Positions 1 through 64,000 of a stretch of DNA of 64,000 nt are shown in pieces. The stretch lies in NCBI GenBank assembly GCA_031458775.1, contig JAVKJV010000002.1, forward strand, positions 42,233 through 106,232. The letters run 5' to 3'. The position numbers were made by a program, and so were the translations under genes. Each line of letters starts with the position of its first letter. Positions within the stretch are counted from its first letter, which is position 1. The notes under the pieces are model-generated. The model worked only from the letters and a program-made list of their open reading frames with translations. It was not told the origin of the DNA and did not search any database. The DNA is from Candidatus Fervidifonticultor quartus. GTDB lineage: Bacteria > Sysuimicrobiota > Sysuimicrobiia > Sysuimicrobiales > Humicultoraceae.

Positions 1-258
1 TTCGAGGTCGGTCCGAAGGCTGCGCCGAAGGGTGTCGTCCGGGATCCCGCGGTGCACGAGGTCGTGCTCCGCCGTGTGGTCGCGGACGCCGGCGCGTCGG
101 GCTGCCGGCCGGAACGGGTAACCGTGTCGCCGCTGCGTGGCCCGGACGGGAACAGGGAGTTCTTCGTGCTGCTCCGGAACGAAGCGGGGGCGCCGGCCGA
201 CACACTGGGTGACGAGATCCACCGCGTCGTGTGGGCGGCCGGGAGCGCATCGCTGTGA
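1..258 (+). CDS. tlyA: TlyA-family rRNA 2'-O-methyltransferase, C-terminal fragment (5' end outside window)
   Basis: Frame 1 is open from base 1 to TGA 256-258. Translation FEVGPKAAPKGVVRDPAVHEVVL...SPLRGPDGNREFFVLL matches the conserved C-terminal part of TlyA/YqxC. Conserved tlyA-nadK-recN order. Confidence 0.8.
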   Translation, partial: FEVGPKAAPKGVVRDPAVHEVVLRRVVADAGASGCRPERVTVSPLRGPDGNREFFVLLRNEAGAPADTLGDEIHRVVWAAGSASL

Positions 259-1120
259 CGCGCGTCGCAATCCTGGTGAACCCGGTGCGATTCGGGACCG
301 ATCCTGAGTCGGTTGATCACCTCCGCGACGCGCTGCAAGTGCTCTTTGAGCGCGGCCTCGACGTTCGCATGAACGTGGCGGGCGCGCGCATCGCGGGCCG
401 GCCCGATCTCGAGGCCCCGGATGCCGAACTCGCCGAGGGTGCGGATATGCTTGTGGTGCTGGGCGGCGACGGCACCATCCTGTCGGCGGCGCGCTTGGCT
501 GCCGGGCGGGTGCCGATCCTGGGCGTCAACCTTGGGGGTCTGGGCTTTCTGGCCGAGATCCCCTTGCGCGAGTTGCCGGGTGCGCTGGCCGAGGTGGTGC
601 GCGGCGAGTTGGTGATCGACGAACGCGCGATGCTTGAGGCCGAGATCATTGGGCCGTCAGGCGCGCGCACGCGGGCCGTCGCGCTCAACGACATGGTCAT
701 CGCCAAGACCGGCGTGGCTCGCGTGATCCATCTCACGACGTCGGTGAACGGTGAGCATCTGGCGACGTACCCGGCGGACGGCGTGATCATCGCCACGCCG
801 ACCGGTTCCACGGCCTACTCACTGTCAGCCGGCGGGCCGATCGTCCATCCGCAAGTGGACGTCATCGTCGTGACGCCGATCTGTCCGCACACGTTCACCG
901 CGCGGCCCGTGGTGGTATCGGGCGGCGCGACCGTGACGGTGGAAGTCCAAATGCGGGCGGACGAAGTGTGTCTCAGCGTGGACGGCCAGGCGAGCCACGA
1001 CCTCTTCGCCGGCGAGCGGGTTGTGGTCCGGCGTGCGTCTGAGCGCACGCGACTCGTCCGTCTGCAGGCCAACAGCTTCTATGGGATCTTGCGGACAAAG
1101 CTCGGGTGGGGATCGCGCTG

Positions 1121-1121
<1 letters not shown>
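255..1121 (+). CDS. nadK: NAD kinase
   Basis: Motifs VVLGGDGTILSAARL and DGVIIATPTGSTAYSLSAGGPIV. GTG 255 overlaps the tlyA stop (GTGA). An in-frame GTG at 231 is an alternative start. Confidence 0.9.
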
Positions 1122-4503
<3,382 letters not shown>

Positions 4504-4514
4504 GCGCGCGCGCC

Positions 4515-5042
4515 ATGAGTCTCGAACCGACGGTCGCATCGAGGGCGATCTACCGCGGTCGCGTGGCGACGCTCCGCGTGGATGACGTGCGTATGCCGAG
4601 CGGCCGCATCGAGCGCCGCGAGATCGTCGAGCACCCGGGCGCCGCGGCCGTCGTGCCGGTGACCGACGACCACGAGGTTGTGATGGTCCGGCAGTATCGC
4701 AAGGCGGTGGAGAGCGCACTCCTTGAGATTCCGGCCGGGACGCTCAACGCCGGCGAGACCGCGCTTGCCTGCGCGCACCGCGAACTGGCGGAAGAAACCG
4801 GGTTGGCCTGCGATGTCATGATGCCGCTGATCACCTTCGTGCCGTCGCCGGGGCTGCTGACCGAGGAGATCACGCTCTTCTTGGCCCGGGGCTTGCGGCC
4901 GGTACCCCGGATGGTACAGGCTGAGGAAGAGGGGCTGCAGGTCGTGCGCGTGCCGGTCGACCAGATTGCGCAGCTGATCAGCCGGGGGGACGTGCGGGAT
5001 TCGAAGACCATCATCGGGTTGATGCTCCTCTCGTGGCGGTGA
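4515..5042 (+). CDS. nudF: NUDIX hydrolase, ADP-ribose pyrophosphatase-like
   Basis: Nudix box GTLNAGETALACAHRELAEETG. N-terminal beta region YRGRVATLRVDDVRMPSG is typical of ADPRase. Start set at ATG 4515 (MSLEPTV...). Confidence 0.8.
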   Translation: MSLEPTVASRAIYRGRVATLRVDDVRMPSGRIERREIVEHPGAAAVVPVTDDHEVVMVRQYRKAVESALLEIPAGTLNAGETALACAHRELAEETGLACDVMMPLITFVPSPGLLTEEITLFLARGLRPVPRMVQAEEEGLQVVRVPVDQIAQLISRGDVRDSKTIIGLMLLSWR

Positions 5043-5060
5043 GCCGGTGATGCGGCGATC

Positions 5061-6059
5061 GTGACGTCGCCTGACCGCGGCCGGACGCGGGCCGAGTCCC
5101 GGGCGCTCAGCGCGGCCCTTGACGAGTTCCTCACCTACCTGACCGCCGAGCGCGGGCTTGCGCCCCGCACGGTCACCGCCTACCGTCACGACCTCGAGGA
5201 GTTCATCACCTTCGCGGCTCGCCGGGGCGCGCGCGGACCCGCCGACCTGCACCGGTCCGCGATCACCCTCTACCTGCTCGGCCTGCGGCGCCGGGGTTTG
5301 GCCGACACATCGGTCGCGCGGCGCCTGGCCGCGGTACGCGGATGGACCGGGTTCCTACTACGTACGGGTGCCATTGTCGACGATCCGGCACTGGACGTGA
5401 CGGCCGCGCATCGGCCGCGCCGTTTGCCCGACGTGCTCACGGTGGAAGAAGTGGAACGGCTGCTTGCGCAGCCGCGCGGCGACCGACCCCAGGTGCTGCG
5501 CGATCGGGCGATTCTCGAGCTGCTCTATGCCGCCGGCTTGCGCGTCAGTGAGCTGGTGGCCCTTGACGTGGGCGACGTGCACCTGGCGGTCGAGTACGTG
5601 CGGTGCGTCGGCAAGGGCTCCAAGGAGCGGATCGTGCCGATCGGGTCGGCTGCGGTGCGCGCGCTCCAGCGCTATCTCGCGCTCGCGCGGCCGGTGCTTG
5701 CAGGCGGGCGGCCGCAGCCGGCGCTGTTCCTCAACCGTCGGGGCGGCCGGCTGACCCGTCAGAGCGTCTGGACGCTGCTCCGGCAGTGCGCGCGGTCCGC
5801 GGGCCTGCGCAAGCCGATCCACCCGCACACGCTGCGGCACTCATTTGCCACGCACCTGCTGGACGGCGGCGCCGATCTGCGGGCGGTCCAGGAGATGCTG
5901 GGCCACGCGAGTATCGCCACGACGCAGGTCTACACGCATCTCACGCGGGCCCGGCTGCGCGAGGTGTATCGGCGAGCGCACCCGCGCGACCGCATGACCA
6001 TCCCCATCGGTCGAGGCGCGGATCGCTCTCGACCCGCGCCGTCGGCGCACCATGGCTAA
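5061..6059 (+). CDS. xerD: Site-specific tyrosine recombinase XerD (chromosome dimer resolution)
   Basis: Core-binding N-terminus [26 protein letters not shown]. Catalytic region [12 protein letters not shown]...[14 protein letters not shown]...[13 protein letters not shown] (R-H-R-Y). Bacillus-like xerD-deoB-punA context. About 28-aa C-terminal tail overlaps the deoB start. Confidence 0.88.
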
Positions 6060-7227
6060 GGCCAGTTGCGTCATCGTGCTGGTCCTCGACAGCCTTGGCG
6101 TCGGCGGCGCACCGGACGCCGCGGCCTATGGTGACGAGGGCAGCGACACGCTGGGGAATTGCGCGGTCGCATCTGGCGGCGTGCATCTGCCGGTGCTGGA
6201 GCGGTTGGGCCTGGGCGCGATCACCGAGGTGGCCGGGGTGCGACGGCGCGACGACCATGAGGCCGCGGTCGGCGTGATGCGTGAGCAGTCCGCAGGCAAG
6301 GACTCGACCACCGGGCACTGGGAGCTGGCCGGGCTGGTGGTCTCCAGGCCCTTTCCCACGTACCCCAGCGGATTCCCGGCCGAGGTGATTGACGCGTTCT
6401 CCAAGGCGATCGGCCGACCGGTGCTCGGCAACGTCGCCGCGTCGGGCACCGAGATCATCAAGGCGTTGGGTGAGGAGCACGTGCGGACCGGTGCGCCCAT
6501 TGTGTACACCTCGGCCGACAGCGTGTTTCAGATCGCCGCGCACGAGGAGATCGTGCCGCCGGACCAGCTCTACGCGTGGTGCCGTGAGGCGCGGACGATT
6601 CTCCAGGGCGAGCACGCGGTCAGCCGCGTGATCGCCCGGCCGTTCGTGGGGCTGCCGGGCGAGTTCCGGCGCACGGATCGCCGTCGGGACTTCTCACTGC
6701 CGCCGACCGGACCGACGGTGCTCGATGCGCTCGCCGCGGCGGGCCTGGCCGTGGTCGGGGTGGGCAAGATCGATGACCTGTTCGCCGGGCGCGGACTCAC
6801 CGAGGCGATCCACACACACGACGACATGGACGGCCTCACGCAGACCGTGGCCGCGATGCGACGGGTGGGGCACGGGCTGGTGTTTACGAACCTCGTCGAG
6901 CTCGACACGGCCTACGGGCACCGCAACGACGCGATCGGTTATGCTCGGCACCTCGAGGCCATTGACGCGCGCCTGGTGGAAGTCCTCGACGCGTGCGGAC
7001 CGGACGATGTGCTCATCATCACCGCCGATCACGGCAACGATCCGACGACGCCGAGTACCGACCACTCGCGTGAGCAGGTGCCGGTGCTGGCCTGGCGGCC
7101 CGGGCTGCCGCGCGGTCGCCATCTCGGTCTGCGGCGGTCGTTCGCCGACGTCGGCGCGACCGTCGCCGCGGCGCTCGGCGTGCCGTGGGCCGGGGCGGGC
7201 ACGGCGTTTTGGACGGCCCTGGAGTAG
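6052..7227 (+). CDS. deoB: Phosphopentomutase
   Basis: [16 protein letters not shown]-terminus and [11 protein letters not shown] metal-binding motif, 391 aa. Confidence 0.92.
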
Positions 7228-7291
7228 GCGCCGACGGCTTTCTGCCGAAACCCATCAGCACGATGGCTGGTGCGCGAGAGAGGGGAGATCG

Positions 7292-8116
7292 ATGAGCTGG
7301 GCATTGCGCGCTCGTGAGGCCGCCACCGCGATCCGCCAGCGGACCCGCCGCGTGCCTGATGCGGCGGTGATTCTCGGATCAGGGCTGGGGGCGCTGGCAG
7401 ACCAGGTGACCGTGGACGCCGCATTGACGTTTCAAGAGATTCCGCACTTCCCGCGGACCAGCGTGGAGGGGCACCACGGCCGGCTCCTGATCGGCACGCT
7501 CGAGGACCGGGCTGTGGCCGTGATGCAGGGTCGGGCCCACTTCTACGAGGGATACGCGATGGCGGAGGTGGCGTTTCCCGTTCGTGTGCTGCATGCGCTG
7601 GGCGCGCCGATCTTGATTGTCACCAACTCGTCCGGCGGACTGAACCGGCACTTCAAGGCGGGCGACCTCATGGTCATCGCCGACCACATCAACTTCATGG
7701 GCACGAATCCGCTCGTCGGGCCTAACGAAGACGAATTGGGGCCCCGGTTCCCGGACATGTCCGAGCCCTACGACCCCGCGCTCATCGAGCTGGCCGAGGC
7801 CGCGGCGCTGGAGGTCGGCATTCCGCTGCGCAAGGGCGTCTACGTCGGCGTCTGCGGCCCGTCGTACGAGACCCCAGCAGAACTGCGCATGATGGCGCGC
7901 TGGGGCGCGGACGCGGTGGGGATGTCCACCGTGCACGAGGTGATCACCGCGCGGCACGCCGGCATGCGCGTGCTGGGCCTGTCGGCGATCACGGACATGG
8001 CGACCGGTGAGGGCCACGGCAAGGTCACCCACGAGGACGTGCTGGCAGCCGCCAAGCGGATTGAGCCGCAGTTCGTGCGACTCGTGCGCCGCATCGTGCG
8101 AGGGCTGCCGCGATGA
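7292..8116 (+). CDS. punA: Purine nucleoside phosphorylase (trimeric PNP-I type)
   Basis: ILGSGLGALAD, HFPRTSVEGHHGRLLIG, GMSTVHEVITARHAGMRVLGLSAITD. ATG 7292 follows GAGAGGGGAG RBS-like purines. The 5' part of track ORF 6725-8116 overlaps deoB out of frame. Confidence 0.92.
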   Translation: MSWALRAREAATAIRQRTRRVPDAAVILGSGLGALADQVTVDAALTFQEIPHFPRTSVEGHHGRLLIGTLEDRAVAVMQGRAHFYEGYAMAEVAFPVRVLHALGAPILIVTNSSGGLNRHFKAGDLMVIADHINFMGTNPLVGPNEDELGPRFPDMSEPYDPALIELAEAAALEVGIPLRKGVYVGVCGPSYETPAELRMMARWGADAVGMSTVHEVITARHAGMRVLGLSAITDMATGEGHGKVTHEDVLAAAKRIEPQFVRLVRRIVRGLPR

Positions 8117-8156
8117 ACCGCCAGCCCCTCACGGCGACGCGAGCCAGACGGGATTC

Positions 8157-9503
8157 GTGATCCGGCCAGCCGAGCTCATCCAGAAGAAGCGTGACGGCGG
8201 GGCGCTGTCGGGCGAGGAGATTGGCACGCTCGTCCGCGGGTTTGTTGCCGGCGACATTCCCGACTATCAGATGGCCGCGTTCCTGATGGCGGTCTTCTTC
8301 CGCGGGCTCAGCGCCGATGAGACCTCGGCGTTGACGCAGGCGATGGTGCGGTCGGGCGAGGTGCTCGACCTCGGGCCGCTGGCGGGCCGAGCCGTGGACA
8401 AGCACAGCAGCGGCGGCGTGGGCGACAAGACCTCCCTCGTGCTCGTCCCCCTGGTGGCGTCGGCCGGCGTGCCGGTGCCGAAGCTCTCGGGCCGCGGGCT
8501 TGGACACACCGGCGGCACGCTCGACAAACTGGAGTCGATTCCAGGATTCCGCACCAATCTGACGACGGCCGAATTCATCGAGCAGGTTGGCCGCGTCGGA
8601 TGCGCGATTGCCGGGCAGAGCGCGTCCATCGTGCCCGCGGATGCGAAGCTCTACGCCCTGCGCGATGTGACCGCCACGGTTGAGAGCATTCCGCTGATCG
8701 CGGCCAGCATCATGTCGAAGAAGCTCGCAGCCGGCGCCGGGGCCATCTTGCTCGACGTCAAGTGCGGCCGGGGCGCGTTCATGAAGACCGAGGACGCCGC
8801 CCGTGAGTTGGCGCAGACGATGGTGGAGATCGGCCGGACGGCCGGCCGCCGTGTGGCGGCCGCGATCACCGGCATGGACGTACCCCTGGGCCGGGCCGTG
8901 GGCAATGCGCTCGAGGTGGCCGAGGCCATCGCCACGCTGCGGGGCGAGGGTCCGCCCGACCTCCACGCGCTGTGCCTGGACCTGGGTGGCTGGATGCTCG
9001 TGCTCGGTGGGCGTGCCGCAACGCCTGGCGAGGGACGGGTCGAGGTCGAGCGCCGGCTCCGTTCGGGCGATGGGCTGGCGCGGCTGGCAGCGATGATCGA
9101 AGCGCAGGATGGCGATGCGGGCGTGATCGAACATCCGGAGCGTCTTCCGCGGGCATCGGTGCAGGTGGTCGTGCCGTCGCCCGGCGCCGGCGTGATTGCC
9201 GCGATCGACGCCGCCGGCATCGGGCTGGCCGCGATGCGCCTGGGCGCCGGCCGGATCAGGAAGGGCGACCCGGTGGACTCGGCGGCGGGCGTGGTGCTGA
9301 TCCGCGTAGTGGGTGAGGCGGTGCGCGCCGGGGATCCGATTGCCGTGGTGCACGCGCCGGATCCCACCAGAGCGGACGCGGCGGTCCGCGAGGTGGCGGC
9401 CGCGTATGCGATCGGCGAGCACGCGCCGCCACAGCGACCGCTGATCCGGACCGTCGTGCAGGAGGCGGATCACGGCCGTGCGGCCGGCGGCGGGTCGGGG
9501 TGA
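8157..9503 (+). CDS. pdp: Pyrimidine-nucleoside (thymidine) phosphorylase
   Basis: DKHSSGGVGDKTSLVL and SGRGLGHTGGTLDKLESIPG motifs. Start placed at in-frame GTG 8157 (VIRPAELIQKKRDG...). Start uncertain. Confidence 0.9.
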   Translation: MIRPAELIQKKRDGGALSGEEIGTLVRGFVAGDIPDYQMAAFLMAVFFRGLSADETSALTQAMVRSGEVLDLGPLAGRAVDKHSSGGVGDKTSLVLVPLVASAGVPVPKLSGRGLGHTGGTLDKLESIPGFRTNLTTAEFIEQVGRVGCAIAGQSASIVPADAKLYALRDVTATVESIPLIAASIMSKKLAAGAGAILLDVKCGRGAFMKTEDAARELAQTMVEIGRTAGRRVAAAITGMDVPLGRAVGNALEVAEAIATLRGEGPPDLHALCLDLGGWMLVLGGRAATPGEGRVEVERRLRSGDGLARLAAMIEAQDGDAGVIEHPERLPRASVQVVVPSPGAGVIAAIDAAGIGLAAMRLGAGRIRKGDPVDSAAGVVLIRVVGEAVRAGDPIAVVHAPDPTRADAAVREVAAAYAIGEHAPPQRPLIRTVVQEADHGRAAGGGSG

Positions 9504-9532
9504 TGCGGCGGGATGATCAGGAGGCGACAACG

Positions 9533-10381
9533 ATGATTCGTCGTGTGGGAGTCGTGGGGTGCGGGCTGATGGGCTCGGGTATCGTCGAGGTCGCCGCGCG
9601 GTGCGGCTACGAGGTCGTCGTGCGCGAGGTGACGCCGGTGTTGCTGGAGCGCGGACTCGACCGCATCGACGCGTCGATGCAGCGGGCGGTCGACCGCGGG
9701 AAGTTGGAGGCCGCAGCCCGAGAGGCCGCGCGGAGCCGCATTCGAGGGACGACCTCGCTGACCGATGTGGGCAACTGCGATCTCGTCATCGAGGCCGTCG
9801 TGGAGAAGATGGACGAGAAGAAGGCGGTGCTGCGCGAGCTCGACGGGCTGCTGAGGCCGGAGGTGATCATGGCCAGCAACACGTCGTCGCTCTCGATCAC
9901 GGAGATGGCCGCGGTCACGGCGCGGCCGGAGCGAGTGGTGGGACTACACTTCTTCAATCCCGTGCCGGTCATGGCCCTGGTCGAGATCGTGCGTGGCCTG
10001 CAGACGTCGGAGGCGACCGTGCAGACGGTACGCGCGTTCGCGCAGTCGCTCGGCAAGACCGTCGTCATGGCCAAAGACGCGCCCGGGTTCATTGTGAACC
10101 GGCTGCTCATCCCGTATCTCCTCGATGCGATCCGCGTGCTGGAACTCGGCGTGGCGTCGCGCGAGGACATCGATACCGCCATCACGTTGGGACTCGGACA
10201 TCCGATGGGGCCGCTGACGCTGATGGACTTTGTGGGACTCGACACCACGTACTACATTGCGGAGGCGATGTTTCAGGAGTTCAAGGACGATCGCTACGCG
10301 CCGCCGCCGTTGCTGAAACAGATGGTGCTGGCGGGCTGGCACGGCCGGAAGAGCGGCCGGGGGTTCTACGAGTACGGATAG
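9533..10381 (+). CDS. hbd: 3-hydroxybutyryl-CoA (3-hydroxyacyl-CoA) dehydrogenase
   Basis: Rossmann VGVVGCGLMGSGIVEV, VGLHFFNPVPVM, PGFIVNRLL. AGGAGG RBS 9518-9523 before ATG 9533. Confidence 0.9.
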   Translation: MIRRVGVVGCGLMGSGIVEVAARCGYEVVVREVTPVLLERGLDRIDASMQRAVDRGKLEAAAREAARSRIRGTTSLTDVGNCDLVIEAVVEKMDEKKAVLRELDGLLRPEVIMASNTSSLSITEMAAVTARPERVVGLHFFNPVPVMALVEIVRGLQTSEATVQTVRAFAQSLGKTVVMAKDAPGFIVNRLLIPYLLDAIRVLELGVASREDIDTAITLGLGHPMGPLTLMDFVGLDTTYYIAEAMFQEFKDDRYAPPPLLKQMVLAGWHGRKSGRGFYEYG

Positions 10382-10394
10382 TCGGGGGTGCATC

Positions 10395-12125
10395 ATGTGG
10401 GCTGTCGTTCGCCGGGTCACCCTGCTGGCGTTGGGCGGGGCGTGGATTGCGGCCCCGTTGGCCGCGGCGCCGATCCCGGGAGTTCCCAACCCGAAGGTGG
10501 CCGTCGAGGCGCCGGAGATCGGCCGATACGGCGGCACGCTGGTGGTCGCGCAGGTGAGCGAGCCCCGTACCTTTAACCCCGTCATCTACACCGACACGTC
10601 CACGGGCGCGGTGCTCGCGCCCATCTTCGACGCGCTCGTCGAGGTGAACTACCTGACCGGCGAGATGGAGCCGTCGCTCGCGGCGTCGTGGACGCTCAGC
10701 CCTGACCGGCGGACGTGGACCTTCGTGCTCCGCGAGGGCGTGCAGTGGTCGGACGGCCGGCCACTCAACATGGACGACGTGGTGTTCAGCCTGGAGACCG
10801 TGTTCACGCCCGGCGTGCAGAGCACGACGCGCGACCTGCTGATGTTTGACGGCAAGCCGCTCCGGTGGCGCCGGCTGGATGCGCGCCGGATCGCGTTCAG
10901 CACCGAGCAGCCCGCGGGCTTCTTCCTGCGTCAGATCAGCGGCCTCACCGTCATTCCACAGCACAAGCTGTCGGCCGCGCTGGCCAGGGGCGGGCAGGCG
11001 TTCAACACGACCTGGGGCGTCAACACCCCGCCCAACGAGATCGTCGGCACCGGGCCGTTCGTGATGCAGATGTACGCGTTCGGCCAGCGCGTGACGTACG
11101 CCCGCAACCCACGCTACTGGCACGCCGACCGTGCGGGCCAACGGCTGCCGTACCTCGACCGCTACGTGCTGCTGTTCGTGCCGAACCTCGATGCCGAGAA
11201 GCTCAAATTCCTGGCCAAAGAGACCGACCTCTATGGCGCGCGGCCGCGCGAGTACGCCGAGTTCAAGGCCGGTGAAGCCGCCGGCAACTACACGGTCTAC
11301 GACGGTCCGGAGACCTTTGCGTCGCAGTACCTGGTCTTCAACCAGAACCCGCGCGGGCTCGCGCCGCCGAAGCTCACCTGGTTTCAGGACGTGCGGTTTC
11401 GCCGCGCGCTGAATCACGCGATCGACCGGCAGGCCATCGTCCGGCAGGTCTACGCCGACCGAGCCACGCCGTCGTGGAGCCCGGTCAGCATCGCCGATGC
11501 ACGCTACCACAACCCCAACGTCCGGAAGTACCCTTACGATCTCAAACGCGCACAAGATCAACTGGCCGAGGCCGGCTTCACGAAGGACGCCGCCGGCCGG
11601 CTGCGCGACGGCCAGGGCCATGCCGTGGAGTTCGAGCTCTCGACCGTGGCGCAGAACGCCGATGCGGTGGCGATCGGCAATATCGTCCGGCAGGATTTCG
11701 AGCGGCTCGGTATCAAGGTCACGTTCACGCCCGAGCCGTTCGCCACCCTGGTGACCAAGCTCGACAATACGTTCAAGTGGGACGCCATCATCATCGGCCT
11801 GACGGGTGACAACGAACCCGGGACCGGCCGCACCTATTGGATGAGCTCGGGTGCGCTGCACGATTGGAATCCGCGACAGCCGAAGCCGACGACCGCGTGG
11901 GAGGCCGAGATCGACCGCATCTTCGAGCAGGTCGCGCGGGAGACCGACGTGGCCAAGCGGCGTGCGCTCTACTGGCGCTGGCAGGAGATCGTCGCCGATC
12001 AGGTGCCGGTCATGTACTTCACGAACCCCAAGACCCAGCCGGTCGTGCGCAACACGCTGGGCAACACGCGTCTCGGGTTGCAGGGTCAGACGAGCCGGCT
12101 GGACTGGCGGTACTATCGGCGCTAG
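10395..12125 (+). CDS. ABC transporter substrate-binding protein, family 5 (peptide/nickel/opine type), secreted
   Basis: N-terminal signal-like MWAVVRRVTLLALGGAWIAAPLAAAP. 576 aa, with conserved family-5 blocks (WSDGRPLNMDDVVFS, RNPRYW, YLVFNQ, FRRALNHAIDRQAIV). No permease or ATPase genes adjacent. Confidence 0.8.
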   Translation: MWAVVRRVTLLALGGAWIAAPLAAAPIPGVPNPKVAVEAPEIGRYGGTLVVAQVSEPRTFNPVIYTDTSTGAVLAPIFDALVEVNYLTGEMEPSLAASWTLSPDRRTWTFVLREGVQWSDGRPLNMDDVVFSLETVFTPGVQSTTRDLLMFDGKPLRWRRLDARRIAFSTEQPAGFFLRQISGLTVIPQHKLSAALARGGQAFNTTWGVNTPPNEIVGTGPFVMQMYAFGQRVTYARNPRYWHADRAGQRLPYLDRYVLLFVPNLDAEKLKFLAKETDLYGARPREYAEFKAGEAAGNYTVYDGPETFASQYLVFNQNPRGLAPPKLTWFQDVRFRRALNHAIDRQAIVRQVYADRATPSWSPVSIADARYHNPNVRKYPYDLKRAQDQLAEAGFTKDAAGRLRDGQGHAVEFELSTVAQNADAVAIGNIVRQDFERLGIKVTFTPEPFATLVTKLDNTFKWDAIIIGLTGDNEPGTGRTYWMSSGALHDWNPRQPKPTTAWEAEIDRIFEQVARETDVAKRRALYWRWQEIVADQVPVMYFTNPKTQPVVRNTLGNTRLGLQGQTSRLDWRYYRR

Positions 12126-12958
12126 ACCGGCGGCGGGACGGCGACCGGGCCGGTCGGCGCCGGTTTGAAGACCGCCGGTGAGAGCGGCCGTGCCGCGCTA
12201 GCGAACCGCGCCGAGGCCTCCGCGGCCAGCGAGGCGCATTCGCCCGACGGCGCCACGAGCAGGACCGACTCCTCGGGGATTGCCACGAGCGGATCGTCCA
12301 CGCCGGCGGGCACGAGCATCTCGGCCACCAGCAGCCGCGTGGCGTCGAGCCCATCGAGGTGCTCGTACCGCCGCCGCGGGCCGCCGATGTCTTCCAACAG
12401 GTGCCGCGTCTGCGCACGGAGATTCTCGAGGGCCAGCGCGTGCAGCGTGTCGGCGGTCTGGCGCCAGGCGCCCAGCGTGTGCTGTGTGACCGCCGTGTAC
12501 TGATGCACGCCGCCGATGACGTACGTCACGGCCACGCCGCCATCCAGCGGCCGGGAGACCAGGCGCTGGGCCGGGGGGTAGTGCTCGAACACGGCCACGT
12601 AGTCCGCGGGTTTCAGTTGAGGCAACACGCGGTCCTGCACCAGGGCAAACGGCGGCGCCTCGGGTACCGGGACCCGGGCGCGCATGCCGGAGACGATCTC
12701 GTCGAACCACCCAGGCTCGGCACGGTCGCGCGGCCGCTGCCGCAGTAGCGTGGCCAGGTCGAGGTCGATCTCCGTGCCGAGCGCTCGCGCCCGGAACCCG
12801 GTGTCGGTGAGCGCGGTCACCGTGATCTCCGGCGCGGCGCGCGAAAGGTGGGCGAGGAGCCGCGACCGCACGCCGGCGAAGCGCCGGTATGACGAGGCCA
12901 CGGCACCGGCCGCAAGGGCGACCACGACCACGGCGATCACGATGACGGTCTCGAGCAT
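12122..12958 (-). CDS. Membrane-anchored hypothetical protein, DUF1444/YtpQ-like (tentative)
   Basis: N-terminal TM helix MLETVIVIAVVVVALAAGAV. C-terminal PLVAIPEESVLLVAPSG resembles the YtpQ-family ...ISVPHQDVLILAD block. Its stop overlaps the stop of the convergent binding-protein gene (CTAG). Confidence 0.5.
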   Translation of the reverse strand: MLETVIVIAVVVVALAAGAVASSYRRFAGVRSRLLAHLSRAAPEITVTALTDTGFRARALGTEIDLDLATLLRQRPRDRAEPGWFDEIVSGMRARVPVPEAPPFALVQDRVLPQLKPADYVAVFEHYPPAQRLVSRPLDGGVAVTYVIGGVHQYTAVTQHTLGAWRQTADTLHALALENLRAQTRHLLEDIGGPRRRYEHLDGLDATRLLVAEMLVPAGVDDPLVAIPEESVLLVAPSGECASLAAEASARFASAARPLSPAVFKPAPTGPVAVPPPV

Positions 12959-13038
12959 GCCCGGTGTCCACTATAGCGCAAGTGGAGGGGCTTCCTCCCG
13001 CAGCGCAGAAGTACCACGCCGAACTCCACGAGGGCTGC

Positions 13039-14184
13039 ATGGCTGTCGAGCTGTCCGACGAGCACCGGATGATTCAGGCGACAGTCCGGGAGTTCGCTGC
13101 CCGCGAACTCCTCCCGATTGCCGCGGATCTGGACCAGAGGCCGCGCTATCCCGCCGACGTCGTCGCCAAAGCCGCCGACCTCGGCCTGATGGGGATGATG
13201 GTGCCCGAGGAGTATGGCGGTCAGGGGCTGGACCCGCTTGCCTACGTGATCGCGCAAGAGGAGCTGGCCCGTGTCTCGGCCGGATTCCAGACCATCGTCA
13301 CGGTGAACAACTCGCTGGTCTGTGACCCAATCCTCCAGTTCGGCACCGAGGAGCAGCGTCGCCGGTATCTGCCGGGGCTGGCATCAGGCCGGACGCTCGG
13401 CTGCTACTGCCTGACCGAGCCGACCGCAGGGTCCGATGCGATGTCGCTCCGCGCGAGCGCAGTCCTGCGCGACGGCGAATGGGTGCTTTCCGGGACCAAG
13501 GTCTTTGTGACGAATGGGGTCGAAGCTGACCTGTGTGTGGTCTACGCGCGAACCGAGGACACCAAGGGCGCGCGCGGCATCTCGGCGTTTCTGGTCGAGA
13601 AGTCGTTTCCCGGCGTGACCGTGGGCAAGGTCGAGCACAAGCTCGGGATCAGGTGCTCGTCGACGGCCGAGGTGGTCTTCGACGAGTGCCGTGTGCCGGC
13701 GGACAACCTGCTCGGGCAGCGGGGCGACGGCGGCAAGATCGCGCTGGCCACGCTCGACGGCGGCCGCATTGGGATCGCGGCGCAGGCGCTGGGGATCGCG
13801 CGCGCGTCGCTCGAAGACGCCACGGCCTACGTCCGGCAGCGCCACCAATTCGGTGCGCCGGTCGCCACATTCCAGGCGGTACGCTGGGCGCTCGCCGACA
13901 TGGCCACGCGGCTTGAGGCGGCGCGGCTGCTCACCTATCGCGCCGCGGCGCTGCGCGCGGCCGGTCAGCCGCATGCGCGGGAGGCCGCGATGGCCAAGCT
14001 GGCCGCATCGGAGACCGCGATGTTCGCCGCGCACAAGGCGGTGCAGCTCTTTGGGGGCTATGGCTACATCCAGGAGTACGCGGTGGAACGCTACTTCCGG
14101 GACGCCAAGATCACGGAGATCTACGAAGGCACGTCGGAGATCCAGCGCATGGTCATTTCGCGGTCGCTGCTGAGCCGACGCTGA
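13039..14184 (+). CDS. bcd: Short-chain (butyryl-CoA type) acyl-CoA dehydrogenase
   Basis: ACAD signatures CLTEPTAGSDA and QLFGGYGYIQEYAVERYFRDAKITEIYEGTSEIQ. 381 aa from ATG 13039. Followed by etfB-etfA. Confidence 0.9.
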   Translation: MAVELSDEHRMIQATVREFAARELLPIAADLDQRPRYPADVVAKAADLGLMGMMVPEEYGGQGLDPLAYVIAQEELARVSAGFQTIVTVNNSLVCDPILQFGTEEQRRRYLPGLASGRTLGCYCLTEPTAGSDAMSLRASAVLRDGEWVLSGTKVFVTNGVEADLCVVYARTEDTKGARGISAFLVEKSFPGVTVGKVEHKLGIRCSSTAEVVFDECRVPADNLLGQRGDGGKIALATLDGGRIGIAAQALGIARASLEDATAYVRQRHQFGAPVATFQAVRWALADMATRLEAARLLTYRAAALRAAGQPHAREAAMAKLAASETAMFAAHKAVQLFGGYGYIQEYAVERYFRDAKITEIYEGTSEIQRMVISRSLLSRR

Positions 14185-14196
14185 ACAGGAGGCATC

Positions 14197-14991
14197 GTGG
14201 ACGTCGTCGTCTGCATCAAACAGGTCGTCGATCCCGAGCTGCCCGTCCGCGACTTTGCGATCGATCCCTCGACGCGACGGCAGGTGCGCGAGGGGCGGCC
14301 GCTGGTCATCTCCACGTATGATGAGCACGCGCTGGAGGTCGGGTTGCAGCTCAAGGATCGGCACGGGGGCACGGTCAAGGCGCTGACGATCGGTCCCCGG
14401 GCGGCGGTCGGCGACGCGGTGCGGCTGGCACTCGCCATGGGCGCGGACGAGGCCGTCGTGGTGGACGACCCGCGCGGCCCGGATCTGCCGGGCGTCGAGA
14501 AGGCGGCGGTCCTCGCGGCCGCGGTGCGCAAACTCGGTCGCGCGGACCTGGTGCTGACCGGTTGCGAATCGGCCGACTGGGTGGAGCGCGTGGTGCCGCC
14601 GCTGGTCGCCGAGGCCCTGGGCGCGTCGTGCGTGACGTTCGTCTCGACCGCTGAGTTCTCCGGCAACGGGCTGGTGGTGCGCCGTCTGGCCGACGACGGG
14701 TTCCACGTGGTCGACGTGCGGTTGCCGGCCGTGCTGTCGATTGCGAGCGATGACGCGAACCGGCCGCGGCTGCCCAAGGTCAAGGACATCGTGGCGGCCA
14801 AACGCAAGCCCGTGCACGTCTGGGCGATGGCGGACGTACCGGTCACGTCCGGCGACCGCCGCGTGCGGGCGCCCGAGGTGCAGGGCGTGACGATCCCGGA
14901 ACGCACCGCCAAGTGCGAGTTGCTGTCCGGCGACCCGGCCGAGCAGGTCGCTACGCTCGTCCAGCGGCTGCGTGCGCTCAAGCTCCTGTAG
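14197..14991 (+). CDS. etfB: Electron transfer flavoprotein, beta subunit
   Basis: VVCIKQVVDP N-terminus, 264 aa, canonical etfB-etfA order after an acyl-CoA dehydrogenase. Confidence 0.9.
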   Translation: MDVVVCIKQVVDPELPVRDFAIDPSTRRQVREGRPLVISTYDEHALEVGLQLKDRHGGTVKALTIGPRAAVGDAVRLALAMGADEAVVVDDPRGPDLPGVEKAAVLAAAVRKLGRADLVLTGCESADWVERVVPPLVAEALGASCVTFVSTAEFSGNGLVVRRLADDGFHVVDVRLPAVLSIASDDANRPRLPKVKDIVAAKRKPVHVWAMADVPVTSGDRRVRAPEVQGVTIPERTAKCELLSGDPAEQVATLVQRLRALKLL

Positions 14992-15015
14992 CGCCGACCC
15001 GAAGGAGGACACCGG

Positions 15016-15999
15016 ATGCCCGCCCTGCTCATCGTTGCCACGGTGTTTGACGCCGGCCTGGCCCGCTCCAGCCTGGAACTGGTCGGCGCCGCGCGGCCAA
15101 TCGCCGCCGGCCTCCGGCTCGACCTGACCGCCGTGGTGCTCGGACCCGGGCCGGGCCTGGCCGAGGCTGCGGAGGTACTCCACCGGCATGGCGTCGGGAA
15201 GATCTGGCGGGCCGCTCACTCGTTGCTGACATCCGGCCAGACCGACGCGCTGCTGCCCGTCGTTGAGCAGGCGGCGCGCACGGCGGCCCCGCAGGTCGTG
15301 ATGGTGAGTGCCGACACGGTCGGCCGTGAACTGGCGCCCAGGCTCGCTTACCGCCTCGGCGCGTCGCTGATCAGCGAGGCGGTCGAGGTGGGGACAGACG
15401 GCCACGCGGTGGTCGCGAAGCGGCAGGTCTACGGCGGCCGTGCCGTGGCCGAGGAGGCTGCGGCGTCATGGCCTGTGGTTGTGTCGGTCAAACCGCGAAC
15501 CACTGATGTCCCGGAGCCGTGGCCGGTCGCGGGGAGCGTCGAGGACCTCGTGGTCAGCCTTGATGAGGCCTCGCTGGCGACTCGCGTGCGAGAAGTCCGC
15601 CGTGAGCAGGCGGATGTCGGCCTGGAGGACGCGCAGGTCGTGGTCGGCGGCGGCCGAGGACTCGGCGGCGCCGATGGGTTCAAGACCATCGGCGAGTTGG
15701 CCGCGGCTCTGGGCGGCGCGGTCGGCGCGTCGCGGCCGCCCGCGGACTCGGGGTGGGTGCCGATCAACTGGCAGATCGGACAGACCGGCAAGACGATCCG
15801 GCCCGCGCTGTACATCGCGGTCGGCATTTCAGGTGCGACCCAGCACGTGGCCGGTGTGACCGGCTCGCGGACGATCGTCGCGATCAACCGCGACCCTGAA
15901 GCGCCGATCTTCTCCCTGGCCCACTTTGGTCTGGTCGGGGACTACCGCGAGATCGTGCCCTTGCTGACGGCAAAGGTGCGGGAGCTCAAGGGCGCGTAG
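15016..15999 (+). CDS. etfA: Electron transfer flavoprotein, alpha subunit
   Basis: C-terminal FAD-binding block PALYIAVGISGATQHVAGV...IVAINRDPEAPIF. Confidence 0.92.
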   Translation: MPALLIVATVFDAGLARSSLELVGAARPIAAGLRLDLTAVVLGPGPGLAEAAEVLHRHGVGKIWRAAHSLLTSGQTDALLPVVEQAARTAAPQVVMVSADTVGRELAPRLAYRLGASLISEAVEVGTDGHAVVAKRQVYGGRAVAEEAAASWPVVVSVKPRTTDVPEPWPVAGSVEDLVVSLDEASLATRVREVRREQADVGLEDAQVVVGGGRGLGGADGFKTIGELAAALGGAVGASRPPADSGWVPINWQIGQTGKTIRPALYIAVGISGATQHVAGVTGSRTIVAINRDPEAPIFSLAHFGLVGDYREIVPLLTAKVRELKGA

Positions 16000-16003
16000 C
16001 CGC

Positions 16004-17985
16004 ATGGAGGCCACCTGGCTGCGGGGCGCCGCGGTCCTGCTGCTGCTCGCCCTTGCCGGGTGGGTGGCGGGCCGCAGGCTCGTGCTGGTGTACCGTCTGA
16101 TCCGGCTGGGCGACGGTCGGGTGCCGCTCGTCCCGGTCGACGCACGCCTCCGCGAGCTGATCGTGCAAGTCATCGCGCACCGCCGCGTGCTGAGGCGGCC
16201 GTTCGCGGGCGTGCTGCACCTTTTCATCTTCTACGGGTTCCTGGTGCTGCTCTCGACGATCGTCCAGGCCTTCGGCGAAGCATTCGTGCCGGGGTGGACG
16301 CTCCCACTGGTCGGCGCCGCGCCGTGGGTCGCGCTGACCCAGGACATCTTCGTGGTGCTCGTCCTGGCCGGAGTGGGAATGGCGCTGTGGCTGCGGTTCG
16401 TGGTGCGGCCGAAGCGGCTGGAGGCACAGGACCGGTTCGGCGCGCTACTGATCCTCGTCCTGATTACCGGGATCATGCTGTCGCTGCTGCTGTCGCGAGC
16501 CGCGTTCATCCGGCTTCACGCGCCGGCCTGGGCGCAGGGCGCGCTGGTCTCTCGTGTGGTGGCCGCGTGGTGGTTCGGCTCCATGCCAGATTGGTTCGCA
16601 CGCGTCGCCTACGAGGTTGGCTGGTGGACTCACCTGGGACTCATCCTGTACTTCATGACCTGGATCCCGGAGGGGAAACACCTGCACCTGGTAACGCTCG
16701 TGCCGAATGTGGTGTTGGCGAAGGCCCGGCCGCGCGGCGCGCTGGCGTCCATCGATGTCGAGACCGCCGAGCGCCTGGGCGCATCGCGAGTCGAGCACTT
16801 CACCTGGAAGGATAACCTCGACGCGTTCGCCTGCATGGAGTGCGGCCGCTGCGTCGAGGTGTGTCCGGCCAACTCCACGGGCAAAACGCTTGACCCCAGG
16901 CGCCTGCATACCGACCTGCGCAAGCAGCTGACGCTCGTGGGCCCGGCGGTGCTCGCCGGTCAGGAGCCGGCCAGCCGGCCCGCGCTCGTCGGGCAGGTGT
17001 TCTCCGAGGAGTTCCTGTGGCAGTGCCTGACCTGCGGTGCGTGCGTCGAGGAGTGTCCGGCGACCAACGACCACATTGACAAGATCGTCGAGATGCGGCG
17101 GCACCTGGTCATGGAAGAGGCACGCATGCCCGCCACGATGGAGGACGCCCTGCGCAGCCTCGAGGCGCGCGGGCACCCGTTCCGCGGCGCCGGACTGGCG
17201 CGCACCGCCTGGACCGCAGGTGTGTACGTCCCGCGCCTGGCCGACGGTGCTCGTCCGGAGTGGCTGCTCTGGGCCGGGTGCGCTGCGGCCATGAACGAGC
17301 GGAACCACGCGTCGTTGCGCGCGCTGGTGCGGCTGCTGCGTCAGGCGGGCGTTGCGGTCGGCATCCTGGGCGATGAGGAGACCTGCACCGGCGATCCGGC
17401 CCGGCGCATGGGGAACGAATACCTGTTCCAGACGTTCGCCCGGCAGAACATCGAGACCCTCAACCGCTATGGCGTCGAGAAGATCGTGACCACGTGCCCG
17501 CACTGCTACAATACGCTCAAACACGAGTACCCACCGTTCGGCGGCCGGTACGAGGTCTGGCACCATACGCAGCTCCTGGCCCGGCTCGTCGATGAGGGCC
17601 GGCTGCGGCCGAAGGATCCGGTGGCCGGACGGCTCACGTTCCACGACCCGTGTTACCTGGGCCGGCACAACGGCGAGTACGAGGCGCCGCGCCGGGTGCT
17701 GACCGCCATCCCGGGCGGTGCACCGGTCGAGATGGCGCAGAGTCGAGACCGGTCGTTCTGCTGCGGCGCCGGTGGTGGGCTCTACTGGATGGAAGATCGT
17801 GTCGGCGAGCGCGTCAGCCACGCGCGTACGCGCCAGGCCGCGGCCACCGGTGCCGGGACCGTCGCGGTCGCGTGCCCGTTTTGCATGCTGATGCTCCAGG
17901 ACGGCGCCACGGCTACCGAGAGCGCGATCCGGCCGATGGACGTCGCGGAGCTGCTCGACCGGAGCCTGAGGGAGGAGCGCCGGCC

Positions 17986-17989
<4 letters not shown>
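16004..17989 (+). CDS. Membrane-bound Fe-S oxidoreductase, EtfD/HdrD/GlpC-like (probable ETF:quinone oxidoreductase)
   Basis: About 230-aa N-terminal polytopic membrane domain. Two 4Fe-4S ferredoxin motifs [12 protein letters not shown] and [12 protein letters not shown]. Two cysteine-rich CCG-type regions ([35 protein letters not shown]). Lies directly after etfBA; its stop overlaps the icmA ATG (ATGA). Confidence 0.75.
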
Positions 17990-19593
<1,604 letters not shown>

Positions 19594-19672
19594 CGCCACG
19601 GTGCCCGCGGACCGCGCGGCCTCCGTTGCGTGGTCTTGCGGCCCCCGGAGGCCTGGGCTACTATCGTTCCCG

Positions 19673-20083
19673 ATGGCTGGCACCGTTCGCATCTTGCTCG
19701 CGAAGCCCGGGCTTGACGGTCACGACCGGGGCATCAAGGTCGTGGCGCGCGCGCTGCGCGACGCCGGGTTCGAGGTGATCTACACCGGACTGCACCAGAC
19801 GCCGGAGATGATTGCCAGCGCCGCGATCCAGGAGGACGTCGACGCGGTCGGCCTGTCCATCCTGTCGGGCGCGCACAACACCCTCTTCCCGCGCGTGACG
19901 CAGCTCCTGCGCGACCAGGGCGCGGACGACGTCGTCGTCTTTGGCGGCGGCATCATTCCCGACGAGGATGTCCCGGGCCTGGTGGCCTCGGGCGTCAAGA
20001 AGGTGTTCAGCCCCGGGGCCTCACTCGACGAGATCGTCCAGTGGGTGCGGGCCAACGTGCCGTCGCGCGGCGTCACCGCCTGA
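19673..20083 (+). CDS. icmB: Acyl-CoA mutase small subunit, cobalamin-binding domain
   Basis: [23 protein letters not shown] (DxHxxG B12-binding motif), SILSGAH, 136 aa. Start set at ATG 19673. Confidence 0.85.
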
Positions 20084-20110
20084 CCGGACGGCTGGCGGCG
20101 TCGAGGCGGA

Positions 20111-21016
20111 GTGACGACTGGTCCGACAGACCGCGCGGGCCCGCTGGCGGCTGGCGAGTCGGTCCTGCTGATCGACCGCAAGCGGCGGTCCTACCTCATC
20201 GTGTTGAAGCCCGGCGCCGTCTTCGACCTGCGGGGCGGGCAGGTGCGGCACGATGGGCTCATCGGCCAGGCCGAGGGGATCAGCGTCGAGACATCGCGCG
20301 GTGAGCGGGTGCGGGTGCTGCGCCCGACGCTGGGCGAGTACGTTCTGCACATGCCGCGCGGCGCGCAGGTGATCTACCCAAAGGATCTCGGCCTGATCCT
20401 GATACTCGCCGATATCTACCCGGGCGCCCGGGTCGTCGAGGCCGGGACCGGCTCCGGCGCGCTCACGATGGCGTTGCTGCGGGCGGTTGGGCCAACCGGT
20501 CGAGTGTGCTCGTACGACATCCGTGAGGACTTCCAGCGCACCGCCGCGCGGAACATCACCCGGTACCTGGGCGAGACGCCGAACCTGTTCCTGCGCCTGC
20601 ACGACGTGACCACCGGCATCCCGGATGCGCCAGCCGACCGGGTGGTGCTGGACCTGCCGGAGCCCTGGCGGGTCGTCAACGCGGCGGCGGCGGCGGTACG
20701 GCCGGGCGGCATCGTGCTGTCCTATGTGCCGACGGTGGTGCAGGTGCAGCAGACCGTGGCCGCGCTGCAGGCGAGCCGGGACTTCGCGCAGATCGAGACG
20801 ATCGAGGCACTGGTGCGGCCGTGGAATGTGGACGGCCTGAGTGTCCGGCCCGCGCACCGGATGGTGGCACACACCGGGTTCCTGACCACCGCCCGGCGAA
20901 CAGCTGGTCCGGCGAGCCCGGGCACGGACACGCCCGATGCCGCCGATGAGGTGGTCCTGCAGGACGAGATGGGCGCCAAGGAGGAAGAATGGCGATCGTT
21001 CACGCATCAGCCGTGA
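20111..21016 (+). CDS. trmI: tRNA (adenine58-N1)-methyltransferase TrmI/Gcd14 family
   Basis: PRGAQVIYPKDLGLILILADIYPGARVVEAGTGSGALTMALL SAM-binding block, then VLDLPEPW. Confidence 0.85.
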   Translation: MTTGPTDRAGPLAAGESVLLIDRKRRSYLIVLKPGAVFDLRGGQVRHDGLIGQAEGISVETSRGERVRVLRPTLGEYVLHMPRGAQVIYPKDLGLILILADIYPGARVVEAGTGSGALTMALLRAVGPTGRVCSYDIREDFQRTAARNITRYLGETPNLFLRLHDVTTGIPDAPADRVVLDLPEPWRVVNAAAAAVRPGGIVLSYVPTVVQVQQTVAALQASRDFAQIETIEALVRPWNVDGLSVRPAHRMVAHTGFLTTARRTAGPASPGTDTPDAADEVVLQDEMGAKEEEWRSFTHQP

Positions 21017-21429
21017 TCCGGGCGCCTCTCGACCGGGTGTACGCACTGGCCAAGGACGTCGAGCGGTTTCCGGAGTTCATGCCCGATCTCGAGAGAGTGA
21101 CGATCCTGGAGCGCTCACCGTCGGGTACGACCAGTGAGTGGGTCGGGGTGGTGCACGGCCGGAAGATTCGCTGGGTCGAGGACGACGTATGGGATGACGC
21201 GCGCTACCTGTGCACGTTCGTGCAACGGAGTGGGGACTTCAGCCGGTACCAGGGCGAATGGCGGTTCGAACCCGCGCCCGAAGGCACCCGCACGTCGCTG
21301 ACCGTGGACTTCGAACTTGACATCCCGCTTGCCGGGGCGCTGCTCAGCAACCTGGTTAAGGTGCTGATGCGCAAGAACTGCGAGAGCATGCTGGAGGCTC
21401 TTCGGGGGCAACTCGAGGGAAAGTCATGA
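20989..21429 (+). CDS. SRPBCC (START/polyketide cyclase-dehydrase/CoQ10-like) family protein
   Basis: ASAVIRAPLDRVYALAKDVERFPEFMP...GEWRFEP pattern typical of the SRPBCC fold. AAGGAGGAAGA RBS directly before ATG 20989. Overlaps the trmI 3' end by 28 nt. Confidence 0.7.
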   Translation: MAIVHASAVIRAPLDRVYALAKDVERFPEFMPDLERVTILERSPSGTTSEWVGVVHGRKIRWVEDDVWDDARYLCTFVQRSGDFSRYQGEWRFEPAPEGTRTSLTVDFELDIPLAGALLSNLVKVLMRKNCESMLEALRGQLEGKS

Positions 21430-21499
21430 GAAAGGCGGCCAGACCGGCCGGACATTATTTTATGGGGCAGAGCCCACACGGTGCCACTGGGAGTGATGG

Positions 21500-22615
21500 A
21501 TGACTCCGCGCACCGCGGCGGCGATCCCGATCGCGCGACCGCTGCTTGGCGACGAAGAACGACAACAAGTCCTGCGCGTCCTCGACTCCGGTACGCTTGT
21601 CGCCGGCCCTCGGGTAGCAGAGTTTGAAGCGGCGTTCGCCGCCTACATCGGCGTGCCCCACGCCGTGGCCACGTCGTCCGGGAGCACCGCGCTCCAGGCG
21701 GCTCTGCTCGCGTTGGGGATCGGGCCGGGTGACCGCGTCGTGACGACGCCGTTTACCTTTGCCGCGCCCAGTCATGCGGTCATTCACGCGGGCGCCGAGC
21801 CGGTGTTCGCGGATGTCGATCCGGTGACGTGCAACCTCGACCCATCCGCCGTCGAGCACGTCCTGCGTGCCGGGCGCAACCGGGCCATTCTGGCGGTGCA
21901 CCTGTACGGACTGCCCGCCGACGTCGTGGCGCTGCGCGAGCTCGCGGACCGGTACGGCGTGCTGCTGATCGAGGACTGTGCGCAGGCACACGGCGCGACG
22001 GTCGACGGCCGCCGGGTGGGAGCGTTCGGTGACGTCGCGATCTTCAGCTTCTACCCGACGAAGAACATGACCACGGGCGAGGGCGGCATGATCGTCACCC
22101 GTGATCCGGCGGTGGCACGCCGCGCCCGGCTGCTGGTGGACCCGCGCGGCGACGCGGAGTACGCGTACGAGGTGATCGGGTTCAACTTCCGCATGCCGGA
22201 AGTGGCCGGCGCGATCGGCCTGGTGCAGCTTGCGGCCCTCGATGCGCGGAACGAGCAGCGGCGAGCGAACGCCGCCCATCTCTCGGCCGGTCTGCGCGAT
22301 TTGTCGTGGTTGCGTGTGCCCGAGGAGCGCCCGGGGACGCGGCATGTCTACCATCAGTACACGGTGCGGGTGCCGGAGGGGCGCGACGCGCTCTCGCGGC
22401 ACCTGACCGGGTGTGGCGTCGGCAACCGTGTGTACTACCCAACGCTCGTGACCCAGACGCCCGCGTACCGCCATCGCGGCTACGGCGGCGCGTACCCGCA
22501 CGCCGAACTGCTGACTCGACAGGTCTTGTCGTTGCCCGTTCATCCCTCCCTGCAGCCTGACGAGATCGGAGCGGTCGTCGAGGCTGTGCGGACCTTTCCG
22601 GGTGCGCCGTCATGA
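21500..22615 (+). CDS. DegT/DnrJ/EryC1/StrS-family PLP-dependent sugar aminotransferase
   Basis: IPIARPLLGDEE, GDRVVTTPFTFAA, LLIEDCAQAHGA, SFYPTKNMTTGEGG (PLP Lys). Confidence 0.88.
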   Translation: MTPRTAAAIPIARPLLGDEERQQVLRVLDSGTLVAGPRVAEFEAAFAAYIGVPHAVATSSGSTALQAALLALGIGPGDRVVTTPFTFAAPSHAVIHAGAEPVFADVDPVTCNLDPSAVEHVLRAGRNRAILAVHLYGLPADVVALRELADRYGVLLIEDCAQAHGATVDGRRVGAFGDVAIFSFYPTKNMTTGEGGMIVTRDPAVARRARLLVDPRGDAEYAYEVIGFNFRMPEVAGAIGLVQLAALDARNEQRRANAAHLSAGLRDLSWLRVPEERPGTRHVYHQYTVRVPEGRDALSRHLTGCGVGNRVYYPTLVTQTPAYRHRGYGGAYPHAELLTRQVLSLPVHPSLQPDEIGAVVEAVRTFPGAPS

Positions 22616-23547
22616 ACAACGAACTCGTACGCGTTGGCGTTGTCGGGCTCGGGCAGTGGGGCCGTCACCACGCTCGGGTGTTCGCCACGATGCCCGGTGT
22701 GCGCCTGGCCGGTGTGGTCGATCTCGATTCCCGTGAGATCGAGTCCACCGCGGCGCGCTACGGGACCCGCGGCTACCTCGACCACCGTGACCTCATCGGT
22801 CGCGTGGATGCGGTGAGCATCGCGGTGCCCACGGTCCACCACTACGTCGTGGCGCGCGACTTTCTCGACGCGGGCGTCCACACACTCGTGGAGAAGCCGA
22901 TCACCGCGACCGTGGAGGAGGCCGAGCGTCTGACTGACCTCAGCGGCCGACGCGGCGCCGTGGTGGTCGTCGGGCACGTCGAGCGGTTCAAGCCGGCGGT
23001 GCAGCGGCTGCAGTCGCTCGTCGAGGAGCCGCTGTTCGTGCACGCGCGGCGCGTCCGACCGTACGACCCGCACCGCGTGATGGACGTGGGTGTGGTGCTC
23101 GACCTGATGATTCACGACCTGGATATTGTGCTGTCGCTCACACGCGACCGCATCGTGGAGATCGGTGGCGTCGGCGTTCGCGTGCACAATAGCCACGAAG
23201 ACCTGGCCGTGGCCCACCTCGCCACCGCCGGAGGGTGCCGGATGACGCTGACGGCCAGCCGCGTCTCGGCGGTGAAGGCGACCGAACTTGAGATCACGAC
23301 GCCGGATCGCGCGATCCACCTCGACTACCTGCGCGAGGTCATTACGATCAGGCAGTTCAACGGCGAGATCGACCGGCTGGTACTCGAGGGGGAGGAGCCG
23401 CTACGCGCTGAGCTCGCGCACTTCGTGGCGTGCGTCCGCGGGGACGAGCGCCCGCGGGTGTCAGCCGAAGACGGGCTGCGGGCGCTTGAGGTGAGTCACC
23501 ATCTGCTCCGGAACATGGTGGACATCACCCCGCGGGTGCACGCGTAG
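22612..23547 (+). CDS. Gfo/Idh/MocA-family NAD-dependent (sugar-nucleotide) dehydrogenase
   Basis: Rossmann VGVVGLGQWGRHH, EKPIT motif. Start overlaps the DegT stop (ATGA). This pairing is typical of sugar 3-oxidation/transamination. Confidence 0.82.
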   Translation: MNNELVRVGVVGLGQWGRHHARVFATMPGVRLAGVVDLDSREIESTAARYGTRGYLDHRDLIGRVDAVSIAVPTVHHYVVARDFLDAGVHTLVEKPITATVEEAERLTDLSGRRGAVVVVGHVERFKPAVQRLQSLVEEPLFVHARRVRPYDPHRVMDVGVVLDLMIHDLDIVLSLTRDRIVEIGGVGVRVHNSHEDLAVAHLATAGGCRMTLTASRVSAVKATELEITTPDRAIHLDYLREVITIRQFNGEIDRLVLEGEEPLRAELAHFVACVRGDERPRVSAEDGLRALEVSHHLLRNMVDITPRVHA

Positions 23548-23548
23548 G

Positions 23549-23782
23549 CTACGGCCGCAGGACCACACAGACCGACACCCTGGCCACGCCCTCGATCCGC
23601 TCGATGGCGTGGCCGATCTCTGCCAGGCCTTTCGTGGATTCGTTGCGCGCGATGGCGAGCACATCAATGTCGCCCATCGTGACCGACGCCTCGACGATAC
23701 CCGGAACGCGCCGTACCTGTCGCGCCACCTCCACGGGTGTGCTCCGATCAAGTTTGACGAGCATGTACGCGGTCTCGACCAT
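23549..23782 (-). CDS. Stand-alone Lrp/AsnC ligand-binding (RAM) domain protein
   Basis: 77 aa. MVETAYMLVKLDRSTPVEVARQVRRVPGIVEASVTMGDIDVLAIAR has the beta-alpha-beta-beta-alpha-beta RAM-domain pattern and no HTH. Confidence 0.65.
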   Translation of the reverse strand: MVETAYMLVKLDRSTPVEVARQVRRVPGIVEASVTMGDIDVLAIARNESTKGLAEIGHAIERIEGVARVSVCVVLRP

Positions 23783-23865
23783 GGTCGTGCCTGAAGTTCT
23801 GTGGGCGCGCCGGTTCTCCTGTTGCGCGGGGCGCGGCCGCGTGGCACGATCATGCGGGTAGGGGG

Positions 23866-24387
23866 GTGCGCCAGGTGTCGACGAGGACGCTGGCCCGCGC
23901 GGGCTTGATGACCGCGGTGGTGTTCGTGATCACTCGCGCGTTCGTGCTGCCGATTCCGCAGACCAAAGGTTTCTTCAATCTGGGTGAGGCCGGCATCTAC
24001 TTGGCGGCCCTCGCGTTCGGACCTGTTGTGGGCGCGCTCAGTGGCGGCGTGGGCTCGGCGCTCGCCGACCTCTCGTTGGGCTATACGCAGTACGCGCCGT
24101 TCACGTTGATCATCAAGGGCGCGGAAGGGGCGCTCGTGGCCGTCGCCGCCGCGCGGTTCTGGTCAGGAGCCGGCGGTACCGCGCGTGTCGCGGCGCGGAT
24201 GGCGGCGCTGGGCCTCGGCGGTCTGGTCATGGTGACCGGATACTTCCTCGCACAGGCCTTCGCGCTGGGTCTGGGGACGCTGCCGGCCCTCGCCGAGGTG
24301 CCGTACAACGTGGTGCAGGTCGTCGTCGGCATGGCCGTCGGTCTCACCGCGACTACGGCGCTGGAGCGTGCGGTGCCGCGAGTCTAG
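23866..24387 (+). CDS. ECF-transporter S (substrate-capture) component-like membrane protein
   Basis: 173 aa with about 5-6 TM helices. RTLARAGLMTAVVFVIT...NLGEAGIYLAALAFGPVVGALSGGVGSALADL resembles ECF S-components. Substrate unknown. Confidence 0.6.
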   Translation: MRQVSTRTLARAGLMTAVVFVITRAFVLPIPQTKGFFNLGEAGIYLAALAFGPVVGALSGGVGSALADLSLGYTQYAPFTLIIKGAEGALVAVAAARFWSGAGGTARVAARMAALGLGGLVMVTGYFLAQAFALGLGTLPALAEVPYNVVQVVVGMAVGLTATTALERAVPRV

Positions 24388-24494
24388 CGCGACGCTCGGT
24401 CCTACGAATAGAGTGGTCCGGCGGTCCGTTGAGACACGCAGGCGGTCCGGGCGCAAACGCTGCGGCCCGCGCGCTATGTTGTGAGGTGACGGAT

Positions 24495-25382
24495 GTGAGC
24501 GATGTGCTGATACGCGCCATCGCCGCGGACGGCGCGGTGCTGGGCTGCGCGGCGATCACGACCACGGTGACCGAAGAGGCGCGGGTGCGCCACGGCACGT
24601 TGCCGACCGCGACCGCGGCACTCGGCCGCACCCTTGCGGCGGCCGCGATGCTGGGCTCCGGGTTGAAGGACCAGCAGACCGTTATGGTCCGCGTGCTCGG
24701 CGACGGGCCGATCGGACCGCTCGTGGCGGAGAGCACGGCCGACGGCGCCTTGAGGGGCTACGCGACCAACCCGCAGACCGATCTCCCGCCCACGCCGTCC
24801 CGGAAGCTCGACGTCGGTGGTGCGGTCGGGCAGCGCGGGACGTTTCACGTGACCCGCGATGTCGGGCTCCGCGATCCCTACCAGGGCAGCGTGCCGCTCG
24901 TCTCGGGTGAGATCGGCGAGGACCTGGCGGCGTATCTGGCCGGGAGCGAGCAGGTGCCGTCAGTGGTCGGTGTTGGCGTCCTGGTCGGGTCCGGCGGTGT
25001 GGTGCAGGCGGCCGGCGGGTTCATGCTGCAGATGATGCCGGGCGCGCCGCGGGAGGTGCCGGAGTACCTCGAGCAACGGGCGCGCGTGCTGCCCACCGTC
25101 ACGCAGATGGTGTCAGGCGGCGCATCGGCCGAGGACATGCTGACGACCGTGCTGGGTAACCTGCGCATATCGGTGCTGGAGAACCGTCAGGTCCGGTTCG
25201 CATGCCGGTGTAACGTCGAGAAGGTGACGCGGGTACTCGTGGCTCTTGGGCGTGCCGAGATGGAGCGGTTGCTCCGTCAGGAGGGCCGCGTCGAGGTGCA
25301 GTGCCGTTTCTGCGGAGCGAAATACCTCTTTGGGGGTGGTGACGTCGACGCGCTGTTCGCCGATGCGCTGGAGACGCCTTAG
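24495..25382 (+). CDS. hslO: Redox-regulated chaperone Hsp33
   Basis: Strong similarity to Bacillus Hsp33 across the length (HGTLPTATAALGRTLAAAAMLG, SEQVPSVVGVGVLV, AAGGFMLQMMPG). C-terminal zinc centre CRCN...CRFCGAKYLF. Start at GTG 24495. Confidence 0.92.
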   Translation: MSDVLIRAIAADGAVLGCAAITTTVTEEARVRHGTLPTATAALGRTLAAAAMLGSGLKDQQTVMVRVLGDGPIGPLVAESTADGALRGYATNPQTDLPPTPSRKLDVGGAVGQRGTFHVTRDVGLRDPYQGSVPLVSGEIGEDLAAYLAGSEQVPSVVGVGVLVGSGGVVQAAGGFMLQMMPGAPREVPEYLEQRARVLPTVTQMVSGGASAEDMLTTVLGNLRISVLENRQVRFACRCNVEKVTRVLVALGRAEMERLLRQEGRVEVQCRFCGAKYLFGGGDVDALFADALETP

Positions 25383-25570
25383 GCCGCGCGCTCGACCTTG
25401 CGCGACTTCAGGCAGGTCGTGCAGACGTTGATGCGCCGCGCGACGCCGTCCAGCCTCACCCGTACCCGCTGCAGATTCGGAAGGAAGCGGCGCCTCGACC
25501 GGATGTGCGAATGCGAGAGACTGCGACCCGCAGCCGGGCTCCTACCGCAGATGGCGCAACGCCGGGCCAT
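25379..25570 (-). CDS. rpmB: 50S ribosomal protein L28
   Basis: MARRCAICGRSPAAGRSLSHSHIRSRRRFLPNLQRVRV. GAGGTGG RBS just upstream of ATG 25570 on the minus strand. Confidence 0.92.
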   Translation of the reverse strand: MARRCAICGRSPAAGRSLSHSHIRSRRRFLPNLQRVRVRLDGVARRINVCTTCLKSRKVERAA

Positions 25571-25651
25571 GACCCACCTCGAATACATGCGGGGCCTTTC
25601 GGTCCCTCGAGTACAACACACGCACTATACCACGGAGGCGCAGAGGACGCA

Positions 25652-27853
25652 ATGCAGGGGAGGCCACGGTCACTCGACGAACTGGAGGGCTGGCGCAGGT
25701 CCCTGCTGCCGCGAGCCATGACCGCGCATCCTCCCGCCTCTTCGAACTCGCCCGCCGGCGCCTCCGAGGGTCCCCGGACGTCTGGTTCAGGTCCTGATGC
25801 GCCGGTCCAATATCTGCGCGGCGTCGGCCCGTCCCGCGCCGCGATGCTGGCCCGCCTGGGCATCGAGACCGTGCGCGATCTCCTGCTGCACCTGCCGCGC
25901 CGTCACGAAGATCGCCGGAACCCGACGCCCCTTGCGCGTCTGATACCGGGGCTGGAGCAGGCCGCGGTTGTGCGCGTGGAGCACGCGCGTGTCCTCCGGG
26001 CGCGCCGCGGGTTGGTGATGGTGCGCGCCGTCGTGGCCGACGGGACCGGCGTCGCGCAGGCGGTCTGGTTCAATCAGCCGTACCTGGCGCAGCGGCTTAC
26101 GCGCGGGCAGCAGATCAGCCTGTATGGCCGCGTCGAGCGGGCTGGCCGCGGTGTGCAGTTTGTCCAGCCCGAGGTTGAAGTGATCGACCCGGACGCAGAG
26201 CCGTGGAACATCGGCCGGCTCGTGCCGGTCTATCCCTCGACTGACGGCCTGCCGCAACGCACGATCCGCGCGGTCATGCGTGACGCCCTTGCCGCCTACG
26301 CCGACGCGATGGAGGAGGTGTTGCCCGCCAACCTGCGGGACGCACACGGCCTGCTGCCACTGCGCGAGGCGCTGTGGGCTGCGCACTTCCCCGAGGACAC
26401 GACCCACCAGGCCGCCGCCCGCCGGCGGCTCGCGTTTGAGGAGCTATTCATCTTGCAGGTCGGTGTCTTGCAGCAGCGGGCCCGGCTCCAGGCCGTCGCG
26501 CGCGGCGCGCGGTACGCGGCCGCGCGCGACGTGGTGCCCCGGTTTGCGGCGTCGTTGCCGTTCGCGCTCACCCGTGCGCAGCAGCGCGCGATCGCCGACG
26601 TGCTGACCGACATGACCCGCCCCGCACCGATGAACCGGCTGCTGCAGGGCGACGTTGGTTCGGGCAAGACAGCCGTCGCCGCGGCCGCGCTATTCCGCTG
26701 CGTTGAAGGCGGCTACCAGGCCGCGCTCATGGCGCCCACCGAGATCCTCGCGGTGCAGCATTTCCTGACGCTGCAACGCCTGCTTCCGCCGCTCAACGTG
26801 CCGGTGCACCTACTCGTGGGCGGGATGGACGCGGCCGCCCGCGCGCCCGCCCTCGGCGCGCTGCAACGTGGCACGTCTGCGGTCGTGGTGGGCACCCATG
26901 CGCTGCTGGAAGAGGACGTGGTCTTTGACCGCCTGGGTCTCGTCGTCGTGGACGAGCAACACCGGTTCGGGGTGATGCAGCGGTCGACGTTGCGGGACAA
27001 GGGCCGCGCCCCCGATGTGCTGGTCATGACCGCGACGCCGATCCCCAGGACGCTCGTGCTCACCGTGTACGGCGATCTGGACGTGTCGGTGCTCGACGAG
27101 ATGCCGCCCGGCCGCACACCGGTGGTCACGCATGTCCGGCCGAAGAGCGCCCGGCCCGCCATCTACCGGTACATACGCGAACACGTCGCCGAAGGCCGCC
27201 AGGCGTTCGTCGTGTGTCCGCTCGTCGAGGAGTCCGAGACACTGCAGGTGCAATCCGCCGTGGAACTGGCCCGGGAGCTCGCCGCGGGTCCGCTGGCCGG
27301 CCTGCGTGTTGAGGTCATGCACGGTCGGCTGCCGCCGGCGCAGAAGGCCGAGCGCATGGAGGCGTTTCGCGCGGGCCTGATCGACGTCCTGGTCGCGACC
27401 ACGGTCATCGAGGTGGGCGTCGACGTGCCCAATGCGTCGCTCATGATCATCGAGGATGCCGACCGCTACGGCCTGGCGCAGTTGCACCAACTGCGCGGGC
27501 GGGTCGGGCGCGGCGCGGCGAAGTCCCACTGTGTGCTGATCGCCGATCCGGCCACCGATGAGGCGCGACGCCGCCTGGAGATTCTGCAGCGCACCACGGA
27601 CGGGTTTGAGATCGCGCAGGCGGACCTGCGCCTGCGCGGCCCGGGTGAGGTCCTGGGCGTGCGCCAGCACGGCCTCGGCGGCCTGCGCATCGCCGATCCG
27701 GTGTCCGACCTGGCCCTCCTGGAGGAAGCCCGGCGCGCCGCGGAGGCGCTCCTGCGCCACGACCCCGCCCTCGCGGCCCGCGGCGTGGCGGCGCTGGCCG
27801 CGGCTGTCCGCCAGCGACTCGAGGGTCGGGCGCGCCTCGCGTCGGTCGGATGA
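25652..27853 (+). CDS. recG: ATP-dependent DNA helicase RecG
   Basis: VQYLRGVGPSRAAMLARLGIETVRDLL, wedge/OB region, helicase motifs LLQGDVGSGKT and LVVVDEQHRFG, QLRGRVGRG. Start uncertain (ATG 25652 or ATG 25718). Low-complexity N-terminal extension either way. Confidence 0.9.
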   Translation: MQGRPRSLDELEGWRRSLLPRAMTAHPPASSNSPAGASEGPRTSGSGPDAPVQYLRGVGPSRAAMLARLGIETVRDLLLHLPRRHEDRRNPTPLARLIPGLEQAAVVRVEHARVLRARRGLVMVRAVVADGTGVAQAVWFNQPYLAQRLTRGQQISLYGRVERAGRGVQFVQPEVEVIDPDAEPWNIGRLVPVYPSTDGLPQRTIRAVMRDALAAYADAMEEVLPANLRDAHGLLPLREALWAAHFPEDTTHQAAARRRLAFEELFILQVGVLQQRARLQAVARGARYAAARDVVPRFAASLPFALTRAQQRAIADVLTDMTRPAPMNRLLQGDVGSGKTAVAAAALFRCVEGGYQAALMAPTEILAVQHFLTLQRLLPPLNVPVHLLVGGMDAAARAPALGALQRGTSAVVVGTHALLEEDVVFDRLGLVVVDEQHRFGVMQRSTLRDKGRAPDVLVMTATPIPRTLVLTVYGDLDVSVLDEMPPGRTPVVTHVRPKSARPAIYRYIREHVAEGRQAFVVCPLVEESETLQVQSAVELARELAAGPLAGLRVEVMHGRLPPAQKAERMEAFRAGLIDVLVATTVIEVGVDVPNASLMIIEDADRYGLAQLHQLRGRVGRGAAKSHCVLIADPATDEARRRLEILQRTTDGFEIAQADLRLRGPGEVLGVRQHGLGGLRIADPVSDLALLEEARRAAEALLRHDPALAARGVAALAAAVRQRLEGRARLASVG

Positions 27854-28392
27854 CGGGGGCGAGAGGGCACCGGCCGTCTCGCCTCGCCGTGCGGCCGACC
27901 GCCGCCCGCGTGCGCGGCGCGCTCTACGATAGCCTTGGTCCATCCATCGAAGGCGCCGAGGTGCTCGATTTGTTCGCGGGGACCGGCGCCCTCGGCCTCG
28001 AAGCCTTGCGGCGCGGGGCCAGCCGCGCGGTATTCGTCGAGCGCGACCGCGAGCGTTGCCAGCAGATCAGGCAGTCGCTCGAGCGCGCGGGGCTGCTCGC
28101 GCGGGCTCAGGTGTATGCCGACGACGCGGTGGCGGCCGTGGCGCGCCTGGGGCGCGCAGGCGCGAGGTTCGACCTAGTGGTGCTCGACCCGCCGTACGGC
28201 GAAGCCTGGGTTGATCGGACGCTCGCGGTGCTCGTCGGCGCCGGAGTCGTGCGGCCCGGAGGTCTGATCGTCGCCGAAGGGCACTGGCGCGACCGTCCCG
28301 CGCTGCCCGCCGGTGTCGTGCTGGCCAAAGAGGCACGCTACGGCGAGACCGCGCTCTGGTACATTCGAGTGGAGTCGGAACAGCAGATCTGA
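27850..28392 (+). CDS. rsmD: 16S rRNA (guanine966-N2)-methyltransferase
   Basis: VLDLFAGTGALGLEAL SAM motif and LVVLDPPYG. Start overlaps the recG stop. Conserved rsmD-coaD pairing. Confidence 0.88.
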   Translation: MTGARGHRPSRLAVRPTAARVRGALYDSLGPSIEGAEVLDLFAGTGALGLEALRRGASRAVFVERDRERCQQIRQSLERAGLLARAQVYADDAVAAVARLGRAGARFDLVVLDPPYGEAWVDRTLAVLVGAGVVRPGGLIVAEGHWRDRPALPAGVVLAKEARYGETALWYIRVESEQQI

Positions 28393-28406
28393 GGGGAGGC
28401 CGTGGC

Positions 28407-28895
28407 GTGCGCATCGCCGTGTACCCGGGGAGCTTCGATCCGGTGCATTACGGGCACATCGAGGTGATCCGGCGGGCCGCGAAGATCTTCGACCGCGTCA
28501 TCGTCGCGGTCGCCGAGAACGTGGAGAAGGTACCCGGTGCGTTCCCTCTCGACGACCGCCTGGGGATGCTGAAAGAGGTCCTCGACGACATGCCTTCGGT
28601 CGAGGTCGCGGCCTACGGCGGGCTGACCGTGGAGTTCGCGCTCGCGCGCGGCGCCACGTGTCTGATCAAAGGCCTGCGTGCAGTCGGCGATTTCGACTAT
28701 GAGCTCAAGCAGTCCGCCATGAACCGCCGGTTGGCGCCGACGCTGGACACGCTGCTGTTCATCGCCGATCCCGAGTACGCGTTCGTCTCATCGTCGCTAA
28801 TCCGCGAGGTTGCGCGTCTGGGCGGGTCGGTGGAGAGCATCTGTCCGCCGCCCGTGGTGCGCCGCCTGCGCGCCCGATGGCCGCAGGACGCGTGA
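28407..28895 (+). CDS. coaD: Phosphopantetheine adenylyltransferase
   Basis: RIAVYPGSFDPVHYGHIEVI (HxGH). GGGGAGG RBS before GTG 28407. Confidence 0.93.
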   Translation: MRIAVYPGSFDPVHYGHIEVIRRAAKIFDRVIVAVAENVEKVPGAFPLDDRLGMLKEVLDDMPSVEVAAYGGLTVEFALARGATCLIKGLRAVGDFDYELKQSAMNRRLAPTLDTLLFIADPEYAFVSSSLIREVARLGGSVESICPPPVVRRLRARWPQDA

Positions 28896-29365
28896 CCGTG
28901 GAGACGGTCCTCGAGATCCTGGATCGGATAGACGGCGTGCTGCGCCGGCACCTCGGACGCCTCCCCGCGGCCGAGCGGCAGGCCATCGAGCGCGAGGTGG
29001 TCGGATTGTTGCAGATGGCGCGGGCCGCCCTGCCGCGCGAGCTGCATCAGGCGACGCGACTGCTGCACGACGCCGAGGCGACGCTGGCCAAGGCGCGCGA
29101 GGACGCCCGTCGCATCGTGATCGACGCGCAGGCGCACGCACGAAGCCTCGGCGAAAATCCCGCGTCGGCCCCCACGGCCGTGCGCGCGCAGGCGCTGTTG
29201 GACGATGCGCGACGCGAGGCCGAGCAGATTCGCCGCGGCGCGGATGAGTACGCGATGCAGGTGCTGCAACGACTCGAGGGCGAGGTCGACAAGATTCTCG
29301 GCGCGATCCGGCGTGGACGCGAGGTGCTGCGCGCCACCGGGGCGCCGGGCCGACGCGTCGAGTGA
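28892..29365 (+). CDS. Hypothetical coiled-coil protein (ATP-synthase-b/DivIVA-like heptad character)
   Basis: GTG 28892 overlaps the coaD stop (GTGA). The product is Ala/Arg/Glu-rich and helical (LAKAREDARRIVIDAQAHARS...DDARREAEQIRRGADEYAMQVLQRLEGEVDKIL). No catalytic motif recognised. Confidence 0.5.
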   Translation: MTVETVLEILDRIDGVLRRHLGRLPAAERQAIEREVVGLLQMARAALPRELHQATRLLHDAEATLAKAREDARRIVIDAQAHARSLGENPASAPTAVRAQALLDDARREAEQIRRGADEYAMQVLQRLEGEVDKILGAIRRGREVLRATGAPGRRVE

Positions 29366-29387
29366 GTGACGCACCCCGCGCAATTCA

Positions 29388-29417
29388 TTGACACCCGTTT
29401 TTCGCCGTTCCTATAAT
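29388..29417 (+). promoter_or_regulatory. Sigma-A-type promoter for the yceD-rpmF(-plsX-fab) operon
   Basis: Perfect TTGACA (29388-29393), 18-nt spacer, perfect TATAAT (29412-29417), 8 nt before the yceD ATG region. Stands out in a roughly 70% GC background. Confidence 0.7.
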
Positions 29418-29425
29418 GACACGGT

Positions 29426-29995
29426 ATGTCTCAATCAGGCGGGAGCGTCCTCAGGGTTGACGTGCGGTCGCTCCGCGCCGAGCGCGGCGCCGTGCTGGTG
29501 GTGGAGTGTCACGAGCCGGTCGCCAGTGGTCTCGTCGATCTTCCGTTCAGTGAGCCTGTCGCTGGTCGACTCACGCTGACGAACGTCGGGGCGGTACTCC
29601 AGGTGGAGGGTCGGGTTCGTACGGCGGTCGTGCTGACGTGTGATCGTTGCGCGGTCCCGTTCGTTCATCGGTTGAACGCCGTGGTCCACGAGGAACTGGC
29701 GTGGGCGTCGCTGGTAGGCATCGATGAGGCGCGCGAGGACGAGGACCGGTACCTGCTCCGCGCCGGCGACAACGTTTGGCTCGACGTCGAGGCACTCATC
29801 CGCGACGCGCTGGTGCTGGCCCTGCCCATGGTGGCACGGTGCGGCCCGGACTGCCGGGGTTTGTGCCCCGGGTGCGGCGCCGACCTGGGCCGCGAACCAT
29901 GCCGGTGCGCGCGCGAGGACGACACGGTCGACCCGCGCCTGGCACGACTGGCGGAGTGGCGTGGCCACCGGTCGGAATCTGGCCCGGCGTCGTAG
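29426..29995 (+). CDS. yceD: DUF177 / YceD-family protein (large-subunit rRNA accumulation protein)
   Basis: Characteristic CDRC...CRGLCPGCGADLGREPCRC cysteine pattern. Conserved position immediately upstream of rpmF. Confidence 0.85.
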   Translation: MSQSGGSVLRVDVRSLRAERGAVLVVECHEPVASGLVDLPFSEPVAGRLTLTNVGAVLQVEGRVRTAVVLTCDRCAVPFVHRLNAVVHEELAWASLVGIDEAREDEDRYLLRAGDNVWLDVEALIRDALVLALPMVARCGPDCRGLCPGCGADLGREPCRCAREDDTVDPRLARLAEWRGHRSESGPAS

Positions 29996-30028
29996 CGCCG
30001 GTGAACGTGTGCAGAGGGAGGATCACTT

Positions 30029-30232
30029 GTGGCGCAGAAACGGCGACATCCGAAATCACGGACAGGGAGCCGGCGGAGTACGTGGAAGGCGGGACTCGTG
30101 ACGCTGGTCACCTGCCCGCAGTGCAAGTCGAGAATCATCCCCCATCGCGTGTGCCCGTCGTGCGGGTACTACGGCGGACGAGAAGTCCTCGCGGTTGACA
30201 CCGCGCGCTCGAAGAAGAAGAAGGAATCGTAG
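30029..30232 (+). CDS. rpmF: 50S ribosomal protein L32
   Basis: VAQKRRHPKSRTGSRRSTWK...CPQCKSRIIPHRVCPSCGYY. GGGAGG RBS 30015-30020 before GTG 30029. Confidence 0.93.
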   Translation: MAQKRRHPKSRTGSRRSTWKAGLVTLVTCPQCKSRIIPHRVCPSCGYYGGREVLAVDTARSKKKKES

Positions 30233-30244
30233 GGACTGCCGGCT

Positions 30245-31294
30245 GTGCGGGTGGCCATTGACGCCATGGGCGGTGACTTTGCGCCCCGCGCGGTCGTTGA
30301 GGGCGCCGTGGCCGCGGCACGTGACCTCGGGATCGAGCCGATCCTGGTCGGCGCCCCCGGCGTGATCGAGGGTGAACTCCGGCGGTTGGGGGCGCCGACC
30401 ACCGAGATCGTCGAGGCGGCCGATGTCATCGAGATGCACGAGCATCCGGCGATGGCGCTGCGACGGAAACGCCGGTCGAGCATCGCGGTCGCGGTTGAAC
30501 AGGTGCGCGACGGCCGGGCGCACGCCGTGGTGAGCGCCGGGCACACGGGCGCGGCCATGGGCGCGGCGCAACTCGTGCTCGGCCGGCTGCCCGGGATCGA
30601 CCGGCCGGCGATCGCGGCGGTGCTGCCGACGGTCGGGGCCTCGCCGGTCGTGGTGCTCGACGTCGGCGCGAACGTCGACTGCAAGCCGGCCCAACTGGCG
30701 CAGTTCGCGTTGATGGGCAGCCTGTACGCCCAGGAGGTGCTGGCGATCGCCTCCCCCAGGATCGGGCTGCTCAGCAACGGCGAAGAGGAGACCAAGGGCA
30801 ACGCTTTGACGATCCGCGCGGCGGAGATCCTCAGGTCGATGCCGATTCGTTTTGTGGGGAACGTCGAAGGACGCGACGTGCTGTTTGGCGCCGCCGACGT
30901 CGTCGTCTGCGACGGGTTTGTGGGTAACGTCATGCTCAAGCTCGGCGAAGGGCTGGTCCGGGCGATTCGGGAGATCGTGCGTGCGGAGCTTGCCGGCTGG
31001 CGAGGCCGGCTGTGGCAGGCCTACCTGACGCCGCTGGTGGGTCGCGCGCGGCGGATGTGGCGGCGTCTGGACTACCGGGAGTACGGGGGGGCGCCACTGC
31101 TCGGCATCAACGGCGTCTGCGTGATTGCACATGGCCGCAGCAACGCCCACGCGATCCGCAACGCGGTGCGCGTGGCCGCGGAGTCGGCTCGACACGACCT
31201 CCCCGCACGGATCAGGGCGGCGATGCGCGAGATGCGGGTCGCGGGCGGCGGGCCGGGTGTCGCGGCGGCCGTCGCAGGCGGCAGTCGGCTGTAG
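30245..31294 (+). CDS. plsX: Phosphate acyltransferase PlsX
   Basis: VAIDAMGGDFAP N-terminus, GNVEGRD, VCDGFVGNVMLK blocks. Confidence 0.93.
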   Translation: MRVAIDAMGGDFAPRAVVEGAVAAARDLGIEPILVGAPGVIEGELRRLGAPTTEIVEAADVIEMHEHPAMALRRKRRSSIAVAVEQVRDGRAHAVVSAGHTGAAMGAAQLVLGRLPGIDRPAIAAVLPTVGASPVVVLDVGANVDCKPAQLAQFALMGSLYAQEVLAIASPRIGLLSNGEEETKGNALTIRAAEILRSMPIRFVGNVEGRDVLFGAADVVVCDGFVGNVMLKLGEGLVRAIREIVRAELAGWRGRLWQAYLTPLVGRARRMWRRLDYREYGGAPLLGINGVCVIAHGRSNAHAIRNAVRVAAESARHDLPARIRAAMREMRVAGGGPGVAAAVAGGSRL

Positions 31295-31308
31295 GCGGAG
31301 GATTCGAG

Positions 31309-32388
31309 ATGGCACACGTGCAGCAGGCGGAGCGAGCACCCTCGGGGGCCGGACCCGGTACCCGGCGAGGGTCCACGATTTCGGGTATCGGCCGCGCGAT
31401 TCCGCCGCGCGTGGTGACCAATCGCGACCTCGAGCAGTACGTTGATACCAGCGACGAGTGGATCCAGGCGCGCACGGGCATTCGCGAACGGCGCGTCGCG
31501 GACCCAGACGTGGCAGCGTCGGATCTCGCGGTCGAGGCCGCGCAGGCCGCGCTGGCTGATGCGGGGGTGGAGGCCGAAGACCTCGACTTGGTCATCGTCG
31601 GGACCGCGTCGCCGGACATGCTCTTCCCGGCCACGGCCTGTCTGGTGCAAGATCGGATCGGCGCACGGCGCGCAGGCGCATTCGACCTATCGGCTGCGTG
31701 CAGCAGTTGGGCGTACGGCGTGGCTATGGGGCATGCGGCGATTGCATCGGGGACCGCGGAGAACGTGCTCGTGATCGGTTCGGAAGTGTTGTCCCGAATT
31801 ACCGATTGGACCGATCGCGCGACGTGCGTGCTCTTCGGCGATGCAGCGGCGGCCGTGGTGTTACGGCCGTGTCCACCTGGTCAGGGGTTCCTGGCGTTCC
31901 ATCTCGGCGCCGACGGGTCGGGCGGACCGTGGATCAGCCTGCCAGCGGGCGGCTCGCGGCATCCGGCCAGCCCCGAGACCGTGGCGGCGCGAGACCACTT
32001 CATCAAAATGAACGGCCGCGAGGTGTACAAGTTCGCGGTCCGCGCGATCCCGCGGGCGATCGCGCAGGTCGTCGCCGCGGCCGGGTTGGCGATCGACGAT
32101 ATCGAGTGCTTCATTCCGCATCAAGCGAACATTCGCATCATCGAGGCCGCGGCCGAGCGCCTGGGCCAGCCGATGGATCGGTTCTTCGTGAACGTGGAGC
32201 GCTACGGCAACACGTCGTCCGCGTCGGTGCCGGTCGCGCTCTACGAGGCGCTGGAGCAGGGTCGGATCAGACCCGGCGATCACGTGGTGTTCGTCGCGTT
32301 CGGCGGCGGCCTCACCTGGGGCGCCGCCGCCATGCAATGGACCGAAGGCTCGGCGATGGCCAGCCGCCAGGGATACGGGCCGCGGTGA
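31309..32388 (+). CDS. fabH: 3-oxoacyl-ACP synthase III
   Basis: VTNRDLEQYVDTSDEWIQARTGIRERR, active-site AACSSW, HQANIRII, GNTSSASVP. About 24-aa N-terminal extension. Confidence 0.93.
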   Translation: MAHVQQAERAPSGAGPGTRRGSTISGIGRAIPPRVVTNRDLEQYVDTSDEWIQARTGIRERRVADPDVAASDLAVEAAQAALADAGVEAEDLDLVIVGTASPDMLFPATACLVQDRIGARRAGAFDLSAACSSWAYGVAMGHAAIASGTAENVLVIGSEVLSRITDWTDRATCVLFGDAAAAVVLRPCPPGQGFLAFHLGADGSGGPWISLPAGGSRHPASPETVAARDHFIKMNGREVYKFAVRAIPRAIAQVVAAAGLAIDDIECFIPHQANIRIIEAAAERLGQPMDRFFVNVERYGNTSSASVPVALYEALEQGRIRPGDHVVFVAFGGGLTWGAAAMQWTEGSAMASRQGYGPR

Positions 32389-33344
32389 TCGCGTGTGTCT
32401 TCCCCGGCCAGGGGGCCCAGTACGTGGGCATGGGTGTCGACCTGGCCAGCCGGCACGCTGTCGCGCGCCGCGTGTTCGACGACGCCAGCGCGGCAATCGG
32501 ACTCGACATGCTGACGCTCTGTCGCGAGGGACCTGAGGAGCGGCTGCGTGACACCGCTTATACGCAGCCCGCAATCCTGACCTGCAGTTGGGCGGCCGCC
32601 GCGGTGCTGGCCGAGGCGGGCGTGGTCGTCGGATGCACGGCGGGCTTGAGCCTCGGCGAGTATACGGCGCTCGTCCTGTCCGGCGCGCTGGCGTTTCCCG
32701 ACGCCGTGGCGGTGGTGCGGCAGCGCGGGCAGTTCATGCACGAGGCCGCCCGAGGCCGTGACACCGCGATGGCCGCAGTGGTCGGGTTGCCCGCGGCCCG
32801 GGTCGTCGAGATCTGTGCGGCCGTGCCCGGGTTCGTGGAGGCGGCCAACTTCAACGCGCCGGGTCAGGTTGTCATCGCGGGCGACGTCGAGCCGGTGCGA
32901 GAAGCCTCAACGCGTCTGCGGACGGCCGGGGCGCGGCGCGTCATCCCCCTGGCCGTCAGCGCGCCGTTCCACACGTCGCTCATGCGTCCGGCGGCCGACC
33001 GCCTGGCGGCCGTCCTGGCCGCCGTCGAGGTGCGCGAGGCCCGTCTGCCGGTCGTGGCCAATGTGAGCGCCGCCGTCGTGCGGACGCCCGAAGAGATCCG
33101 GCGCGCCTTGGTCGAGCAGGTGGCGTCGCCGGTCCGGTGGGAGGAATCGGTCCGCACGCTGTGGGACCTGGGTGCCGACGTTTTCATCGAAGTTGGCCCC
33201 GGCACGACCCTGGCTGGACTGATCAAGAAGACCGTCCCGGAGGCACGCGTGGTATCGGCCGAGAACCAGGCGACGCTCGAGCAGGCGCTGTCGATAGCCC
33301 GCGTGCAGGGTCCGTCGAGTCGCCGAGACACCCTGGTGCCCTGA
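32385..33344 (+). CDS. fabD: Malonyl-CoA:ACP transacylase
   Basis: FPGQGAQYVGMG and active-site GLSLGEYTAL. GTG 32385 overlaps the fabH stop (GTGA). Confidence 0.93.
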   Translation: MIACVFPGQGAQYVGMGVDLASRHAVARRVFDDASAAIGLDMLTLCREGPEERLRDTAYTQPAILTCSWAAAAVLAEAGVVVGCTAGLSLGEYTALVLSGALAFPDAVAVVRQRGQFMHEAARGRDTAMAAVVGLPAARVVEICAAVPGFVEAANFNAPGQVVIAGDVEPVREASTRLRTAGARRVIPLAVSAPFHTSLMRPAADRLAAVLAAVEVREARLPVVANVSAAVVRTPEEIRRALVEQVASPVRWEESVRTLWDLGADVFIEVGPGTTLAGLIKKTVPEARVVSAENQATLEQALSIARVQGPSSRRDTLVP

Positions 33345-33346
33345 GG

Positions 33347-34096
33347 ATGGGTCGGCTGCGTGACCAGGTCGCGGTGGTGACCGGTGCCTCCGGCGGGATC
33401 GGGAGCCGGATCGCGCTGGCGCTGGCCCGTGAGGGTGCGGCGCTGGTCGTGCACTACCGGCGCAACGCCGAGGCGGCCGCGCGCGTGGTCGCCGAGATCG
33501 AGGCCGCGGGCGGCCGCGCGATCGCGCGCCCGGGCGACCTGGCCGATCCCGAACAGGCCGCTACCGTGGTCGCCGCCGCAACCGAGGCGTACGGACGTCT
33601 CGATGTGCTGGTGAACAACGCGGGCGTCACGCGCGACGGTCTGGTGCTCCGGATGAAGGACGAGGACTGGCAGACGGTCGTCCAGACGAACCTCACCGCG
33701 ACGTTCTACTGTATCCGCGCGGCGTTGCGCGAGTTCGTCCGGCAGCGGCGCGGGCGGATCATCAACATCGTGTCCACGGCGGGACAGGGAGGGAACGCCG
33801 GGCAGGCGAACTACGTCGCCGCGAAGGCCGGCGTCATCGGGCTCACGCGTGCCGTGGCTCGCGAGGTCGGCTCGCGTGGCATCACGGTCAACGCCGTCGC
33901 GCCGGGCTATATCGAGGCGGGCATGACCGAGCGGCTCGCGCCCGAGGTGACCGCACGATACATGGCGCAGATCCCGCTCGGGCGCGCGGGTTCTCCAGAC
34001 GATGTTGCGGCGGCCGTCGTGTTTCTGGCGTCAGCCGACGCCGGCTACATCACCGGGCAGGTATTGAACGTCGATGGCGGTATGGTAATGCACTAG
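33347..34096 (+). CDS. fabG: 3-oxoacyl-ACP reductase
   Basis: VVTGASGGIGSRIA, NNAGV, S...YVAAKAG (YxxxK). Confidence 0.93.
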   Translation: MGRLRDQVAVVTGASGGIGSRIALALAREGAALVVHYRRNAEAAARVVAEIEAAGGRAIARPGDLADPEQAATVVAAATEAYGRLDVLVNNAGVTRDGLVLRMKDEDWQTVVQTNLTATFYCIRAALREFVRQRRGRIINIVSTAGQGGNAGQANYVAAKAGVIGLTRAVAREVGSRGITVNAVAPGYIEAGMTERLAPEVTARYMAQIPLGRAGSPDDVAAAVVFLASADAGYITGQVLNVDGGMVMH

Positions 34097-34120
34097 GGCA
34101 TGGCCGGAGGAGGAGAACGC

Positions 34121-34369
34121 ATGGCGTCGGTATTCGATCGGGTCAGGGCGCGAGTCGCCCATCAGCTTGGGGTGGAAGAGGAGACGGTCACCCCGTCGTC
34201 GTCGTTCGTCGAGGATCTCGGCGCGGACTCGCTCGACGTGGTCGAACTGGTGATGGCGCTCGAGGACGAGTTCAAGATCGAGATTCCCGACGAGCAGGCC
34301 GAGAAGATCGTGACCGTCGGCGACGCGGTCGCGTTCATCGAGAGCCACGCGAAAGAGACATCGCAGTAG
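34121..34369 (+). CDS. acpP: Acyl carrier protein
   Basis: Phosphopantetheine site [29 protein letters not shown] before ATG 34121. Confidence 0.93.
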
Positions 34370-34400
34370 GCGCCACGCACCGCGACATCAAGAGCCGAGC

Positions 34401-35636
34401 ATGCGCCGCGTCGTGGTCACCGGCCTGGGCGTGGTCAGCCCGATCGGCATCGGGCACGAGGCGTTTTGGTCCGGGCTGATGGCCGGGCGGTCCGGGGTCG
34501 GTGAGGTGACGCGGTTCGACGCGTCGGCCTTCCAGACCCGCATTGCGGCCGAGGTGCGCGACTTCGACCCGACGGCGTTCATGGACCGCAAGGAGGTCCG
34601 ACGCAACGATCGGTTCGTCCAGTTCGCCTACGCGGCGACACGGCTGGCGATGGAGCACGCCGGCTTTGCGATCACGCCGGCGAACGCCTACCGCACCGGC
34701 GTCCTGATCGGGTCGGGCATCGGCGGCGCCACGACCTGGGAAGATCAGCACCGGACGCTGATCGAGCGCGGGCCGGACCGCGTGTCGCCGTTCTTCGTCC
34801 CGATGATGATCGTTAATATGGCCAGCGGGGTCACCGCGATCCTGACCGGTGCGAAGGGTCCCAGTTCCTGCGTGGTGACCGCCTGCGCGACGGGCGGCAA
34901 CGCGATCGGCGATGCGGTGCGCATTGTGCAGCGTGGCGACGCCGACGTGATGCTTGCCGGCGGCTCCGAGGCCGCCATCACACCCCTGTCGATGGCCGGC
35001 TTCTGTTCGATGAAGGCGATGTCCACCCGCAACGACGAGCCCTCGCGCGCCTGCCGGCCGTTCGACGCCACCCGCGACGGGTTTGTGATGGGTGAGGGTG
35101 CCGGCGTGGTGGTGTTGGAAGCGCTCGAGCATGCCGAAGCGCGCGGGGCGCCGATTATGGCCGAGATCCTCGGGTACGGCAGTACGACCGACGCGTTCCA
35201 CATTACGCAGCCCGACCCCGAGGGCGACGGCGCCGCCCGGAGTATGGCCGCGGCGATTGCCGACGCCGGCATCGGGCCTGAGGAGATCGACTACGTCAAC
35301 GCGCACGGCACGAGCACGCCCTACAACGATCGCCTGGAAACCCTGGCCATCAAGCGCGTGTTCGGCGACCATGCCAGGCGGCTGGCGGTCAGTTCCACCA
35401 AGTCGATGACCGGACACCTGCTGGGCGCGGCGGGCGGGGTCGAGTTCATCGCGTGCGTGCTTGCCCTGCGGCACCAGGCACTGCCGCCGACAATCAACTA
35501 TACTGTGCCGGATCCCGACTGTGACCTCGACTACGTGCCGAATACCGCCCGCCCGGCCCGCGCGCGCACGGTGATGTCCAACGCGTTTGGCTTCGGCGGG
35601 CACAACGCCGTACTGATCGTGAGGGCCTATGCGTAG
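34401..35636 (+). CDS. fabF: 3-oxoacyl-ACP synthase II
   Basis: Active-site [28 protein letters not shown]. Confidence 0.93.
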
Positions 35637-36402
35637 ACCGCATCGAAGAACCCCGCCGGCGCCGCCGCCCGACGAGACCGGCGCCGTGGGCGAAGTGCTC
35701 AGCCAGGACCGTCTTGCGCAACTCGCGCAACTTGAGGAGCGGCTCGGCGTCAGGTTCCGCGACCGCTCGCTTCTGGATCTCGCGATGCGTCACGGATCGT
35801 TCAGTCACGAGAAGGGCCGCGACCCGGGCAAGAGCTATGAGCGGCTCGAGTTCCTGGGCGACGCGGTGTTGAGCCTGGTCGTCAGCGACGACCTGTATCG
35901 CCGGCACCCCGACATGGACGAGGGCGGGCTTGCGAAACAGCGCGCGCGTGTGGTGAACGAAGCCGCGCTCGCGTCGATCGCCCGACGTCTGAACCTGGGT
36001 CCCTACATCCTGCTCGGCCGGGGTGAGGAGAAGGGCGGCGGCCGGCAGCGGCCATCCCTGCTGGCGGACACTGTCGAGTCGGTCATCGGCGCGGTGTACA
36101 TCGACTCGGGCTACGGCGTCGCACACCACCTGGTGACCCGATGGCTTGGGGAACTCGGCGAGGTCATGGAGCGCGCCGGCGAGGACTTCAAGAGCCAGCT
36201 CCAGGAACGGCTCCAGCGCCGGAAGCAGATGCCCCGGTACCGGATTGCGCAAGAAGAGGGCCCGGATCACGCGCGGACGTTCGTGGCCGTGGTCGAGGCC
36301 GGCGGTCGGCCGATCGGCGAGGGCCGTGGCAGGAGCAAGAAGGAAGCGGAGCAGGCCGCCGCGGCAGACGCGCTGGCGCGCCTCGAGCGGCCCGCGTCGT
36401 GA
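35629..36402 (+). CDS. rnc: Ribonuclease III
   Basis: Signature [12 protein letters not shown] and C-terminal dsRBD ([14 protein letters not shown]). Start region has a basic/Pro-rich extension, so the start is uncertain. Confidence 0.9.
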
Positions 36403-36893
36403 GGCGCTTGTGGGCGCCCTGGCGGTTGAGCTACGTTGCCAGCCCACCAGCGCCCGGGTGCGTGTTCTGCCAGGCGCCCCAGGCCGGCGATGATCGCAGC
36501 GCGCTGATCGTCTATCGCGCGCCACTGGCCTATGTCATCCTCAACCGCTACCCCTACAACAGCGGCCACCTCATGGTGGTGCCGTTTCGCCACGTCGCCC
36601 GGCTGGATCACCTGACCGCCGAAGAATCGCAGGCACTGATCATGCTGGTCAGCCAGGCCATTCAGGGCTTGGAGCGCGCGATGTCGCCGGACGGGTTCAA
36701 CGTGGGTCTCAACCTCGGGCGCGCCGCGGGCGCGGGCATCGATGACCACTTGCATGTCCACGTCGTGCCGCGATGGAGCGGAGATACGAACTACATGCCG
36801 GTGTTGGGCGACACCAAGGTGCTGCCCCAGCACCTCGACGAGACCTACGCGGCGCTGGCCTCCGCGATGGCCGCCACGGCGCCGCTCGGTTGA
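36399..36893 (+). CDS. HIT-family nucleotide hydrolase/transferase (Ap4A phosphorylase/GalT-like branch)
   Basis: WAPWRLSYV...CVFC...YVILNRYPYNSGHLMVVP...DDHLHVHVVPRW histidine triad. GTG 36399 overlaps the rnc stop (GTGA). Confidence 0.85.
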   Translation: MRRLWAPWRLSYVASPPAPGCVFCQAPQAGDDRSALIVYRAPLAYVILNRYPYNSGHLMVVPFRHVARLDHLTAEESQALIMLVSQAIQGLERAMSPDGFNVGLNLGRAAGAGIDDHLHVHVVPRWSGDTNYMPVLGDTKVLPQHLDETYAALASAMAATAPLG

Positions 36894-36917
36894 CGACGTT
36901 TTCGCAGGGTCCCTACA

Positions 36918-37910
36918 ATGGGGGGCAATACCCGGCGGGATGTGCCGCTCGCGGGGAAGGGGTGCCTCGTGCCGATCCAGCCTGAGGTCCGGGACGACCC
37001 GGATCGGCTCGCCGTGTTCGAAGCCCGGCTGGCCGCCGGAGACCGCGTGGAACCAGGCGAGTGGATGCCGGCCCGCTATCGGGCGGAGTGCCTGCGCCTG
37101 ATCCGGATGCATGCCAACTCGGAGCTCATGGGCGCGCTGCCCGAGCGCGAGTGGATCCCCCGCGCGCCGACGTTGTCGCGCAAGTTGGCGCTCGTGGCGA
37201 AGGTGCAGGACGAGATCGGCCACGCGCAACTCCTCTACCGCGTCGCCGAAGACCTGGGCATGCCGCGCAGTCAGATGATCGACGAACTGCTGTCCGGTAC
37301 CTCGAAGTTTCACAACGTGTTCCACTACCCGGCCGAGACCTGGGCGGATGTCGCGGTCATCCAGGTCTTCGTGGACGGAGCGGCCATGCAGACGCAGGGA
37401 TCCCTGCGGTCATCGTCGTACGCGCCCTACGCACGGGTACTGAAGCGCATCTGCTATGAAGAGGACTTCCACATCCGGCTGGGGCTCGACAACTTCAAGG
37501 CCCTGGCCGAGGGCACGCCGCGACAGCGCGCCATGCTGCAGGACGCGCTCGACCGCTGGTGGCAACCGATCATGCACTTCTTCGGTCCCCGCGATGAGGC
37601 CTCGCCGCACCTTGAGACCATGATGCGGTGGCGCATCAGGGTCAAGACCAATGATGAACTGCGGCAGCAGTTTCTCCGGCAGTTCGTCCCGATCATCCAT
37701 GAGTACGGTCTGCAGGTGCCTGATGCCGGACTTCGGTGGGACGCGGCCGGCAAGCAGTACGTCTACAGCGAGCCCGACTGGGACGAGTTCCGACGCGTGA
37801 TTCGGGGCGACGGGCCAAAATCGAGAACCCGTCTGGAGCTGCGGAACCGCTATCACGCCCAGCACGCGTGGGTGCGCGACGCCGTGGCCCGATGGGGGAT
37901 GGCGACGTGA
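36918..37910 (+). CDS. paaA: 1,2-phenylacetyl-CoA epoxidase (phenylacetate-CoA oxygenase) subunit A, di-iron
   Basis: EWMPARYRAECLRLIRMHANSELMGALPEREWIPRAPTLSRKLALVAKVQDEIGHAQLLYRVAEDLG aligns closely with E. coli PaaA. An alternative GTG start at 36969 has a better purine-rich RBS. Confidence 0.88.
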   Translation: MGGNTRRDVPLAGKGCLVPIQPEVRDDPDRLAVFEARLAAGDRVEPGEWMPARYRAECLRLIRMHANSELMGALPEREWIPRAPTLSRKLALVAKVQDEIGHAQLLYRVAEDLGMPRSQMIDELLSGTSKFHNVFHYPAETWADVAVIQVFVDGAAMQTQGSLRSSSYAPYARVLKRICYEEDFHIRLGLDNFKALAEGTPRQRAMLQDALDRWWQPIMHFFGPRDEASPHLETMMRWRIRVKTNDELRQQFLRQFVPIIHEYGLQVPDAGLRWDAAGKQYVYSEPDWDEFRRVIRGDGPKSRTRLELRNRYHAQHAWVRDAVARWGMAT

Positions 37911-37935
37911 GACCGGGGCGGTACGGGCGACGACC

Positions 37936-38238
37936 ATGAACCTGGCCGCGATCACACCGGACGCGCGGCACACGTTCGCGGTGTTCCGTCAGGCTTCGAA
38001 GACCGACGCGCACGTCCACGTGGGCGATGTGCACGCGCCCGACGCGGAGATGGCGCTGGTGCTGGCGAAAGAGCAGTTCGCGCGCCGCGATCCCTGCGTG
38101 AACCTGTGGGTCGCGCGCTACGCAGACATCGCGGCCACGTCGTACGAGGACGCCGACATGCTCGAGCCGTCGACGGACAAGAGCTACCGGTTCGGCGGTT
38201 CGTACCGCGAGCAGCAGCGCGTCTACCGGCGGCGATGA
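37936..38238 (+). CDS. paaB: Phenylacetate-CoA oxygenase subunit B
   Basis: FAVFRQASKTDAHVHVGDVHAPDAEMALVLAKEQFARRDPCVNLWV matches the PaaB pattern (YEVF...HVGS.HA.D...AL..A...Y.RR....IWV). Confidence 0.85.
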   Translation: MNLAAITPDARHTFAVFRQASKTDAHVHVGDVHAPDAEMALVLAKEQFARRDPCVNLWVARYADIAATSYEDADMLEPSTDKSYRFGGSYREQQRVYRRR

Positions 38239-39038
38239 CCGGGCTGTGGGCCGCTCCGCACATGCCGGCGGTCCCAGACGAGACCGCGTCCCGCGCGGCC
38301 CTACGTGCATTGCTCCTGGCCATGGCCGACGACGACCTGGTGGTCGGGCATCGCCACTCCGAGTGGACCGGGCTGGCGCCCGACATCGAGTCTGACGTCG
38401 CGCTGTCGTCAATCGCGCAGGACGAGATCGGGCACGCCCGGCTGCTCTATGAGCAAGTCGCCGGGCTCGACGGTACCTCGGCCGATCGCTTGGCGTATGG
38501 CCGCGCGCCGCACGAATTTTGCAACGCCGTTCTGCTCGAGCGCGAAAACGGCGACTGGTCGTTCACGATCGTGCGCGCCTGGCTGTACGATCACGCCGAC
38601 GCGGTCCGGCTGAGCGCGCTCGCCGCGTCGCCACTGGGGTCGCTGGCCGCGGTGGCGAGCACGCTGCAGCGCGAAGAGAAGTACCACGTGCTGTTCAGCG
38701 AGACATGGCTCGAACGGTTGGCTCGGGCCACCGATGAGAGCCGCAGACGCATGCAGGCCGCGCTCGAGACCGCCTGGTCTGAGGCGCTGGCGGTGCTGGG
38801 GCCGACGCCGGATGTCGACGTGCTCACGAGGGCCGGGTTGTTGATCACGGGGCCGGCCGAGCAGCAGGCGCGGTGGGCTGCGGACGTCGCCCGACGTTTG
38901 ACCGCGTTTGGGCTCTGTCCCCCTGCGGGCGTGCCGGCCGCAGGGGGCGGTCGCGCCGCCGCGCACTCCCCGGCCCTCGCGGCGCTGCTTGACGAGATGA
39001 CCTCGGTCTGGCGCACGGATCCGGAGGCCACATGGTAG
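38235..39038 (+). CDS. paaC: Phenylacetate-CoA oxygenase subunit C
   Basis: LLLAMADDDLVVGHRHSEWTGLAPDIESDVALSSIAQDEIGHARLLY matches PaaC. ATG 38235 overlaps the paaB stop (ATGA). Confidence 0.85.
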   Translation: MTGLWAAPHMPAVPDETASRAALRALLLAMADDDLVVGHRHSEWTGLAPDIESDVALSSIAQDEIGHARLLYEQVAGLDGTSADRLAYGRAPHEFCNAVLLERENGDWSFTIVRAWLYDHADAVRLSALAASPLGSLAAVASTLQREEKYHVLFSETWLERLARATDESRRRMQAALETAWSEALAVLGPTPDVDVLTRAGLLITGPAEQQARWAADVARRLTAFGLCPPAGVPAAGGGRAAAHSPALAALLDEMTSVWRTDPEATW

Positions 39039-39532
39039 TTGATCCCGGCACGCTGTGGAAGGCGCTCGCTGACGTCGAGGACCCGGAGCTCCCGATCTCG
39101 ATCACGGATATGGGATTGGTACACCGCGTGGCCATCACCGAGGGACACGTGCGGGTCGAGATGCTACCCACGTTCACGGGTTGCCCCGCCCTGGAGGTGA
39201 TCACGGCGCGCGTGCGACGGCGGTTGGCCGAGATCCCGGGTGTGGACGTGGTGGATGTCGCGTTCGTGTTCGAGCCCGCGTGGACGATCACCCGCATGTC
39301 GGAGACGGGGCGTGCGCGCCTCAGGGCGCATGGGCTCAGTGTGCCGCGGACGGGCGGGATCGAGCCCGTGACGTGTCCGGTCTGCGGGTCCGCGAACACC
39401 ACGCTGGACAATCCGTTCGGCCCGACGCTCTGCCGCACGGTCTACTACTGCCGCGACTGCCGCAACCCCATCGAGCGGTTCAAACCGCCGGCCGCGGTGC
39501 TCGGCGCGCGTTCCGCTGACCGCACCGGATGA
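39032..39532 (+). CDS. paaD: Phenylacetate-CoA oxygenase subunit D (DUF59/SufT-like Fe-S assembly domain plus Zn-ribbon)
   Basis: LWKALADVEDPELPISITDMGLVHRV (DUF59) and C-terminal CPVCGS...CRDCRNP. Confidence 0.82.
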   Translation: MVVDPGTLWKALADVEDPELPISITDMGLVHRVAITEGHVRVEMLPTFTGCPALEVITARVRRRLAEIPGVDVVDVAFVFEPAWTITRMSETGRARLRAHGLSVPRTGGIEPVTCPVCGSANTTLDNPFGPTLCRTVYYCRDCRNPIERFKPPAAVLGARSADRTG

Positions 39533-40932
39533 TGATCCTGCGCCGGGCACCGGGGCGGGCGTTGGTCGGCCTCGTGGCCGTGGCGGTCCTGGTCGCGGCG
39601 CAGCCGCATCCGTTGCGCCCCGACGTTCGCCCGCCCGGGTTTCGCGCCGATGTCCTCGTTACCGGCGGGAGTCCTTCCGGCGTGGCCGCCGCCGTGGCCG
39701 CGGCCCGCGAGGGCATGGTCGTGGTGTTGGTCGAGCCGCGGCCCTTCTTGGGCACGGTGTGGACCGGCGCCATGCTGAACATGATGGACCTCAACCGGTT
39801 GCGCGACGGCCGGGTGCTGAACCGCGGCATCTTCGAGGAGATGTATCGCCGACTCGGCGGCGTGACGTTCGATCCCCGGCGCGCCAGGCAGGCGCTGCTG
39901 GCGCTGGTTGAGGCCGAGCCCGGGCTGACCTTGTTGCTCACGACAGCCCTCAGGCGCCCGCTGGTGGAGTCCGGTCGGGTAATCGGCGCGGTCGTGCGGC
40001 TTCCCGAGGGATCGGAAGTCGCGGTCGTCGCCACCGTGACCGTAGATGCGACCGATGACGGCGATCTCGCCGCCGCCGCCGGCGTGCCGTTCACGATCGG
40101 TCGAGAGACGCTGGGGCCCGACCACCGCACGATGCCGGCCACCCTGATGTTCCGCGTCGGAGATCTGGACTGGCCGGCGCTCGTCGCGTATGCGAACGCG
40201 CACCGCCGCGGCCGGCAACCGAGCGGCGTGCTGAACGGGTATGTGTGGGGATTCCGCCGGCTGATGTACGACTACCGCCCCGAAGACCCCGGCCTATCCG
40301 CGCATGACTTGAACATCGGCCGCCTGCCCGACGGGACGGCCTTCATCAACGCGCTGCAAGTCCACGATCTGGATGCCACCGACCGCGCCGCGCGCCTGGA
40401 TGCGTACCTGCGCGCCAAACGCGAGGTGCCGAATCTGGTCGAGTACCTCAGGGTGAACGTCGCGGGCTTTGCCCGGGCGCAGTTGCTTGAGGTGGCGCCG
40501 GAGCTCTACATCCGGGAGTCGCGCCACCTCCGGGGGCTCTACACGCTCACCGCGCAGGACATCGTGTACGAGACCCGCTTCTGGGACCGTGTCGGCGCGG
40601 CGTCGTATCCCATTGATTTGCACCAGTACGTGCCGGGCGAGCAATACCCTTACCGGCCGGTCCGCCACCCGTACACGATCCCGCTGCGGGCGCTCATCCC
40701 GATCGGTACCGACGGGCTGTTCGTCGCCAGCCGTGCGTTCTCGGCGACCTTCGAGGCCGCAGGGTCGGCGCGGGTGGTTCCCACGACCGTCGTGATGGGG
40801 CAGGCGACGGGCGTCGCCGCAGCCGTCTGTGTGGATGCCCGCGTGACACCACACGAACTGGCCGAGCGCCGGGATCTCGTACGAGAGGTGCAGAGGCGTC
40901 TGGTCCGGTCAGGGGCGGTTATCGACTTCTGA
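39529..40932 (+). CDS. FAD-dependent oxidoreductase (FAD_oxidored/GIDA-like family) with N-terminal signal or anchor
   Basis: Hydrophobic N-terminus ALVGLVAVAVLVAA, then dinucleotide-binding VLVTGGSPSGVAAAVAAAREG...VVLVE. Start overlaps the paaD stop (ATGA). Confidence 0.7.
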   Translation: MMILRRAPGRALVGLVAVAVLVAAQPHPLRPDVRPPGFRADVLVTGGSPSGVAAAVAAAREGMVVVLVEPRPFLGTVWTGAMLNMMDLNRLRDGRVLNRGIFEEMYRRLGGVTFDPRRARQALLALVEAEPGLTLLLTTALRRPLVESGRVIGAVVRLPEGSEVAVVATVTVDATDDGDLAAAAGVPFTIGRETLGPDHRTMPATLMFRVGDLDWPALVAYANAHRRGRQPSGVLNGYVWGFRRLMYDYRPEDPGLSAHDLNIGRLPDGTAFINALQVHDLDATDRAARLDAYLRAKREVPNLVEYLRVNVAGFARAQLLEVAPELYIRESRHLRGLYTLTAQDIVYETRFWDRVGAASYPIDLHQYVPGEQYPYRPVRHPYTIPLRALIPIGTDGLFVASRAFSATFEAAGSARVVPTTVVMGQATGVAAAVCVDARVTPHELAERRDLVREVQRRLVRSGAVIDF

Positions 40933-40935
40933 TCG

Positions 40936-41760
40936 GTGGAGGCACCCGTGCCGCTGCCGGCGACGTTGAGCCTGGTCTACCACGCGCGCGAGTCGTTCCC
41001 GCGCGAAGTGCCGCTGGAGGCCGTCTACCGCACCCTCGACGTCGAATCGCCCGGCGGCCGGCCTGCCGTCATCGTGAACATGGTACAGACCCTGGACGGC
41101 GTCGTGGCCATCGGCGGCAAGGCCTGGGCCATCGGGTCGGAGGTGGACCACTATCTGTTTCGGACGCTGCGCGGCTGGGCCGATGTCGTGCTGAGCGGCG
41201 CCGGCACGCTGCGCGAGAACGACGTGATCGCCGCGACCCACGCGTCCCTGCAGGCCGAGCGCCGCGCCGCGGGCCGGCCGGCACACCCCACGGCCGTGGT
41301 CGTGACGCGTCGGGCGGAGTTCTCCGACGATGTCCTGCGCAAGCGCTTTTTCACCCATCGCGAGGCCACGCCCGTGGTCGTGACCACCGAACTGGCCCGT
41401 GACGCAGATCGCCGTCGCGTCACCACCGCCGGCGCAGAGCTTGTCGTCGTTCCCGCGACGCCTGAGGGGGAGATCGACCTCCGCGCGGTGCTCGACCGGT
41501 TCTCGTCCCGCGGGGTACGGCGTGTCCTGGCGGAGGGCGGGCCGTCGACCAACCGCCGTCTGGTCGAAGCCGGCCTCGTGGACGAACTCTTCGTCACGCT
41601 GACTGCGCGTGTGGTCGGGGAGGCCGGGGCACAGGCGGTCCTGACCGGGGTGCTCGGCGGTGCGCCCGCGGATCTCCGGCTCATCAGCGAGCTGCACTGC
41701 CGGGCACCGTACCTGCGAGAGTGGTACCTGCGCTTTGCCGTCGCAGGAGCGCGCGGGTGA
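40936..41760 (+). CDS. RibD C-terminal domain / dihydrofolate-reductase-like reductase family protein
   Basis: VNMVQTLDGVVAIGGKAWAIGSEVDHYLFRTLRGWADVVLSGAGTLRE ... RRVLAEGGPSTNRRLVEAGLVDELFVTLTARVVG follows the RibD_C pattern. Confidence 0.72.
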   Translation: MEAPVPLPATLSLVYHARESFPREVPLEAVYRTLDVESPGGRPAVIVNMVQTLDGVVAIGGKAWAIGSEVDHYLFRTLRGWADVVLSGAGTLRENDVIAATHASLQAERRAAGRPAHPTAVVVTRRAEFSDDVLRKRFFTHREATPVVVTTELARDADRRRVTTAGAELVVVPATPEGEIDLRAVLDRFSSRGVRRVLAEGGPSTNRRLVEAGLVDELFVTLTARVVGEAGAQAVLTGVLGGAPADLRLISELHCRAPYLREWYLRFAVAGARG

Positions 41761-41814
41761 GGGTGCGAAATCTCCGGCAACGCCGTATCCGACCGATCCA
41801 GGAGCCGTGACGCC

Positions 41815-43209
41815 ATGCCGCGTGAACCCATGCCCGATCTCGTCGTGCTCCTTCCCGGCATCTGCGGCAGCGCGCTGCGCAAGGACGGTCGCGATCTGTG
41901 GGCGATCTCCGGGGACGCGGCGAGCCGCCTGCTCTTCAGCCTGGGCCGCAGCCTCGGCGACCTGAGGCTCACCGACGACCCGGCGGACGTCGACGATCTC
42001 GGCGACGGCATCACTGCCGACCGGCTGATCGCCGACCTGCACCTCATCCCCTATCTGTGGAAGATCGACGGGTACACGAAGGTGGCCGACACACTCAAAG
42101 CGACCTTCGAGGTCACTCCCGGCCGCAACTATTTCGAGTTTCCCTACGACTGGCGTCGTGACAACCGCGTGGCGGCCCGCCGCCTCCAACGGGAGAGCCG
42201 ACGATGGCTCGCCGACTGGCGACAGTCGTCCGGGAACGCGGACGCCAAGCTGATCCTCATCGGCCACTCGATGGGCGGCGTCGTGTCCCGATACTTCCTC
42301 GAATGTCTGGACGGCTGGCGCGAATGCCGGGCGCTCGTGACCTTCGGCACACCGTACCTGGGGGCCCTCAACGCCCTCGACTTCCTCGCGAACGGGATGC
42401 GCAAAGGCCCGGCCGGCGTCGTTGACCTTTCGGGTCTCATCCGTTCGCTGACGTCCGTCTACCAGTTGCTGCCGGTCTACGACTGCTATGATCCTGGCGA
42501 CGGGACGCTGGTGACGGTCGGCAAGACCACGGGCGTCCCCAACGTGGATGCCGGTCGCGCCGCGGCCGCCTACGCGTTCCACCGCGAGATCGCCGACGCG
42601 GTCGCGCGGCACCGGCAGGACGACGAGTACGTCCGCCAGGGGTACAAGATCTTCCCCATCGTGGGGACGCACCAGCCGACGCAGCAGTCGGCGCGCCGGA
42701 CGGCAACCGGCGTCGAGATGGCGCAGGCCCTGGCCGGCCGCGACGACGGCGGTGACGGCACGGTGCCGCGGGTCTCGGCCACGCCGGTCGAACTGCAACA
42801 GTTGGGCCGTGAGATGTACGCGGCGACGCGCCACGCGTCCCTCCAGAACGCCGACGCGGTGCTGGCGCAACTGCACGGTGTCATCACGGGACTGTCCCTG
42901 TCGGTCCCGAAACCGTTCCCGGTGCGGCTCGACGTGGTCCGGCTCGGCCTCGACCTCGACGACGCCTACTGGACCGACGAGCCGGTCGAGGCGCGCGTGC
43001 GCGGCCGCGCCGGCGAGGATGTGGTCGTGACCGTCAGCAGCGCAGCCACCGGCGCCCAGGTGGCCGCGCGGCCGATTGCCCTTCAGGATGCCCCGTGGAC
43101 TCCTGCGCCATTCAGTCCCCTGCCCGCCGGAACATATCGCATCACGGTCTCCGGGCATGAACGTGTCGAGCCCGTGGCCGACATCTTTGCGGTCTTCGAA
43201 CATCGCTAG
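41815..43209 (+). CDS. LCAT/PGAP1-like alpha/beta-hydrolase (lipase/acyltransferase) with C-terminal beta-rich domain
   Basis: Nucleophile elbow LILIGHSMGGVVSRYF (Ser152), GGDGTVP (Asp314), TRHASLQN (His340). FEFPYDWRRDN is the LCAT-family YDWR block. About 100-aa C-terminal beta-strand-like region (RITVSG..., VVVTVSS...). AGGAG RBS 10 nt before ATG 41815. Confidence 0.75.
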   Translation: MPREPMPDLVVLLPGICGSALRKDGRDLWAISGDAASRLLFSLGRSLGDLRLTDDPADVDDLGDGITADRLIADLHLIPYLWKIDGYTKVADTLKATFEVTPGRNYFEFPYDWRRDNRVAARRLQRESRRWLADWRQSSGNADAKLILIGHSMGGVVSRYFLECLDGWRECRALVTFGTPYLGALNALDFLANGMRKGPAGVVDLSGLIRSLTSVYQLLPVYDCYDPGDGTLVTVGKTTGVPNVDAGRAAAAYAFHREIADAVARHRQDDEYVRQGYKIFPIVGTHQPTQQSARRTATGVEMAQALAGRDDGGDGTVPRVSATPVELQQLGREMYAATRHASLQNADAVLAQLHGVITGLSLSVPKPFPVRLDVVRLGLDLDDAYWTDEPVEARVRGRAGEDVVVTVSSAATGAQVAARPIALQDAPWTPAPFSPLPAGTYRITVSGHERVEPVADIFAVFEHR

Positions 43210-43259
43210 CCGCGCGACCCCGCCGATGCGGGGGATTCCGAGATCTGGAGGCGGGCCAC

Positions 43260-44057
43260 ATGGCATGTCGGGAGAGTTCTATCGATTTTCTGCGGGGCTT
43301 GGGATATACGCCCATCCAGTTGCCGCGTGAACGCATTCACCCGCTCGACCTGGTGGGGAAACTGGCGGGCGGCGGCCGCGCGAAGCAACTGGGTTCACTC
43401 ACCAAGCTCGTCGTCGGCGCGGTGCCGGCACCCGAGATTGCCCGTGACGAGCAGGTCGGACAGGTGAGCGGCAAGCGGACCGACAAGCTCGATATCGGGA
43501 TCGGGCTCAATCTGCTTTCGAAGTTCTTCTCGGCGCTTGGGGTCTTCTCGGCCTCGATCAGCGCCGCGTTTGCGCGGGCCAAGCAGGTCGAGTTTCAATA
43601 CGAGAACGTGACCTCCGATTCGGTGGACATCGTCGACCTGCGCGGCTATCTGGGGAAGCGGCCGTCCCTGGACCCGAACAACCCGGTGGTGGACGATTAC
43701 TTCATCGGCGACGGCCAGGTGGTGGTGATCACGCGAACGCTCAAGTCCACCGGGTTCGGCGTGTTGGCGTCCGACGAGAGGGGCAACAAGGTGGACATCG
43801 ACGTCGACGTTCTCAAAGAGGATCTGGCCAAGGCCGGAGTGGATGCCGCCAGGGGCTCAGAGATGAAGGTATCGTTCAAGGGCACCAAGCCGCTCGTCTT
43901 TGCCTTTCAGGGACTGATGCTGCGCATCGACACCGGCGGATTACGGGTGAGCGACGATGTGCCCGCGGAGCTGGGCATCTTCGCGTCCAGGCCGGCTGCT
44001 GCCGGTGAGGCCGCCCCGGTGGTGCTCACGCGGAACGGGCTGCTGCGGCTCGACTGA
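43260..44057 (+). CDS. Bacterial gasdermin (bGSDM)-like pore-forming protein
   Basis: 265 aa with no TM helix or signal peptide. Starts MAC (Cys3). IDFLRGLGYTPIQLPRERIHPLDLV, KRTDKLDIGIGLNLLSKFFSALG, VEFQYENVTSDSVDIVDLRGYL, VVVITRTLKSTGFGVLASDERGNKVDIDVDV and KVSFKGTKPLVFAFQGLMLRID follow the bGSDM block pattern as I recall it. Short about 30-aa C-terminal tail. GGAGG RBS 8 nt upstream. Protease gene immediately downstream. Confidence 0.72.
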   Translation: MACRESSIDFLRGLGYTPIQLPRERIHPLDLVGKLAGGGRAKQLGSLTKLVVGAVPAPEIARDEQVGQVSGKRTDKLDIGIGLNLLSKFFSALGVFSASISAAFARAKQVEFQYENVTSDSVDIVDLRGYLGKRPSLDPNNPVVDDYFIGDGQVVVITRTLKSTGFGVLASDERGNKVDIDVDVLKEDLAKAGVDAARGSEMKVSFKGTKPLVFAFQGLMLRIDTGGLRVSDDVPAELGIFASRPAAAGEAAPVVLTRNGLLRLD

Positions 44058-44093
44058 TCAGGCGCCGGCGCACACAGAGAGGGAGACCGGGCG

Positions 44094-45491
44094 ATGGAGT
44101 TCATATCCACGAACGGCATCGACCTGCGCACCGGGCGGCCGGTGTTTCACCGGGTGCCGTTCCAGGAGTTCCTGCAGGTCTTCCACAACCGGCTGCCGGC
44201 GCCGCGCGAAGACGAGGAGCGGCGCCGTGCCACGACGAGCGCGCTGAGCACCACGCGCAGTATCTTCGCGGCCACGACGAACCTCAACGATCCCGTCGCG
44301 GCCGGCTACGGCGTGGTCTGTGCGCCGGGCCGCGTGCCCCTGCTCGACGGGGCCCTGGCGCCGCTGCTGGCGTGGCGCCAGGTGAAACCCGAGCACCGGC
44401 TTGTCCTTGACATCGCCCAAGTGGGGATCGGCGGGTTATCGGACTGGATGGACGAACACATCACGTTTCGCGACGGGCCGTACTACTGGTTGCTTGTGGG
44501 CGGTCCGGCCGAGCTGCCCTTTGACCTTCAGTGGATGCTGGATGCGGGCAAGGCCGCGGGCCGTATTGAGTTCGACGATGAGGCTGAGTACGCGGCGTAC
44601 GCGGAGCGTGTGATCCGGGCCGAGCAGGTGCTCGCCGCGTCACACGGGGCACCGCCGGTGTTCTTCTGGTCGACCCTCCACGACGACGTCACCAGGCTGA
44701 GCAACTGGTACATGTGCACGCCGCTGGTGAAGCGGCTGGAGAGCCACGGCGTCAACGTGACCTATCGCGAGAAGGCCGACGCTACGGTGGACGCGTTCTG
44801 GAGTGCGGCCAGGGCGTGGGGGACGCGCGGCGGGCTCGTCTACACGGCCAGTCACGGTGGCATGCTGCCGAACGACGACGCCGAGCAGCCTGCGCGTCAG
44901 GGTGCGCTCGTGGCCATGGACGGCACGATCGAGGGTCAGCAGGTCGATCGGGAGCGGTCGGCGTTCCCGCACTCGGTCGTGTTCAACTTCGCTTGCTACT
45001 CGGGAGGGACGCCCTCGCACAGCGACTTCAATCACTGGGTTCCCGAGTACCACCTGGGCCGGTACATTCCGCAGACGGCATTCGTCTCGCGGCTGCACCG
45101 GCGGTGGGTCGCGCACCCGGCCGGCCCGCTGGCCGCGGTGGGCCACGTCGAGCCGGCGTGGCTCCACTCGTTTGCGAATCCGGACAATCCGGACGACGTC
45201 ATGTTCGACGCCGCGCTGGACACCGAGTGGGGGGAGCGTATCCAACCGTTCCGTACCTTCACCGACCGGCTGGTAAGGGGGTATACCGTCGGCTACGCGA
45301 TGGAACTGTTCGGGTTTCTCTATGATCAACTGGGGAATGACATCGCCCGGCGCATCAACCGGTACCTGCGCGACAACCCGGGCGGCGCGGTGAACGAACA
45401 GGAGTTGCGCAAGATGGCGACGCGCTGGATCAGCCGCAACGACTATCAGAACTACGTGGTCTTCGGCGATCCGGCGGTGCGCATCGCGTGA
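44094..45491 (+). CDS. Clan CD cysteine protease (caspase/gingipain C25-like), probable gasdermin-activating protease
   Basis: His-Cys dyad in caspase-like spacing: LVYTASHGG (His254, CAC 44853-44855) and VVFNFACYSGG (Cys301, TGC 44994-44996). C25-like blocks PYYWLLVGGPAELPF and C-terminal NYVVFGDPAVRI. AGGGAG RBS before ATG 44094. No NACHT, TPR, WD40 or LRR-like repeats visible. Confidence 0.7.
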   Translation: MEFISTNGIDLRTGRPVFHRVPFQEFLQVFHNRLPAPREDEERRRATTSALSTTRSIFAATTNLNDPVAAGYGVVCAPGRVPLLDGALAPLLAWRQVKPEHRLVLDIAQVGIGGLSDWMDEHITFRDGPYYWLLVGGPAELPFDLQWMLDAGKAAGRIEFDDEAEYAAYAERVIRAEQVLAASHGAPPVFFWSTLHDDVTRLSNWYMCTPLVKRLESHGVNVTYREKADATVDAFWSAARAWGTRGGLVYTASHGGMLPNDDAEQPARQGALVAMDGTIEGQQVDRERSAFPHSVVFNFACYSGGTPSHSDFNHWVPEYHLGRYIPQTAFVSRLHRRWVAHPAGPLAAVGHVEPAWLHSFANPDNPDDVMFDAALDTEWGERIQPFRTFTDRLVRGYTVGYAMELFGFLYDQLGNDIARRINRYLRDNPGGAVNEQELRKMATRWISRNDYQNYVVFGDPAVRIA

Positions 45492-45582
45492 ACGACGCGG
45501 CCCGGCGACGGCAGGGGATGGCCGGACGGCCAGGAAACGTTGTGGCGGTGACGCAGCGCTGAGCACGCCGACGATCCGCATC

Positions 45583-46065
45583 GTGAGGGCCAACCTTGAC
45601 GATCCGGCCCATCAGCAAGCCGTGCTTGCGATGGTCAACGCGTATGCCCGGGATCCTATGGGCCAGGGCCGCGATCTGCCCGAGACGGTGCAGCGCGACC
45701 TCGTGCCCGGGCTGCGCCGGCATCCGACAACGCTGATCTTTCTCGCCTACGACGGTGAGCGGCCGATCGGCGTCGCCGTCTGCTTCGTGGGGTTCTCGAC
45801 GTTCGCCGCCAGGCCGCTTGTCAACATCCACGATCTGTCGGTTGTTGCCGGCTACCGCGGGCAAGGGGTGGGTCGCCGGTTACTGGAGCGCGTCGAGTCC
45901 GCAGCGCGCGAGTTGGGCTGCGCGAAGATCACGCTCGAGGTGAATGCGGACAACGTCGGCGCGCAGCACCTCTATCGCCGGTTCGGGTTCCGCGGTGGCG
46001 GGTCCGGTGACGACCTCAACCGGGTGTGGTTCCTCCAGAAGCGGCTGACGCCCGCCGGGTCGTGA
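45583..46065 (+). CDS. GNAT-family N-acetyltransferase
   Basis: Acetyl-CoA motif VVAGYRGQGVGRRLLERVESAARELGCAKITLEV...NVGAQHLYRRFGF. Confidence 0.82.
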   Translation: MRANLDDPAHQQAVLAMVNAYARDPMGQGRDLPETVQRDLVPGLRRHPTTLIFLAYDGERPIGVAVCFVGFSTFAARPLVNIHDLSVVAGYRGQGVGRRLLERVESAARELGCAKITLEVNADNVGAQHLYRRFGFRGGGSGDDLNRVWFLQKRLTPAGS

Positions 46066-47279
46066 GCTCCCCGCTCGGCTCGCCGCGGGCGGCCAGCGCG
46101 GTCGGTTTCCTCTATTGGAGCGGCTGGCAGGCGATGGTGCCGTTCCTCGCCCTCTACGCGACGTCACTGGGCGCGAGTCCGGCGACCGTCGGGATCATCC
46201 TCGGCAGCTATTCGATTCTGGCGTTGCTGCTGAGCGTGCCCGCCGGGTTGCTGGCCGAGCGTATCGGGTCAGGACGCATGATGTTTGGCGGCGCACTGCT
46301 CGGCGGTGTGAGTCTGCTGCTGATTGTCTACGGCGGGGGGTTGGCCGGTCTGACCATCGGGCTCACCCTCCTCGGGGTGTCGCAGATCATGGTCTCCATC
46401 GGCACGCAGGTTGAGACCATCCTGGGCGCGTCACAGAAGGACCTGCCGCGGGCGATCACGCAGTACTTCTTCTTTTCCTCGGCATCGCAGTTGAGCGGGC
46501 CGGCGATCGGCGCGGTGCTCGTCCGGGGCGCGCACTACTCGCTGGCATTCCTGGGCGCGGCGGGGCTCAGTTTCCTGGCGATGCTCGCCGCGGCCGGTCC
46601 CGCGCGCCGGCCGCCGGTGCGGGACGCGGTGGTGGCCCGACCGCCCGCGCTTGAGACGATCACGACCACGCTCACACACCGGCCAGGCGCGCGGGCAGGG
46701 CTGTTGGTGAACCTCGCGGCCGAGCTCGCCATGGCGTTCTGGGCTTCGTTCTTCCCCCTGTTGCTGGCGCAGAGAGGCTACGGGTCCGAGACCATTGCCT
46801 TTCTCTTCGGGCTGCGCGCGACATCCAACACCGGCGTGCGCCTGGTGATGGGGCGCATCACGCAGCGCCTGTCGCGGACGCGCGCCCTGGTCGTCGGGCT
46901 CATCGTGACCGGCCTTTCGCTCGTGGCGATGGCCGCCTTCGTGCCGCTGTGGGGGATTGCGCTGGCGGTCCTGGTGTTCGGCTTCTCCATGGGGCTGTAC
47001 TCCACGCTGGCCGCCATCGCCGTGGCTGCCGGGTTCACGGCCGATGCGGCCGGCTTGGGTGTGGGACTGCGCATGCTTGCGAGCCGCATCGGCCTGATCG
47101 TTGGCCCGATCGTCACCGGATTGGTGGTTCAAGGGTTCGGGTACATCGCCGCCTTTGTGGTTAGCGCGGTGATCTGCGCGAGCCCGGCGCTGCTTTATGC
47201 CAGGCGATCCCGGCCATCGGCGCTGCGCGCGGCCCGCGAGCGGGCGCGGGACGCGGGCGCCGGCTTACCGCCTCGCTAG
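46062..47279 (+). CDS. MFS transporter
   Basis: About 12 hydrophobic segments and an MFS loop-like LAERIGSGRMM. GTG 46062 overlaps the GNAT stop (GTGA). Track ORF start 46026 is an alternative. Confidence 0.78.
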   Translation: MSSPLGSPRAASAVGFLYWSGWQAMVPFLALYATSLGASPATVGIILGSYSILALLLSVPAGLLAERIGSGRMMFGGALLGGVSLLLIVYGGGLAGLTIGLTLLGVSQIMVSIGTQVETILGASQKDLPRAITQYFFFSSASQLSGPAIGAVLVRGAHYSLAFLGAAGLSFLAMLAAAGPARRPPVRDAVVARPPALETITTTLTHRPGARAGLLVNLAAELAMAFWASFFPLLLAQRGYGSETIAFLFGLRATSNTGVRLVMGRITQRLSRTRALVVGLIVTGLSLVAMAAFVPLWGIALAVLVFGFSMGLYSTLAAIAVAAGFTADAAGLGVGLRMLASRIGLIVGPIVTGLVVQGFGYIAAFVVSAVICASPALLYARRSRPSALRAARERARDAGAGLPPR

Positions 47280-47393
47280 TGGGTCTGCCTCACGCTGGCC
47301 AGAGGCCGGCGCGAGGCGGTCCCGCCCGCGACCGGGCGTGAGCGGACCTCCACGTCGGCGTCGAGGTCCGGCGGGTTCGGTGGTGACGAACCG

Positions 47394-48338
47394 TCACGGT
47401 GCCAGAAGTCGCTGCATCTCGACCCCGTTCTGCGCGGCCTGGCCGCGCGCGTGGTTGTTGAACATCAGATAGAGCGCGTCCAGGCGGCCGGAGAGTTCGC
47501 GCACGGTCCCGGCCCATTCCCGAAGTTCTTCTGTGGTGTAGCGATAGTCATACGCCCGGTCGGTAGACGCCCGGCGCTCGAGCAGCGCGGCATTGCGGCC
47601 GTGAAAGCGGATGACCGACCACGGCGCCGTGACCTCGACGTCGGGCGGGGGCAGGTATTGCGCCTGGACGAGATCCGGGATCACGTAGGCGTACCCACGG
47701 TCGCGCAGGTAGCCCAGGAACACCTCGCGGTTCTTGCGATAGAGCCAGTCCTTGTGCCGGATCTCGACCGCTACCGGCCATGTGCGCAGGTAGGGTTCCC
47801 ACGCGTCCAGGTAGGCCATCAGGTCGGGCGCGAACCCCTGGCCCTTGGGAAATTGAAAGAGCACATACCCCAGCCGGCCGGCGCGGCCGAAGACGTCGAC
47901 AAACGCGGCGAAGTAGTCCCAGGTCGCGGCGAGCACTTCCTCGGGCACACGGTCGCCCCGGATCGGCCCGGCGGCCCGCGCCTCGGCCGGCAGCAGCGAG
48001 GCGATGTCCGGCGGCAGGCGCTTTGGGTCGCTCTCGTGCCGCGTCAGCCAGGCGAAGGCCTTCACGCTGAACCGAAAGGACGGCACCGTCCACTCCAACC
48101 ACTGTCGCGCGCGTTCAGGCGGCTGCAGCGCATGATAACTCGCGTCCACTTCGACCGTGGGGAACACGCTGGCGTAGTACTGGAGCCGCGCGCGAGGATC
48201 GGTCTTCGCACCCCGTGGGTAGAAGTCGCTGGCCACGACGCCGCGGTCGGCCCAGGAGCACGTTCCGACGTACACCTCACAGCTTCCCACGCGCACGGGG
48301 GCGGCGCCGGACAGGGACGTGCGCTCGAATGCCTCCAT
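47394..48338 (-). CDS. DUF72 (UPF0759) family protein
   Basis: YVGTCSWADRG...FYPRGAKTDPRARLQYYASVFPTVEVDASYHALQPPERARQWLEWTVPSFRFSVKAF matches the DUF72 N-terminal pattern. Confidence 0.82.
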   Translation of the reverse strand: MEAFERTSLSGAAPVRVGSCEVYVGTCSWADRGVVASDFYPRGAKTDPRARLQYYASVFPTVEVDASYHALQPPERARQWLEWTVPSFRFSVKAFAWLTRHESDPKRLPPDIASLLPAEARAAGPIRGDRVPEEVLAATWDYFAAFVDVFGRAGRLGYVLFQFPKGQGFAPDLMAYLDAWEPYLRTWPVAVEIRHKDWLYRKNREVFLGYLRDRGYAYVIPDLVQAQYLPPPDVEVTAPWSVIRFHGRNAALLERRASTDRAYDYRYTTEELREWAGTVRELSGRLDALYLMFNNHARGQAAQNGVEMQRLLAP

Positions 48339-48393
48339 GCCACAACGCTTCGCCCGTCACGGGCGGCTCCCTGCGCGAGGGCCTCGCGAGGTC

Positions 48394-48422
48394 TTGCGCC
48401 AGACCGGCGTTTCGCATACGCT
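48394..48422 (+). promoter_or_regulatory. Possible promoter for the riboswitch-terC transcript
   Basis: TTGCGC (48394-48399), 17-nt spacer, TACGCT (48417-48422). This would start transcription near the first riboswitch helix. Weak match only. Confidence 0.3.
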
Positions 48423-48427
48423 CTGAC

Positions 48428-48540
48428 GCAGCGCAAGGGGAGTAGCCAGGAACACCACCGGGCTCAGACCGTCAACACGGTCAGGCTGATCCGGTCTGAG
48501 ACTACAGCCAAGCTGTAGAGGCGAGACCTTCGCGACGTCA
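48428..48540 (+). promoter_or_regulatory. yybP-ykoY (manganese) riboswitch
   Basis: Conserved AAGGGGAGUAG (48435-48445) and GGCGAGACCUU (48520-48530). Helix CUCAGACC(48463-48470)/GGUCUGAG(48493-48500), inner hairpin GACCG-ucaaca-CGGUC, and hairpin CUACAGC-caa-GCUGUAG preceded by UGAGA. Closing helix GCGCAAGG/CCUUCGCG. Located upstream of a TerC-family gene, the canonical regulated gene class. Confidence 0.8.
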
Positions 48541-48598
48541 CATGTTGACGGTGCGGGGTCTCTGCGTGCTTTCGCCGTCGGCGGACGGGAGGACTGGG

Positions 48599-49552
48599 AT
48601 GCCTGAGTCGGTTGGGACCCCATGGCTGTGGGGTGGGTTCACGGTGTTCGTCGTGGCGATGCTGGCCCTCGACCTGGGGGTGTTCCATCGGAAGGCGCAC
48701 GTCGTGGAGGCGCGTGAGGCGCTGGTCTGGAGTGTCTTCTGGATCGCCCTCGCATTGCTGTTCAACCTTGGGGTCGTGCACTGGTTCGGTCCACAGCGTG
48801 GGATGGAGTTCCTGACCGGCTACTTGATCGAGAAGGCCTTGAGCGTTGACAACATCTTTGTCTTCCTGGTGATCCTGTCGTACTCCGCTGTGCCGACGGC
48901 CTACCAGCACCGCGTGCTGTTCTGGGGCATCCTGGGCGCCATTGTGTTCCGCGTGATTTTCATCCTGGCGGGCGCGGCCCTGCTGGAGGCGTTTCATGGG
49001 GTCATCTACGTGTTCGGCGCGCTGCTCATCTTCACCGGGGTGAAGTTGCTTCGGGCGCGGGAAGCGCACGTGCATCCCGAGCGGAACGCCCTCCTTCGAC
49101 TGGTCCGGCGGGTGCTCCCCGTCACTCCGACATATCACGGTCAGCGGTTTCTGGTCCGTCTGAGCGGGCGGCTGTTCGCCACACCGCTCCTCCTCGTGCT
49201 CGTGGTCATTGAGGCAACCGACATCGTGTTCGCCGTCGATTCGATTCCCGCGATCTTCGCAGTGACCAGAGACCCGTTCATCGTCTACACGTCCAACATC
49301 TTTGCCATCCTGGGGCTTCGGGCGTTGTTCTTCCTCCTGGCTGGCGTCATCGGCCGATTTCACTACCTCCGGTACGGGCTCGGGCTGGTCCTCGCGTTCG
49401 TGGGGCTCAAGATGGTTGCCAGCGACGCCTACGAGGTGCCGGTCACGCTGTCGCTCGCGGTGATCGCGACGCTCATCGGGGGCTCGATTGTCGTGTCGCT
49501 CCTGCGGCCGCCTGTGCCGCCGCCGTTGCCGCATCCCGACGCCCCGCCGTAA
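48599..49552 (+). CDS. TerC/Alx-family integral membrane protein (putative Mn2+/metal exporter)
   Basis: PWLWGGFTVFVVAMLALDLGVFHRKAHVVEAREALVWSVFWIALALLFN, LSVDNIFVF and AVDSIPAIFAVT repeats are typical of TerC. GGGAGG RBS 48585-48590 before ATG 48599. Confidence 0.88.
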   Translation: MPESVGTPWLWGGFTVFVVAMLALDLGVFHRKAHVVEAREALVWSVFWIALALLFNLGVVHWFGPQRGMEFLTGYLIEKALSVDNIFVFLVILSYSAVPTAYQHRVLFWGILGAIVFRVIFILAGAALLEAFHGVIYVFGALLIFTGVKLLRAREAHVHPERNALLRLVRRVLPVTPTYHGQRFLVRLSGRLFATPLLLVLVVIEATDIVFAVDSIPAIFAVTRDPFIVYTSNIFAILGLRALFFLLAGVIGRFHYLRYGLGLVLAFVGLKMVASDAYEVPVTLSLAVIATLIGGSIVVSLLRPPVPPPLPHPDAPP

Positions 49553-49615
49553 CCCCCGCGAGCCATGTGGGCGGGGCGGACCTGGCCGTGTTCAAGGAGT
49601 CGCGCCCGCCGCCGT

Positions 49616-49645
49616 TTGACAGTGCGTTTTCGCGGCGCCTATAAT
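49616..49645 (+). promoter_or_regulatory. Sigma-A-type promoter upstream of secDF
   Basis: Perfect TTGACA (49616-49621), 18-nt spacer, perfect TATAAT (49640-49645), about 70 nt upstream of the secD GTG. Confidence 0.65.
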
Positions 49646-49647
49646 GT

Positions 49648-49674
49648 GGCGGGTTGTAAGCCCGCCTTTTTTTT
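49648..49674 (+). terminator. Rho-independent terminator (for terC read-through)
   Basis: GGCGGG (49648-49653), 7-nt loop, CCCGCC (49661-49666), followed by T8 (49667-49674). The only long T-run seen in the window. Confidence 0.75.
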
Positions 49675-49713
49675 GGGCACGCGACGTAGTGCTGACCCCG
49701 GAGGGCTGAAGCG

Positions 49714-51120
49714 GTGCGGTCCCGCAGTGGTGCTCGTCTGCTCGTCATTCTGCTGGTGGCCCTCGCGGCGTTCCAGTTCGCGTTCCGGCCGGTGGCGATG
49801 TCGGGTCGCGTGCCGGTGCTGCAGGCACCCGCCTTGAGGATCAACCTCGGTCTGGATCTGAGGGGCGGCACTCTGCTCGTGCTGGAAGGCCAGGATACAC
49901 CTACGACGAAGGCGACCCCGGAGGCCGTGGAGGCCGCGATGCGAGTGATCCAGAGCCGCATCGACCAGCTCGGCGTCGCCGAGCCGACGATCCAGCGGCA
50001 GGGCGCGACCCGGGTCATCGTCGAGCTGCCGGGCATCGCCGACCCGCAGCGGGCGATCAACCTCATCGGCAAGACCGCGCTCCTGGAGTTCGTGGACACC
50101 GGGACCCAGGCGCTCCCCGAGGGCGCACGCTGGAGCGCCGACGGCAAGACCGTCACGCTGCCCGGGTTATTCCAGACGCCCGCCCCGGGCCAGCAGAGCC
50201 CGTCGGCCGGCCAAGGCCAGTCCGCGTCCGGGCAGGTCATCCGGCTTGAGAAGCGAGTAGTCCTGACGGGCGCCGACCTGCAGACGGCGCAGGCGCAGTT
50301 CAATCAGCAGACCGCTGAGCCCGTCGTGAGCTTTCAGTTTCGCAGTCAGGCTGCGCGGAAGTTCGAGGAATACACGGCCGCGAACGTTGGGAAGTACCTG
50401 ACGATTGCGCTGGACAACGTGGTCATCTCGTCTCCGGTCATCCGCGACCGGATCCCCGGGGGGTCGGGGCAGATCAGCGGGGGCTTTCGCACCATCGAGG
50501 AGGCCCGTGACTTGGCAGTGCTGTTGCGCGGAGGCGCGCTCCCGATTCCCATGAGGGTCATGGAGAACCGCACGATCGGGCCGCAGCTCGGCCGCGACTC
50601 CATCGATGCAAGTCTCAAGGCCTCATGGATCGCGTTCGCAGGCGTCGGGCTGTTCATGCTCCTCTACTACGGGCTCTCCGGTCTCATGGCCGACGTGGCG
50701 CTGGCACTGTACCTGCTGCTTGTCCTGGCCGCGCTGAGCGCGCTCGGCGCGACGCTGACGCTGCCGGGCATTGCCGGGTTGTTGCTCTCGGTGGGCATGG
50801 CCGTGGACGCCAACATCATCATCTTCGAGAAGATGAAAGAGGAGCTGCGGGCCGGCAAGTCCCTTCGGGCGGCAACCGACGCGGGCTGGCATCGTGCGAT
50901 GAGCGCGATCATTGACTCGAACGTGACCGCGGTCATCGCGGCCGTCATCCTGTTCATCCTGGGGACCGGACCGATTCGCGGTTTTGCCGTGACCCTGAGC
51001 ATCGGCGTCGTGATCAGCATGTTCACCGCGATCACCGTGACACGCGCCCTCGTTGACGGCGCGGCCTCCGCGGGCCTCGGATCGTACCTGGCGCGGATGG
51101 CCGGGAGGGGACAGGCGTGA
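49714..51120 (+). CDS. secD: Protein translocase subunit SecD
   Basis: N-terminal TM, large periplasmic-type domain (LGLDLRGG, VIVELPG), C-terminal 5-TM block with AGLLLSVGMAVDANIIIFE. GGAGGG RBS 49701-49706. Confidence 0.92.
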   Translation: MRSRSGARLLVILLVALAAFQFAFRPVAMSGRVPVLQAPALRINLGLDLRGGTLLVLEGQDTPTTKATPEAVEAAMRVIQSRIDQLGVAEPTIQRQGATRVIVELPGIADPQRAINLIGKTALLEFVDTGTQALPEGARWSADGKTVTLPGLFQTPAPGQQSPSAGQGQSASGQVIRLEKRVVLTGADLQTAQAQFNQQTAEPVVSFQFRSQAARKFEEYTAANVGKYLTIALDNVVISSPVIRDRIPGGSGQISGGFRTIEEARDLAVLLRGGALPIPMRVMENRTIGPQLGRDSIDASLKASWIAFAGVGLFMLLYYGLSGLMADVALALYLLLVLAALSALGATLTLPGIAGLLLSVGMAVDANIIIFEKMKEELRAGKSLRAATDAGWHRAMSAIIDSNVTAVIAAVILFILGTGPIRGFAVTLSIGVVISMFTAITVTRALVDGAASAGLGSYLARMAGRGQA

Positions 51121-52148
51121 GTCCCATGTGGAACGTGATTGGACGACGCTGGATCGGTTACGTCCTCTCCGTGCTGTTCATTCTGCCCGGTGTGGTCGCG
51201 CTGTTCTCCAACGCGGCCGGGGGCCGCGGGGCGCTCAACTGGGGCGTGGACTTCACCGGCGGCAACTACTTTCAGGTCAGGCTCGCACGGGAGGACGCGT
51301 CGGTCGGCGAGGTGCGTGACGTTGTCGACCGCTTCACGGCAGGACAGAGCGTCATCCAGAAGTCTGACCGAGATGTGTTCATCCGCACGCGACCGCTCAC
51401 GCCGGCGGACAAGTCGGGACTCCTGGCCGCGCTACGGCAGGCGTTCGGGGGCGCAACCGTCTTGCGGGAGGATGAAGTCGGCCCCACGATCGGCCGTGAG
51501 CTGCGGAACACGGCGATCATCGGCATCATCCTGGGGTTGGTCCTGCAGCTGATCTATGTGTCGGTGCGATTCCGGTCGGTGCGGTACGCCGTGACGATGG
51601 ACCTGGCGCTGCTGCACGACCTGTTGATCGTGGTCGGCGTCTTCGCGATCACGCGGATGGAGGTCAACAGTTCGTTCGTGGCCGTGTTGCTGACCGTCGT
51701 CGGGTACTCGATCAACGACAAGATCGTGCTGTTCGACCGCATCCGCGAGAACCTGGCCATGCGGTTGCGGGAGCCCTTTGACCGTTTGGTCAACCGGAGC
51801 CTCCTCGAGTCGCTGGTCCGTTCGATCAATACGTCGGTGACGGTCATCGTCGCCATCGCTGCCGTGTATTTCTTCGGGGGCGTCACGGTGCGCGATCTCG
51901 CCTTCGGCCTGACCGTGGGTGTCGCCGTCAGCGCGTACTCCTCGATCTTCAACGCCGGGGCCCTGCTCGTTGAGTGGGACCTGTGGTCAGCGCGTCGGGC
52001 AGGGCGCCAGCGAGCCGTGCTCACCCCTGTCGCTCCTGGAACGGGCACGCCGGCACCGGTTGAGGCGGCGGCGAATTCCGCGGCCCCGGCCCCGGCCAGG
52101 TCGGGGAGTGGCAACAGCGCGCGCCGGCGGCGGTCGAGGCGGCGGTAG
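51117..52148 (+). CDS. secF: Protein translocase subunit SecF
   Basis: GVDFTGG, VGPTIGRELR, GYSINDKIVLFDRIREN. Start GTG 51117 overlaps the secD stop; ATG 51126 is an alternative. Confidence 0.92.
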   Translation: MSPMWNVIGRRWIGYVLSVLFILPGVVALFSNAAGGRGALNWGVDFTGGNYFQVRLAREDASVGEVRDVVDRFTAGQSVIQKSDRDVFIRTRPLTPADKSGLLAALRQAFGGATVLREDEVGPTIGRELRNTAIIGIILGLVLQLIYVSVRFRSVRYAVTMDLALLHDLLIVVGVFAITRMEVNSSFVAVLLTVVGYSINDKIVLFDRIRENLAMRLREPFDRLVNRSLLESLVRSINTSVTVIVAIAAVYFFGGVTVRDLAFGLTVGVAVSAYSSIFNAGALLVEWDLWSARRAGRQRAVLTPVAPGTGTPAPVEAAANSAAPAPARSGSGNSARRRRSRRR

Positions 52149-52152
52149 GCCA

Positions 52153-52443
52153 ATGAGCGCATTCACCCTCTTCGCGCTCGTGTTGCTCGCGGTGGTGACG
52201 CTGTTCGCGTTGTCCAACCCGGAGCCCATCGCCCTGCGGTTCCTCGCCTGGCGCCTCGAGAGTACCCTGGCGATTGTCGTGATCGGCGCGGCGATCGTCG
52301 GCGCGTTCCTGGTGTTCGTCAGCAACCTGATCGGCCAGCGGCAGCTCCGCGGCCGCATCCGAGAGCTCCAGGCGCGCGTGCGCGAGCTCGAGGCGCGCGT
52401 GGCCGAGTCACCGCAGACCTCGAAGCCCGATCAGCCCTCCTGA
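52153..52443 (+). CDS. LapA/DUF1049-family small membrane protein with C-terminal coiled coil
   Basis: 96 aa. Two TM helices (FTLFALVLLAVVTLFAL, LAIVVIGAAIVGAFLVFV) then RGRIRELQARVRELEARV. Confidence 0.65.
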   Translation: MSAFTLFALVLLAVVTLFALSNPEPIALRFLAWRLESTLAIVVIGAAIVGAFLVFVSNLIGQRQLRGRIRELQARVRELEARVAESPQTSKPDQPS

Positions 52444-52446
52444 CCG

Positions 52447-55400
52447 ATGAGCGGGCGTGCTGAAGCCCGCTGGCGCCTCCGCGCTCGGCAGAGTCCAGAC
52501 GCGCGCGCGTTGGCCGCAGCCCTGGATGTCCACCCCATTACCGCGCAGGTGCTCATGAACCGCGGCATTCGGACCCCCGGGGCCGGCCGTGCGTTTCTCG
52601 ATCCGTCGCCGGGCGACCTGCAACCGGCGCGTGCGGTGGCGGGCATGGATGCGGCGATCGTGCGCGTCGCCCGCGCGATCCGCGAGCGCACACCGGTCGC
52701 GGTCTATGGCGACTACGACGCTGACGGCGTCACCGCCACGGCGATCCTCGTGCGCGCGATCCGCGCAGCCGGCGGGCCGGTCAGCTTCTACGTGCCCGAT
52801 CGGCAGGCGGAGGGCTACGGTCTGCACGCCGGCGTGGTGCGGCGCCTGGCGGCAGACGCCGGCGTCATCCTTGCGGTCGACTGTGGGATCACCGCCGCGG
52901 CCGACACCGCCCGCGAGGCCGGAGTCGATCTGATCATCCTCGATCATCACGTGCCGATCGGGCCGCTCCCGCACGCCGCGGTCATCGTCAACCCCAAGGT
53001 GAGCCGCGAACCGACCGAGTACTGCGCCGCGGGGCTTGCCTACCAGTTGACGCGCGGGCTCCATGAGGTCCTGAACCACGACCTTGACGATGCCGACCTG
53101 CTGGGGCTGGCCGCGATCGGCACGGTGGCCGACGCGGTGCCGTTGCGCGACGCCAACCGGATCATCGTCGCGCAAGGGCTGGAGGCGCTTGCGGCCACGG
53201 GTCTGCCCGGCGTCAAGGCACTGCTCGAGGTCGCCGCGCTGCGCGCGCCCCTCTCGGCGCGTGATGTGTCGCACGGAGTGGCCCCGCGCCTCAACGCGGC
53301 CGGCCGACTCGCGCATGCTTCCGCAGCCGTGCGGCTACTGCTGAGCGACGACCCGGACGAGAGCCGCGCGATCGCCGAGGCACTCGACCGCCTGAACGGC
53401 GAGCGGCGTGCCCTGTGCGATCGGGTGCTGGCCGAGGCGCTCGAGGCCATCGAGTCCGCGGCCATGGGCGGCGATCCGGCGATCGTGGTCGCGCGCGAAG
53501 GGTGGCATCCCGGCGTCATTGGGATCGTGGCGTCGCAGATCGTGGAGCGGTACTACCGGCCTGCCGTCGTGATCGCCATTCGGGAAGGGGTGGGAAAGGG
53601 GTCCGGCCGCAGCATTCCAGCGCTGCACCTCGTCGAGACCCTGGCGCGCGCCTCGTCCACGCTCGACGCGTACGGCGGGCACGCCATGGCCGCCGGCCTG
53701 ACGGTTGCCGCAGATGCGGTGTCGCGGTTTCGTGAGGCGTTCGTCCGCGAGGCCGGGGCCGCATTGTCGGCCGACGATCTGGTCCCGGTCGTCGAGGTGG
53801 ACGTCGAGGTGGGTCTCGAGGCGCTGACGCCGGCGCTCGCCGACGAGCTGGCCCGGATCGCGCCGTGCGGGTCCGGCAATCCGGAACCGGTGCTGCTGAC
53901 CCGAGGCGTCCGCGCGGTGGGCACGCGCACCGTCGGGAATGGGGCCCACCTGCGGCTCATCGTGAGCGACGGCGTCCGGAGCGCCGACGCCATCGGATTC
54001 CGGCTCGGCGACCACGCCGAGTTGCTCGCGTTCACGCAGGCGCGACTCGACCTGGCCTACGCACTCGAGCGCGATCGCTGGCGTCAGGAGCCCGCTGTGC
54101 AACTCGTCGTCGAACGGCTCTGGACCCCTGAGGTTGACCTGGAGACGGTCACGGCGGACACCGCAGACCTCGTGGCCCGTCTCTTCGACCGCGCCGACGA
54201 CTATCTCGATGTCGACCACGCCCGGCCGGAAGACGTCCCGGCCTTCCACACGAAGGTCGTCGGCGTGACGTTCGAGGGACGGCAGGACCTGGTGCGGAGC
54301 ATCAAAGCCGGTCAGCGTCTGCGGCTGGTCCGTGATCCCTCCAACCCACGCGACCCGTACGCGATCAAGGTGGTGACGCCGGACGGCGGCCAGTTGGGGT
54401 TTCTCCGGGCGGCGCTGGCGGCCCGCCTGGCTCCGACCATCGACGCAGGCGCCCGCTACGAGGCGACGGCGACGGCGCTAACCGGTGGCGGTGATCGAGC
54501 CTGGGGGTTGAACATCTACCTCGAGCGGCAGGCGCCGTGGTCGGGCGACATCGAGGCTGGCACGGGCCAGGTCAGGCCGCCGCAGGGCGAAGCGTTCCTG
54601 GACTGGGTCGCGGCGCGACTCGCGCGCGGCCGGGGGTTCTCCGACACCCAGCGAGGCGTGCTCGACGCGATGCTCAGCGGACGCCGCGCCGTGGTTCGCC
54701 ACGGGCCCGGGCGCGGCATCCTGCTGGGCACCGCCGCCGCGGCCGCGGCGCTGCTGGCCAGCGGCGCGGGGCCCGCGCTGGTCGTGCTGCCGCGCGCCGT
54801 CGAGGTCGACGCGTGGGCCGGCGCGCTTGGGCCGTGGTTGCGGGCCGCCGGGCTGAGGCTCGTCGCTGTGCACGGCTTGCTTGCCGGCCGGGCCCGGTCG
54901 CGGGCTGACGACGCGTTGGATCGTCGGGACGTTGACGTGCTCGTGGCCTCCGCGGCGTGGGTCCTCGCGCGCGCACCCCGCGCCTGCGCGGTCATCGCCG
55001 TGACCGACGACATCTGCCCCGAGGAGGACCTGCTCGCGCTCCGCGACGTGTACGGTGCCGCCGTCCGGCTGGTGTGGGGGCCGGCGTCGCCATCCCGGCT
55101 CCTGATGGTCGTGGGAGGTGATCGGGCGCGGAGTGCCGGCGTGACCGAGATTGTGTCCGGCTCGCCGCCCCGCACGAATCTGCGCGTCGTGGACCGCCGC
55201 GGCCGCCGGGATCAGGAAGGCGTGGTACCCTCGGGATCGTCTCGGCCGGACAAGACATTGGTTGTGACGTGCGACGCCGGATCCAGCGTCGCGGAAGCCC
55301 GACGCCTGCGTGCGCGCGCGGCCGAAGCCGCCGGTCACGTCGCCTACTATCACGATCACCTGCCGGCGGCCCTGCGGCGGGTGCTCGAGGATCTGTACGC

Positions 55401-55965
55401 GGCAGGTCGCATCCAGACCCTGGTCGTTGGATCGCCGATGGTGCAGCCCGCCGTGCCGCTGGACGTCAATCGCGTCGTGGCCCTGGGCCTGCCCCCGACG
55501 CGGCTGCTGGCGGCTGAGACTCTGGCCGCGGGCGGCGCGGGCGGGCAGGCGACGGTCATCGAGCTGCTCTACGCGCCCGATGCGCCGGCGGTCTGGGCAG
55601 CGACGCGGGCGGCCCGGCAACCGTCGCGTGACGATCTCGTGCGCGGCTACCAGCATCTCCGGATGCTTGGACCGGACGCTGCCTGGACCAGGTCCGAGGT
55701 TCTCGCCCACGCCGCGAGGTCCGGGTACCCGGTGGATCTCCTGGCTACGGCGCTTGAGATCTTCCTCGAGGCCGGCGTCGTCTCCGCGGAAGGTGCCGAG
55801 GGGGACGACGTCCGCTACACACTCACCGATCCAACGGTGCGGGTGGACCTGCAGAAGTCCTTGCGCTATCGGGAGGCCGTGCGCGAGCGTGCGGCGTTCG
55901 AAGACCTGGCGCGCTGGGCGACCGGCCCGGCGTCCGCGATTCTCACGGAGCTGGCGCAGCCCTAG
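52447..55965 (+). CDS. recJ: Single-stranded-DNA-specific exonuclease RecJ fused to a HIRAN domain and a degenerate RecQ-like helicase/winged-helix module
   Basis: RecJ core: VYGDYDADGVTA (DHH I/II), LIILDHHVP (DHH III), GGHAMAAGL (DHHA1), OB region GNGAHLRLIVSDG. HIRAN from residue 600: FHTKVVGVTFEGRQ...LVRDPSNPRDPYAIKV...QLGFL. C-terminal about 450 aa resembles the RecQ helicase lobes but lacks the Walker A Lys and DEAH. Confidence 0.85.
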   Translation: MSGRAEARWRLRARQSPDARALAAALDVHPITAQVLMNRGIRTPGAGRAFLDPSPGDLQPARAVAGMDAAIVRVARAIRERTPVAVYGDYDADGVTATAILVRAIRAAGGPVSFYVPDRQAEGYGLHAGVVRRLAADAGVILAVDCGITAAADTAREAGVDLIILDHHVPIGPLPHAAVIVNPKVSREPTEYCAAGLAYQLTRGLHEVLNHDLDDADLLGLAAIGTVADAVPLRDANRIIVAQGLEALAATGLPGVKALLEVAALRAPLSARDVSHGVAPRLNAAGRLAHASAAVRLLLSDDPDESRAIAEALDRLNGERRALCDRVLAEALEAIESAAMGGDPAIVVAREGWHPGVIGIVASQIVERYYRPAVVIAIREGVGKGSGRSIPALHLVETLARASSTLDAYGGHAMAAGLTVAADAVSRFREAFVREAGAALSADDLVPVVEVDVEVGLEALTPALADELARIAPCGSGNPEPVLLTRGVRAVGTRTVGNGAHLRLIVSDGVRSADAIGFRLGDHAELLAFTQARLDLAYALERDRWRQEPAVQLVVERLWTPEVDLETVTADTADLVARLFDRADDYLDVDHARPEDVPAFHTKVVGVTFEGRQDLVRSIKAGQRLRLVRDPSNPRDPYAIKVVTPDGGQLGFLRAALAARLAPTIDAGARYEATATALTGGGDRAWGLNIYLERQAPWSGDIEAGTGQVRPPQGEAFLDWVAARLARGRGFSDTQRGVLDAMLSGRRAVVRHGPGRGILLGTAAAAAALLASGAGPALVVLPRAVEVDAWAGALGPWLRAAGLRLVAVHGLLAGRARSRADDALDRRDVDVLVASAAWVLARAPRACAVIAVTDDICPEEDLLALRDVYGAAVRLVWGPASPSRLLMVVGGDRARSAGVTEIVSGSPPRTNLRVVDRRGRRDQEGVVPSGSSRPDKTLVVTCDAGSSVAEARRLRARAAEAAGHVAYYHDHLPAALRRVLEDLYAAGRIQTLVVGSPMVQPAVPLDVNRVVALGLPPTRLLAAETLAAGGAGGQATVIELLYAPDAPAVWAATRAARQPSRDDLVRGYQHLRMLGPDAAWTRSEVLAHAARSGYPVDLLATALEIFLEAGVVSAEGAEGDDVRYTLTDPTVRVDLQKSLRYREAVRERAAFEDLARWATGPASAILTELAQP

Positions 55966-56025
55966 CCGGGCCGCGGCAGGGCCTGGCCGGATCGCACAGA
56001 AGTCTTGCTGGAAGACCGCAGGAGG

Positions 56026-58239
56026 ATGTCCGCCGTGAAGTGGCTCGACCTGCGCCGGCAACAGAGCAGCTTTCAGGACCTGCCCGCTGAGGTCCAGAGC
56101 CTGATCGCGACGCTGCGCGCCCACTTCCCGAAGGCTGATCTGGACATCGTGCGCGAGGCTTACCTGGCCGCCGCGCGTGCCCACGAGGGCCAGACCCGTG
56201 CTTCCGGCGAGCCATACCTCGCCCATCCGCTGGCCGTGGCCCGCATCCTCGCCGATCTGCGTCTCGACCCCACCACCGTTGCGGCGGCGCTTTTGCACGA
56301 CGTCCTCGAGGACACGGGTGTCGAACCGACAGAGCTGCGGGAGCGCTTCGGCACGGAGATCGCCACGCTGGTCGACGGCGTGACCAAGCTGGGCAAGATC
56401 GAGTGGCAGACGCGCGAGCAGCGGCAAGCCGAGAATCTGCGCAAGATGTTCCTGGCGATGGCGAACGACATCCGCATCGTGCTGATCAAGCTCGCCGATC
56501 GCGTGCACAACATGCGCACGATCGCGCCGTTACCCGAGTGGAAGCGGCAGCGGACCTCGCAGGAGACACTCGACATCTACGCGCCGCTGGCCGAGCGTCT
56601 CGGGATCGGCAGCATCCAGAAGGAACTGGAAGACCTGGCGTTTCGCGAACTCCAGCCTGAGACGTACGAGATGCTGACGCGCGAGATCACACAGGCCGAA
56701 GACACCCGGCAGGGCGTCGTCGACCGCGTGTGCACGGTCCTGCACCGCGAGTTGACGCGGGCGGGTATCAAGGTGGACCCGCGGCACATCACCGGCCGGC
56801 CGAAGCACATCTACAGTATCTGGAGGAAGATGCAGCGGCCGAAGTACGCCGGTCAGCCGGTCGCGCGGATCTACGACCGCCTCGGCGTGCGGGTGCTCCT
56901 CGACGACGTGAAGGACTGCTACGCGGCGCTCGGTGTCGTGCACTCGGTCTGGAAACCCATCCCCGGCGAATTCGACGACTACATCGCGAACCCCAAGACC
57001 AGCGGGTATCAGTCGCTGCACACGGCCGTGATCCACGAGGGCGAGCCGCTGGAGATCCAGATCCGCACGCACCAAATGCACGAAGAAGCCGAGCGCGGCA
57101 TCGCCGCGCACTGGAAGTACAAACAGGGCAAGCCTGTGATCGCGGAGGCCGACCAGAAACTGGCCTGGCTGCGGCAGTTGCTGGAGTGGCAGAAGGACCT
57201 GGCGGACGCGCGCGAGTTCGTGCAGTCGGTGCGGCTCGACCTGTTCCAGAACGAGGTGTTCGTCTTCACGCCCAAGGGCGATGTCATCGATTTGCCAGCC
57301 GGTGCCACGCCGATAGACTTCGCGTACCGCATCCACACCGATGTCGGCCATCACACCGTCGGCGCGAAGGTGAACGGCCGGTTGGTGCCGCTCTCGCAGA
57401 AGCTGCACACCGGGGACATCGTCGAGATCACGACCAACAAGACCAGCCCCGGGCCCAGTCGCGACTGGCTGACGTTCGTCGCGACGAGCAATGCCCGCGC
57501 GAAGATCAAGCAGTGGTTCAAGCACGAGCGCCACCAAGAGAACATCACGCACGGCCGGGAGATGCTGGAACGCGAGCTGCGACGCACCGGGTCGGTCAGC
57601 GCCGGCATGAAGCCCGAGCGCCTGCGCGAGGTCGCGCAGCAGTTCGGCATGCCGTCCGAGGAGGAGCTGCTGGCCGCGGTCGGCAACAGCGACCTGTCCC
57701 TGCTGCAAGTGGCACAGGCGTTGCGGGGCGAGGCGCCGGCCGAACCGGCCGAACCGTCGCTGCCGGCGGTCGCGCCCGCGCCGCCGCGGGCCACGGGCGT
57801 GCGCATCCGGGGCGTGGACAACGTCCTGGTCAACTTCGCGCGGTGCTGCACACCGCTGCCGGGCGACCGCATCGTTGGGTACATCACGCGCGGTCGCGGG
57901 GTGACCGTGCACCGGCAGGACTGCCCGAACATCGAGTTCCTCCGCACGCACCCGGAGCGGCTCCTCGAGGTCGCGTGGGAGACGACGGCCGAGGGCGCCT
58001 ATCAGGTCGAAGTCGAAGTCGAAGCGTTCGACCGGGTGGGACTGCTCAAGGACATCATGGCCGCGATCGCCGAGACCAAGACCAACGCCCTATCGGTCAA
58101 CGCGCGCGTCCGCAAGGACAAGGTGGTCGTGACGAATCTCGTGCTCGACATCCGCAACGTCAGCCAGCTGCACGCGGTCATTCAGAAGATCGAGAAGGTC
58201 CCCGAGGTCTTCAGCGTCGCGCGCGTCGTCCCGACCTGA
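56026..58239 (+). CDS. relA: Bifunctional (p)ppGpp synthetase/hydrolase (RelA/SpoT homologue, long RSH)
   Basis: HD hydrolase HPLAVARILADL...LLHDVLEDT, synthetase GRPKHIYSIWRKM...YQSLHT, TGS VFVFTPKGDVIDLPAGATPIDFAYRIHTDVG, C-terminal ACT. Start uncertain (TTG 56005, ATG 56026 or GTG 56035). Confidence 0.93.
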   Translation: MSAVKWLDLRRQQSSFQDLPAEVQSLIATLRAHFPKADLDIVREAYLAAARAHEGQTRASGEPYLAHPLAVARILADLRLDPTTVAAALLHDVLEDTGVEPTELRERFGTEIATLVDGVTKLGKIEWQTREQRQAENLRKMFLAMANDIRIVLIKLADRVHNMRTIAPLPEWKRQRTSQETLDIYAPLAERLGIGSIQKELEDLAFRELQPETYEMLTREITQAEDTRQGVVDRVCTVLHRELTRAGIKVDPRHITGRPKHIYSIWRKMQRPKYAGQPVARIYDRLGVRVLLDDVKDCYAALGVVHSVWKPIPGEFDDYIANPKTSGYQSLHTAVIHEGEPLEIQIRTHQMHEEAERGIAAHWKYKQGKPVIAEADQKLAWLRQLLEWQKDLADAREFVQSVRLDLFQNEVFVFTPKGDVIDLPAGATPIDFAYRIHTDVGHHTVGAKVNGRLVPLSQKLHTGDIVEITTNKTSPGPSRDWLTFVATSNARAKIKQWFKHERHQENITHGREMLERELRRTGSVSAGMKPERLREVAQQFGMPSEEELLAAVGNSDLSLLQVAQALRGEAPAEPAEPSLPAVAPAPPRATGVRIRGVDNVLVNFARCCTPLPGDRIVGYITRGRGVTVHRQDCPNIEFLRTHPERLLEVAWETTAEGAYQVEVEVEAFDRVGLLKDIMAAIAETKTNALSVNARVRKDKVVVTNLVLDIRNVSQLHAVIQKIEKVPEVFSVARVVPT

Positions 58240-58287
58240 TCCGGGCGCGGAGACCCCACTCCGGGACACGCGCATGGAGGCCAAGGA

Positions 58288-59460
58288 GTGACCACGGGAT
58301 CGCCGGGTACGGACCTCGAGCGCTACCGGGCCGAGTTTCCCATCTTCGCGACGTCGCTGTACCTCAACACGTGCTCGCTGTGCGCGCTCTCGACGCGTGT
58401 CGAGGCCGCCGTCGGCCGGTTCGTGTCATTGTGGCACGAGCACGGCGCCTCCGCCTGGTACGGACCGTGGTGGGAGACGATCGGTCGCGTCCGCGCGCGG
58501 TGCGCCAGCGTGATCGGCGCCGAGCCCGACGAGATTGCGCTGTTCCCGTCCATCACCGCGGCCCTGACCGCGGTGGCGAGCGCGTTCAGGTACCGCGAGC
58601 GTCCCGGCGTCGTGATGAGCACCCTCGACTTCCCCACGGCAACCTACCAATGGCTGGCCAAGGAGCGCCTCGGGGTTCGGCCCGTGTTGATTCGCGGCCG
58701 GGACGGCCTGACCGTGCCGCCCGACGAGTACGCCGCAGCCGTGGACCGTCATACCGAGCTCGTCGTGGCCTCGCACGTCTACTTTCAGAGCGGGTACGTG
58801 CAGGACCTCGGTCGGATCGCGGAGATCGCGCACGCGGCCGGCGCGCTGTGCGTGATCGACGCCTATCAGGGCACCGGGCAGCTCCCGACCGACGTCCACG
58901 GCACGGGCGTGGACTTCCTGGTGTCGGGTGGTCTCAAATGGCTGCTTGGTGGTCCGGGGATCGCGTTCCTCTACGTCCGCCGCGATCTGCACGCCCGATT
59001 GCACCCGCACGACGTGGGCTGGTTCGCGCACCGCGACCAGTTTGCGTTCACGACCGATCTGTTCGAGCCGGCGCCCGACGCCAGGCGCTTCGAGGGTGGG
59101 ACGCCGTCCCTGGCAGCGGTCTACGCCATGGCCGCAGGGCTGGAACTCGTTGAGGAAATCGGCACGGCGCGGCTGCGGGCCCGACAGGTAGAGCTCGTCG
59201 GCGACCTGGTCGAGCGCCTTCGCAGCCAGGGCCTCTCGCCTCGCGTGCCAGACGACCTGAGTCGTCACGCGGGCATTGTGACGGTCCCGGTGGCCGATCC
59301 CGCCGCCGTGGTGGCCGGGTTGCGGCAGCGGGGGATTATTGTGGACGCGCGGCCCGGGGTGATACGGATCTCGCCCTACTTCTACAACACCGCCGACGAC
59401 AACCGCCGAGTCGCCGGCGGGCTGCGCGAAGTCCTCGACGCGTCGGCGGGAGCGTCCTGA
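58288..59460 (+). CDS. Class V PLP-dependent aminotransferase (cysteine desulfurase/kynureninase-like)
   Basis: FPIFATSLYLNTCS, CVIDAYQGTGQLP, VSGGLKWLLGGPG (PLP Lys). GGAGG RBS before GTG 58288. Confidence 0.75.
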   Translation: MTTGSPGTDLERYRAEFPIFATSLYLNTCSLCALSTRVEAAVGRFVSLWHEHGASAWYGPWWETIGRVRARCASVIGAEPDEIALFPSITAALTAVASAFRYRERPGVVMSTLDFPTATYQWLAKERLGVRPVLIRGRDGLTVPPDEYAAAVDRHTELVVASHVYFQSGYVQDLGRIAEIAHAAGALCVIDAYQGTGQLPTDVHGTGVDFLVSGGLKWLLGGPGIAFLYVRRDLHARLHPHDVGWFAHRDQFAFTTDLFEPAPDARRFEGGTPSLAAVYAMAAGLELVEEIGTARLRARQVELVGDLVERLRSQGLSPRVPDDLSRHAGIVTVPVADPAAVVAGLRQRGIIVDARPGVIRISPYFYNTADDNRRVAGGLREVLDASAGAS

Positions 59461-59466
59461 CCGGCG

Positions 59467-59910
59467 ATGCGGGCGGTCGTACAGCGGGTGAGGCGCGCGG
59501 CGGTACGGATCGGTGACGAGACGATCGGTGCTATCGACCGGGGTCTGGTCGTGTTGCTCGGCGTGTCGGTCGACGACAGTCCCTCGCAGGCGCTGACGCT
59601 GGCGCAGAAGATCGCGCACCTCCGTATCTTCGATGACGAACAGGGACGGCTCAACCGGTCGGTGCTCGACGTCGGCGGCGCCGCGCTGGTCGTCTCGCAG
59701 TTCACCCTGTACGCCGACACCAGCGGCGGCCGCCGGCCGTCGTTTGCCCGCGCCGCGCGGCCCGAGCATGCGGGGCCGTTGTGCGACCGGTTCGTCGAGG
59801 CGCTGCGCGAACTCGGCGTGCCGGTGGCGACCGGTCGGTTCCGCGCCGTCATGCTTGTGGAGATCCACAACGACGGGCCGGTAACCATCCTGCTCGATAC
59901 CGATGATTGA
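59467..59910 (+). CDS. dtd: D-aminoacyl-tRNA deacylase
   Basis: MRAVVQRV..., [29 protein letters not shown]. Conserved relA...dtd neighbourhood. Confidence 0.93.
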
Positions 59911-60559
59911 CGGGACCCGACTCCTGTTGGCCCGGCACGGGCGTCACGACTGGCTGGCGCCGCCCATCAACCGGCTTGCCGGCCACCTGCCGGGCGTGCA
60001 CATCAACGCCCAGGGCCGGGCCGAGGCGCAGGCCCTCGCCCGGCGCCTGGCCGCCAGGCCGCCAGATCGCATCGTCAGCAGTCCGGTCGAGCGGACCCTG
60101 CAGACCGCCACGATCATCTCCGAGGCGGTCGGCGTCGCGGTCGCCACCGACGCACGACTGACCGAGACGGGCATGGGGGTGTGGGAAGGTCTGGCGATCG
60201 CGGAGGTGATCGCGCGCTTTCCGAACGAGTGGCGCGCGTGGCGCACCGCGCCGACACACGCGGCGGTCCCCGGCATGGAGCGCGTCGACGCCATCGGCGA
60301 GCGGATGCTGGCCGCGGCGCAGGACTACCTGGCGCTTGGCGGATCAACGCTGCTGGTCTCGCATCAGGACCCGCTGCTGGCGCTCATCTGCCGGCTGCTC
60401 GATCTGCCGCTCGACGCGATGCGGCGTATGGAGGTCTCGCCGGGGTCCCTGACGATCTTTGAGGTCGCGCGCGGGCGGCCGGTGCTGGTGACGCTGAACT
60501 CGATCCCGAGGCCTATGCCAGGAACGACGTCAGCAGGCGACGCTCCAGCTCGCGGCTGA
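59903..60559 (+). CDS. Histidine phosphatase (phosphoglycerate mutase-like) family protein
   Basis: [11 protein letters not shown] (RHG motif), [15 protein letters not shown] (second catalytic His). Start overlaps the dtd 3' end. Confidence 0.75.
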
Positions 60560-61229
60560 CCTCAGTGAGGTCCTTGACCGTGTCCACCGCACGCCAGTAG
60601 TCGCGCGACTTGTACGCCCCCAGCAGGCGCCGCTCGGCGAACTGGGGAAACGTCGTCGTCTCGTGATCGCCGGTCTCGGGGAACCGGGCGATGGCCTCCC
60701 GCGACAGGACGTAGATGCCGGCGTTGATCCAGTACGGGAGTGTCGGCTTCTCGTGGAAGGCAATCACCCGGTCGTCGGCGTTCACTTCGACCAGCCCGTA
60801 GGTACTCACGTACGGCGTGAGCACCACCGTGGCCAGCGCCCCGCGCTCCCGATGGTGCGCCACGACGGCCGCCAGGCGGAGATTCGTGATGATGTCGCCG
60901 TTGGTCGCCAGGACGAACTCCGGCGTGTCCTCGAACAGCCCGTACGCCTGACGGATCGCCCCCCCGCGGCCCAGCGGCTGCTGCTCCACGGCGTAGCGGA
61001 TGTGCAGGCCCCACTTCTCGCCGGTGCCGAAGTAATCACGAATCACCTCGTGGCGGTACCCGCACGCGATCACGATGTGCGTGACGCCCTGGGTCTGGAG
61101 CCAGTGCATCTGGTACGCCAGAATCGGGACACCCAGGACCTCAACCATCGGCTTGGGGCGCTCCTCCGTGTATGGACGGAGGCGTTCGCCCTTGCCTCCG
61201 GCGAGGATGATCGCGTGCACCGCTGCCAC
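60513..61229 (-). CDS. Sugar-phosphate nucleotidyltransferase (mannose-1-P guanylyl- / glucose-1-P nucleotidyl-transferase-like)
   Basis: AIILAGGKGERLRPYTEERPKPMV signature, 238 aa. Confidence 0.82.
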   Translation of the reverse strand: MAAVHAIILAGGKGERLRPYTEERPKPMVEVLGVPILAYQMHWLQTQGVTHIVIACGYRHEVIRDYFGTGEKWGLHIRYAVEQQPLGRGGAIRQAYGLFEDTPEFVLATNGDIITNLRLAAVVAHHRERGALATVVLTPYVSTYGLVEVNADDRVIAFHEKPTLPYWINAGIYVLSREAIARFPETGDHETTTFPQFAERRLLGAYKSRDYWRAVDTVKDLTEVSRELERRLLTSFLA

Positions 61230-61322
61230 TCCTCGTGAAACGGCTGGTCAGACGCCGTGCTACTTCTCGCTCGCCCCGGGGGCTTCCTGGCAGGAGCGCA
61301 TGCGCCCGGGCGGCGGGCGCGT

Positions 61323-61352
61323 TTGACACCACGGAGGCCCCGCCGGTACAAT
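61323..61352 (+). promoter_or_regulatory. Sigma-A-type promoter of the hisS-aspS T-box leader
   Basis: TTGACA (61323-61328), 18-nt spacer, TACAAT (61347-61352), immediately upstream of the T-box Stem I. Confidence 0.6.
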
Positions 61353-61354
61353 CG

Positions 61355-61640
61355 GGGCCGAGATCGCCGTCATAGTGTGTCCGGCGACGACGGGAAGAGT
61401 AGGTCCCGGTCCTTCCAGAGAGAGGGCGTGCACTAGCAGGCTGCGACCGCCCTCAGGTTTCCCGGGTCCGAACGACACCCCTGAGCCGGCGATGCGGCCC
61501 GCATGAGGGGCCGATCCGGGATCGCCCGTGATCGCGACGAGGGTCTGGCCGGTGCGGTGACCGGTCGGGAACCAGGGTGGCACCGCGGGAAGCGCACGCG
61601 CTCTCGTCCCTGCGAGGACGAGGGCGCTGTTCTTTTGCGA
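61355..61640 (+). promoter_or_regulatory. T-box riboswitch leader (tRNA-sensing antiterminator) of hisS-aspS
   Basis: GA/K-turn element GGGAAGAGUAGG (61392-61403), AG bulge CAGAGAGAGG (61416-61425), specifier-loop candidate GAACGACACC (61470-61479), T-box sequence AGGGUGGCACCGCG (61574-61588), then terminator. Confidence 0.8.
61598..61636 (+). terminator. T-box leader intrinsic terminator
   Basis: 12-bp stem GCGCUCUCGUCC (61598-61609) / GGACGAGGGCGC (61616-61627), followed by UGUUCUUUU. The 5' arm can alternatively pair within the T-box antiterminator. Confidence 0.75.
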
Positions 61641-61681
61641 CACATTGGCGGACGGCGACGGGAACAGGAGGCGGTCGAGCG

Positions 61682-62989
61682 ATGGCAACGATTCAGGCGC
61701 CGCGCGGCATGCGCGACATCCTGCCGGGCGAAGTCGAGCGCTGGCAGGCGCTGGAGGCGCGTATCCACGACCAGGCGGCGCGCTTCGGCTTTCGCGAGAT
61801 TCGTACGCCTGTCGTGGAGCACACCGAGGTGTTTCGGCGCACGGTCGGTGAAGCGACCGACATGGTCGAGAAGGAGATGTACACATTCGCCGACCGCGGC
61901 GGCCGCTCGCTCAGCCTGCGGCCTGAGGGTACGGCCCCGGTCATGCGGGCCTATTTGGAGCACGGGCTGCGCCACCAACCGCAACCGGGCAAGTTCTACT
62001 ACATCGCGCCCATGTTCCGCTACGACCGGCCGCAGAAGGGCCGGTACCGGCAGCACACACAGTTCGGCGCCGAGATCATTGGCAGCCCCGACCCGGCCGC
62101 GGACGCCGAAGTGCTCACCCTCCCCATCCGGCTCATGGAGGCGATCGGGTTGGTCGAGGTGGAGGTCCACCTTAATAGTGTCGGCGACGCCGTGTGCCGG
62201 CCGCGCTACCTGGCGGCGCTCCTGGACTACTTCCGGCCGCGTGCCGATCAGCTCTGCGAGGACTGCCGGCGGCGCCTCGAGCACAACCCGCTGCGGATTC
62301 TCGATTGCAAGAAGGAGTCGTGCCACCGCATCGCGCGCGGCGCGCCGTCCAGCATCGAGTACCTCTGCGAGGCATGCGTCGCGCACTTCGAGGGCGTGAA
62401 GCGGCACTTCGACCTGCTGGGGGTGCGGTACGTGATCGATCCGTTCATCGTGCGCGGGCTCGACTACTATACGCGGACGGCGGTCGAGGTCTTCTCCGGT
62501 CGCCTGGGCGCGCAGAATGCCATGTTCGGCGGCGGTCGCTACGACGGACTGGCAGAGCAGCTGGGTGGACCACCGACGCCCGGTGTGGGCTTCGGATTCG
62601 GGCTCGACCGGCTGTTGCTTGTCGCCGAGGGCGAGGGGGGGCTCCAGGTCCGTGAACGGCCGGTCGATGTGATGGTCGTGACGCTCGGCGAGGCGGCACG
62701 GCGCGAGGGTGTGGTGCTGCTCGATGCCGTGCGGCGGGCCGGCGTGCGTGCCGACGGCGACTTGCTCGGACGTGATCCCCGCGCTCAGTTCAAGCACGCC
62801 GACCGTCTCGGCGCACGCCTGGCGCTGGTGCTTGGCGACGACGAACTTGCCGCAGGGATGGTGACCCTGCGCGAGATGAAGACCGGAGAGCAGACGGCCG
62901 TGCCACGCGCAGAACTCGTACAGACGCTCGCTGCCCGCCTGGGCCGACCGTCGGCTGCGGCCGCATCTGAGGGGGGTGGAGTCCGATGA
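61682..62989 (+). CDS. hisS: Histidine--tRNA ligase
   Basis: [17 protein letters not shown], motif 2 [41 protein letters not shown] before ATG 61682. Confidence 0.95.
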
Positions 62990-64000
62990 CCGCGTACCGA
63001 TCACACGAGTGCGGCGCACTGGGGCCCGAGCACGTGGGCCAGCAGGTGCGCCTAGCCGGATGGGTACAGCGGCGCCGCGATCTCGGCGGGCTGATCTTCA
63101 TCGACCTGCGCGACCGTGCGGGCGTTGTGCAGGTCGTCATCAACCCCGCGGAGCCGTCCGCTGCGGACGCGGCGGCCGCAGCGGAGGCGGTGCGTGGCGA
63201 GTATGTCGTGCACGTTGTCGGTACCGTCGCCCGCCGGCCGGACGGCACGGTCAATCCGAAGCTCGCGACGGGCGAGATCGAGGTGCGCGCGCACGCGCTG
63301 ACGGTCCTGGCGCCGGCGCTGACACCGCCGTTTTGGCCCGGTGACGATGCCGAGATCGACGAGGCCGTGCGGTTGAAGTACCGGTTCCTCGACCTGCGCC
63401 GGCCGCGCATGGCCCGCAACTTGCGCCTGCGGCACCGGGCCAGCATGGCCGTGCGGTTGTCGCTCGACCGTCTGGGATTCCTCGATGTCGAAACACCCAT
63501 GCTCATCCGGAGCACGCCGGAGGGTGCGCGTGACTTCCTGGTACCCAGTCGCCTGCAGCCGGGCAAATTCTACGCCCTGCCGCAGTCGCCGCAGTTGTTC
63601 AAGCAACTCCTCATGGTCGCGGGCATCGACCGCTACTTCCAGATCGTCCGCTGCTTTCGCGACGAGGATCTGCGCGCCGACCGACAGCCCGAGTTCACGC
63701 AGATCGACGTAGAGATGAGCTTCGTCGACCAGACCGACGTGATCGCGGTGACCGAGGTGATGGTCGCCGACGTCGTGCAGGCCGTGGCCGGGATCACAGT
63801 GGAACGGCCGTTCCCCAGGATCTCGTATGCCGACGCGATGCTGCGCTACGGCTCGGACAAGCCCGACCTTCGCATCGATCTTGAGATCGTTGACCTCAGC
63901 GACGTGGCGGGCCACAGCGGGGTAGACCGGTTCCAGCAAGCCGTTGCCGCCGGTGGCGTGCTGCGCGCGCTGCGCGTGCCGGGGCGAGCCGCGGCGAGCC
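62986..64000 (+). CDS. aspS: Aspartate--tRNA ligase, N-terminal part (3' end outside window)
   Basis: Frame is open from ATG 62986 (overlaps the hisS stop, ATGA) to the window end. [12 protein letters not shown]...[31 protein letters not shown] (OB anticodon-binding domain) and [47 protein letters not shown] (motifs 1-2). Absent from the ORF track because it has no stop in the window. Confidence 0.93.

Follow-up and report, generated by a model that had tools for sequence, protein, structure and literature searches.

The locus raises the question of whether three consecutive genes, encoding a lipase-like hydrolase, a gasdermin and a caspase-like protease, constitute a single cell-suicide system, and of what the lipase would contribute to it. 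The window (the whole stretch of 64,000 nucleotides analyzed, 64 kb) carries three ATG-started open reading frames on the + strand, separated by exactly 50 nt (ORF1/ORF2) and exactly 36 nt (ORF2/ORF3), each with a ribosome-binding site 8-10 nt before its own ATG:

41801..41804, + strand: ORF1 ribosome-binding site, GGAG, from sequence reading, 10 nt before the ATG at 41815
41815..43209, + strand: ORF1, 464-aa serine hydrolase of LPLA2/LCAT fold (phospholipase A/acyltransferase type), predicted cytosolic, with a C-terminal Ig-like domain (Pfam, AlphaFold, Foldseek)
43247..43251, + strand: ORF2 ribosome-binding site, GGAGG, from sequence reading
43260..44057, + strand: ORF2, 265-aa bacterial gasdermin (bGSDM; PADLOC, NCBIfam and PDB 7N51 matches)
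44081..44085, + strand: ORF3 ribosome-binding site, GGGAG, from sequence reading
44094..45491, + strand: ORF3, 465-aa stand-alone clan CD (gingipain/C25- and CHAT-like) cysteine protease (PADLOC, AlphaFold, Foldseek)

This layout, with its spacers and GGAG-type ribosome-binding sites, had been given in the preliminary description and agrees with the coordinates and the sequence reading, as do the housekeeping-type flanks, which according to Pfam consist of a FAD oxidoreductase and RibD_C upstream and of GNAT, MFS and DUF72 proteins downstream. A defence-island setting, which had also been raised, did not hold at this locus: no recognisable island was found around it, the neighbours being housekeeping-type genes, and neither a sensor gene nor a CHAT gene was found elsewhere in the 64-kb window. 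No terminator-like or sigma-70-like sites were detected between the three genes, a scan that is uninformative because almost nothing was returned across the entire 8-kb co-directional block. At a GC content of about 70% long open reading frames arise by chance, so that length is no evidence for genes (a 785-aa antisense frame overlaps ORF1), and it is the homology matches of ORF1, ORF2 and ORF3 that place the three genes beyond chance.

ORF2 is firmly assigned, from its sequence matches, to the bacterial gasdermins, as previously supposed. It matched the PADLOC bGSDM model (1.5e-65), the NCBIfam prok_gasdermin equivalog (3e-55; 187 bits, cutoff 100) and the Vitiosangium bGSDM of PDB 7N51 (6e-39, residues 3-264, about 33% identity). 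The following sites were located on it:

43266..43268, + strand: Cys3, predicted palmitoylation site, aligned with the position-4 Cys of 7N51
43971..43976, + strand: Leu238-Gly239, predicted protease cleavage site, from the 7N51 alignment
43974..44054, + strand: predicted C-terminal inhibitory peptide, residues 239-265 (...PVVLxRxGLLxLD), conserved in the clade

Cys3 is invariant in the gasdermin clade alignment (A5), and its counterpart at position 4 is the palmitoylated residue of the Vitiosangium protein, a modification that was inferred to be autocatalytic (Johnson et al. 2022). By residue count on the 7N51 alignment, the predicted cleavage position falls at residue 237, where the 237-aa pore-form chain 8SL0 ends; the whole clade retains a hydrophobic residue plus Gly there, and Leu-Gly at P1-P1' is required by the Runella CHAT protease (Johnson et al. 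2022). By analogy with the truncation experiments of the same authors, residues 239-265, in which G260, L261, L262 and L264 are invariant in the clade, would act as the inhibitory peptide. In a neighbor-joining tree every protease-linked gasdermin of the window's clade fell in one group, and the nearest gasdermins from beyond the clade are partnered by CHAT or LRR-CHAT proteins.

ORF3 matched the 'chat' model of the PADLOC gasdermin systems (PDLC02988, 3.6e-34, positions 7-422 of 455), and its AlphaFold model (pLDDT 89.9, pTM 0.92) found gingipain K (4rbm, 2e-7), Craspase TPR-CHAT and separase as best Foldseek matches. No match was obtained with Pfam CHAT or with a local CHAT profile, and Pfam Peptidase_C25 is matched by relatives that are about 30% identical. 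The catalytic residues are the following:

44853..44855, + strand: catalytic His254 (ASHG), invariant in the family alignment
44994-44996, + strand: catalytic Cys301 (FACY), invariant in the family alignment

Both residues are conserved in all 25 aligned sequences, spanning 28-71% identity. The earlier identification of a clan CD cysteine protease is supported, and ORF3 is, as judged from its sequence and model, a stand-alone enzyme with a His254/Cys301 dyad. The preliminary description had also remarked that the protease lacks a repeat or NTPase sensor module and had regarded this as a departure from described architectures. The first part is correct, as ORF3 has no sensor domain, but the second did not stand: the PADLOC model equals ORF3 in length and is matched end to end, a stand-alone protein of about 465-480 aa was the commonest form of the family (among the best 150 of 2,427 representative clusters), and repeat or NACHT domains were ascribed to only 'some' gasdermin-associated proteases (Johnson et al. 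2022). Foldseek on the model assigns the N-terminal 190 or so residues to the gingipain-type two-subdomain fold, and not to the place of a missing sensor. The earlier view of the gasdermin and protease as an established pair is in line with the PADLOC matches of both proteins, and ORF2 and ORF3 very probably form a death module. In two related loci (L168 and L174) an extra canonical CHAT gene lies beside the pair, so that the identity of the gasdermin-cleaving clan CD protease is uncertain in this clade.

ORF1 matched Pfam LCAT (6e-14; 52.5 bits, cutoff 21), as well as PGAP1 and DUF676, and its AlphaFold model (pLDDT 86, pTM 0.87) found lysosomal phospholipase A2 (4x92, E=8e-15) and LCAT as best Foldseek matches. 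Enzymes of the LCAT/LPLA2 group are transacylases that use phospholipid donors. Neither a signal peptide nor a transmembrane segment was found, hence the predicted cytosolic location, and ORF1 matched no PADLOC model. Its main elements are these:

42268..42270, + strand: nucleophile Ser152 (GHSMGG), invariant
42754-42756, + strand: Asp314, invariant
42832-42834, + strand: His340, invariant
42895..42936, + strand: inter-domain linker, residues 361-374, of low model confidence, a candidate protease-accessible site
42937..43206, + strand: C-terminal beta-sandwich (Ig/CARDB/MG-like) domain, residues 375-464, all-beta in the AlphaFold model

The intact Ser-Asp-His hydrolase with an extra C-terminal beta domain that had been described is thereby recovered, the triad being invariant in alignments of 40 and 35 family sequences. 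The C-terminal domain matched CARDB, complement MG and GbpA domains, and also the C-terminal domains of the lipases BlEst2, described as inhibitory in the propeptide form, and PlaB. Model confidence is lowest in the linker (pLDDT <50 at 363-371), which varies in length and sequence across the family; the family consensus, DLG.FR, is replaced by P.P.PFPVR in the trio clade, from which the Leu-Gly-containing motif is missing, and no cleavage motif common to the gasdermin and the linker of the window lipase was found.

The comparative distribution bears on whether this lipase belongs to the module. Every instance of the trio comes from a single Armatimonadota subclade, and the arrangement is lineage-restricted because a gasdermin was present in none of 72 loci of the wider lipase family and a lipase in none of 80 loci of ORF3-type proteases at about 30% identity; the trio as a conserved unit therefore holds within that subclade and not beyond it. 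Sister loci that occupy the same chromosomal site have gasdermin and protease, only the gasdermin, or a decayed remnant. The module does without the lipase in L173, at this site, and in L174 and L175. Most trio instances share one context (FADox-RibD_C ... GNAT-MFS), that is, vertical synteny. This context, the lipase-free loci L173 and L174, the absence of gasdermins from the 72 lipase loci and the housekeeping-type flanks would all be expected if the lipase were an unrelated lipid-metabolism or housekeeping neighbor, co-inherited by synteny with a two-gene module. This explanation is rather unlikely, because in the lipase family, which spans at least 8 phyla, about 60% of the loci have a clan CD protease as neighbor or fusion partner, which makes coincidence an improbable reason for a lipase two genes away from such a protease. 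A canonical CHAT-domain protein occurs in 38 of 65 loci, mostly within about 100 nt and in varied orientations, three of these 38 encoding lipase and CHAT as one fused frame, and in 3 other loci the lipase lies beside an ORF3-type protease with STAND/CHAT sensors. Among the closest lipases outside the trio, that of L176 (63% identity) pairs with a DUF7363-CHAT protein, and that of L177 (60% identity) adjoins an ORF3-type protease, a CHAT-NTPase-TPR protein and a CHAP hydrolase. In L002 and L004 the lipase and an ORF3-type protease are divergently oriented, with STAND/TPR or CHAT proteins next to them and no gasdermin, and on gene order the lipase takes the effector slot. Some family members adjoin NACHT or NB-ARC proteins. 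Moreover, lipase and gasdermin remain adjacent in L074 despite a different upstream context, and the association recurs around the deep-branching gasdermin P0207, with a close lipase homolog 2 kb away in a rearranged, IS-rich and IS-flanked setting.

We therefore lean towards the lipase being functionally part of the module, probably as a second membrane-destroying effector, since the wider family usually neighbors caspase-like proteases. Of the roles contemplated earlier this is the favored one, given the habitual pairing with clan CD proteases; that the lipase is specifically activated by the protease is a more tentative proposal. A sensing or regulatory role, in which the lipase would perceive membrane or lipid perturbation or bind and gate ORF3, appears improbable. 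It would supply the sensing that ORF3 lacks, a CHAT protein occupies the position of the window lipase upstream of the L174 gasdermin, the Ig-like domain could bind a protein or ligand, and Legionella PlaB, a weak fold match to ORF1, was solved in complex with thio-NAD and so binds a nucleotide ligand. However, TPR, NACHT or AAA sensor modules are already built into most proteins that partner the lipase family, which would make a further sensor redundant in those loci, the strict conservation of the triad argues for an enzymatic output, and phospholipases are effectors in known systems (PMC10312443).

It is still less probable that the module is not anti-phage, serving instead developmental or stress-induced death or lysis, or with ORF3 as a broad-substrate 'executioner' below a CHAT sensor encoded elsewhere. 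The chromosomal locus, housekeeping context and vertical inheritance across the clade agree with this, as does the canonical CHAT protein, often TPR-CHAT, found in 57 of 80 ORF3-family loci, which suggests two-tier protease systems; nevertheless, defence or accessory genes typically show the kind of presence/absence turnover seen at this one site (trio, pair, gasdermin only, decayed remnant), and related gasdermin systems defend against phage (PMC10312443). That the lipase palmitoylates Cys3 or deacylates it as a thioesterase, as its gene directly upstream of a Cys3-bearing gasdermin and the transacylase activity general to LCAT/LPLA2 enzymes might suggest, is very improbable, because Cys3 is invariant without an adjacent lipase in P0204, P0208, P0209, L173 and L174, palmitoylation is considered autocatalytic as indicated above, and more than 60 lipase-family loci lack any gasdermin, so that the conserved function of the family cannot be gasdermin-specific.

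The preferred reading, to which we give a probability of roughly 50%, is a two-gene gasdermin suicide module to which an accessory, protease-linked phospholipase effector was added in one Armatimonadota subclade. The analysis establishes the families and folds of the three proteins, their catalytic residues, the order of the genes and how these are distributed among relatives; from this comparative evidence we infer the biochemical steps, the cleavage sites, which way control runs between protease and lipase, and the anti-phage role. A trigger (perhaps phage infection or stress), possibly relayed by a sensor encoded elsewhere, would activate ORF3, which would cleave the gasdermin near Leu238-Gly239 and free the 27-residue inhibitory peptide; the Cys3-palmitoylated body would then enter the inner membrane and form oligomeric pores, causing cell death. 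The lipase would be governed by the same protease, most plausibly through a cut in its exposed inter-domain linker that relieves the C-terminal Ig-like domain, and the freed enzyme would hydrolyze phospholipids until the membrane collapses irreversibly.

Several known systems are comparable. ORF1 shares with LCAT/LPLA2 (group XV PLA2, Pfam PF02450) the alpha/beta-hydrolase fold, the Ser-Asp-His triad and a score above the Pfam gathering cutoff, but it is only 15-20% identical, bacterial, predicted cytosolic and extended by the Ig-like beta-sandwich, and the genes that partner its family encode proteases and STAND proteins instead of lipid-metabolism functions. ORF3 has the two-subdomain caspase-hemoglobinase fold and the His-then-Cys dyad of gingipains (C25), Craspase TPR-CHAT and separase, although identity is about 10-12% and Ig/adhesin domains, secretion signal and TPR are lacking. 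In fungal NLRs, SesB-like and patatin lipases serve as effector domains (PMC12881547). By description they are predicted lipases deployed as death effectors under NLR/STAND control; Pfam PGAP1 and DUF676 match the window lipase too, and at some loci its family adjoins NACHT or NB-ARC proteins. The fungal domains are NLR-fused or signal through amyloid motifs, whereas the lipase of this locus has a gene of its own, which in the family usually stands beside a CHAT protease.

In the CARD-protease/NLR-like systems, which use trypsin-like proteases with CARD-like domains and protect against phage, phospholipase effectors often take the place of the gasdermin, and endonuclease effectors can do so too (Wein et al. 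2023, PMC10312443). Cell death is governed by a protease there, with gasdermin and phospholipase as alternative effectors, which fits the partnering of clan CD proteases by both the lipase family and the gasdermin here. However, those systems include a STAND ATPase and an effector that joins a 'phospholipase domain' to an endonuclease, whereas a clan CD protease with no ATPase and an LPLA2/LCAT-fold lipase are present here, and effectors that substitute for each other there co-occur in the trio. The systems of Johnson et al. 2022 (Runella, Bradyrhizobium, Vitiosangium; 7N51/8SL0) have these features in common with the locus: a gasdermin that is about 265 aa long, starts with an N-terminal Cys region and ends in a short inhibitory peptide, a hydrophobic-Gly dipeptide at the expected cleavage position, a clan CD protease gene directly downstream and PADLOC gasdermin-system matches for both proteins. 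They differ in that ORF3 is a stand-alone gingipain/C25-like enzyme, the Runella protease being Roc-COR-CHAT, and in the LCAT-type lipase, as no lipase or hydrolase is mentioned by Johnson et al. The gasdermin-protease pair is an already known system, and the lipase is its new element.

The three co-directional ORFs of the cluster are the following:

41815-43209, + strand, ORF1, lipase (ATG start, 464 aa)
43260-44057, + strand, ORF2, gasdermin (ATG start, 265 aa)
44094-45491, + strand, ORF3, protease (ATG start, 465 aa)

Spacers of 50 nt (ORF1/ORF2) and 36 nt (ORF2/ORF3) separate these genes, and the ribosome-binding motifs GGAG, GGAGG and GGGAG are located 8-10 nt before the starts of ORF1, ORF2 and ORF3, respectively, as had been read from the sequence in the preliminary description. 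Because the GC content of the window (about 70%) yields long ORFs by chance, the reality of the genes rests on homology, which backs all three, and not on ORF length; a 785-aa antisense ORF overlaps ORF1. Promoter and terminator scans were uninformative at such a high GC content. The cluster is flanked upstream by genes for an FAD oxidoreductase (FADox) and a RibD_C protein and downstream by GNAT, MFS and DUF72 genes (Pfam). Signal peptides and transmembrane segments are absent from the three products. A mild dip in GC content was observed in the gasdermin kilobase (43001-44000), with a value of 0.647 that is the lowest in the 64 kb, versus about 0.69-0.72 nearby.

The ORF2 product matched the PADLOC bacterial gasdermin (bGSDM) model (1.5e-65) and the NCBIfam prok_gasdermin equivalog NF051890 (187 bits, cutoff 100; 3e-55). 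No family was found in the Pfam scan of ORF2 itself, although its close relatives have a precomputed PF26164 assignment. Residues 3-264 align with positions 4-263 of the solved Vitiosangium bGSDM chain 7N51 (E=6e-39), and an alignment was also obtained with 8SL0, the 237-residue pore form. The protein thus shows full-length homology to bGSDMs, a short inhibitory peptide and no large C-terminal domain. Its C-terminal peptide, PVVLxRxGLLxLD, is conserved, with a GLLxL motif in the clade alignment. Cys3 is invariant in the alignment of gasdermins from the Armatimonadota clade of the window and lies opposite the Cys at position 4 of 7N51, which is palmitoylated according to Johnson et al., so that acylation is predicted for ORF2 from the sequence. 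The same authors reported that removal of the C-terminal peptide activates bGSDMs. By residue count on the alignment, residue 237 of 7N51, equal to the chain length of 8SL0, corresponds to Leu238 of ORF2, which is followed by Gly239. The members of the clade share such a hydrophobic-Gly pair here, and Leu238-Gly239 is a candidate site for the protease cut.

The ORF3 product matched the 'chat' model of the PADLOC gasdermin system (PDLC02988; 3.6e-34, positions 7-422 of 455), which was the only CHAT-labelled model that matched it. No Pfam family was detected at E<=0.01, the CHAT family (PF12770) included, and a local CHAT profile gave no match at E<=10. A PDB sequence search with the protease profile found nothing significant, and matches were obtained by fold search alone: the AlphaFold model (pLDDT 89.9, pTM 0.92) retrieved gingipain K (2e-7, probability 1.0), the TPR-CHAT protein of Craspase and separase with Foldseek, indicating a caspase-hemoglobinase fold. 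Peptidase_C25 (PF01364) is found in many ORF3 relatives sharing about 30% identity, and ORF3 itself matches neither Pfam nor the CHAT profile; it was accordingly assigned to a gingipain-like family of clan CD that is separate from canonical CHAT proteins. Across 25 homologues, some as distant as 28% identity, neither His254 nor Cys301 varies. The best fold match, gingipain K, is aligned over 449 columns of the 465-residue model, so that the N-terminal third of ORF3 seems to belong to the protease fold.

The identification of the second and third ORFs as a bacterial gasdermin and a clan CD cysteine protease, proposed earlier from the sequence, is therefore borne out, in the first case by the PADLOC, NCBIfam and 7N51 matches together with Cys3 and the short C-terminal peptide, and in the second by the fold matches and the invariant His254/Cys301 residues. 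Moreover, the bGSDM and PDLC02988 matches that a gasdermin system requires fall on these neighbouring genes. The lack of a sensor in the protease had been regarded as a departure from described systems, a view that does not hold, because PADLOC's own 'chat' model recognizes ORF3 and stand-alone forms are the commonest among its best relatives. The ORF3 family comprises 2,427 representative clusters at E<=1e-3 (exhaustive phmmer), and among the best 150 of these most proteins are stand-alone, of about 465-480 aa, with some embedded in proteins of 600-1,600 aa.

Searches from the gasdermin side yielded 7 genomic and 5 metagenomic loci, a low number explained by the fast divergence of gasdermins. 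Comparison loci from the relatives of the window are listed below.

Table. Gene content of comparison loci from the clade of the window (GSDM, gasdermin; percentages are identities to the proteins of the window).
L073, L075: lipase 67-70%, GSDM 81-83%, protease 64-71%; complete trio, synteny FADox-RibD_C-lipase-GSDM-protease-GNAT-MFS
L074: lipase 70%, GSDM 81%; lipase adjoins GSDM, upstream Paa/FADox/RibD_C genes absent
L173: GSDM 75%; FADox-RibD_C-GSDM-protease at the chromosomal site of the window, without lipase
L174/L175: GSDM 72%; CHAT(partial)-GSDM-protease at another site, without lipase
L168: GSDM 83%; GSDM and protease, followed by a 430-aa CHAT gene in convergent orientation (L168:2091-3380, - strand)
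L160-L162: GSDM 63%; RibD_C-GSDM-MFS only
L156-L159, L163, L164, L169-L172: GSDM 56-58%; orphan gasdermins
L178: lipase 65-71%, protease 65%; decayed remnant of the locus of the window (710-1908)

A neighbour-joining tree of the gasdermins, which carries no support values, placed all protease-linked gasdermins in one group and the orphans in a separate clade. The nesting of the lipase-less locus L173 among the trio loci suggests a secondary loss of the lipase. The remnant L178 has a frameshift in the lipase as well as a deletion through which lipase residue ~253 is now joined to protease residue 272, with loss of the gasdermin and of the catalytic His. Next to a deep-branching gasdermin (P0207, 58%; JGI 3300047160), a close lipase homologue was found 2 kb away, in the order lipase, 393-aa gene, gasdermin, with IS elements between and around them. 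The nearest gasdermins outside the clade, from Vitiosangium, Ramlibacter and a betaproteobacterium, have CHAT or LRR-CHAT partners and no lipase. The gasdermin-protease pair is the core of the cluster, an already-known type of system here extended to Armatimonadota, and the lipase is an accessory confined to one subclade and lost or eroded in others.

Some other features were observed at these loci. A GNAT acetyltransferase gene (window 45583-46065) starts 91 nt downstream of the protease; it is present in the lipase-bearing window and L073 and in L168, and absent from the lipase-less L173 and the gasdermin-only L161. The L168 contig begins within the gasdermin and so does not cover the lipase position; the co-variation of GNAT and lipase is weak and could be coincidence. 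An 844-aa patatin-DUF3376 gene adjoins the L178 remnant on the opposite strand, and a family-B DNA polymerase with weak intein and LAGLIDADG matches is located at L173:4573-8382.

From the protease side, a query with the single ORF3 sequence matched one genome locus, and a census with a tighter alignment gave 80 loci (L076-L155) with ORF3 relatives at about 30% identity. Neither a gasdermin nor a lipase was found in any of these 80 ORF3-family loci. A canonical CHAT protein was present in 57 of them, within 300 nt in 35 cases; it is often a TPR-CHAT protein of about 1,000 aa, as was the representative checked, and in L132 TPR-CHAT (2183-5254) lies beside a C25-like protease of the ~465-aa class (6001-7389). 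Such loci point to a widespread clan CD system of two tiers, made up of a sensor CHAT protein and a second protease; no description of this arrangement was found. In ~23-25 of the 80 loci (for example L137:6665-7486, L081:8057-8914 and L094:8019-8816) the C25-like protease gene is followed after a few nt by a member of an unannotated protein family (about 270 aa), which has a hydrophobic C-terminus, often precedes a related ORF of about 120 aa, gave no match in Pfam or PADLOC and may be another effector. This family (274-aa ORF) was considered as a cryptic gasdermin and discarded as such (hhalign probability 0.1%).

The ORF1 product matched Pfam LCAT (PF02450) with 52.5 bits (cutoff 21) over residues 82-223 only, and also PGAP1 and DUF676. 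In its model (pLDDT 86), residues ~1-358 form an alpha/beta-hydrolase core and residues ~375-464 a C-terminal beta-sandwich, joined by a linker of low confidence (363-371). The core was related by Foldseek to lysosomal phospholipase A2 (LPLA2; 8e-15, TM 0.50/0.61) and LCAT (4e-12), and the C-terminal domain to Ig-like CARDB and MG domains. Two lipases with C-terminal domains, BlEst2 ('propeptide form') and Legionella PlaB, were also retrieved; the C-terminal domains of BlEst2 are described as inhibitory, and in EstA3 a beta-sandwich helps to bind long-chain substrates. Ser152, Asp314 and His340 are invariant family-wide, and this triad, the model and the Foldseek matches agree with the earlier description of a Ser-Asp-His LCAT-type hydrolase with an extra C-terminal beta domain. 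The profile match, the triad and the fold place ORF1 among the LCAT/LPLA2-family hydrolases, with a predicted phospholipase A/transacylase activity. The variable, exposed linker before the Ig-like domain, residues 361-374, is a candidate site of protease control. In many members of the family it has the sequence DLG.FR, which contains Leu-Gly; the linker of the trio clade is different and proline-rich, and consequently no shared motif supports linker cleavage. A search for a cleavage motif common to the gasdermin tail and the lipase linker gave none that was convincing.

The lipase family is large, with 4,459 of 8,000 scored candidates at E<=1e-5, and includes over 4,000 clusters of sequences drawn from at least 8 phyla. 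A census of 72 genome loci (26-58% identity) covered Acidobacteriota, Actinomycetota, Rokubacteria, Gemmatimonadota, Pseudomonadota, Bacteroidota, Chloroflexota and Myxococcota. With tblastn and iterated profiles, no gasdermin was found within 6 kb of the lipase in any of the 72 loci, so that the trio is rejected as a unit conserved throughout the lipase family. An ORF3-type protease, divergent and immediately upstream of the lipase, was found in only two loci (L002 and L004), the first of which encodes a cyclase-NB-ARC-TPR protein together with the protease and the lipase, without gasdermin.

The commonest neighbour of the lipase family was a large CHAT-domain protein. A profile built from the CHAT segments of the partners matched 38 of 65 lipase loci, most at a distance of ~100 nt or less and on either strand. 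According to Pfam, the partners include a TPR-CHAT protein (L011), a 688-aa CHAT protein (L051, Bradyrhizobium) and a CHAT-AAA-subtilase protein (L035, Rhodococcus/Nocardia), and L016 is a lipase-CHAT fusion; NACHT, TPR-PIN and TPR-cyclase proteins were also found. Lipase and CHAT domains, the lipase being N-terminal, are encoded in one ORF of 1,211-1,336 aa at L008:5950-9582, L016:5947-9933 and L020:3458-7465. Among the lipases closest to those of the trio loci, P0008 (63% identity; L176) is followed after 10 nt by a DUF7363-CHAT protein, and P0012 (60% identity; L177) is divergent from four genes encoding a 234-aa protein, an ORF3-type 467-aa protease, a CHAP/PG-binding hydrolase and a CHAT-AAA-TPR protein. 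This pattern of neighbours indicates that what is conserved for the lipase family is its association with clan CD proteases and STAND-type sensors rather than gasdermins. No description of the lipase-CHAT/STAND association was found in PADLOC, from which this large lipase family is absent, and limited searches of the searchable literature found no description of a gasdermin or CHAT protein paired with LCAT or a lipase.

Several particular arrangements were observed at the lipase loci. In the Rhodococcus/Nocardia loci (L033-L048) the gene after the lipase encodes a ~990-aa protein with CHAT, AAA ATPase and subtilase (S8) domains (e.g. L035:7417-10380), with two protease domains within one protein. 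An extra CHAT gene is located just upstream of the fusions in L008 and L016. The four genes of L177:1-7416 (Logan SRR18218238 contig) lie on one strand as a multi-effector island, in which the CHAT-AAA-TPR protein exceeds 1,138 aa, and a trypsin-PDZ protease is encoded downstream.

The simplest reading of these data is that caspase-like proteases would act upstream of either a lipase or a gasdermin as effector, the two being combined here. In a bolder, tentative extension of this reading, to which we assign a probability of roughly 0.3, Ig-tailed lipases of the LPLA2/LCAT fold would be widespread death-effector phospholipases under CHAT/clan CD proteases and STAND sensors, and a single stand-alone protease of the window would fire both a pore and a phospholipase at once. 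The mechanism as a whole is deduced from comparative genomics and structure prediction. Such a class of lipase effectors is undescribed as far as our limited searches could find. A somewhat unlikely alternative is that the lipase is an unrelated neighbour of the gasdermin-protease pair: most trio instances have their synteny in common and the pair can work in the absence of the lipase, but the linkage of the family to clan CD proteases, which includes fusions and ORF3-type neighbours in the absence of gasdermin, makes it unlikely that the position of the lipase is accidental. A sensor or regulatory role would provide ORF3 with the sensor that it lacks; it is improbable, however, because the catalytic triad is strictly conserved and the partners of the lipase elsewhere already bear sensors. 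There is a rather slim chance that the cluster serves a non-defence programmed cell death, or that ORF3 acts as an executioner answering to a CHAT sensor whose gene lies elsewhere; canonical CHAT genes accompany the gasdermin/C25-like pair in L168 and L174 (at L174:1-495, upstream of the gasdermin, in the same Armatimonadota clade), and none is present in the window. The addition or removal of an acyl group on the gasdermin Cys by the lipase, also put forward earlier, is very improbable, since Cys3 is invariant where the lipase is not adjacent, palmitoylation was inferred to be autocatalytic (Johnson et al.) and the gasdermin is missing from most lipase loci.

The new element of the cluster is the added LCAT/LPLA2-type lipase, and the more interesting lead lies in the lipase-CHAT/STAND association at large. 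If the effector reading is true, these lipases would form a 'lipase arm' beside gasdermins in prokaryotic pyroptosis-like immunity and, if licensed by proteases, a second major membrane-destroying effector class downstream of bacterial caspase-like proteases. With a small protease, a gasdermin and a lipase, and no large sensor, the compact trio would be a convenient test bed for asking whether two effectors can be under one protease and what triggers a clan CD protease that has no sensor.

The cluster differs from the CARD-type (Lysobacter-like) gasdermin system, whose proteases are trypsin-like, in that ORF3 belongs to clan CD, and neither a CARD-like trypsin-like protease nor an NLR-like ATPase was found at the locus or in the window. 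Two precedents agree with the reading of lipase and gasdermin as alternative effectors: in CARD-protease systems that protect against phage, phospholipase or endonuclease effectors replace the gasdermin (Wein et al., PMC10312443), and SesB-like and patatin lipases are effector domains of fungal NLRs (PMC12881547). The lipases, if they are indeed licensed by proteases, would parallel both the gasdermin/phospholipase swapping of the CARD systems and the SesB/patatin effectors of the fungal NLRs.

Follow-up and report, generated by a model that had tools for sequence, protein, structure and literature searches.

A cytoplasmic LCAT/LPLA2-fold hydrolase at the head of a bacterial gasdermin-protease cassette belongs to a family linked to caspase-fold proteases

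The window analyzed in this work (the whole stretch of 64,000 nucleotides) contains, at 41815..43209 of the plus strand, a gene for a cytoplasmic serine hydrolase of 464 amino acids with an LCAT/LPLA2 fold (hereafter, the lipase), as assigned from its open reading frame, Pfam, AlphaFold2, and Foldseek. Direct reading of the sequence placed a ribosome binding site (AGGAG, 41800..41804, same strand) 10 nt 5' of the ATG, and alignments of homologues begin at the same point as the N-terminus MPREPMPD. Four motifs were found in the translation at the positions given in the original prediction. The FPYDWR block, an LCAT-family signature (residues 109-114; 42139..42156, +), has invariant D112, W113, and R114 and aligns with PYDWRR of LPLA2 (4x90). 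The nucleophile elbow GHSMGG (residues 150-155; 42262..42279, +), recognized from the sequence and 150 homologues, carries Ser152; it reads AHSMGG, as in LCAT and LPLA2, in 84 of these 150 proteins. GDGTVP (residues 313-318; 42751..42768, +) supplies the catalytic Asp314, and RHASL (residues 339-343) the catalytic His340 (codon at 42832..42834, +). The triad S152, D314, and H340 was invariant (150/150 homologues).

The lipase matched the Pfam family LCAT (PF02450) with an E value of 6.1e-14 and 52.5 bits (cut-off 21), although the match was confined to residues 82-223 (profile positions 59-204 of 392), and PGAP1 and DUF676 likewise scored above their own cut-offs. The AlphaFold2 model (pLDDT 84.4, pTM 0.75) showed an all-beta domain (~375-461) C-terminal to an alpha/beta domain, with low confidence at loop 77-81 and in the His loop. 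The top Foldseek matches in the PDB were lysosomal phospholipase A2 (4x90/4x92/4x97; E 2e-12, target TM score 0.6) and LCAT, with overall E values from 2e-12 to 2e-9, target TM scores of 0.52-0.60 and an rmsd of ~8 A. All these factors bore out the earlier description of an intact LCAT/PGAP1-type Ser-Asp-His hydrolase. The cytoplasmic location also claimed for it agreed with the lack of any signal peptide or transmembrane segment in the protein (N-terminus MPREPMPDLVV; maximum Kyte-Doolittle 19-residue mean of 1.28). The lipase is probably an LCAT/LPLA2-fold lipid esterase, either a phospholipase or an acyltransferase, that would act on membrane phospholipid, the substrate to which the fold assignment points; this modeled assignment, and the phospholipid substrate that it suggests, look new. 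No PADLOC or NCBIfam model matched the lipase, and no homologue was present in the phage collection. Relatives occurred in at least 578 species (671 clusters at 50% identity, E <= 1e-30).

The C-terminal part corresponded to the additional beta-rich domain predicted from the sequence. In the AlphaFold2 model, residues ~375-464 (42937..43206, +) form an Ig-like beta-sandwich of eight strands, which resembled CARDB and macroglobulin MG domains, both Ig-like, in Foldseek searches. This domain was found throughout the family yet was variable (conservation 0.35-0.5). The linker that joins it to the hydrolase domain (residues ~361-374; 42895..42936, +) was the least conserved and least confidently modeled part of the protein, with pLDDT below 50 at residues 363-372 and a mean conservation of 0.33 for residues 361-380, and it is a candidate regulatory or cleavage region. 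A conserved catalytic core accompanied by a variable linker and C-terminal domain would be expected if the latter were the partner-specific regulatory part. No cleavage site was identified in the lipase. In the related loci L001 and L081, GEFFA in the linker of the lipase recalls GIFAA in the tail of the gasdermin; this was considered as a common cleavage signal and rejected as inconsistent, since the window lipase has PKPFP at that place.

Two genes follow the lipase on the same strand. The first one (43260..44057) encodes a bacterial gasdermin (bGSDM) of 265 aa that starts with MAC, with Cys3 (PADLOC bGSDM, 1.5e-65; NCBIfam prok_gasdermin, 3e-55); the second one (44094..45491) encodes a clan-CD cysteine protease of 465 aa, gingipain/CHAT-like (PADLOC 'chat', 3.6e-34). 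The catalytic dyad of the protease, His254-Cys301 (44853-44855 and 44994-44996, +), was invariant among homologues; its AlphaFold2 model (pLDDT 89.3, pTM 0.91) matched gingipain K first (Foldseek, 1.6e-8) and then SAVED-CHAT, Craspase, and separase. Gasdermin and protease are adjacent in the window, and no recognizable sensor domain was found in the cassette. The intergenic gaps measure 50 nt between lipase and gasdermin (43210..43259, +; RBS GGAGG at 43247-43251) and 36 nt between gasdermin and protease, each of them with a ribosome binding site, and no terminator-like site occurred between the cassette genes. The 50-nt spacer was discarded as a terminator or structured element: its hairpin was not kept in L001, L002, and L081, and its fold energy was unremarkable (z = -0.30). 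The order lipase-gasdermin-protease was also present in the relatives L001, L002, and L174. The proposal that the lipase is the first gene of a gasdermin cassette was upheld. Co-transcription of the three genes is predicted from their spacing and synteny. A FAD oxidoreductase, RibD_C, and GNAT flank the cassette, whose surroundings are of housekeeping type (paa genes, RibD_C, GNAT, an MFS transporter, and SecDF).

Across the family, the conserved partner of the lipase is a caspase-fold protease, not gasdermin. A CHAT, C14, or C25-like protease was fused to the lipase or located within 1.5 kb of it in 65 of 78 well-flanked loci (those with 2.5 kb or more of sequence on each side; 46/55 from genomes and 19/23 from metagenomes), distributed over many phyla. 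The linkage was local: 40 of 48 loci had a protease within 1.5 kb, compared with 2 of 48 in the control for distances of 3 kb and beyond. Same-strand neighbors identified by Pfam included, downstream or fused, 22 CHAT and 10 C14 proteins and, upstream, 11 C14, 6 CHAT, and 3 C25 proteins. CHAT neighbors on the opposite strand had been suspected to be artefacts and were verified as real by Pfam. Two clusters of ORFs, c1 and c2, were dropped as alternative-frame or antisense artefacts because 117 of 145 and 21 of 21 of their ORFs, respectively, overlapped the lipase gene. Fusions were present in 10/80 genome loci, and lipase-CHAT fusions in about one in ten family representatives; seven of the nine long representatives tested were LCAT-CHAT fusions, the lipase being always N-terminal. 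Protease-linked or fused lipases span Armatimonadota, Actinomycetota, Acidobacteriota, Gemmatimonadota, Pseudomonadota, Myxococcota, Cyanobacteriota, and others.

Grouping in a neighbor-joining tree of the lipase followed, in qualitative terms, partner class and gene arrangement, which we read as co-evolution with the protease. Partner modules comprised TPR, WD40, CHASE2, NACHT/NB-ARC, and STAND. In two-gene loci the lipase was the sole conserved enzyme other than the protease and hence the sole candidate effector. Another two-effector layout was seen in locus L163, where an MBL-fold gene and a gene for a C25-like protease accompany the lipase. No lipase adjoined four remote homologues of the window protease, whereas the lipase nearly always occurs with a protease; the protease must thus have other clients, and this asymmetry is the pattern expected for an effector or substrate.

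The original prediction had missed the protease as the conserved partner of the lipase. The pairing of alpha/beta-hydrolases with caspases was already known (PMC7159879, PMC12642450). Caspase domains of the conflict systems studied by Kaur et al. (2020) were always neighbored by an alpha/beta-hydrolase (PMC7159879), hydrolysis of membrane lipids was assigned to such hydrolases by Kaur et al. (2021; PMC8195603), and the preprint of Evans et al. (2025) shows LcHydrolase of Lysobacter capsici AZ78 to be a zymogen that is converted to a toxic form when cut by its caspase, LcCaspase (PMC12642450). Those pairs share with the window a cytoplasmic lipase-like alpha/beta-hydrolase beside a caspase-superfamily protease and, with the lipase family, a wide distribution in Actinobacteria and Proteobacteria and partners bearing WD40, TPR, or STAND. 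The CHAT partners of the family in other loci carry TCAD7, defined in MoxR-vWA-VMAP ternary systems, whereas none of the MoxR, vWA, and VMAP genes of the ternary system of Kaur et al. (2020) was found in the window neighborhood. In contrast to the known pairs, the window protease is gingipain/C25-like, and its gene is separated from that of the hydrolase by a gasdermin gene. LcHydrolase, of ~33 kDa, also differs from the window lipase, with its 464 aa, LCAT/LPLA2-type core, and Ig-like domain, the two being compared by description. Its inhibitory middle fragment is flanked by two conserved Arg|Gly sites (R73 and R117); such sites were absent from the lipase family, with none at N-terminal positions, and the sole conserved R-G, at R182-G183 (R in 91%), is replaced in the window lipase by L182. 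Shorter relatives on Streptomyces plasmids were rejected as LcHydrolase-like forms, as they are ~500-aa proteins in other contexts.

Other known systems resemble the cassette in part. LCAT and LPLA2 (PLA2G15; PDB 4x90, 5txf) resemble the window lipase in its predicted fold and share with it the order and spacing of the triad, the (A/G)HSMG elbow, and the PYDWR block, but the window protein is bacterial and cytoplasmic, has no signal peptide, shares ~15-19% identity with them, and adds the Ig-like C-terminal domain. In CBASS, the lipid-hydrolyzing effector CapV is a patatin phospholipase. SesB-like and patatin domains on fungal NLRs are lipase effectors too (PMC12881547), and the analogy drawn earlier with lipase effectors of NLR-type immunity is supported by family members that adjoin CHAT, caspase, NACHT, and NB-ARC proteins. 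The logic of a lipid-hydrolyzing death effector coupled to an NLR or signaling module would be common to all these cases; nonetheless, the NLR effectors and CapV either form one protein with an NTPase or respond to a nucleotide signal, while the lipase belongs to another alpha/beta-hydrolase family that is coupled mainly to proteases. Pairs of an MBL-fold nuclease and a protease (Tuck et al., 2025, PMC12799240; Evans et al., 2025) follow the scheme proposed here for the lipase, in which a latent enzyme effector co-evolves with a protease and is combined with many sensors, but they target DNA and have a different effector fold, the target of the window lipase being presumably lipid. The gasdermin-protease systems that Johnson et al. 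(2022) described in bacteria likewise have a bGSDM with Cys3 and a short C-terminal tail beside a caspase-like protease (CHAT, C14, or clan CD), and the same mechanism would be expected, namely pore formation activated by cleavage. The window differs in having a third, enzymatic gene in first position, whose family is independently linked to proteases; in the text of the gasdermin preprint (10.1101/2021.06.07.447441) there are 0 occurrences of 'lipase' or 'hydrolase' and no such partner.

With moderate confidence, we propose that the lipase family is a dedicated partner of clan CD proteases in cassettes for bacterial conflict and defense and that the cassette lipase is a second protease-dependent, lipid-hydrolyzing effector acting beside the gasdermin. 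The lipase shares its protease with the gasdermin, so that two death effectors that attack membranes under control of the protease are probably encoded in the cassette, and the presence of two different effectors sharing one protease within one operon looks new. The lipase would be held latent until the active protease licenses it, either by cutting it or through the variable linker and Ig-like domain; in parallel, the protease would strip the inhibitory tail of the gasdermin, and a cell under infection or stress would die from lipid hydrolysis together with pores. The lipid substrate, the latency, the protease-driven activation, and a role in defense are all putative attributes of the lipase.

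The original prediction had tied the lipase, as a speculation, to the acylation state of gasdermin Cys3. On this view, the enzyme might acylate Cys3 with a chain taken from phospholipid, or else strip off its palmitoyl thioester, thereby tuning stability or membrane insertion of the gasdermin. Acyl-chain transfer is known for LCAT-family enzymes. The window gasdermin and its relatives all start with MAC, Cys3 being conserved, the lipase of locus L057 gave a sub-threshold Palm_thioest match (3.3e-4, 20.9 bits, cut-off 26.8), and lipase and gasdermin came to lie side by side on two or more occasions, once in the window clade and once in Archangium (L057). However, co-occurrence with gasdermin was far from obligate, as it adjoined the lipase in 3/80 genome loci and in 0/80 loci of the metagenome collection. 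In the close relative L175, moreover, RibD_C, gasdermin, and protease occupied the same syntenic spot without a lipase, showing that the lipase is dispensable for the gasdermin-protease pair. When produced in E. coli, bGSDM is palmitoylated, and the modification was judged to be autocatalytic (bioRxiv 10.1101/2021.06.07.447441). Given that the family-wide partner is the protease, that gasdermin is rarely adjacent, and that L175 lacks the lipase, the link with Cys3 acylation is unsupported, and we regard it as quite improbable.

A lipase with an ordinary role in metabolism or housekeeping, lying by chance as an esterase gene beside a gasdermin-protease pair, would fit the housekeeping genes around the cassette (paa, RibD_C, GNAT, MFS transporter, SecDF) and the names 'hypothetical protein' or 'pimeloyl-ACP methyl ester carboxylesterase' under which relatives are recorded; nevertheless, linkage or fusion to proteases across many phyla effectively refutes this reading through the neighborhood statistics, the lipase still adjoins the gasdermin in L081 despite a different upstream neighbor, and such a coincidence is barely credible. 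The lipase could instead precede the protease in the pathway, serving as its sensor, scaffold, or activator and not as a terminal effector; it might switch the protease on by detecting a change in membrane lipid or by tethering the protease at the membrane through LCAT-type interfacial binding. Obvious sensor repeats are missing from the window protease (465 aa) and from many partner proteases, so that the input may come from another component, the lipase of the fusions is N-terminal to CHAT, a position frequently taken by sensor domains, and the variable Ig-like domain could serve for docking. We nonetheless consider such an upstream role unlikely: a triad invariant in 150/150 homologues favors catalysis over scaffolding, many partners possess sensor-type modules of their own (TPR, WD40, CHASE2, NACHT/NB-ARC, STAND), the gasdermin-protease pair persists without lipase in L175, and in the one alpha/beta-hydrolase-caspase pair that has been tested the hydrolase acts downstream of the protease (PMC12642450).

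An extension of the preferred reading, in which the lipase is a protease-dependent effector, is that one clan-CD protease licenses both an LCAT-type phospholipase or acyltransferase and a gasdermin, that these act together, and that the dual-effector layout arose more than once; we put it forward tentatively, as possible though on balance doubtful. Lipid hydrolysis, or the resulting lysolipid, might ease insertion of the gasdermin or extend the damage beyond the pores. The layouts that could represent such an arrangement are those of the Armatimonadota clade, of an Archangium lipase-CHAT fusion with gasdermin, and of the MBL-plus-lipase locus L163. Were it true, the dual-effector cassette would correspond in bacteria to cell death in which caspases drive several effectors. 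Control of death effectors by proteases is coming to light as a central principle of bacterial immunity, with gasdermin as the best-known case, and the three-gene cassette offers a compact natural system with one protease and two candidate substrates, which could reveal whether bacteria, like animals, spread one caspase signal to several executioners. In addition, the LCAT/LPLA2 assignment provides a testable substrate hypothesis for caspase-associated alpha/beta-hydrolases, namely membrane phospholipid, with phospholipase A or acyl-transfer chemistry. In public records, thousands of members of the family are labeled 'hypothetical protein' or 'pimeloyl-ACP methyl ester carboxylesterase', for which this assignment suggests a better label.

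The lipase gene, an ORF of 464 codons (41815-43209, + strand) with an AGGAG ribosome-binding site 10 nt upstream, encodes a protein whose motifs GHSMGG (residues 150-155, Ser152), GDGTVP (residues 313-318, Asp314), RHASL (residues 339-343, His340) and FPYDWR (residues 109-114) were all located at the residues originally predicted. It matched Pfam LCAT (PF02450; E 6.1e-14, 52.5 bits vs. a cut-off of 21) and, more weakly, PGAP1 and DUF676, both above their own cut-offs; the closest solved structure by sequence was group XV (lysosomal) phospholipase A2, with an alignment spanning PYDWRR and AHSMG. All 150 aligned homologues retained the Ser-Asp-His triad without change, and in 84 of them the nucleophile elbow was AHSMGG, as in LCAT. 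An AlphaFold2 model obtained from a 32-sequence alignment (pLDDT 84.4, pTM 0.75) displayed an alpha/beta core, a disordered linker (around residues 363-372) and eight beta strands (around 375-461). When it was compared with the PDB by Foldseek, the top matches were LPLA2 (4x92, 4x97, and 4x90; E 2e-12 to 4e-12; TM 0.6 on the target) and LCAT, and the C-terminal part resembled Ig-like CARDB and macroglobulin domains. Neither a signal peptide nor a membrane segment was found in the sequence. Motifs, family, fold and the absent signal peptide therefore confirmed in every particular the original prediction of an LCAT/PGAP1-type hydrolase with an intact triad, an extra beta-rich C-terminal domain and no signal peptide.

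The family is large. A word-indexed search retrieved more than 4,500 proteins, the best 120 of which were all about 460 aa long and at least 54% identical; 671 clusters were obtained at 50% identity (E <= 1e-30), and at least 578 matching stretches in a one-genome-per-species collection encode a relative. Relatives occurred in Armatimonadota, Actinomycetota, Acidobacteriota, Gemmatimonadota, Chloroflexota, Pseudomonadota, Myxococcota, and Cyanobacteriota.

The gene neighbourhoods of the family were surveyed at 80 genome and 80 metagenome loci by calling ORFs in Python, building HMMs from the neighbours and checking them against Pfam. Where the locus extended for at least 2.5 kb to each side of the lipase, a CHAT, Peptidase_C14 or C25-like gene was fused to the lipase or lay within 1.5 kb in 46/55 genome and 19/23 metagenome loci. 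This linkage was local, the gene being found within 1.5 kb in 40 of 48 fully flanked loci vs. 2 of 48 at 3 kb or more. According to the Pfam scan, same-strand neighbours were CHAT (22) and C14 (10) downstream or fused, and C14 (11), CHAT (6), and C25 (3) upstream; CHAT neighbours on the opposite strand were also real (CHAT-CBM9, CHAT-CHASE2). Lipase-CHAT fusion proteins were present in ten of the 80 genome loci, and LCAT-CHAT fusions represented seven of the nine long representatives tested, the typical architecture of separate partner proteases being TCAD7-DUF7363-CHAT. Frequent neighbours in loci without a caspase-fold gene were a trypsin-like protease (L074), kinase-TPR (L063), NB-ARC-TPR (L067), and NACHT proteins, the latter on Sphaerospermopsis and Rhizobium plasmids. 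In the NJ tree, lipases sharing a partner class and a gene arrangement clustered together, suggesting, from the sequences compared, that lipase and protease form stable co-evolving pairs. In the opposite direction, no lipase was found near four distant homologues of the window protease (4/4); the link from protease to lipase is thus weaker than that from lipase to protease, and the protease family has other clients.

Several loci presented particular arrangements. In an actinobacterial group (L008, 5113-11100; also L012, L015, L024, L033, and L034) the lipase lies between a short (about 290 aa) and a long (about 800-910 aa) C14 caspase, followed in the two loci scanned, L008 and L024, by a uracil-DNA-glycosylase-superfamily gene. 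A lipase-CHAT pair on the conjugative plasmid pBsp27S5a of Bradyrhizobium sp. 27S5 (L170, 5989-13356) adjoins an S8 peptidase gene, a GNAT gene and an AbiEi/AbiEii toxin-antitoxin pair, surroundings that look like a defence island. The CHAT partner in an Ilumatobacteraceae-type locus (L036, 7389-9650) has an N-terminal beta-rich segment and then several hydrophobic stretches, apparently membrane-spanning as judged by eye, so that some partner proteases may be membrane-anchored.

In the window, the lipase heads the gasdermin cassette, as predicted. It is followed after 50 nt by the bacterial gasdermin (43260-44057; PADLOC bGSDM 1.5e-65, NCBIfam prok_gasdermin 3e-55), whose N-terminus reads MAC and therefore has Cys3, and after a further gap of 36 nt by the clan-CD protease (44094-45491; PADLOC 'chat' model 3.6e-34). 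The Pfam scan gave no match for this protease; Peptidase_C25 annotations were found on its homologues. His254 and Cys301 were invariant in a 34-sequence alignment, and the best structural matches of its confident model (pLDDT 89.3, pTM 0.91) were gingipain K, SAVED-CHAT, Craspase TPR-CHAT, and separase, all of clan CD. Each gap contains a ribosome-binding site and no terminator-like site was found between the three genes. RibD_C, lipase, gasdermin, protease and GNAT also follow one another in this order in the Armatimonadota MAGs L001 and L002 and in L174 (Armatimonadetes RBG_16_67_12), and in L081 the upstream neighbour is another one and the lipase still adjoins the gasdermin. Given the short terminator-free gaps and the recurring order, co-transcription can reasonably be inferred. 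A hairpin in the 50-nt gap was discarded as a functional element, being neither conserved nor unusually stable. G+C content was 0.668 over the lipase-gasdermin region (42001-44000) vs. about 0.70 in the flanks, a small difference that would fit an acquired cassette. L174 carries an additional 383-aa CHAT gene (6455-7606, - strand), on the opposite strand between protease and GNAT, where the window has no such gene.

The gasdermin was a rare neighbour of the lipase family, found in 3/80 genome loci (L001, L002, and the Archangium locus L057) and in 0/80 metagenome loci; protein look-ups added two cases, L081 and the contig carrying the protein P0010. Thus, across the loci surveyed, linkage to protease genes was conserved and linkage to gasdermin genes was not. 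A related genome (L175, JGI Ga0453689_0002529, 293-3500) contains in the same syntenic position RibD_C, a gasdermin of 75% identity and a protease that shares 63% identity with that of the window, with neither a lipase gene nor a remnant of it, which makes the lipase an optional module of the cassette. Moreover, bGSDMs were palmitoylated after expression in E. coli, for which autocatalysis was proposed, and the text of that preprint mentions no lipase or hydrolase partner (Johnson et al., bioRxiv 10.1101/2021.06.07.447441). On these grounds, the speculation that the lipase is tied to the acylation state of gasdermin Cys3 found no support. A protein from a Logan contig of 7008 nt (P0136, 301 aa) is a chimera joining lipase residues 128-255 (approximately) directly to protease residues 290-465 (approximately); the junction corresponds to a deletion of the lipase C-terminus, the entire gasdermin and the protease His, and the protein appears to be what is left of a decayed cassette.

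As to function, a less likely alternative would place the lipase upstream of the protease, in a regulatory role. The pattern read from the sequences is that of an effector with a regulatory part matched to its own protease, since the lipase nearly always accompanies a protease, a family that itself has other clients, it is the sole conserved non-protease enzyme of two-gene loci, and its catalytic core is highly conserved with the linker and C-terminal domain as the most variable parts. This pattern agrees with VMAP and GAP1 conflict systems, where an alpha/beta-hydrolase gene always accompanies the caspase domain (Kaur et al. 2020, PMC7159879), with the listing of alpha/beta-hydrolases among membrane-lipid-hydrolysing effectors (Kaur et al. 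2021, PMC8195603), and with the Lysobacter capsici LcHydrolase, a zymogen cut by its caspase after Arg73 and Arg117 (between R and G) to a toxic product (Evans et al. 2025 preprint, PMC12642450). We therefore favour the window lipase as a putative death effector that would be kept latent in dependence on the clan-CD protease and would hydrolyse lipid beside the gasdermin. Compared by description only, LcHydrolase (about 33 kDa) is much smaller than the 464-aa window lipase, and its two conserved R-G sites are both missing from the lipase family, whose only conserved R-G is R182-G183, the window lipase having L182. No cleavage site was identified in the window lipase. In L001 and L081 the linker (lipase residues 361-372, 42895-42930) reads ...PIGEFFA... 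and the gasdermin tail (residues 238-246 approximately, 43971-43997) ...EFGIFAA...; a possible protease recognition element common to both was set aside, the window lipase reading ...VPKPFPV... and the resemblance being inconsistent.

That a hydrolase can be paired with a caspase-like protease and act as an effector gated by it is already known. What appears to be new, no precedent having been found within the limits of the literature searches, is the very large scale on which an LCAT/LPLA2-fold family with an Ig-like tail serves as protease partner, the lipase in one operon with a gasdermin, giving one protease two candidate executioners, and the independent recurrence of this layout in Archangium, with a parallel case in L163. 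The Archangium sp. MAG (L057, 758-10146), where lipase and gasdermin became neighbours independently for a second time, has in a row a TPR-CHAT protein of 1388 aa, a lipase-CHAT fusion of 1114 aa and a gasdermin; the gasdermin was found in none of seven related myxobacterial fusion loci. In L163 (JGI Ga0299907_10000581, 578-10360), one strand encodes a CHAT-STAND-Ig protein of 1256 aa together with an MBL-fold protein and a C25-like protease, divergent from the lipase and a TPR-guanylate-cyclase protein; this may be another cassette in which two effectors, one of the MBL nuclease type and the other the lipase, are arranged around a single protease.

Follow-up and report, generated by a model that had tools for sequence, protein, structure and literature searches.

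A bacterial gasdermin gene and an adjacent gingipain-like protease gene form a predicted cell-death module at a housekeeping site of a Sysuimicrobiota genome

The window analysed here is a 64,000-nt stretch of the genome of Candidatus Fervidifonticultor quartus (Armatimonadota/Sysuimicrobiota). It contains three consecutive genes on the plus strand, encoding an LCAT/PGAP1-like hydrolase, a bacterial gasdermin (bGSDM) and a clan CD cysteine protease (Table 1). No terminator-like sites were found between the three genes. The gasdermin reading frame is exactly the one delimited in the initial annotation. Its start codon at 43260 is the earliest 3' of the upstream stop, and the translation begins with MACRESS, which includes the Met-Ala-Cys start noted there. 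A 785-aa ORF on the minus strand (40909-43266) overlaps the hydrolase gene and has no family matches. Since the GC3-based gene map picks the plus-strand hydrolase frame, we treated the minus-strand ORF as a high-GC shadow ORF and rejected it.

Table 1. Features of the three-gene locus (positions are those of the window)
Feature	Positions	Strand	Basis or remark
LCAT/PGAP1-like alpha/beta-hydrolase, 464 aa, 51 kDa	41815..43209	+	ends 50 nt 5' of the gasdermin gene
GGAGG ribosome-binding site	43247..43251	+	read from the sequence; 8 nt 5' of the gasdermin ATG
Bacterial gasdermin (bGSDM), 265 aa	43260..44057	+	PADLOC, NCBIfam, PDB sequence, AlphaFold/Foldseek
Cys3 codon (TGT), predicted S-palmitoylation site	43266..43268	+	aligned with Vitiosangium Cys4
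Leu238-Gly239, putative scissile bond (P1-P1')	43971..43976	+	conservation, Vitiosangium boundary, Runella analogy
Predicted C-terminal autoinhibitory peptide, G239-D265	43974..44054	+	variable linker 243-252, then the conserved motif PVVLxRxGLLxLD
GGGAG ribosome-binding site	44081..44085	+	read from the sequence; 8 nt 5' of the protease ATG
Clan CD cysteine protease, 465 aa, gingipain/C25-like, PADLOC 'chat' class	44094..45491	+	36 nt 3' of the gasdermin gene

The product of the middle gene was matched by profiles, by solved structures and by fold. The PADLOC bGSDM model (PDLC02986) aligned with an E-value of 1.5e-65 over positions 2-255 of 257, and the NCBIfam equivalog NF051890 (prok_gasdermin) scored 187.2 bits over its whole 203-position model, against a cutoff of 100 bits. 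Among PDB sequences, 7N51 from Vitiosangium aligned with residues 3-264 (6.1e-39), and 7N50 from Bradyrhizobium was matched at 7e-08. The protein had no match to the profiles of our local Pfam copy; PF26164 (Bact_GSDM) is precomputed on its homologues. Because Pfam gave nothing, the family assignments of both the gasdermin and the protease are based on PADLOC, NCBIfam, PDB and fold evidence. The AlphaFold2 model of the gasdermin is beta-rich, as the initial annotation had anticipated, with a moderate mean pLDDT of 67 (approximately 70-86 in the core). Residues 233-265 have a pLDDT below 50, and the docking of the C-terminal peptide is not defined in the model. When the model was compared with the PDB using Foldseek, the top match was 7N51 (TM 0.73, E 5e-19, 31% identity), and 13 of 13 matches with E<=1e-3 were gasdermins, namely proteins from Vitiosangium, Bradyrhizobium, Runella and Trichoplax as well as human and mouse GSDMD. 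Profile and model comparisons thus confirm that the gene encodes a genuine bacterial gasdermin, which by family would be a pore-forming cell-suicide protein. The main point of the initial annotation was right, and it is not new, as NCBIfam and PADLOC already recognise the family.

The closest solved relative is the bGSDM of Vitiosangium sp. GDMCC 1.1324, for which structures of the inactive form (7N51) and of the active oligomer or pore (8SL0/9A84) exist. The two proteins share their length class, an N-terminal cysteine at position 3 or 4, the residues of the palmitoyl pocket, a leucine at the capping position and a C-terminal domain (CTD) of approximately 27-29 residues. Cys3, proposed earlier as a bGSDM hallmark, aligns with Vitiosangium Cys4, whose side chain is palmitoylated through a thioester in the crystal, and is therefore a predicted palmitoylation site. 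It is kept in 20 of 21 homologues of the clade, as is the MAC N-terminus, and a cysteine occurs at positions 2-5 in 100 of 128 normal-length representatives of the family. L261 aligns with Vitiosangium L260, the residue that caps the palmitoyl pocket. L212 and F214 are the counterparts of Vitiosangium L211 and F213, whose substitution by alanine partly disrupts function, and both are invariant across the clade. All peptide blocks singled out in the initial annotation are present in the translation and lie on invariant or near-invariant columns of an alignment of 22 homologues.

The short C-terminal tail had been taken for an autoinhibitory peptide, and the alignment agrees with this: its approximately 27-30 residues appear to be the counterpart of the 29-aa inhibitory CTD of Vitiosangium. 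Both length and sequence fit the short (approximately 20-30 aa) bGSDM type, and the alignment with 7N51 reaches residue 264. Within the predicted peptide, P253, V254, G260, L262 and L264 are invariant among the 22 homologues. The CTD of eukaryotic gasdermins, in contrast to the short bacterial peptide, comprises approximately 200 aa.

Conservation and analogy suggest that cleavage most likely occurs between L238 and G239. The glycine at 239 never varies among the 22 homologues, and the residue before it is in each case L, F or M. The L238-G239 pair maps to the deltaCTD boundary of Vitiosangium (residue 237), where the native cleavage site is itself only predicted and an engineered thrombin site was used. 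It also resembles the Runella site, which is cut after a hydrophobic P1 residue before a glycine (Leu247-Gly), and the Runella protease needs the Leu-Gly dipeptide. The group nearest to the window (P0001-P0012), which includes every confirmed protease-linked member, has conserved 'IFA' at P2'-P4'. These residues diverge in a sister clade whose sampled loci have no adjacent protease. An alternative cleavage region would be the variable loop formed by residues 243-252.

The neighbouring protease that the initial annotation had called for is encoded directly downstream of the gasdermin. The PADLOC chat model (PDLC02988) matched the protein over its full length (3.6e-34), while Pfam CHAT (PF12770) gave no match even at E<=10. 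The PADLOC match places the protease in the gasdermin-associated class, although it lies outside the strict Pfam CHAT family. Pfam C25 (PF01364) matched only the C-terminal part with 13.7 bits (E 0.036), below its cutoff of 23. The same family is assigned to many homologues (28-36% identical), and plasmid homologues bear the PGAP name 'C25 family cysteine peptidase'. Other Pfam families were not found by local search, and phmmer against PDB sequences returned nothing. The predicted catalytic dyad, H254 (in ASHGG) and C301 (in FACYSGG), is invariant in 63 homologues. The AlphaFold model has a pLDDT of 91.8, and its best Foldseek matches were Kgp (4RBM, 4e-08), followed by RgpB (4IEF), separase and the Craspase TPR-CHAT protein, each with a probability of 1.00. 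From the profile and model matches, we are confident that the protein is a clan CD cysteine peptidase, and we predict it to be the activator of the gasdermin.

The gingipains Kgp and RgpB (family C25, clan CD) are thus the best folds for the protease. They share the His/Cys dyad, and the alignment spans approximately 430-470 columns, suggesting the same two-subdomain catalytic architecture in the model. Identity in the structural alignment is nevertheless only 10-12%, and the Pfam C25 score is sub-threshold. Gingipains are secreted as virulence proteases specific for Arg/Lys and have prodomains as well as Ig-like or adhesin domains. The window protease has none of these extra domains, and its predicted P1 residue is Leu, Phe or Met. 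No sensor, repeat or NTPase domain was found in the protein, and no sensor gene for the module is evident in the window.

The order gasdermin-protease is kept at all six related loci for which downstream sequence is available (L001, L002, L007, L008, L009 and L019), with gasdermin identities of 75-83%. A scan of contigs for related loci found five, all from one lineage. Distant protease homologues behave differently: at 78 of 80 metagenomic loci encoding one, neither tblastn nor a clade HMM found a gasdermin, and we rejected these homologues as gasdermin partners. CHAT-domain neighbours are present at 42 loci, and the recurrent small neighbours have no Pfam matches.

Considering the families, the conserved hallmarks and the gene order, we regard it as very probable that the two genes form a protease-activated gasdermin cell-death module. 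The earlier gasdermin interpretation is thereby supported. By analogy with the proteins of Runella, Vitiosangium and Bradyrhizobium, we infer palmitoylation and the exact cleavage site, and likewise pore formation and toxicity. The gasdermin would be made as a soluble, inactive precursor, in which Cys3 is probably self-palmitoylated. Its acyl chain would lie within a hydrophobic pocket, which the C-terminal peptide, with L261 among its residues, would close. Once active, the cytoplasmic protease would cut the loop ahead of this peptide, most likely between Leu238 and Gly239. The cut would lift autoinhibition and allow residues 1-238 to enter the inner membrane, where the fragments would assemble into large oligomeric pores. 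The cell would die, as in abortive-infection defence.

The module resembles the biochemically defined system of Runella zeae, in which an adjacent caspase-like cysteine protease removes a short C-terminal peptide from the gasdermin. The Runella protease, however, is a large protein fused to Roc-COR signalling domains (Roc-COR-CHAT, catalytic residues H796/C804), whereas the window protease is stand-alone. The Runella gasdermin (7N52) is also a distant relative, with a TM of approximately 0.57 to our model and 16-19% identity. No usable operon-type classification was found in the Wein et al. preprint. All in all, the locus is a textbook case of a known system, and what is unusual is the host phylum, the housekeeping site and the lipase-like gene upstream. 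Its value is that of a clean and compact example, a 265-aa gasdermin with a 465-aa stand-alone protease and no sensor fusion.

The upstream hydrolase was assigned by Pfam to the LCAT family (6e-14), with additional matches to PGAP1 and DUF676. Its predicted triad S152/D314/H340 (motifs GHSMGG and GDGTVP) is invariant in 18 homologues. Elsewhere, relatives of the hydrolase adjoin C14, CHAT or C25 proteases or STAND NTPases (L017, L018, L099, L101, L102, L104 and L105). At all four sampled loci of distant relatives from other phyla (55-58% identity), clan CD proteases are encoded one to three genes from the hydrolase. These have the order C14-LCAT-C14 (L017) or LCAT-CHAT/C25-CHAT (L018), a CHAT-CHASE2 protein nearby (L099), or a 35%-identical homologue of the window protease together with an MBL-fold protein and a TPR-CHAT protein (L101). 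Plasmid homologues adjoin CHAT or NACHT/WD40/HEAT proteins. As the family is found repeatedly beside caspase-like proteases or STAND NTPases, the hydrolase may be a second effector. It is a candidate for this role or for that of an accessory gene, and its association with the pair is uncertain.

We therefore considered whether one protease licenses both the gasdermin pore and the hydrolase, as a zymogen or co-effector, or whether a hydrolase-protease pair is ancestral and the gasdermin was added. This is a tentative possibility. The hydrolase gene lies on the same strand at short distance, and besides the window, four related loci carry it (L001, L002, L008 and L009). In one natural variant (P0038), a single deletion runs from the middle of the hydrolase to the middle of the protease. 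Cleavage of alpha/beta-hydrolase zymogens by neighbouring caspase-like proteases is experimentally established (PMC12642450). One known system, LcHydrolase-LcCaspase of Lysobacter capsici (Evans et al. 2025, PMC12642450), likewise combines a lipase-like alpha/beta-hydrolase with an adjacent caspase-like cysteine protease. Effectors of this group have an intact triad and a caspase-like, serine or STAND-fused protease as neighbour. The window hydrolase likewise has an intact predicted triad and a caspase-like protease nearby, and WD40/STAND sensors are located near those hydrolases as they are near the LCAT-like homologues. LcHydrolase has approximately 33 kDa and is cut at two Arg-Gly sites, whereas the window protein has 51 kDa and is LCAT/PGAP1-like. 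Moreover, L007 has gasdermin and protease and lacks the hydrolase, indicating that the latter is dispensable for the pair. An LCAT-like gene was found at none of the 78 distant-protease loci. The loci bearing the hydrolase are also syntenic, and co-occurrence may thus reflect plain vertical inheritance. We found no publication that pairs such a hydrolase with a gasdermin.

The fuller version, in which the region 41815-45491 is a three-gene module with a sensor-less gingipain-like protease licensing a pore and a lipase/acyltransferase, fixed at a core chromosomal site of an uncultivated, thermophile-associated phylum (Sysuimicrobiota/'Armatimonadota'), seems doubtful to us. If one protease did license both proteins, the locus would be the bacterial counterpart of a single caspase that drives several death effectors, and no earlier gasdermin system would have had a second effector with enzymatic activity. 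The logic of a protease licensing a latent effector would then extend to multi-effector modules.

The surroundings of the locus are housekeeping genes, encoding paa, FAD oxidoreductase, RibD_C, GNAT, MFS, DUF72, TerC, SecDF, RecJ and RelA/SpoT proteins. This differs from the Vitiosangium locus, which lies among defence genes (restriction-modification, SIR2). In relatives whose gasdermins are 63-92% identical, the pair occupies one chromosomal site, 3' of the FAD oxidoreductase/RibD_C genes or of paa genes. No mobile-element marks, tRNAs or meaningful flanking repeats were found at the locus. Searches gave no phage homologue and a single, distant plasmid homologue. The 64-kb window contains no other convincing defence system; the remaining PADLOC matches are generic helicase and cysteine-desulfurase similarities, leaving a defence-island context unsupported.

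With 63.8% GC, the gasdermin gene lies below the window mean of 69.4%. Among 50 genes of the window (mean 69.3%, sd 2.4), it is the second lowest (z = -2.35). The deficit is spread over the three codon positions (GC1 -0.058, GC2 -0.073, GC3 -0.036), which points mostly to amino-acid composition, and a deficit of 2-3 points is also found in the genomes of close relatives. The lower GC content given in the initial annotation was thus right as a number, but it is no evidence of foreign origin. It is a mild trait common to close relatives. We rejected a recent horizontal acquisition, as tRNAs, meaningful flanking repeats and phage matches are missing and the only plasmid match is distant. Relatives also show synteny at the locus and have the GC deficit in common, which lies mostly in codon positions 1 and 2.

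Since no other convincing defence system is present in the window, an anti-phage role of the module is assumed and not backed by its context. The pair could be real and yet serve regulated lysis or stress-related or developmental cell death, as a chromosomally fixed module of the lineage. The constant chromosomal site, the lack of mobile-element marks and of other detected defence systems, and the near lack of phage and plasmid homologues would fit such a role, as would a protease without the pathogen-sensor domains typical of versions in defence islands. We consider it unlikely, however. The gasdermin operons tested so far kill cells, and those of at least the Lysobacter type protect against phage (PMC10312443). 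A missing defence island is weak negative evidence, and no developmental regulator is indicated by the sequence.

Alternatively, the adjacent protease could act on another substrate, with the gasdermin being activated by an unlinked factor. Gasdermins of the sister clade (56-58% identity) have the same N- and C-terminal hallmarks, and no protease was found within 6-10 kb of them; their activation must come from an unlinked factor. Most homologues of the protease, moreover, lie beside CHAT proteins and not beside gasdermins. The initial annotation had named members without protease neighbours as an argument against its reading. Such members do exist, but they are not decisive, because seven of the 50 founding bGSDMs also lack an adjoining protease gene, whereas 43 have one. 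We find activation by an unlinked factor quite improbable for the window protein, considering the strict adjacency with short spacers in every close relative with sequence, the full-length match to the PADLOC model for proteases of gasdermin systems and the residues after the putative scissile bond, which are conserved in the group comprising all protease-linked members and diverge in the sister clade. The locus bears on how a sensor-less gasdermin protease, and sister gasdermins without a protease, become activated, and on whether a lipase-like protein can join gasdermin systems as second effector.

It is very improbable that the LCAT-like enzyme palmitoylates Cys3 of the gasdermin: the LCAT family moves acyl chains of phospholipids via a Ser-acyl intermediate, and the gene is directly upstream with an intact triad, but bGSDMs produced on their own in E. 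coli become palmitoylated, for which autocatalysis was proposed, the L007 gasdermin has Cys3 at a locus without the hydrolase, and the hydrolase family is widespread beside proteases and STAND proteins with no gasdermin-profile match among the neighbours tested.

The lineage is high in GC and includes hot-spring metagenome-assembled genomes (MAGs), and such proteins may be stable enough for biochemical work. A MAG protein with 81% identity to the gasdermin is labelled 'gasdermin' by NCBI.

The ORF proposed in the initial annotation as a bacterial gasdermin (bGSDM) has exactly the claimed coordinates; it is on the + strand and has 265 codons. Its translation opens with MACRESS, in agreement with the claimed Met-Ala-Cys start, and contains every peptide block quoted from it. 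In an alignment with 21 homologues (56-93% identity), these blocks are invariant or nearly invariant columns, and the MAC N-terminus is kept in 20 of the 21. The C-terminal end carries a conserved PVVLxRxGLLxLD motif, preceded by approximately 10 variable residues.

Four independent lines of evidence concur in identifying the product as a bacterial gasdermin. It matched the PADLOC bGSDM model end to end (1.5e-65; residues 3-262 against model positions 2-255 of 257) and scored 187 bits with the NCBIfam equivalog NF051890 'prok_gasdermin' (curated cutoff 100). When PDB sequences were searched with phmmer, only gasdermins were found, namely Vitiosangium 7N51 (6.1e-39; residues 3-264 aligned to 4-263) and 8SL0, the active form of the same protein, together with Bradyrhizobium 7N50. 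An AlphaFold2 model built from the 22-sequence alignment had a mean pLDDT of 67 (core approximately 70-86, C-terminal 33 residues unreliable); its top PDB match was again 7N51 (E 5e-19, TM 0.73), and all 13 matches at E<=1e-3 were gasdermins from bacteria, Trichoplax or mammals. The local Pfam copy gave no match for the ORF; PF26164 (Bact_GSDM) is assigned to its homologues in the precomputed annotation of the collection, and NCBI already calls one MAG protein with 81% identity a 'gasdermin'. Standard annotation resources thus far in use already recognise the gasdermin.

A neighbouring protease had also been postulated, and a clan CD cysteine protease gene indeed lies directly 3' of the gasdermin gene (see table). 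For its product, Pfam (limit 0.01) and NCBIfam gave no match and the PDB sequences no credible one. It does fit 'chat', the PADLOC model for gasdermin-system proteases, over its full length (3.6e-34), and H254 (in ASHGG) and C301 (in FACYSGG) were invariant when it was aligned with 62 homologues. The AlphaFold2 model was confident (pLDDT 91.8, pTM 0.92), and its top folds were gingipain K and RgpB, followed by fungal and human separase and Craspase TPR-CHAT, all of clan CD. Pfam CHAT did not match even at E<=10, while Pfam C25 scored below threshold (13.7 bits vs 23); PF01364 is present in many homologues, and PGAP names the plasmid homologues 'C25 family cysteine peptidase'. Because of these matches, we describe the protein as a clan CD cysteine protease that is gingipain/C25-like and falls in the 'chat' class of PADLOC. 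It lacks sensor domains of any kind, repeats and NTPase domains included, and such a compact, sensor-less gingipain-like protease deserves follow-up. The two genes form a genuine bGSDM-protease module; the initial observation is confirmed and its interpretation supported.

Coordinates of the features discussed (window positions unless a locus is named)
Feature	Position	Strand	Length	Remark
Antisense ORF	40909-43266	-	785 aa	antisense to the hydrolase gene; 7-nt overlap with the gasdermin start
LCAT/PGAP1/DUF676-like alpha/beta-hydrolase gene	41815-43209	+	464 aa	ends 50 nt before the gasdermin gene
Region corresponding to chimera P0038	~42200-44960			
Gasdermin gene	43260-44057	+	265 codons	begins at the first possible start codon
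Clan CD cysteine protease gene	44094-45491			36 nt past the gasdermin stop; own GGGAG ribosome-binding site
RecJ-like gene	52447-55965	+	1,172 aa	
Downstream block in relative L007	4573-8088			
Downstream block in relative L001	11091-12795			
Distant hydrolase locus L101	2179-3270; 3277-4713; 5001-6407	-; -; +		

By homology with the Runella, Vitiosangium and Bradyrhizobium systems, the gasdermin precursor would be soluble and autoinhibited, with a self-palmitoylated Cys3 held in a pocket shut by the C-terminal peptide. The protease would cleave the loop ahead of this peptide, and the released residues 1-~238 would enter the membrane and oligomerise to large pores, killing the cell. The bond between L238 and G239 is our candidate cleavage site for several reasons. 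G239 is invariant and residue 238 is Leu, Phe or Met throughout. The bond maps onto Vitiosangium residue 237, the end of the toxic deltaCTD construct (29 aa removed), and cleavage by the Runella protease strictly depends on a Leu-Gly dipeptide. Moreover, the Ile-Phe-Ala following G239 is conserved in P0001-P0012, the group nearest the window and the one to which all members with a confirmed protease neighbour belong; in the sister clade, where the sampled loci have no such neighbour, it has diverged. Cleavage could alternatively fall in the variable loop at residues 243-252.

Cys3 aligns with Vitiosangium Cys4. Crystal structures showed a palmitoyl thioester in a hydrophobic tunnel on Bradyrhizobium C3 and Vitiosangium C4 (Johnson et al. 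preprint). Alanine substitutions of Vitiosangium L211 and F213 partly disrupt function, and their counterparts L212 and F214 are invariant in the clade; L261, the counterpart of the residue capping the palmitoyl pocket (Vitiosangium L260), is nearly invariant. When 1.84 billion representatives were searched exhaustively with a profile, 1,042 family clusters were obtained at E<=1e-3. Among the 149 best matches after the clade's own representative, 128 proteins were of normal length (230-300 aa), and 100 of these have a Cys at positions 2-5, indicating that Cys3 is no coincidence but, as claimed, a true hallmark of the family. Another 13 of the 149 (e.g., P0269, P0304, P0328, P0330 and P0351; 365-954 aa) have the gasdermin domain at the N-terminus and seem to be fusions of a gasdermin with a large C-terminal region.

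The protease gene lies directly 3' of the gasdermin gene in all six related loci that have downstream sequence (gasdermin identity 83% in L001, L002 and L008, 83% over a partial gene in L019, 81% in L009 and 75% in L007). In the sister-clade loci (L003-L006, L011, L012), no protease gene was found within 6-10 kb, although these gasdermins (56-58% identity) retain MAC at the N-terminus and the inhibitory motif at the C-terminus. Gasdermins without protease neighbours, which the initial annotation regarded as evidence against its reading, hence exist in the sister clade but not among the close-clade loci with downstream sequence. Since 7 of the 50 original bGSDMs likewise have no adjacent protease, the identification stands, and the protease-less clade merits further study. 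The genomic context of its gasdermins is of three kinds, and two genes 3' of the one in L011 lies the gene for a 959-aa cyclase-NB-ARC-TPR STAND protein.

The protease family extends beyond gasdermin systems. Among 80 metagenomic loci centred on protease homologues, gasdermin was undetectable in the 78 distant ones (27-36% protease identity), and 42 loci had a CHAT-domain neighbour. Distant homologues at this identity (L013-L016, L021-L098) usually lie beside CHAT or TPR-CHAT proteins, which suggests multi-protease cascades. At 14 such loci there is, usually directly 3', a conserved protein of ~270 aa whose C-terminal segment is hydrophobic, and small proteins of ~113-125 aa recur as well; neither has a Pfam match.

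Upstream of the gasdermin gene lies the LCAT-like hydrolase gene, whose product has an invariant Ser152-Asp314-His340 triad. The family (>4,500 matches, homologues P0092-P0211 among them) is unusually well conserved across phyla (Rokubacteria, Thermoanaerobaculia, Actinomycetota and this lineage; 55-58% identity, ~465 aa); JGI auto-annotation often labels its members 'pimeloyl-ACP methyl ester carboxylesterase'. Every distant member examined adjoins clan CD proteases or STAND NTPases: C14-LCAT-C14 in L017, LCAT-CHAT/C25-CHAT in L018 (Rokubacteria), a nearby CHAT-CHASE2 in L099/L100 (Thermoanaerobaculia), and on plasmids CHAT (Bradyrhizobium), NACHT with upstream WD40 (Rhizobium) or a NACHT-annotated protein with HEAT repeats (Sphaerospermopsis). 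L101 combines its LCAT-like hydrolase and a C25-like, 35%-identical homologue of the window protease with an MBL-fold protein (HxHxDH motif) and a TPR-CHAT protein, so that two effector classes reported as protease-activated adjoin two proteases. Alpha/beta-hydrolase zymogens switched on by neighbouring caspase-like proteases were recently demonstrated (PMC12642450), and our literature search found no report joining such a hydrolase with a gasdermin. On this circumstantial evidence, the protease might act on the hydrolase as its second effector, a tentative reading that we consider rather doubtful. The hydrolase gene is found with the pair in the window and in L001, L002, L008 and L009 but is absent from L007, which shows that the pair can do without it. 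A lipase-like second effector would nevertheless be worth pursuing. That the hydrolase palmitoylates the gasdermin is unlikely, since bGSDMs self-acylate in E. coli and the hydrolase family mostly occurs without gasdermins.

Among species-representative genomes, every relative found is a MAG, labelled Armatimonadota, Ca. Fervidifonticultor (now under Candidatus Sysuimicrobiota in the NCBI taxonomy) or Ca. Geohabitans. The gasdermin occupies the same chromosomal site across relatives with 63-92% gasdermin identity, and its flanks in the window are housekeeping genes (paaA/C/D-like genes, FAD oxidoreductase, RibD_C, GNAT, MFS, DUF72, TerC, SecD/F, RecJ, RelA/SpoT). A PADLOC scan of 48 window proteins revealed no other convincing defence system, and no tRNAs or meaningful repeats flank the locus. 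No gasdermin homologue was found in phage and only one, distant, on a megaplasmid. The lower GC content noted for the gasdermin gene is real (63.8% vs 69.3 +/- 2.4%, z = -2.35, with just one of the 50 genes lower) and spans all codon positions, mostly the first two. A deficit of 2-3 points recurs in close relatives and is gone in the sister clade; it looks like a mild trait that the close relatives share and not like a sign of recent transfer. This core-chromosome site in an uncultivated phylum invites follow-up.

The antisense ORF has no family matches and was rejected as a shadow ORF of a ~70% GC genome. P0038, from a relative's locus on a 7-kb Logan contig, is a 301-aa in-frame chimera in which a short 'SAF/YAF' microhomology marks the direct junction of LCAT-like residues ~128-245 with protease residues ~290-465. 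The hydrolase 3' half, the whole gasdermin and the protease catalytic His are thereby deleted, so that the contig either records a natural loss of the toxic pair or was misassembled. Downstream of the gasdermin pair, L007 and L001 carry a block encoding a 211-aa protein, DUF8156 and a family B DNA polymerase (in L007 with weak Pfam matches to intein-splicing and LAGLIDADG domains), in place of which the window has DUF72/TerC/SecDF past the GNAT and MFS genes. The RecJ-like protein of the window combines ~500 C-terminal residues without Pfam match with DHH, DHHA1 and RecJ_OB domains and an extra HIRAN domain.

Follow-up and report, generated by a model that had tools for sequence, protein, structure and literature searches.

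The window, by which we mean the whole 64-kb stretch of DNA that was analysed, carries a gingipain-like cysteine protease gene (hereafter C25L) directly downstream of a bacterial gasdermin (bGSDM) gene, which is itself preceded by a phospholipase-like gene. The features considered here are the following:

41815..43209, + strand: LCAT/LPLA2-like phospholipase of 464 aa, with a Ser152/Asp314/His340 triad and a C-terminal beta-sandwich
43260..44057, + strand: bacterial gasdermin of 265 aa, the next gene upstream of the protease
43977-44054, + strand: C-terminal inhibitory peptide of the gasdermin (~residues 240-265), assigned by alignment
44094..45491, + strand: C25L protease ORF of 465 aa (ATG start, TGA stop), a clan CD, gingipain (C25)-like cysteine protease without signal peptide and without fused sensor domain
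44094..44288, + strand: protease residues 1-65, a beta-hairpin (consensus FNGIDxxTGxYL) and two helices
44289..44648, + strand: protease residues 66-185, an N-terminal alpha/beta subdomain that holds the PYYWLLVGGP block
44649..45488, + strand: protease residues 186-465, a caspase-like catalytic subdomain with the His254/Cys301 dyad

The gasdermin and protease genes lie on the same strand with a gap of 36 bp, each is preceded by a Shine-Dalgarno-like motif (AGGGAG, 8 nt 5' of the start codon, in the case of C25L), and no terminator-like site was found before the end of the downstream GNAT gene. The protease carries ASHGG at residue 252 (His254 codon at 44853-44855) and FACYSGG at residue 299 (Cys301 codon at 44994-44996), while PYYWLLVGGPAELPF begins at residue 129 and VVFGDPAVRI at residue 455. 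The initial annotation had proposed a His254/Cys301 dyad with a 47-residue spacing; the ORF, both codons and the spacing of 47 were verified, and H254, G255 and C301 are invariant in an alignment of 63 protease homologues reaching down to 27% identity, together with G71, L91, R95, G156, R157 and Y169. These motifs and their conservation are far beyond chance. In addition, dN/dS is ~0.25 for the protease and ~0.15 for the gasdermin, with equal values in loci with and without a CHAT gene, and both genes are thus under purifying selection.

The AF2 model of the protease (pLDDT 91.8, pTM 0.92) found its best Foldseek matches in the gingipains Kgp (4rbm, 4e-8) and RgpB (4ief, 1.5e-7), followed by separase (5fby) and Craspase CHAT (8d9f), both with the probability of 1.00 also obtained for the gingipains, and human separase (9hms) reached a probability of 0.99. 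In this model, His254 follows strand E248-252 and Cys301 follows strand E295-299 (DSSP); the His precedes the Cys, each stands at the end of a hydrophobic strand and a Gly comes after the His (TASH254GG, NFAC301), within a caspase/gingipain alpha/beta fold that resembles solved members in Foldseek. Since the confident model best fits gingipains K and R, then separase and CHAT, we place the protease in clan CD, and the gingipain-like assignment made from the letters alone was borne out. The likeness to Kgp and RgpB (MEROPS C25, clan CD), with its His-then-Cys dyad after strands, extends over nearly the entire protease length, but with identity of only 10-12% and TM-scores of only 0.45-0.52, and the His-Cys spacing of gingipains is ~33 as compared to 47 in C25L. 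Moreover, gingipains are secreted, whereas C25L appears cytoplasmic: no signal peptide, prodomain, Ig-like domain or T9SS C-terminal domain was found in the protease, its N-terminus (MEFISTNGIDLRTGRPVF) is not hydrophobic, and it stops directly after the catalytic subdomain (C-terminal VVFGDPAVRIA) without additional Pfam domains.

At the sequence level, no match was found in the PDB by phmmer or profile search. A search for viral structural relatives gave none at E ≤ 1e-3. Pfam C25 (PF01364) matched residues 334-463 only and scored 13.7 bits (E 0.036), below its cut-off of 23; this threshold is exceeded by the homologues P0243 and P0260 (30 and 27.6 bits, respectively), and a precomputed PF01364 assignment is present on many others. 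Neither the CHAT profile PF12770 nor the caspase C14 profile PF00656 matched the protease at E ≤ 0.1, and a CHAT HMM built from neighbouring genes matched it at 1.6e-7 only. Membership in PCaspase, which is a Pfam C14 protease with H79/C146, was ruled out. In contrast, one of the two PADLOC gasdermin models (PDLC02986 and PDLC02988), namely PDLC02988, named 'chat' and comprising 455 positions, matched the protease at 3.6e-34 over residues 3-423, nearly end to end. This model matches the protease clade specifically (E 1e-23 to 4e-44) and true CHATs do not match it; the name 'chat' is the label of a narrow model of the protease clade. The Vitiosangium bGSDM locus was ruled out as the source of PDLC02988, as its 769-aa CHAT partner protein does not match the model. 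Because a PADLOC model already covers the C25L clade, the locus is a variant of the known gasdermin-protease system.

The absence of a fused sensor, as initially proposed, was confirmed by the Pfam search, which found no repeat or NTPase domain in the protease. On the other hand, the 'about 120 unassigned N-terminal residues' do not behave as a free module. Residues ~66-185 alternate strands (E72-76, E102-104, E131-135, E154-158) with helices in the AF2 model and, since the Foldseek alignment to gingipain catalytic domains is nearly full-length, they probably correspond to the N-terminal subdomain of the two-subdomain gingipain catalytic domain. Residues 1-65 (E2-6, E8-10, H23-33 and H41-61 by DSSP), in which G8 and G14 are almost invariant, form a segment that occurs in 196/218 protease family members. 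HMMs of residues 1-65, 66-128 and 1-128 retrieved C25L ORFs only and never neighbouring proteins over ~170 loci; a hidden adaptor or sensor of CARD- or EAD-like type was ruled out by this search of partner proteins and by the presence of the segment in nearly all family members. The comparison with the Lysobacter gasdermin protease is relevant here, because an unannotated N-terminal region of ~100 aa proved important in that protein (Wein et al., PMC10312443). However, the Lysobacter region is an alpha-helical CARD-like adaptor that also occurs on an NLR-like ATPase, and the protease is trypsin-like (PMC10312443), whereas the N-terminus described here consists of a hairpin, two helices and an alpha/beta subdomain that are specific to C25L and absent from its neighbours. 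In our preferred reading, all 465 aa form a single protease body without a cis sensor.

The gasdermin ORF matched PADLOC bGSDM (1.5e-65) and NCBIfam prok_gasdermin (3e-55, 187 bits against an equivalog cut-off of 100), and its residues 3-264 align with the Vitiosangium bGSDM structure (PDB 7n51, 6e-39), including the C-terminal peptide of the latter. Cys3 is invariant, and the tail comprises a variable linker followed by a conserved PVVLxRxGLLxL(D/E). The variable linker after GIFAS, or R258, could be considered as candidate cleavage sites, and we make no claim for either. As a side observation, R258 is nearly invariant, and the near-invariant D197 of the protease was considered as its paired S1 residue.

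Activation of a bGSDM by an adjacent protease has a precedent (Johnson et al., bioRxiv 10.1101/2021.06.07.447441), and the locus resembles these systems in its true gasdermin with Cys3 and a C-terminal peptide (recognised by PADLOC, NCBIfam and 7n51), in its adjacent protease on the same strand at 36 bp with conserved linkage, and in the fit of that protease to the PADLOC 'chat' model. It differs from them in that the protease has none of the Roc-COR, TPR, LRR, WD40 or NACHT modules and resembles gingipains instead of belonging to Pfam CHAT or C14, and in that the cassette includes a phospholipase gene, while the text of Johnson et al. names no lipases or hydrolases (bioRxiv 10.1101/2021.06.07.447441). 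As an example, the Runella zeae bGSDM comes with a Roc-COR-CHAT protease (Johnson et al. 2022). Note that the initial annotation described bGSDM proteases as 'usually' coupled to repeat or NTPase modules, which overstates the published account, since only 'some' of them bear repeats or NACHT domains (bioRxiv 10.1101/2021.06.07.447441).

Comparison of sister cassettes at a minimum of 60% identity (the window, L001/L159, L153, L160, L164, L166-168, L169-170 and L174) showed that the gasdermin gene is directly followed by C25L in 8/8 cases, the two genes being at most 36 bp apart and in some cases abutting or overlapping at their stop and start codons; a metagenome scan for further cassettes yielded only one (L174). 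The pair is kept amid different flanking genes in L166, and with neither lipase nor CHAT in L164. In four of the eight cassettes, the lipase gene directly precedes the pair on the same strand. Five cassettes hold a CHAT protease, as a convergent gene of 383 aa in L153, L160 and L174, fused to the lipase in L166-168 (in L166 as LCAT-DUF7363-CHAT, with the gasdermin as the next gene downstream), and as the gene right before the gasdermin in L169-170. No CHAT was present within 7-20 kb in the window, L001 and L164. Indeed, the 64-kb window encodes no CHAT and no second clan CD protease: five CHAT proteins used as tblastn queries, and a CHAT HMM from four rounds of jackhmmer run against all window ORFs of at least 80 aa, returned the focal ORF alone, and weakly. 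What all eight cassettes share is therefore the gasdermin-C25L pair as a constant core, whereas the lipase and a second protease of CHAT type belong to some of them only. The genes around the cassette are metabolic or housekeeping (FAD_oxidored, RibD_C and GNAT by Pfam, the others being read from the ORF list alone), and these surroundings do not look like a defence island.

The upstream lipase matched Pfam LCAT (6e-14), and its AF2 model (pLDDT 85) has LPLA2 (4x97, 3.6e-13), LCAT (5txf) and the T6SS phospholipase Tle4 (4r1d, 1e-9) as best Foldseek matches, with a Ser-Asp-His triad that is invariant. It differs from these three proteins by the lack of a secretion context, by its extra C-terminal beta-sandwich and by its clan CD protease partners. 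CHAT is fused to the lipase or lies within 300 bp of it in 36/65 loci of the lipase family, and another two loci have C25L as a neighbour; these neighbours were identified by targeted HMM searches, as raw six-frame ORF clustering was swamped by high-GC shadow ORFs. Fusions of the lipase were found with CHAT (L088, L096, L166) and with C25L (P0231), and in the lipase-CHAT pairs the regions that might serve in sensing (TCAD7, DUF7363 or TPR) are borne by the CHAT protein. Since the family is mostly fused or adjacent to CHAT, with an intact triad and a phospholipase fold, the lipase looks like a protease-associated effector, and we regard it as a better candidate for a second effector than for the trigger supplied in trans that had been suggested initially. 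That the lipase would act as a sensor or regulator, for example by responding to disturbed membranes or lipids, or to a phage product, and thereby licensing the protease, appears improbable to us. Its position in half of the cassettes would suit such a role, the Rosetta-stone fusions LCAT-CHAT and LCAT-C25L show a physical partnership, and residues 74-87, an invariant and poorly modelled loop, could be a binding surface; however, L164 keeps the gasdermin-C25L pair without it, its triad and fold (including that of the toxin Tle4) suit an enzyme effector, sensing would fall to the CHAT protein in the lipase-CHAT pairs, and the fusion slot beside C25L is otherwise filled by a nuclease effector.

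Protease-activated alpha/beta-hydrolase zymogens are known from the LcCaspase/LcHydrolase pair (Evans et al. 2025, PMC12642450), in which a caspase-like protease likewise adjoins a lipase-like alpha/beta-hydrolase and proteolysis licenses the death effector. Like modules of this type, the lipase family described here has a recurrent protease partner, as seen in its CHAT neighbours and fusions. In contrast, LcHydrolase, going by its published description, is ~33 kDa (summed fragments) and is cleaved at two sites between R and G (PMC12642450), whereas the present lipase has 464 aa and an estimated ~50 kDa and is LCAT/LPLA2-like with a beta-sandwich; no R-G pair was evident on reading its 464-aa sequence by eye.

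The protease belongs to a large family, for which a profile search gave 4,824 clusters at E ≤ 1e-3 (50% identity clusters) and the word-indexed homologues number 69, with at least 473 loci in GTDB and members in Chloroflexota, Myxococcota, Acidobacteriota, Cyanobacteria, Actinomycetota and Armatimonadota. In the literature searched, we found no description of a gingipain-like C25L family, and nothing relevant on LCAT-CHAT pairs or on phage defence by proteases of C25 or gingipain-like type. In addition to the fusion with LCAT, C25L is fused to Endonuclease_NS in four other proteins, and several family members hold 2-4 tandem C25L cores, which is consistent with activation by dimerisation. The initial annotation had considered that homologues might be secreted housekeeping proteases unlinked to gasdermins. 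The missing link holds for the wider family, since a gasdermin was detectable in only 1/80 wider-family GTDB loci, and fails for the close relatives, every one of which is paired; the housekeeping part fails, as the wider-family loci hold CHAT, STAND or TPR proteins instead. An ordinary secreted or housekeeping C25 peptidase lying beside the gasdermin by chance is highly improbable: the nearest solved folds are indeed secreted gingipains, but secretion domains are lacking, the gasdermin pairing is conserved, and relatives reside among CHAT, STAND and TPR proteins or carry a fused nuclease or lipase domain.

Most wider-family loci have no obvious separate effector beside C25L, related gasdermins are also found without a protease nearby, and a Vitiosangium gasdermin relative pairs with a CHAT protease and not with C25L. 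These observations would suit a C25L that is itself the main effector, as a promiscuous executioner like PCaspase, or that acts mainly on the lipase, the gasdermin being processed otherwise or not at all. We regard this as a very doubtful explanation, given the strict gasdermin-C25L adjacency in all close cassettes and the match of a PADLOC gasdermin-system protease model to the C25L clade.

The frequent company of CHAT raises another alternative. CHAT/STAND/TPR giants occur in half or more of the wider-family loci, CHAT-type ORFs are adjacent in 17/80 and within 10 kb in 49/80 of them (counts taken without a background control), and distant stand-alone C25L genes directly adjoin TPR-CHAT or CHAT-nSTAND1-FGE-sulfatase genes, some with overlapping stop-start codons. 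Together with the five CHAT-bearing cassettes, these giants hint that C25L may ordinarily depend on another protease that bears a sensor. A precedent is found in the type III-B CRISPR system of Haliangium, where SAVED-CHAT cleaves and activates PCaspase (Steens et al., bioRxiv 10.1101/2023.06.23.546230). Loci with CHAT and C25L resemble it in having two clan CD proteases per locus, CHAT being there the sensor-linked initiator; they differ from it in that PCaspase is a C14 caspase, and the window has no CHAT gene. By this analogy, C25L would be the executioner zymogen of a two-tier cascade, cut or assembled by an initiator CHAT bearing a sensor (TCAD7, DUF7363, TPR or STAND), and the window would have lost this CHAT, which would be served in trans from beyond the 64 kb, or else the cassette would be a recently orphaned, silent remnant. 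We consider this cascade rather unlikely for the window, because CHAT is missing around three of the cassettes, the CHAT-less loci retain intact ORFs, catalytic residues and the same dN/dS as the CHAT loci, and no conserved exposed cleavage loop was found in C25L, the pLDDT of which is >70 almost throughout. A broader proposal, which we hold as tentative and on balance doubtful, is that C25L proteins in general are executioner proteases below CHAT-TPR, CHAT-STAND or FGE-sulfatase sensors, with gasdermin, phospholipase and endonuclease as interchangeable effectors, and that the window is a stripped-down form of such a system.

Our preferred reading, to which we give a probability of about 0.55, is that C25L activates the adjacent gasdermin, that the lipase is a second effector, and that the two-gene core is self-sufficient, with activation intrinsic to the protease. 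C25L would thus be a cytoplasmic protease and the cognate activator of the adjoining gasdermin. Once active, it would remove the C-terminal inhibitory peptide of ~20-25 residues (and possibly cleave the lipase as well), and the freed gasdermin, probably palmitoylated at Cys3, would oligomerise into membrane pores leading to cell death, an abortive-infection response by analogy with other systems. The lipase would attack membranes as a protease-associated effector and not serve as a sensor. Since gasdermin and C25L appear self-sufficient, with lipase and CHAT being optional, activation is probably a property of the protease itself, and could proceed by proximity or dimerisation, or through an infection-derived cue that relieves an intramolecular block. 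We counted against this mechanism the low TM-scores, the lack of a PDB sequence match and the Pfam C25 score below threshold, as well as the CHAT proteases in five of the eight cassettes and the giants in the wider-family loci, the single gasdermin among 80 of the latter, the protease-less gasdermins and the metabolic neighbours.

Gasdermin-protease pairs are the bacterial counterpart of pyroptosis, and how the protease is triggered is the main question on these systems, answered, to our knowledge, only for the CARD/NLR-type system of Lysobacter. In this context, a minimal two-gene core, made of a gasdermin and a sensor-less protease of 465 aa, offers a tractable model for intrinsic protease activation, and the cassette variants with or without phospholipase, and with or without CHAT, provide natural comparisons of one-tier and two-tier activation. 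With the lipase as another effector licensed by the protease, the locus would unite two effectors, a pore and a phospholipase, in one system; otherwise, it would be another member of a catalogued defence type. Should C25L proteins prove to be executioners below CHAT-type sensors, the window would show a single executioner, devoid of a sensor, in control of both a pore-former and a phospholipase as effectors directed at membranes. Altogether, the locus ties gasdermin systems to a very large, unstudied gingipain-like family and to LPLA2-like lipases that are habitually found with CHAT.

The lipase, gasdermin and protease genes lie on the same strand with gaps of 50 and 36 bp, each with its own SD-like motif, and the terminator scan found no terminator-like site before 46090.

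Cassette genes in the window
41815..43209, + strand: lipase (Pfam LCAT, 6e-14)
43260..44057, + strand: bacterial gasdermin (bGSDM), directly upstream of the protease, with PADLOC, NCBIfam and 7n51 matches
44094..45491, + strand: protease of 465 aa, ATG start, TGA stop

Over 42001-46000, GC dips slightly, with 0.668-0.678 over the cassette and ~0.70 in the flanks. The protease, with an AGGGAG motif 8 nt 5' of its ATG, belongs to a family that we call here 'C25-like' (C25L). As the initial annotation proposed, the ORF contains a His254/Cys301 dyad: the ASHGG motif starts at residue 252 and FACYSGG at 299, and H254, G255 and C301 do not vary across 63 aligned homologues (identity down to 27%), in which the PYYWLLVGGPAELPF block (from residue 129) and VVFGDPAVRI (from 455) are the best-conserved stretches. 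Sequence-level PDB searches gave no match, the Pfam C25 match was sub-threshold (E 0.036), and the protein is a member of neither Pfam CHAT nor C14; several C25L homologues lie above the Pfam C25 threshold. The AlphaFold2 model, built from the 63-sequence alignment (pLDDT 91.8, pTM 0.92, no segment below 50), was closest, by Foldseek against the PDB, to gingipain K (4rbm, 4e-8, 472 aligned columns) and gingipain R (4ief, 1.5e-7), followed by separase (5fby) and the Craspase TPR-CHAT protein (8d9f). In this model, strands 248-252 and 295-299 precede His254 and Cys301, respectively, the layout expected of clan CD, and the proposed clan CD membership is thus supported by predicted fold, residue order and dyad invariance.

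The ~120 unassigned N-terminal residues had been put forward as a possible trigger region, which our results do not favour. In the model, residues ~66-185 form an alpha/beta subdomain (strands 72-76, 102-104, 131-135 and 154-158) that precedes the catalytic subdomain and is probably the counterpart of the N-terminal one in the catalytic domain of gingipains, and the gingipain alignment spans the protease almost end to end. Residues 1-65 comprise two helices and a beta-hairpin of family consensus FNGIDxxTGxYL, in which G8 and G14 are almost invariant. Since, in 196 of 218 family members, the profile HMM alignment begins no later than position 15, and HMMs of residues 1-65 or 66-128 matched nothing but C25L ORFs in ~170 fetched loci, the N-terminus is integral to the enzyme across the family and not a variable sensor; it could still have a regulatory role. 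The same restriction led us to reject a CARD-type homotypic adaptor, in which the window protease differs from the Lysobacter gasdermin system (PMC10312443).

By its sequence matches, the neighboring gene unambiguously encodes a bacterial gasdermin (PADLOC bGSDM, 1.5e-65; NCBIfam prok_gasdermin, 187 bits with a cut-off of 100; Vitiosangium bGSDM crystal structure 7n51, 6e-39 over residues 3-264). Cys3, the palmitoylated residue in solved bGSDMs (bioRxiv 10.1101/2021.06.07.447441), is invariant among aligned relatives. The closest solved relative, the Vitiosangium bGSDM, is partnered by a 769-aa CHAT protein, whereas the window gasdermin is partnered by C25L. In that locus (L173, Vitiosangium sp. 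GDMCC 1.1324, contig12, 8001-11147), the partner follows the gasdermin and carries its CHAT domain C-terminal to a ~550-aa unannotated region, and glycine-betaine ABC transporter genes lie upstream. In other Armatimonadota (L161, L162, L163, L171, L172), gasdermins that share 56-63% identity with that of the window lack a protease gene within 7-8 kb; the L162 gasdermin is followed by a metallophosphoesterase and a guanylate-cyclase-STAND-TPR protein. On the P0356 contig (JGI 3300047160, 9.7 kb), the gasdermin comes after an LCAT lipase, an unknown protein of 393 aa and a protein of 63 aa, in that order, and IS21 IstB and Mu transposase fragments then occupy the expected protease position.

Eight related cassettes (protease identity at least 60%), the window's among them, were recovered.

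Gene order in the window and related loci
Window, L001/L159: lipase – GSDM – C25L
L153, L160: lipase – GSDM – C25L, plus convergent short repeat-less CHAT of 383 aa (9455-10606 and 5380-5766, both - strand)
L174: GSDM – C25L – convergent CHAT of this 383-aa type (2091-3380, - strand); left end cut
L166-168: 1,009-aa LCAT-DUF7363-CHAT fusion (L166 1865-4894, + strand) directly upstream of GSDM – C25L; flanking genes different (amidase, amidohydrolase)
L169-170: (…CHAT C-terminus) – GSDM – C25L
L164: GSDM – C25L alone; chromosomal site after RibD_C, as in the window

The invariant core of the eight cassettes is the gasdermin-C25L pair, lipase and CHAT being accessories. Cassette content at the site after RibD_C varies among related genomes, and where sister loci carry the 383-aa CHAT, a spacer of 91 bp is all that the window has ahead of a GNAT gene. 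The CHAT genes of sister loci bring in the main rival, a possible but less likely CHAT-to-C25L cascade modelled by analogy on SAVED-CHAT-to-PCaspase (bioRxiv 10.1101/2023.06.23.546230). The window would be without its initiator: tblastn and HMM searches found no second C25L and no CHAT gene across the whole 64 kb. dN/dS is ~0.25 for the protease and ~0.15 for the gasdermin with CHAT present or not (approximate values, dS being near saturation).

The lipase was another possible trigger suggested by the initial annotation. Its Ser152/Asp314/His340 triad is invariant, and its model (pLDDT 85, with a C-terminal beta-sandwich) has its best PDB matches in lysosomal phospholipase A2 (3.6e-13), LCAT and the T6SS phospholipase toxin Tle4 (1e-9). 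In this very large family (>4,500 matches), CHAT is fused in 2 and within 300 bp in 34 of 65 GTDB lipase loci (36/65), and two further loci have C25L next to the lipase; the CHAT partners (~750 aa) have TCAD7, DUF7363 or TPR N-terminal regions. The LCAT-DUF7363-CHAT fusion is a Rosetta-stone link from lipase to CHAT protease, and P0231 is a C25L-LCAT fusion, with Endonuclease_NS in the equivalent C-terminal position in four other C25L proteins. Triad, fold and partnering therefore speak more for a protease-associated effector than for a sensor, which we consider unlikely; that C25L is a promiscuous effector, or acts mainly on the lipase, seems quite unlikely given its constant pairing with gasdermin among the sisters. 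Protease-activated alpha/beta-hydrolase zymogens offer a precedent for a protease-licensed hydrolase effector (PMC12642450), although that protein is smaller and apparently different. Lipase loop 74-87 (window 42034-42075; DLHLIPYLWKIDGY), invariant at D74, H76, P79 and W82-Y87, was modelled at low confidence (block pLDDT ~58-61, <50 for residues 76-82) and may be a membrane- or partner-binding element; linker 363-371, before the beta-sandwich, is also disordered. P0016 (301 aa), from a Logan contig of 7 kb, joins lipase residues ~128-253 to protease residues ~304-463 in one chimeric ORF and resembles the product of a deletion that took the gasdermin out of the cassette.

At E<=1e-3 the C25L profile retrieved 4,824 clusters, and tightening the cut-off to E<=1e-30 left 2,670. 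Of 218 members examined, 44 are core-only proteins of 400-500 aa like that of the window, and the stand-alone form is therefore ordinary; 82 of the 218 have an unannotated C-terminal extension (~150 aa), and others show tandem core duplications or fusions. Tandem proteins hold 2-4 cores, and fusions involve Endonuclease_NS, Trypsin_2, HEAT repeats or LCAT (P0190-P0199, P0200 class, P0243, P0260, P0280, P0290, P0320, P0231). A gasdermin was detectable in only 1 of 80 GTDB C25L loci, that of the close relative L001, as expected of proteases unlinked to gasdermins, yet the pair is constant in the eight close cassettes, and a housekeeping peptidase beside gasdermin by chance is thus highly improbable. 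CHAT-type ORFs are adjacent in 17/80 and within 10 kb in 49/80 of these loci (raw counts without background control), which often adjoin TPR-CHAT or CHAT-nSTAND1-FGE-sulfatase giants. Distant stand-alone C25L proteins (L154, L156, L158, many of L002-L080) lie beside such proteins of 1,023-1,111 aa and 1,415 aa, respectively; for FGE-sulfatase/CLec domains of this type on STAND proteins, a role as diversified antigen sensors is discussed (bioRxiv 10.1101/2023.09.22.558884). PDLC02988, the PADLOC gasdermin-system protease model named 'chat' (455 positions), matches the window clade (E 1e-23 to 4e-44) and neither distant C25L members nor true CHATs; gasdermin-linked proteases from this clade had therefore been catalogued before. 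Note that repeats or NACHT domains are reported on 'some' bGSDM proteases (Johnson et al., bioRxiv 10.1101/2021.06.07.447441), and not 'usually' as first stated.

Altogether, the initial observation holds, and its interpretation is supported in part only. We favour, at roughly 55%, C25L as the cognate gasdermin-activating protease with intrinsic activation and the lipase as second effector. C25L would remove the C-terminal inhibitory peptide of the gasdermin, which would then form pores and kill the cell, while the phospholipase may act as second effector; activation might proceed by dimerisation, tandem-core proteins existing in the family. Gasdermin cleavage, toxicity, trigger and defence role are putative for the window system. 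Rather than a new kind, this system is a variant within the bGSDM-protease type already known; it adds a minimal sensor-less core, optional lipase and CHAT modules, and a link to two large uncharacterised families.
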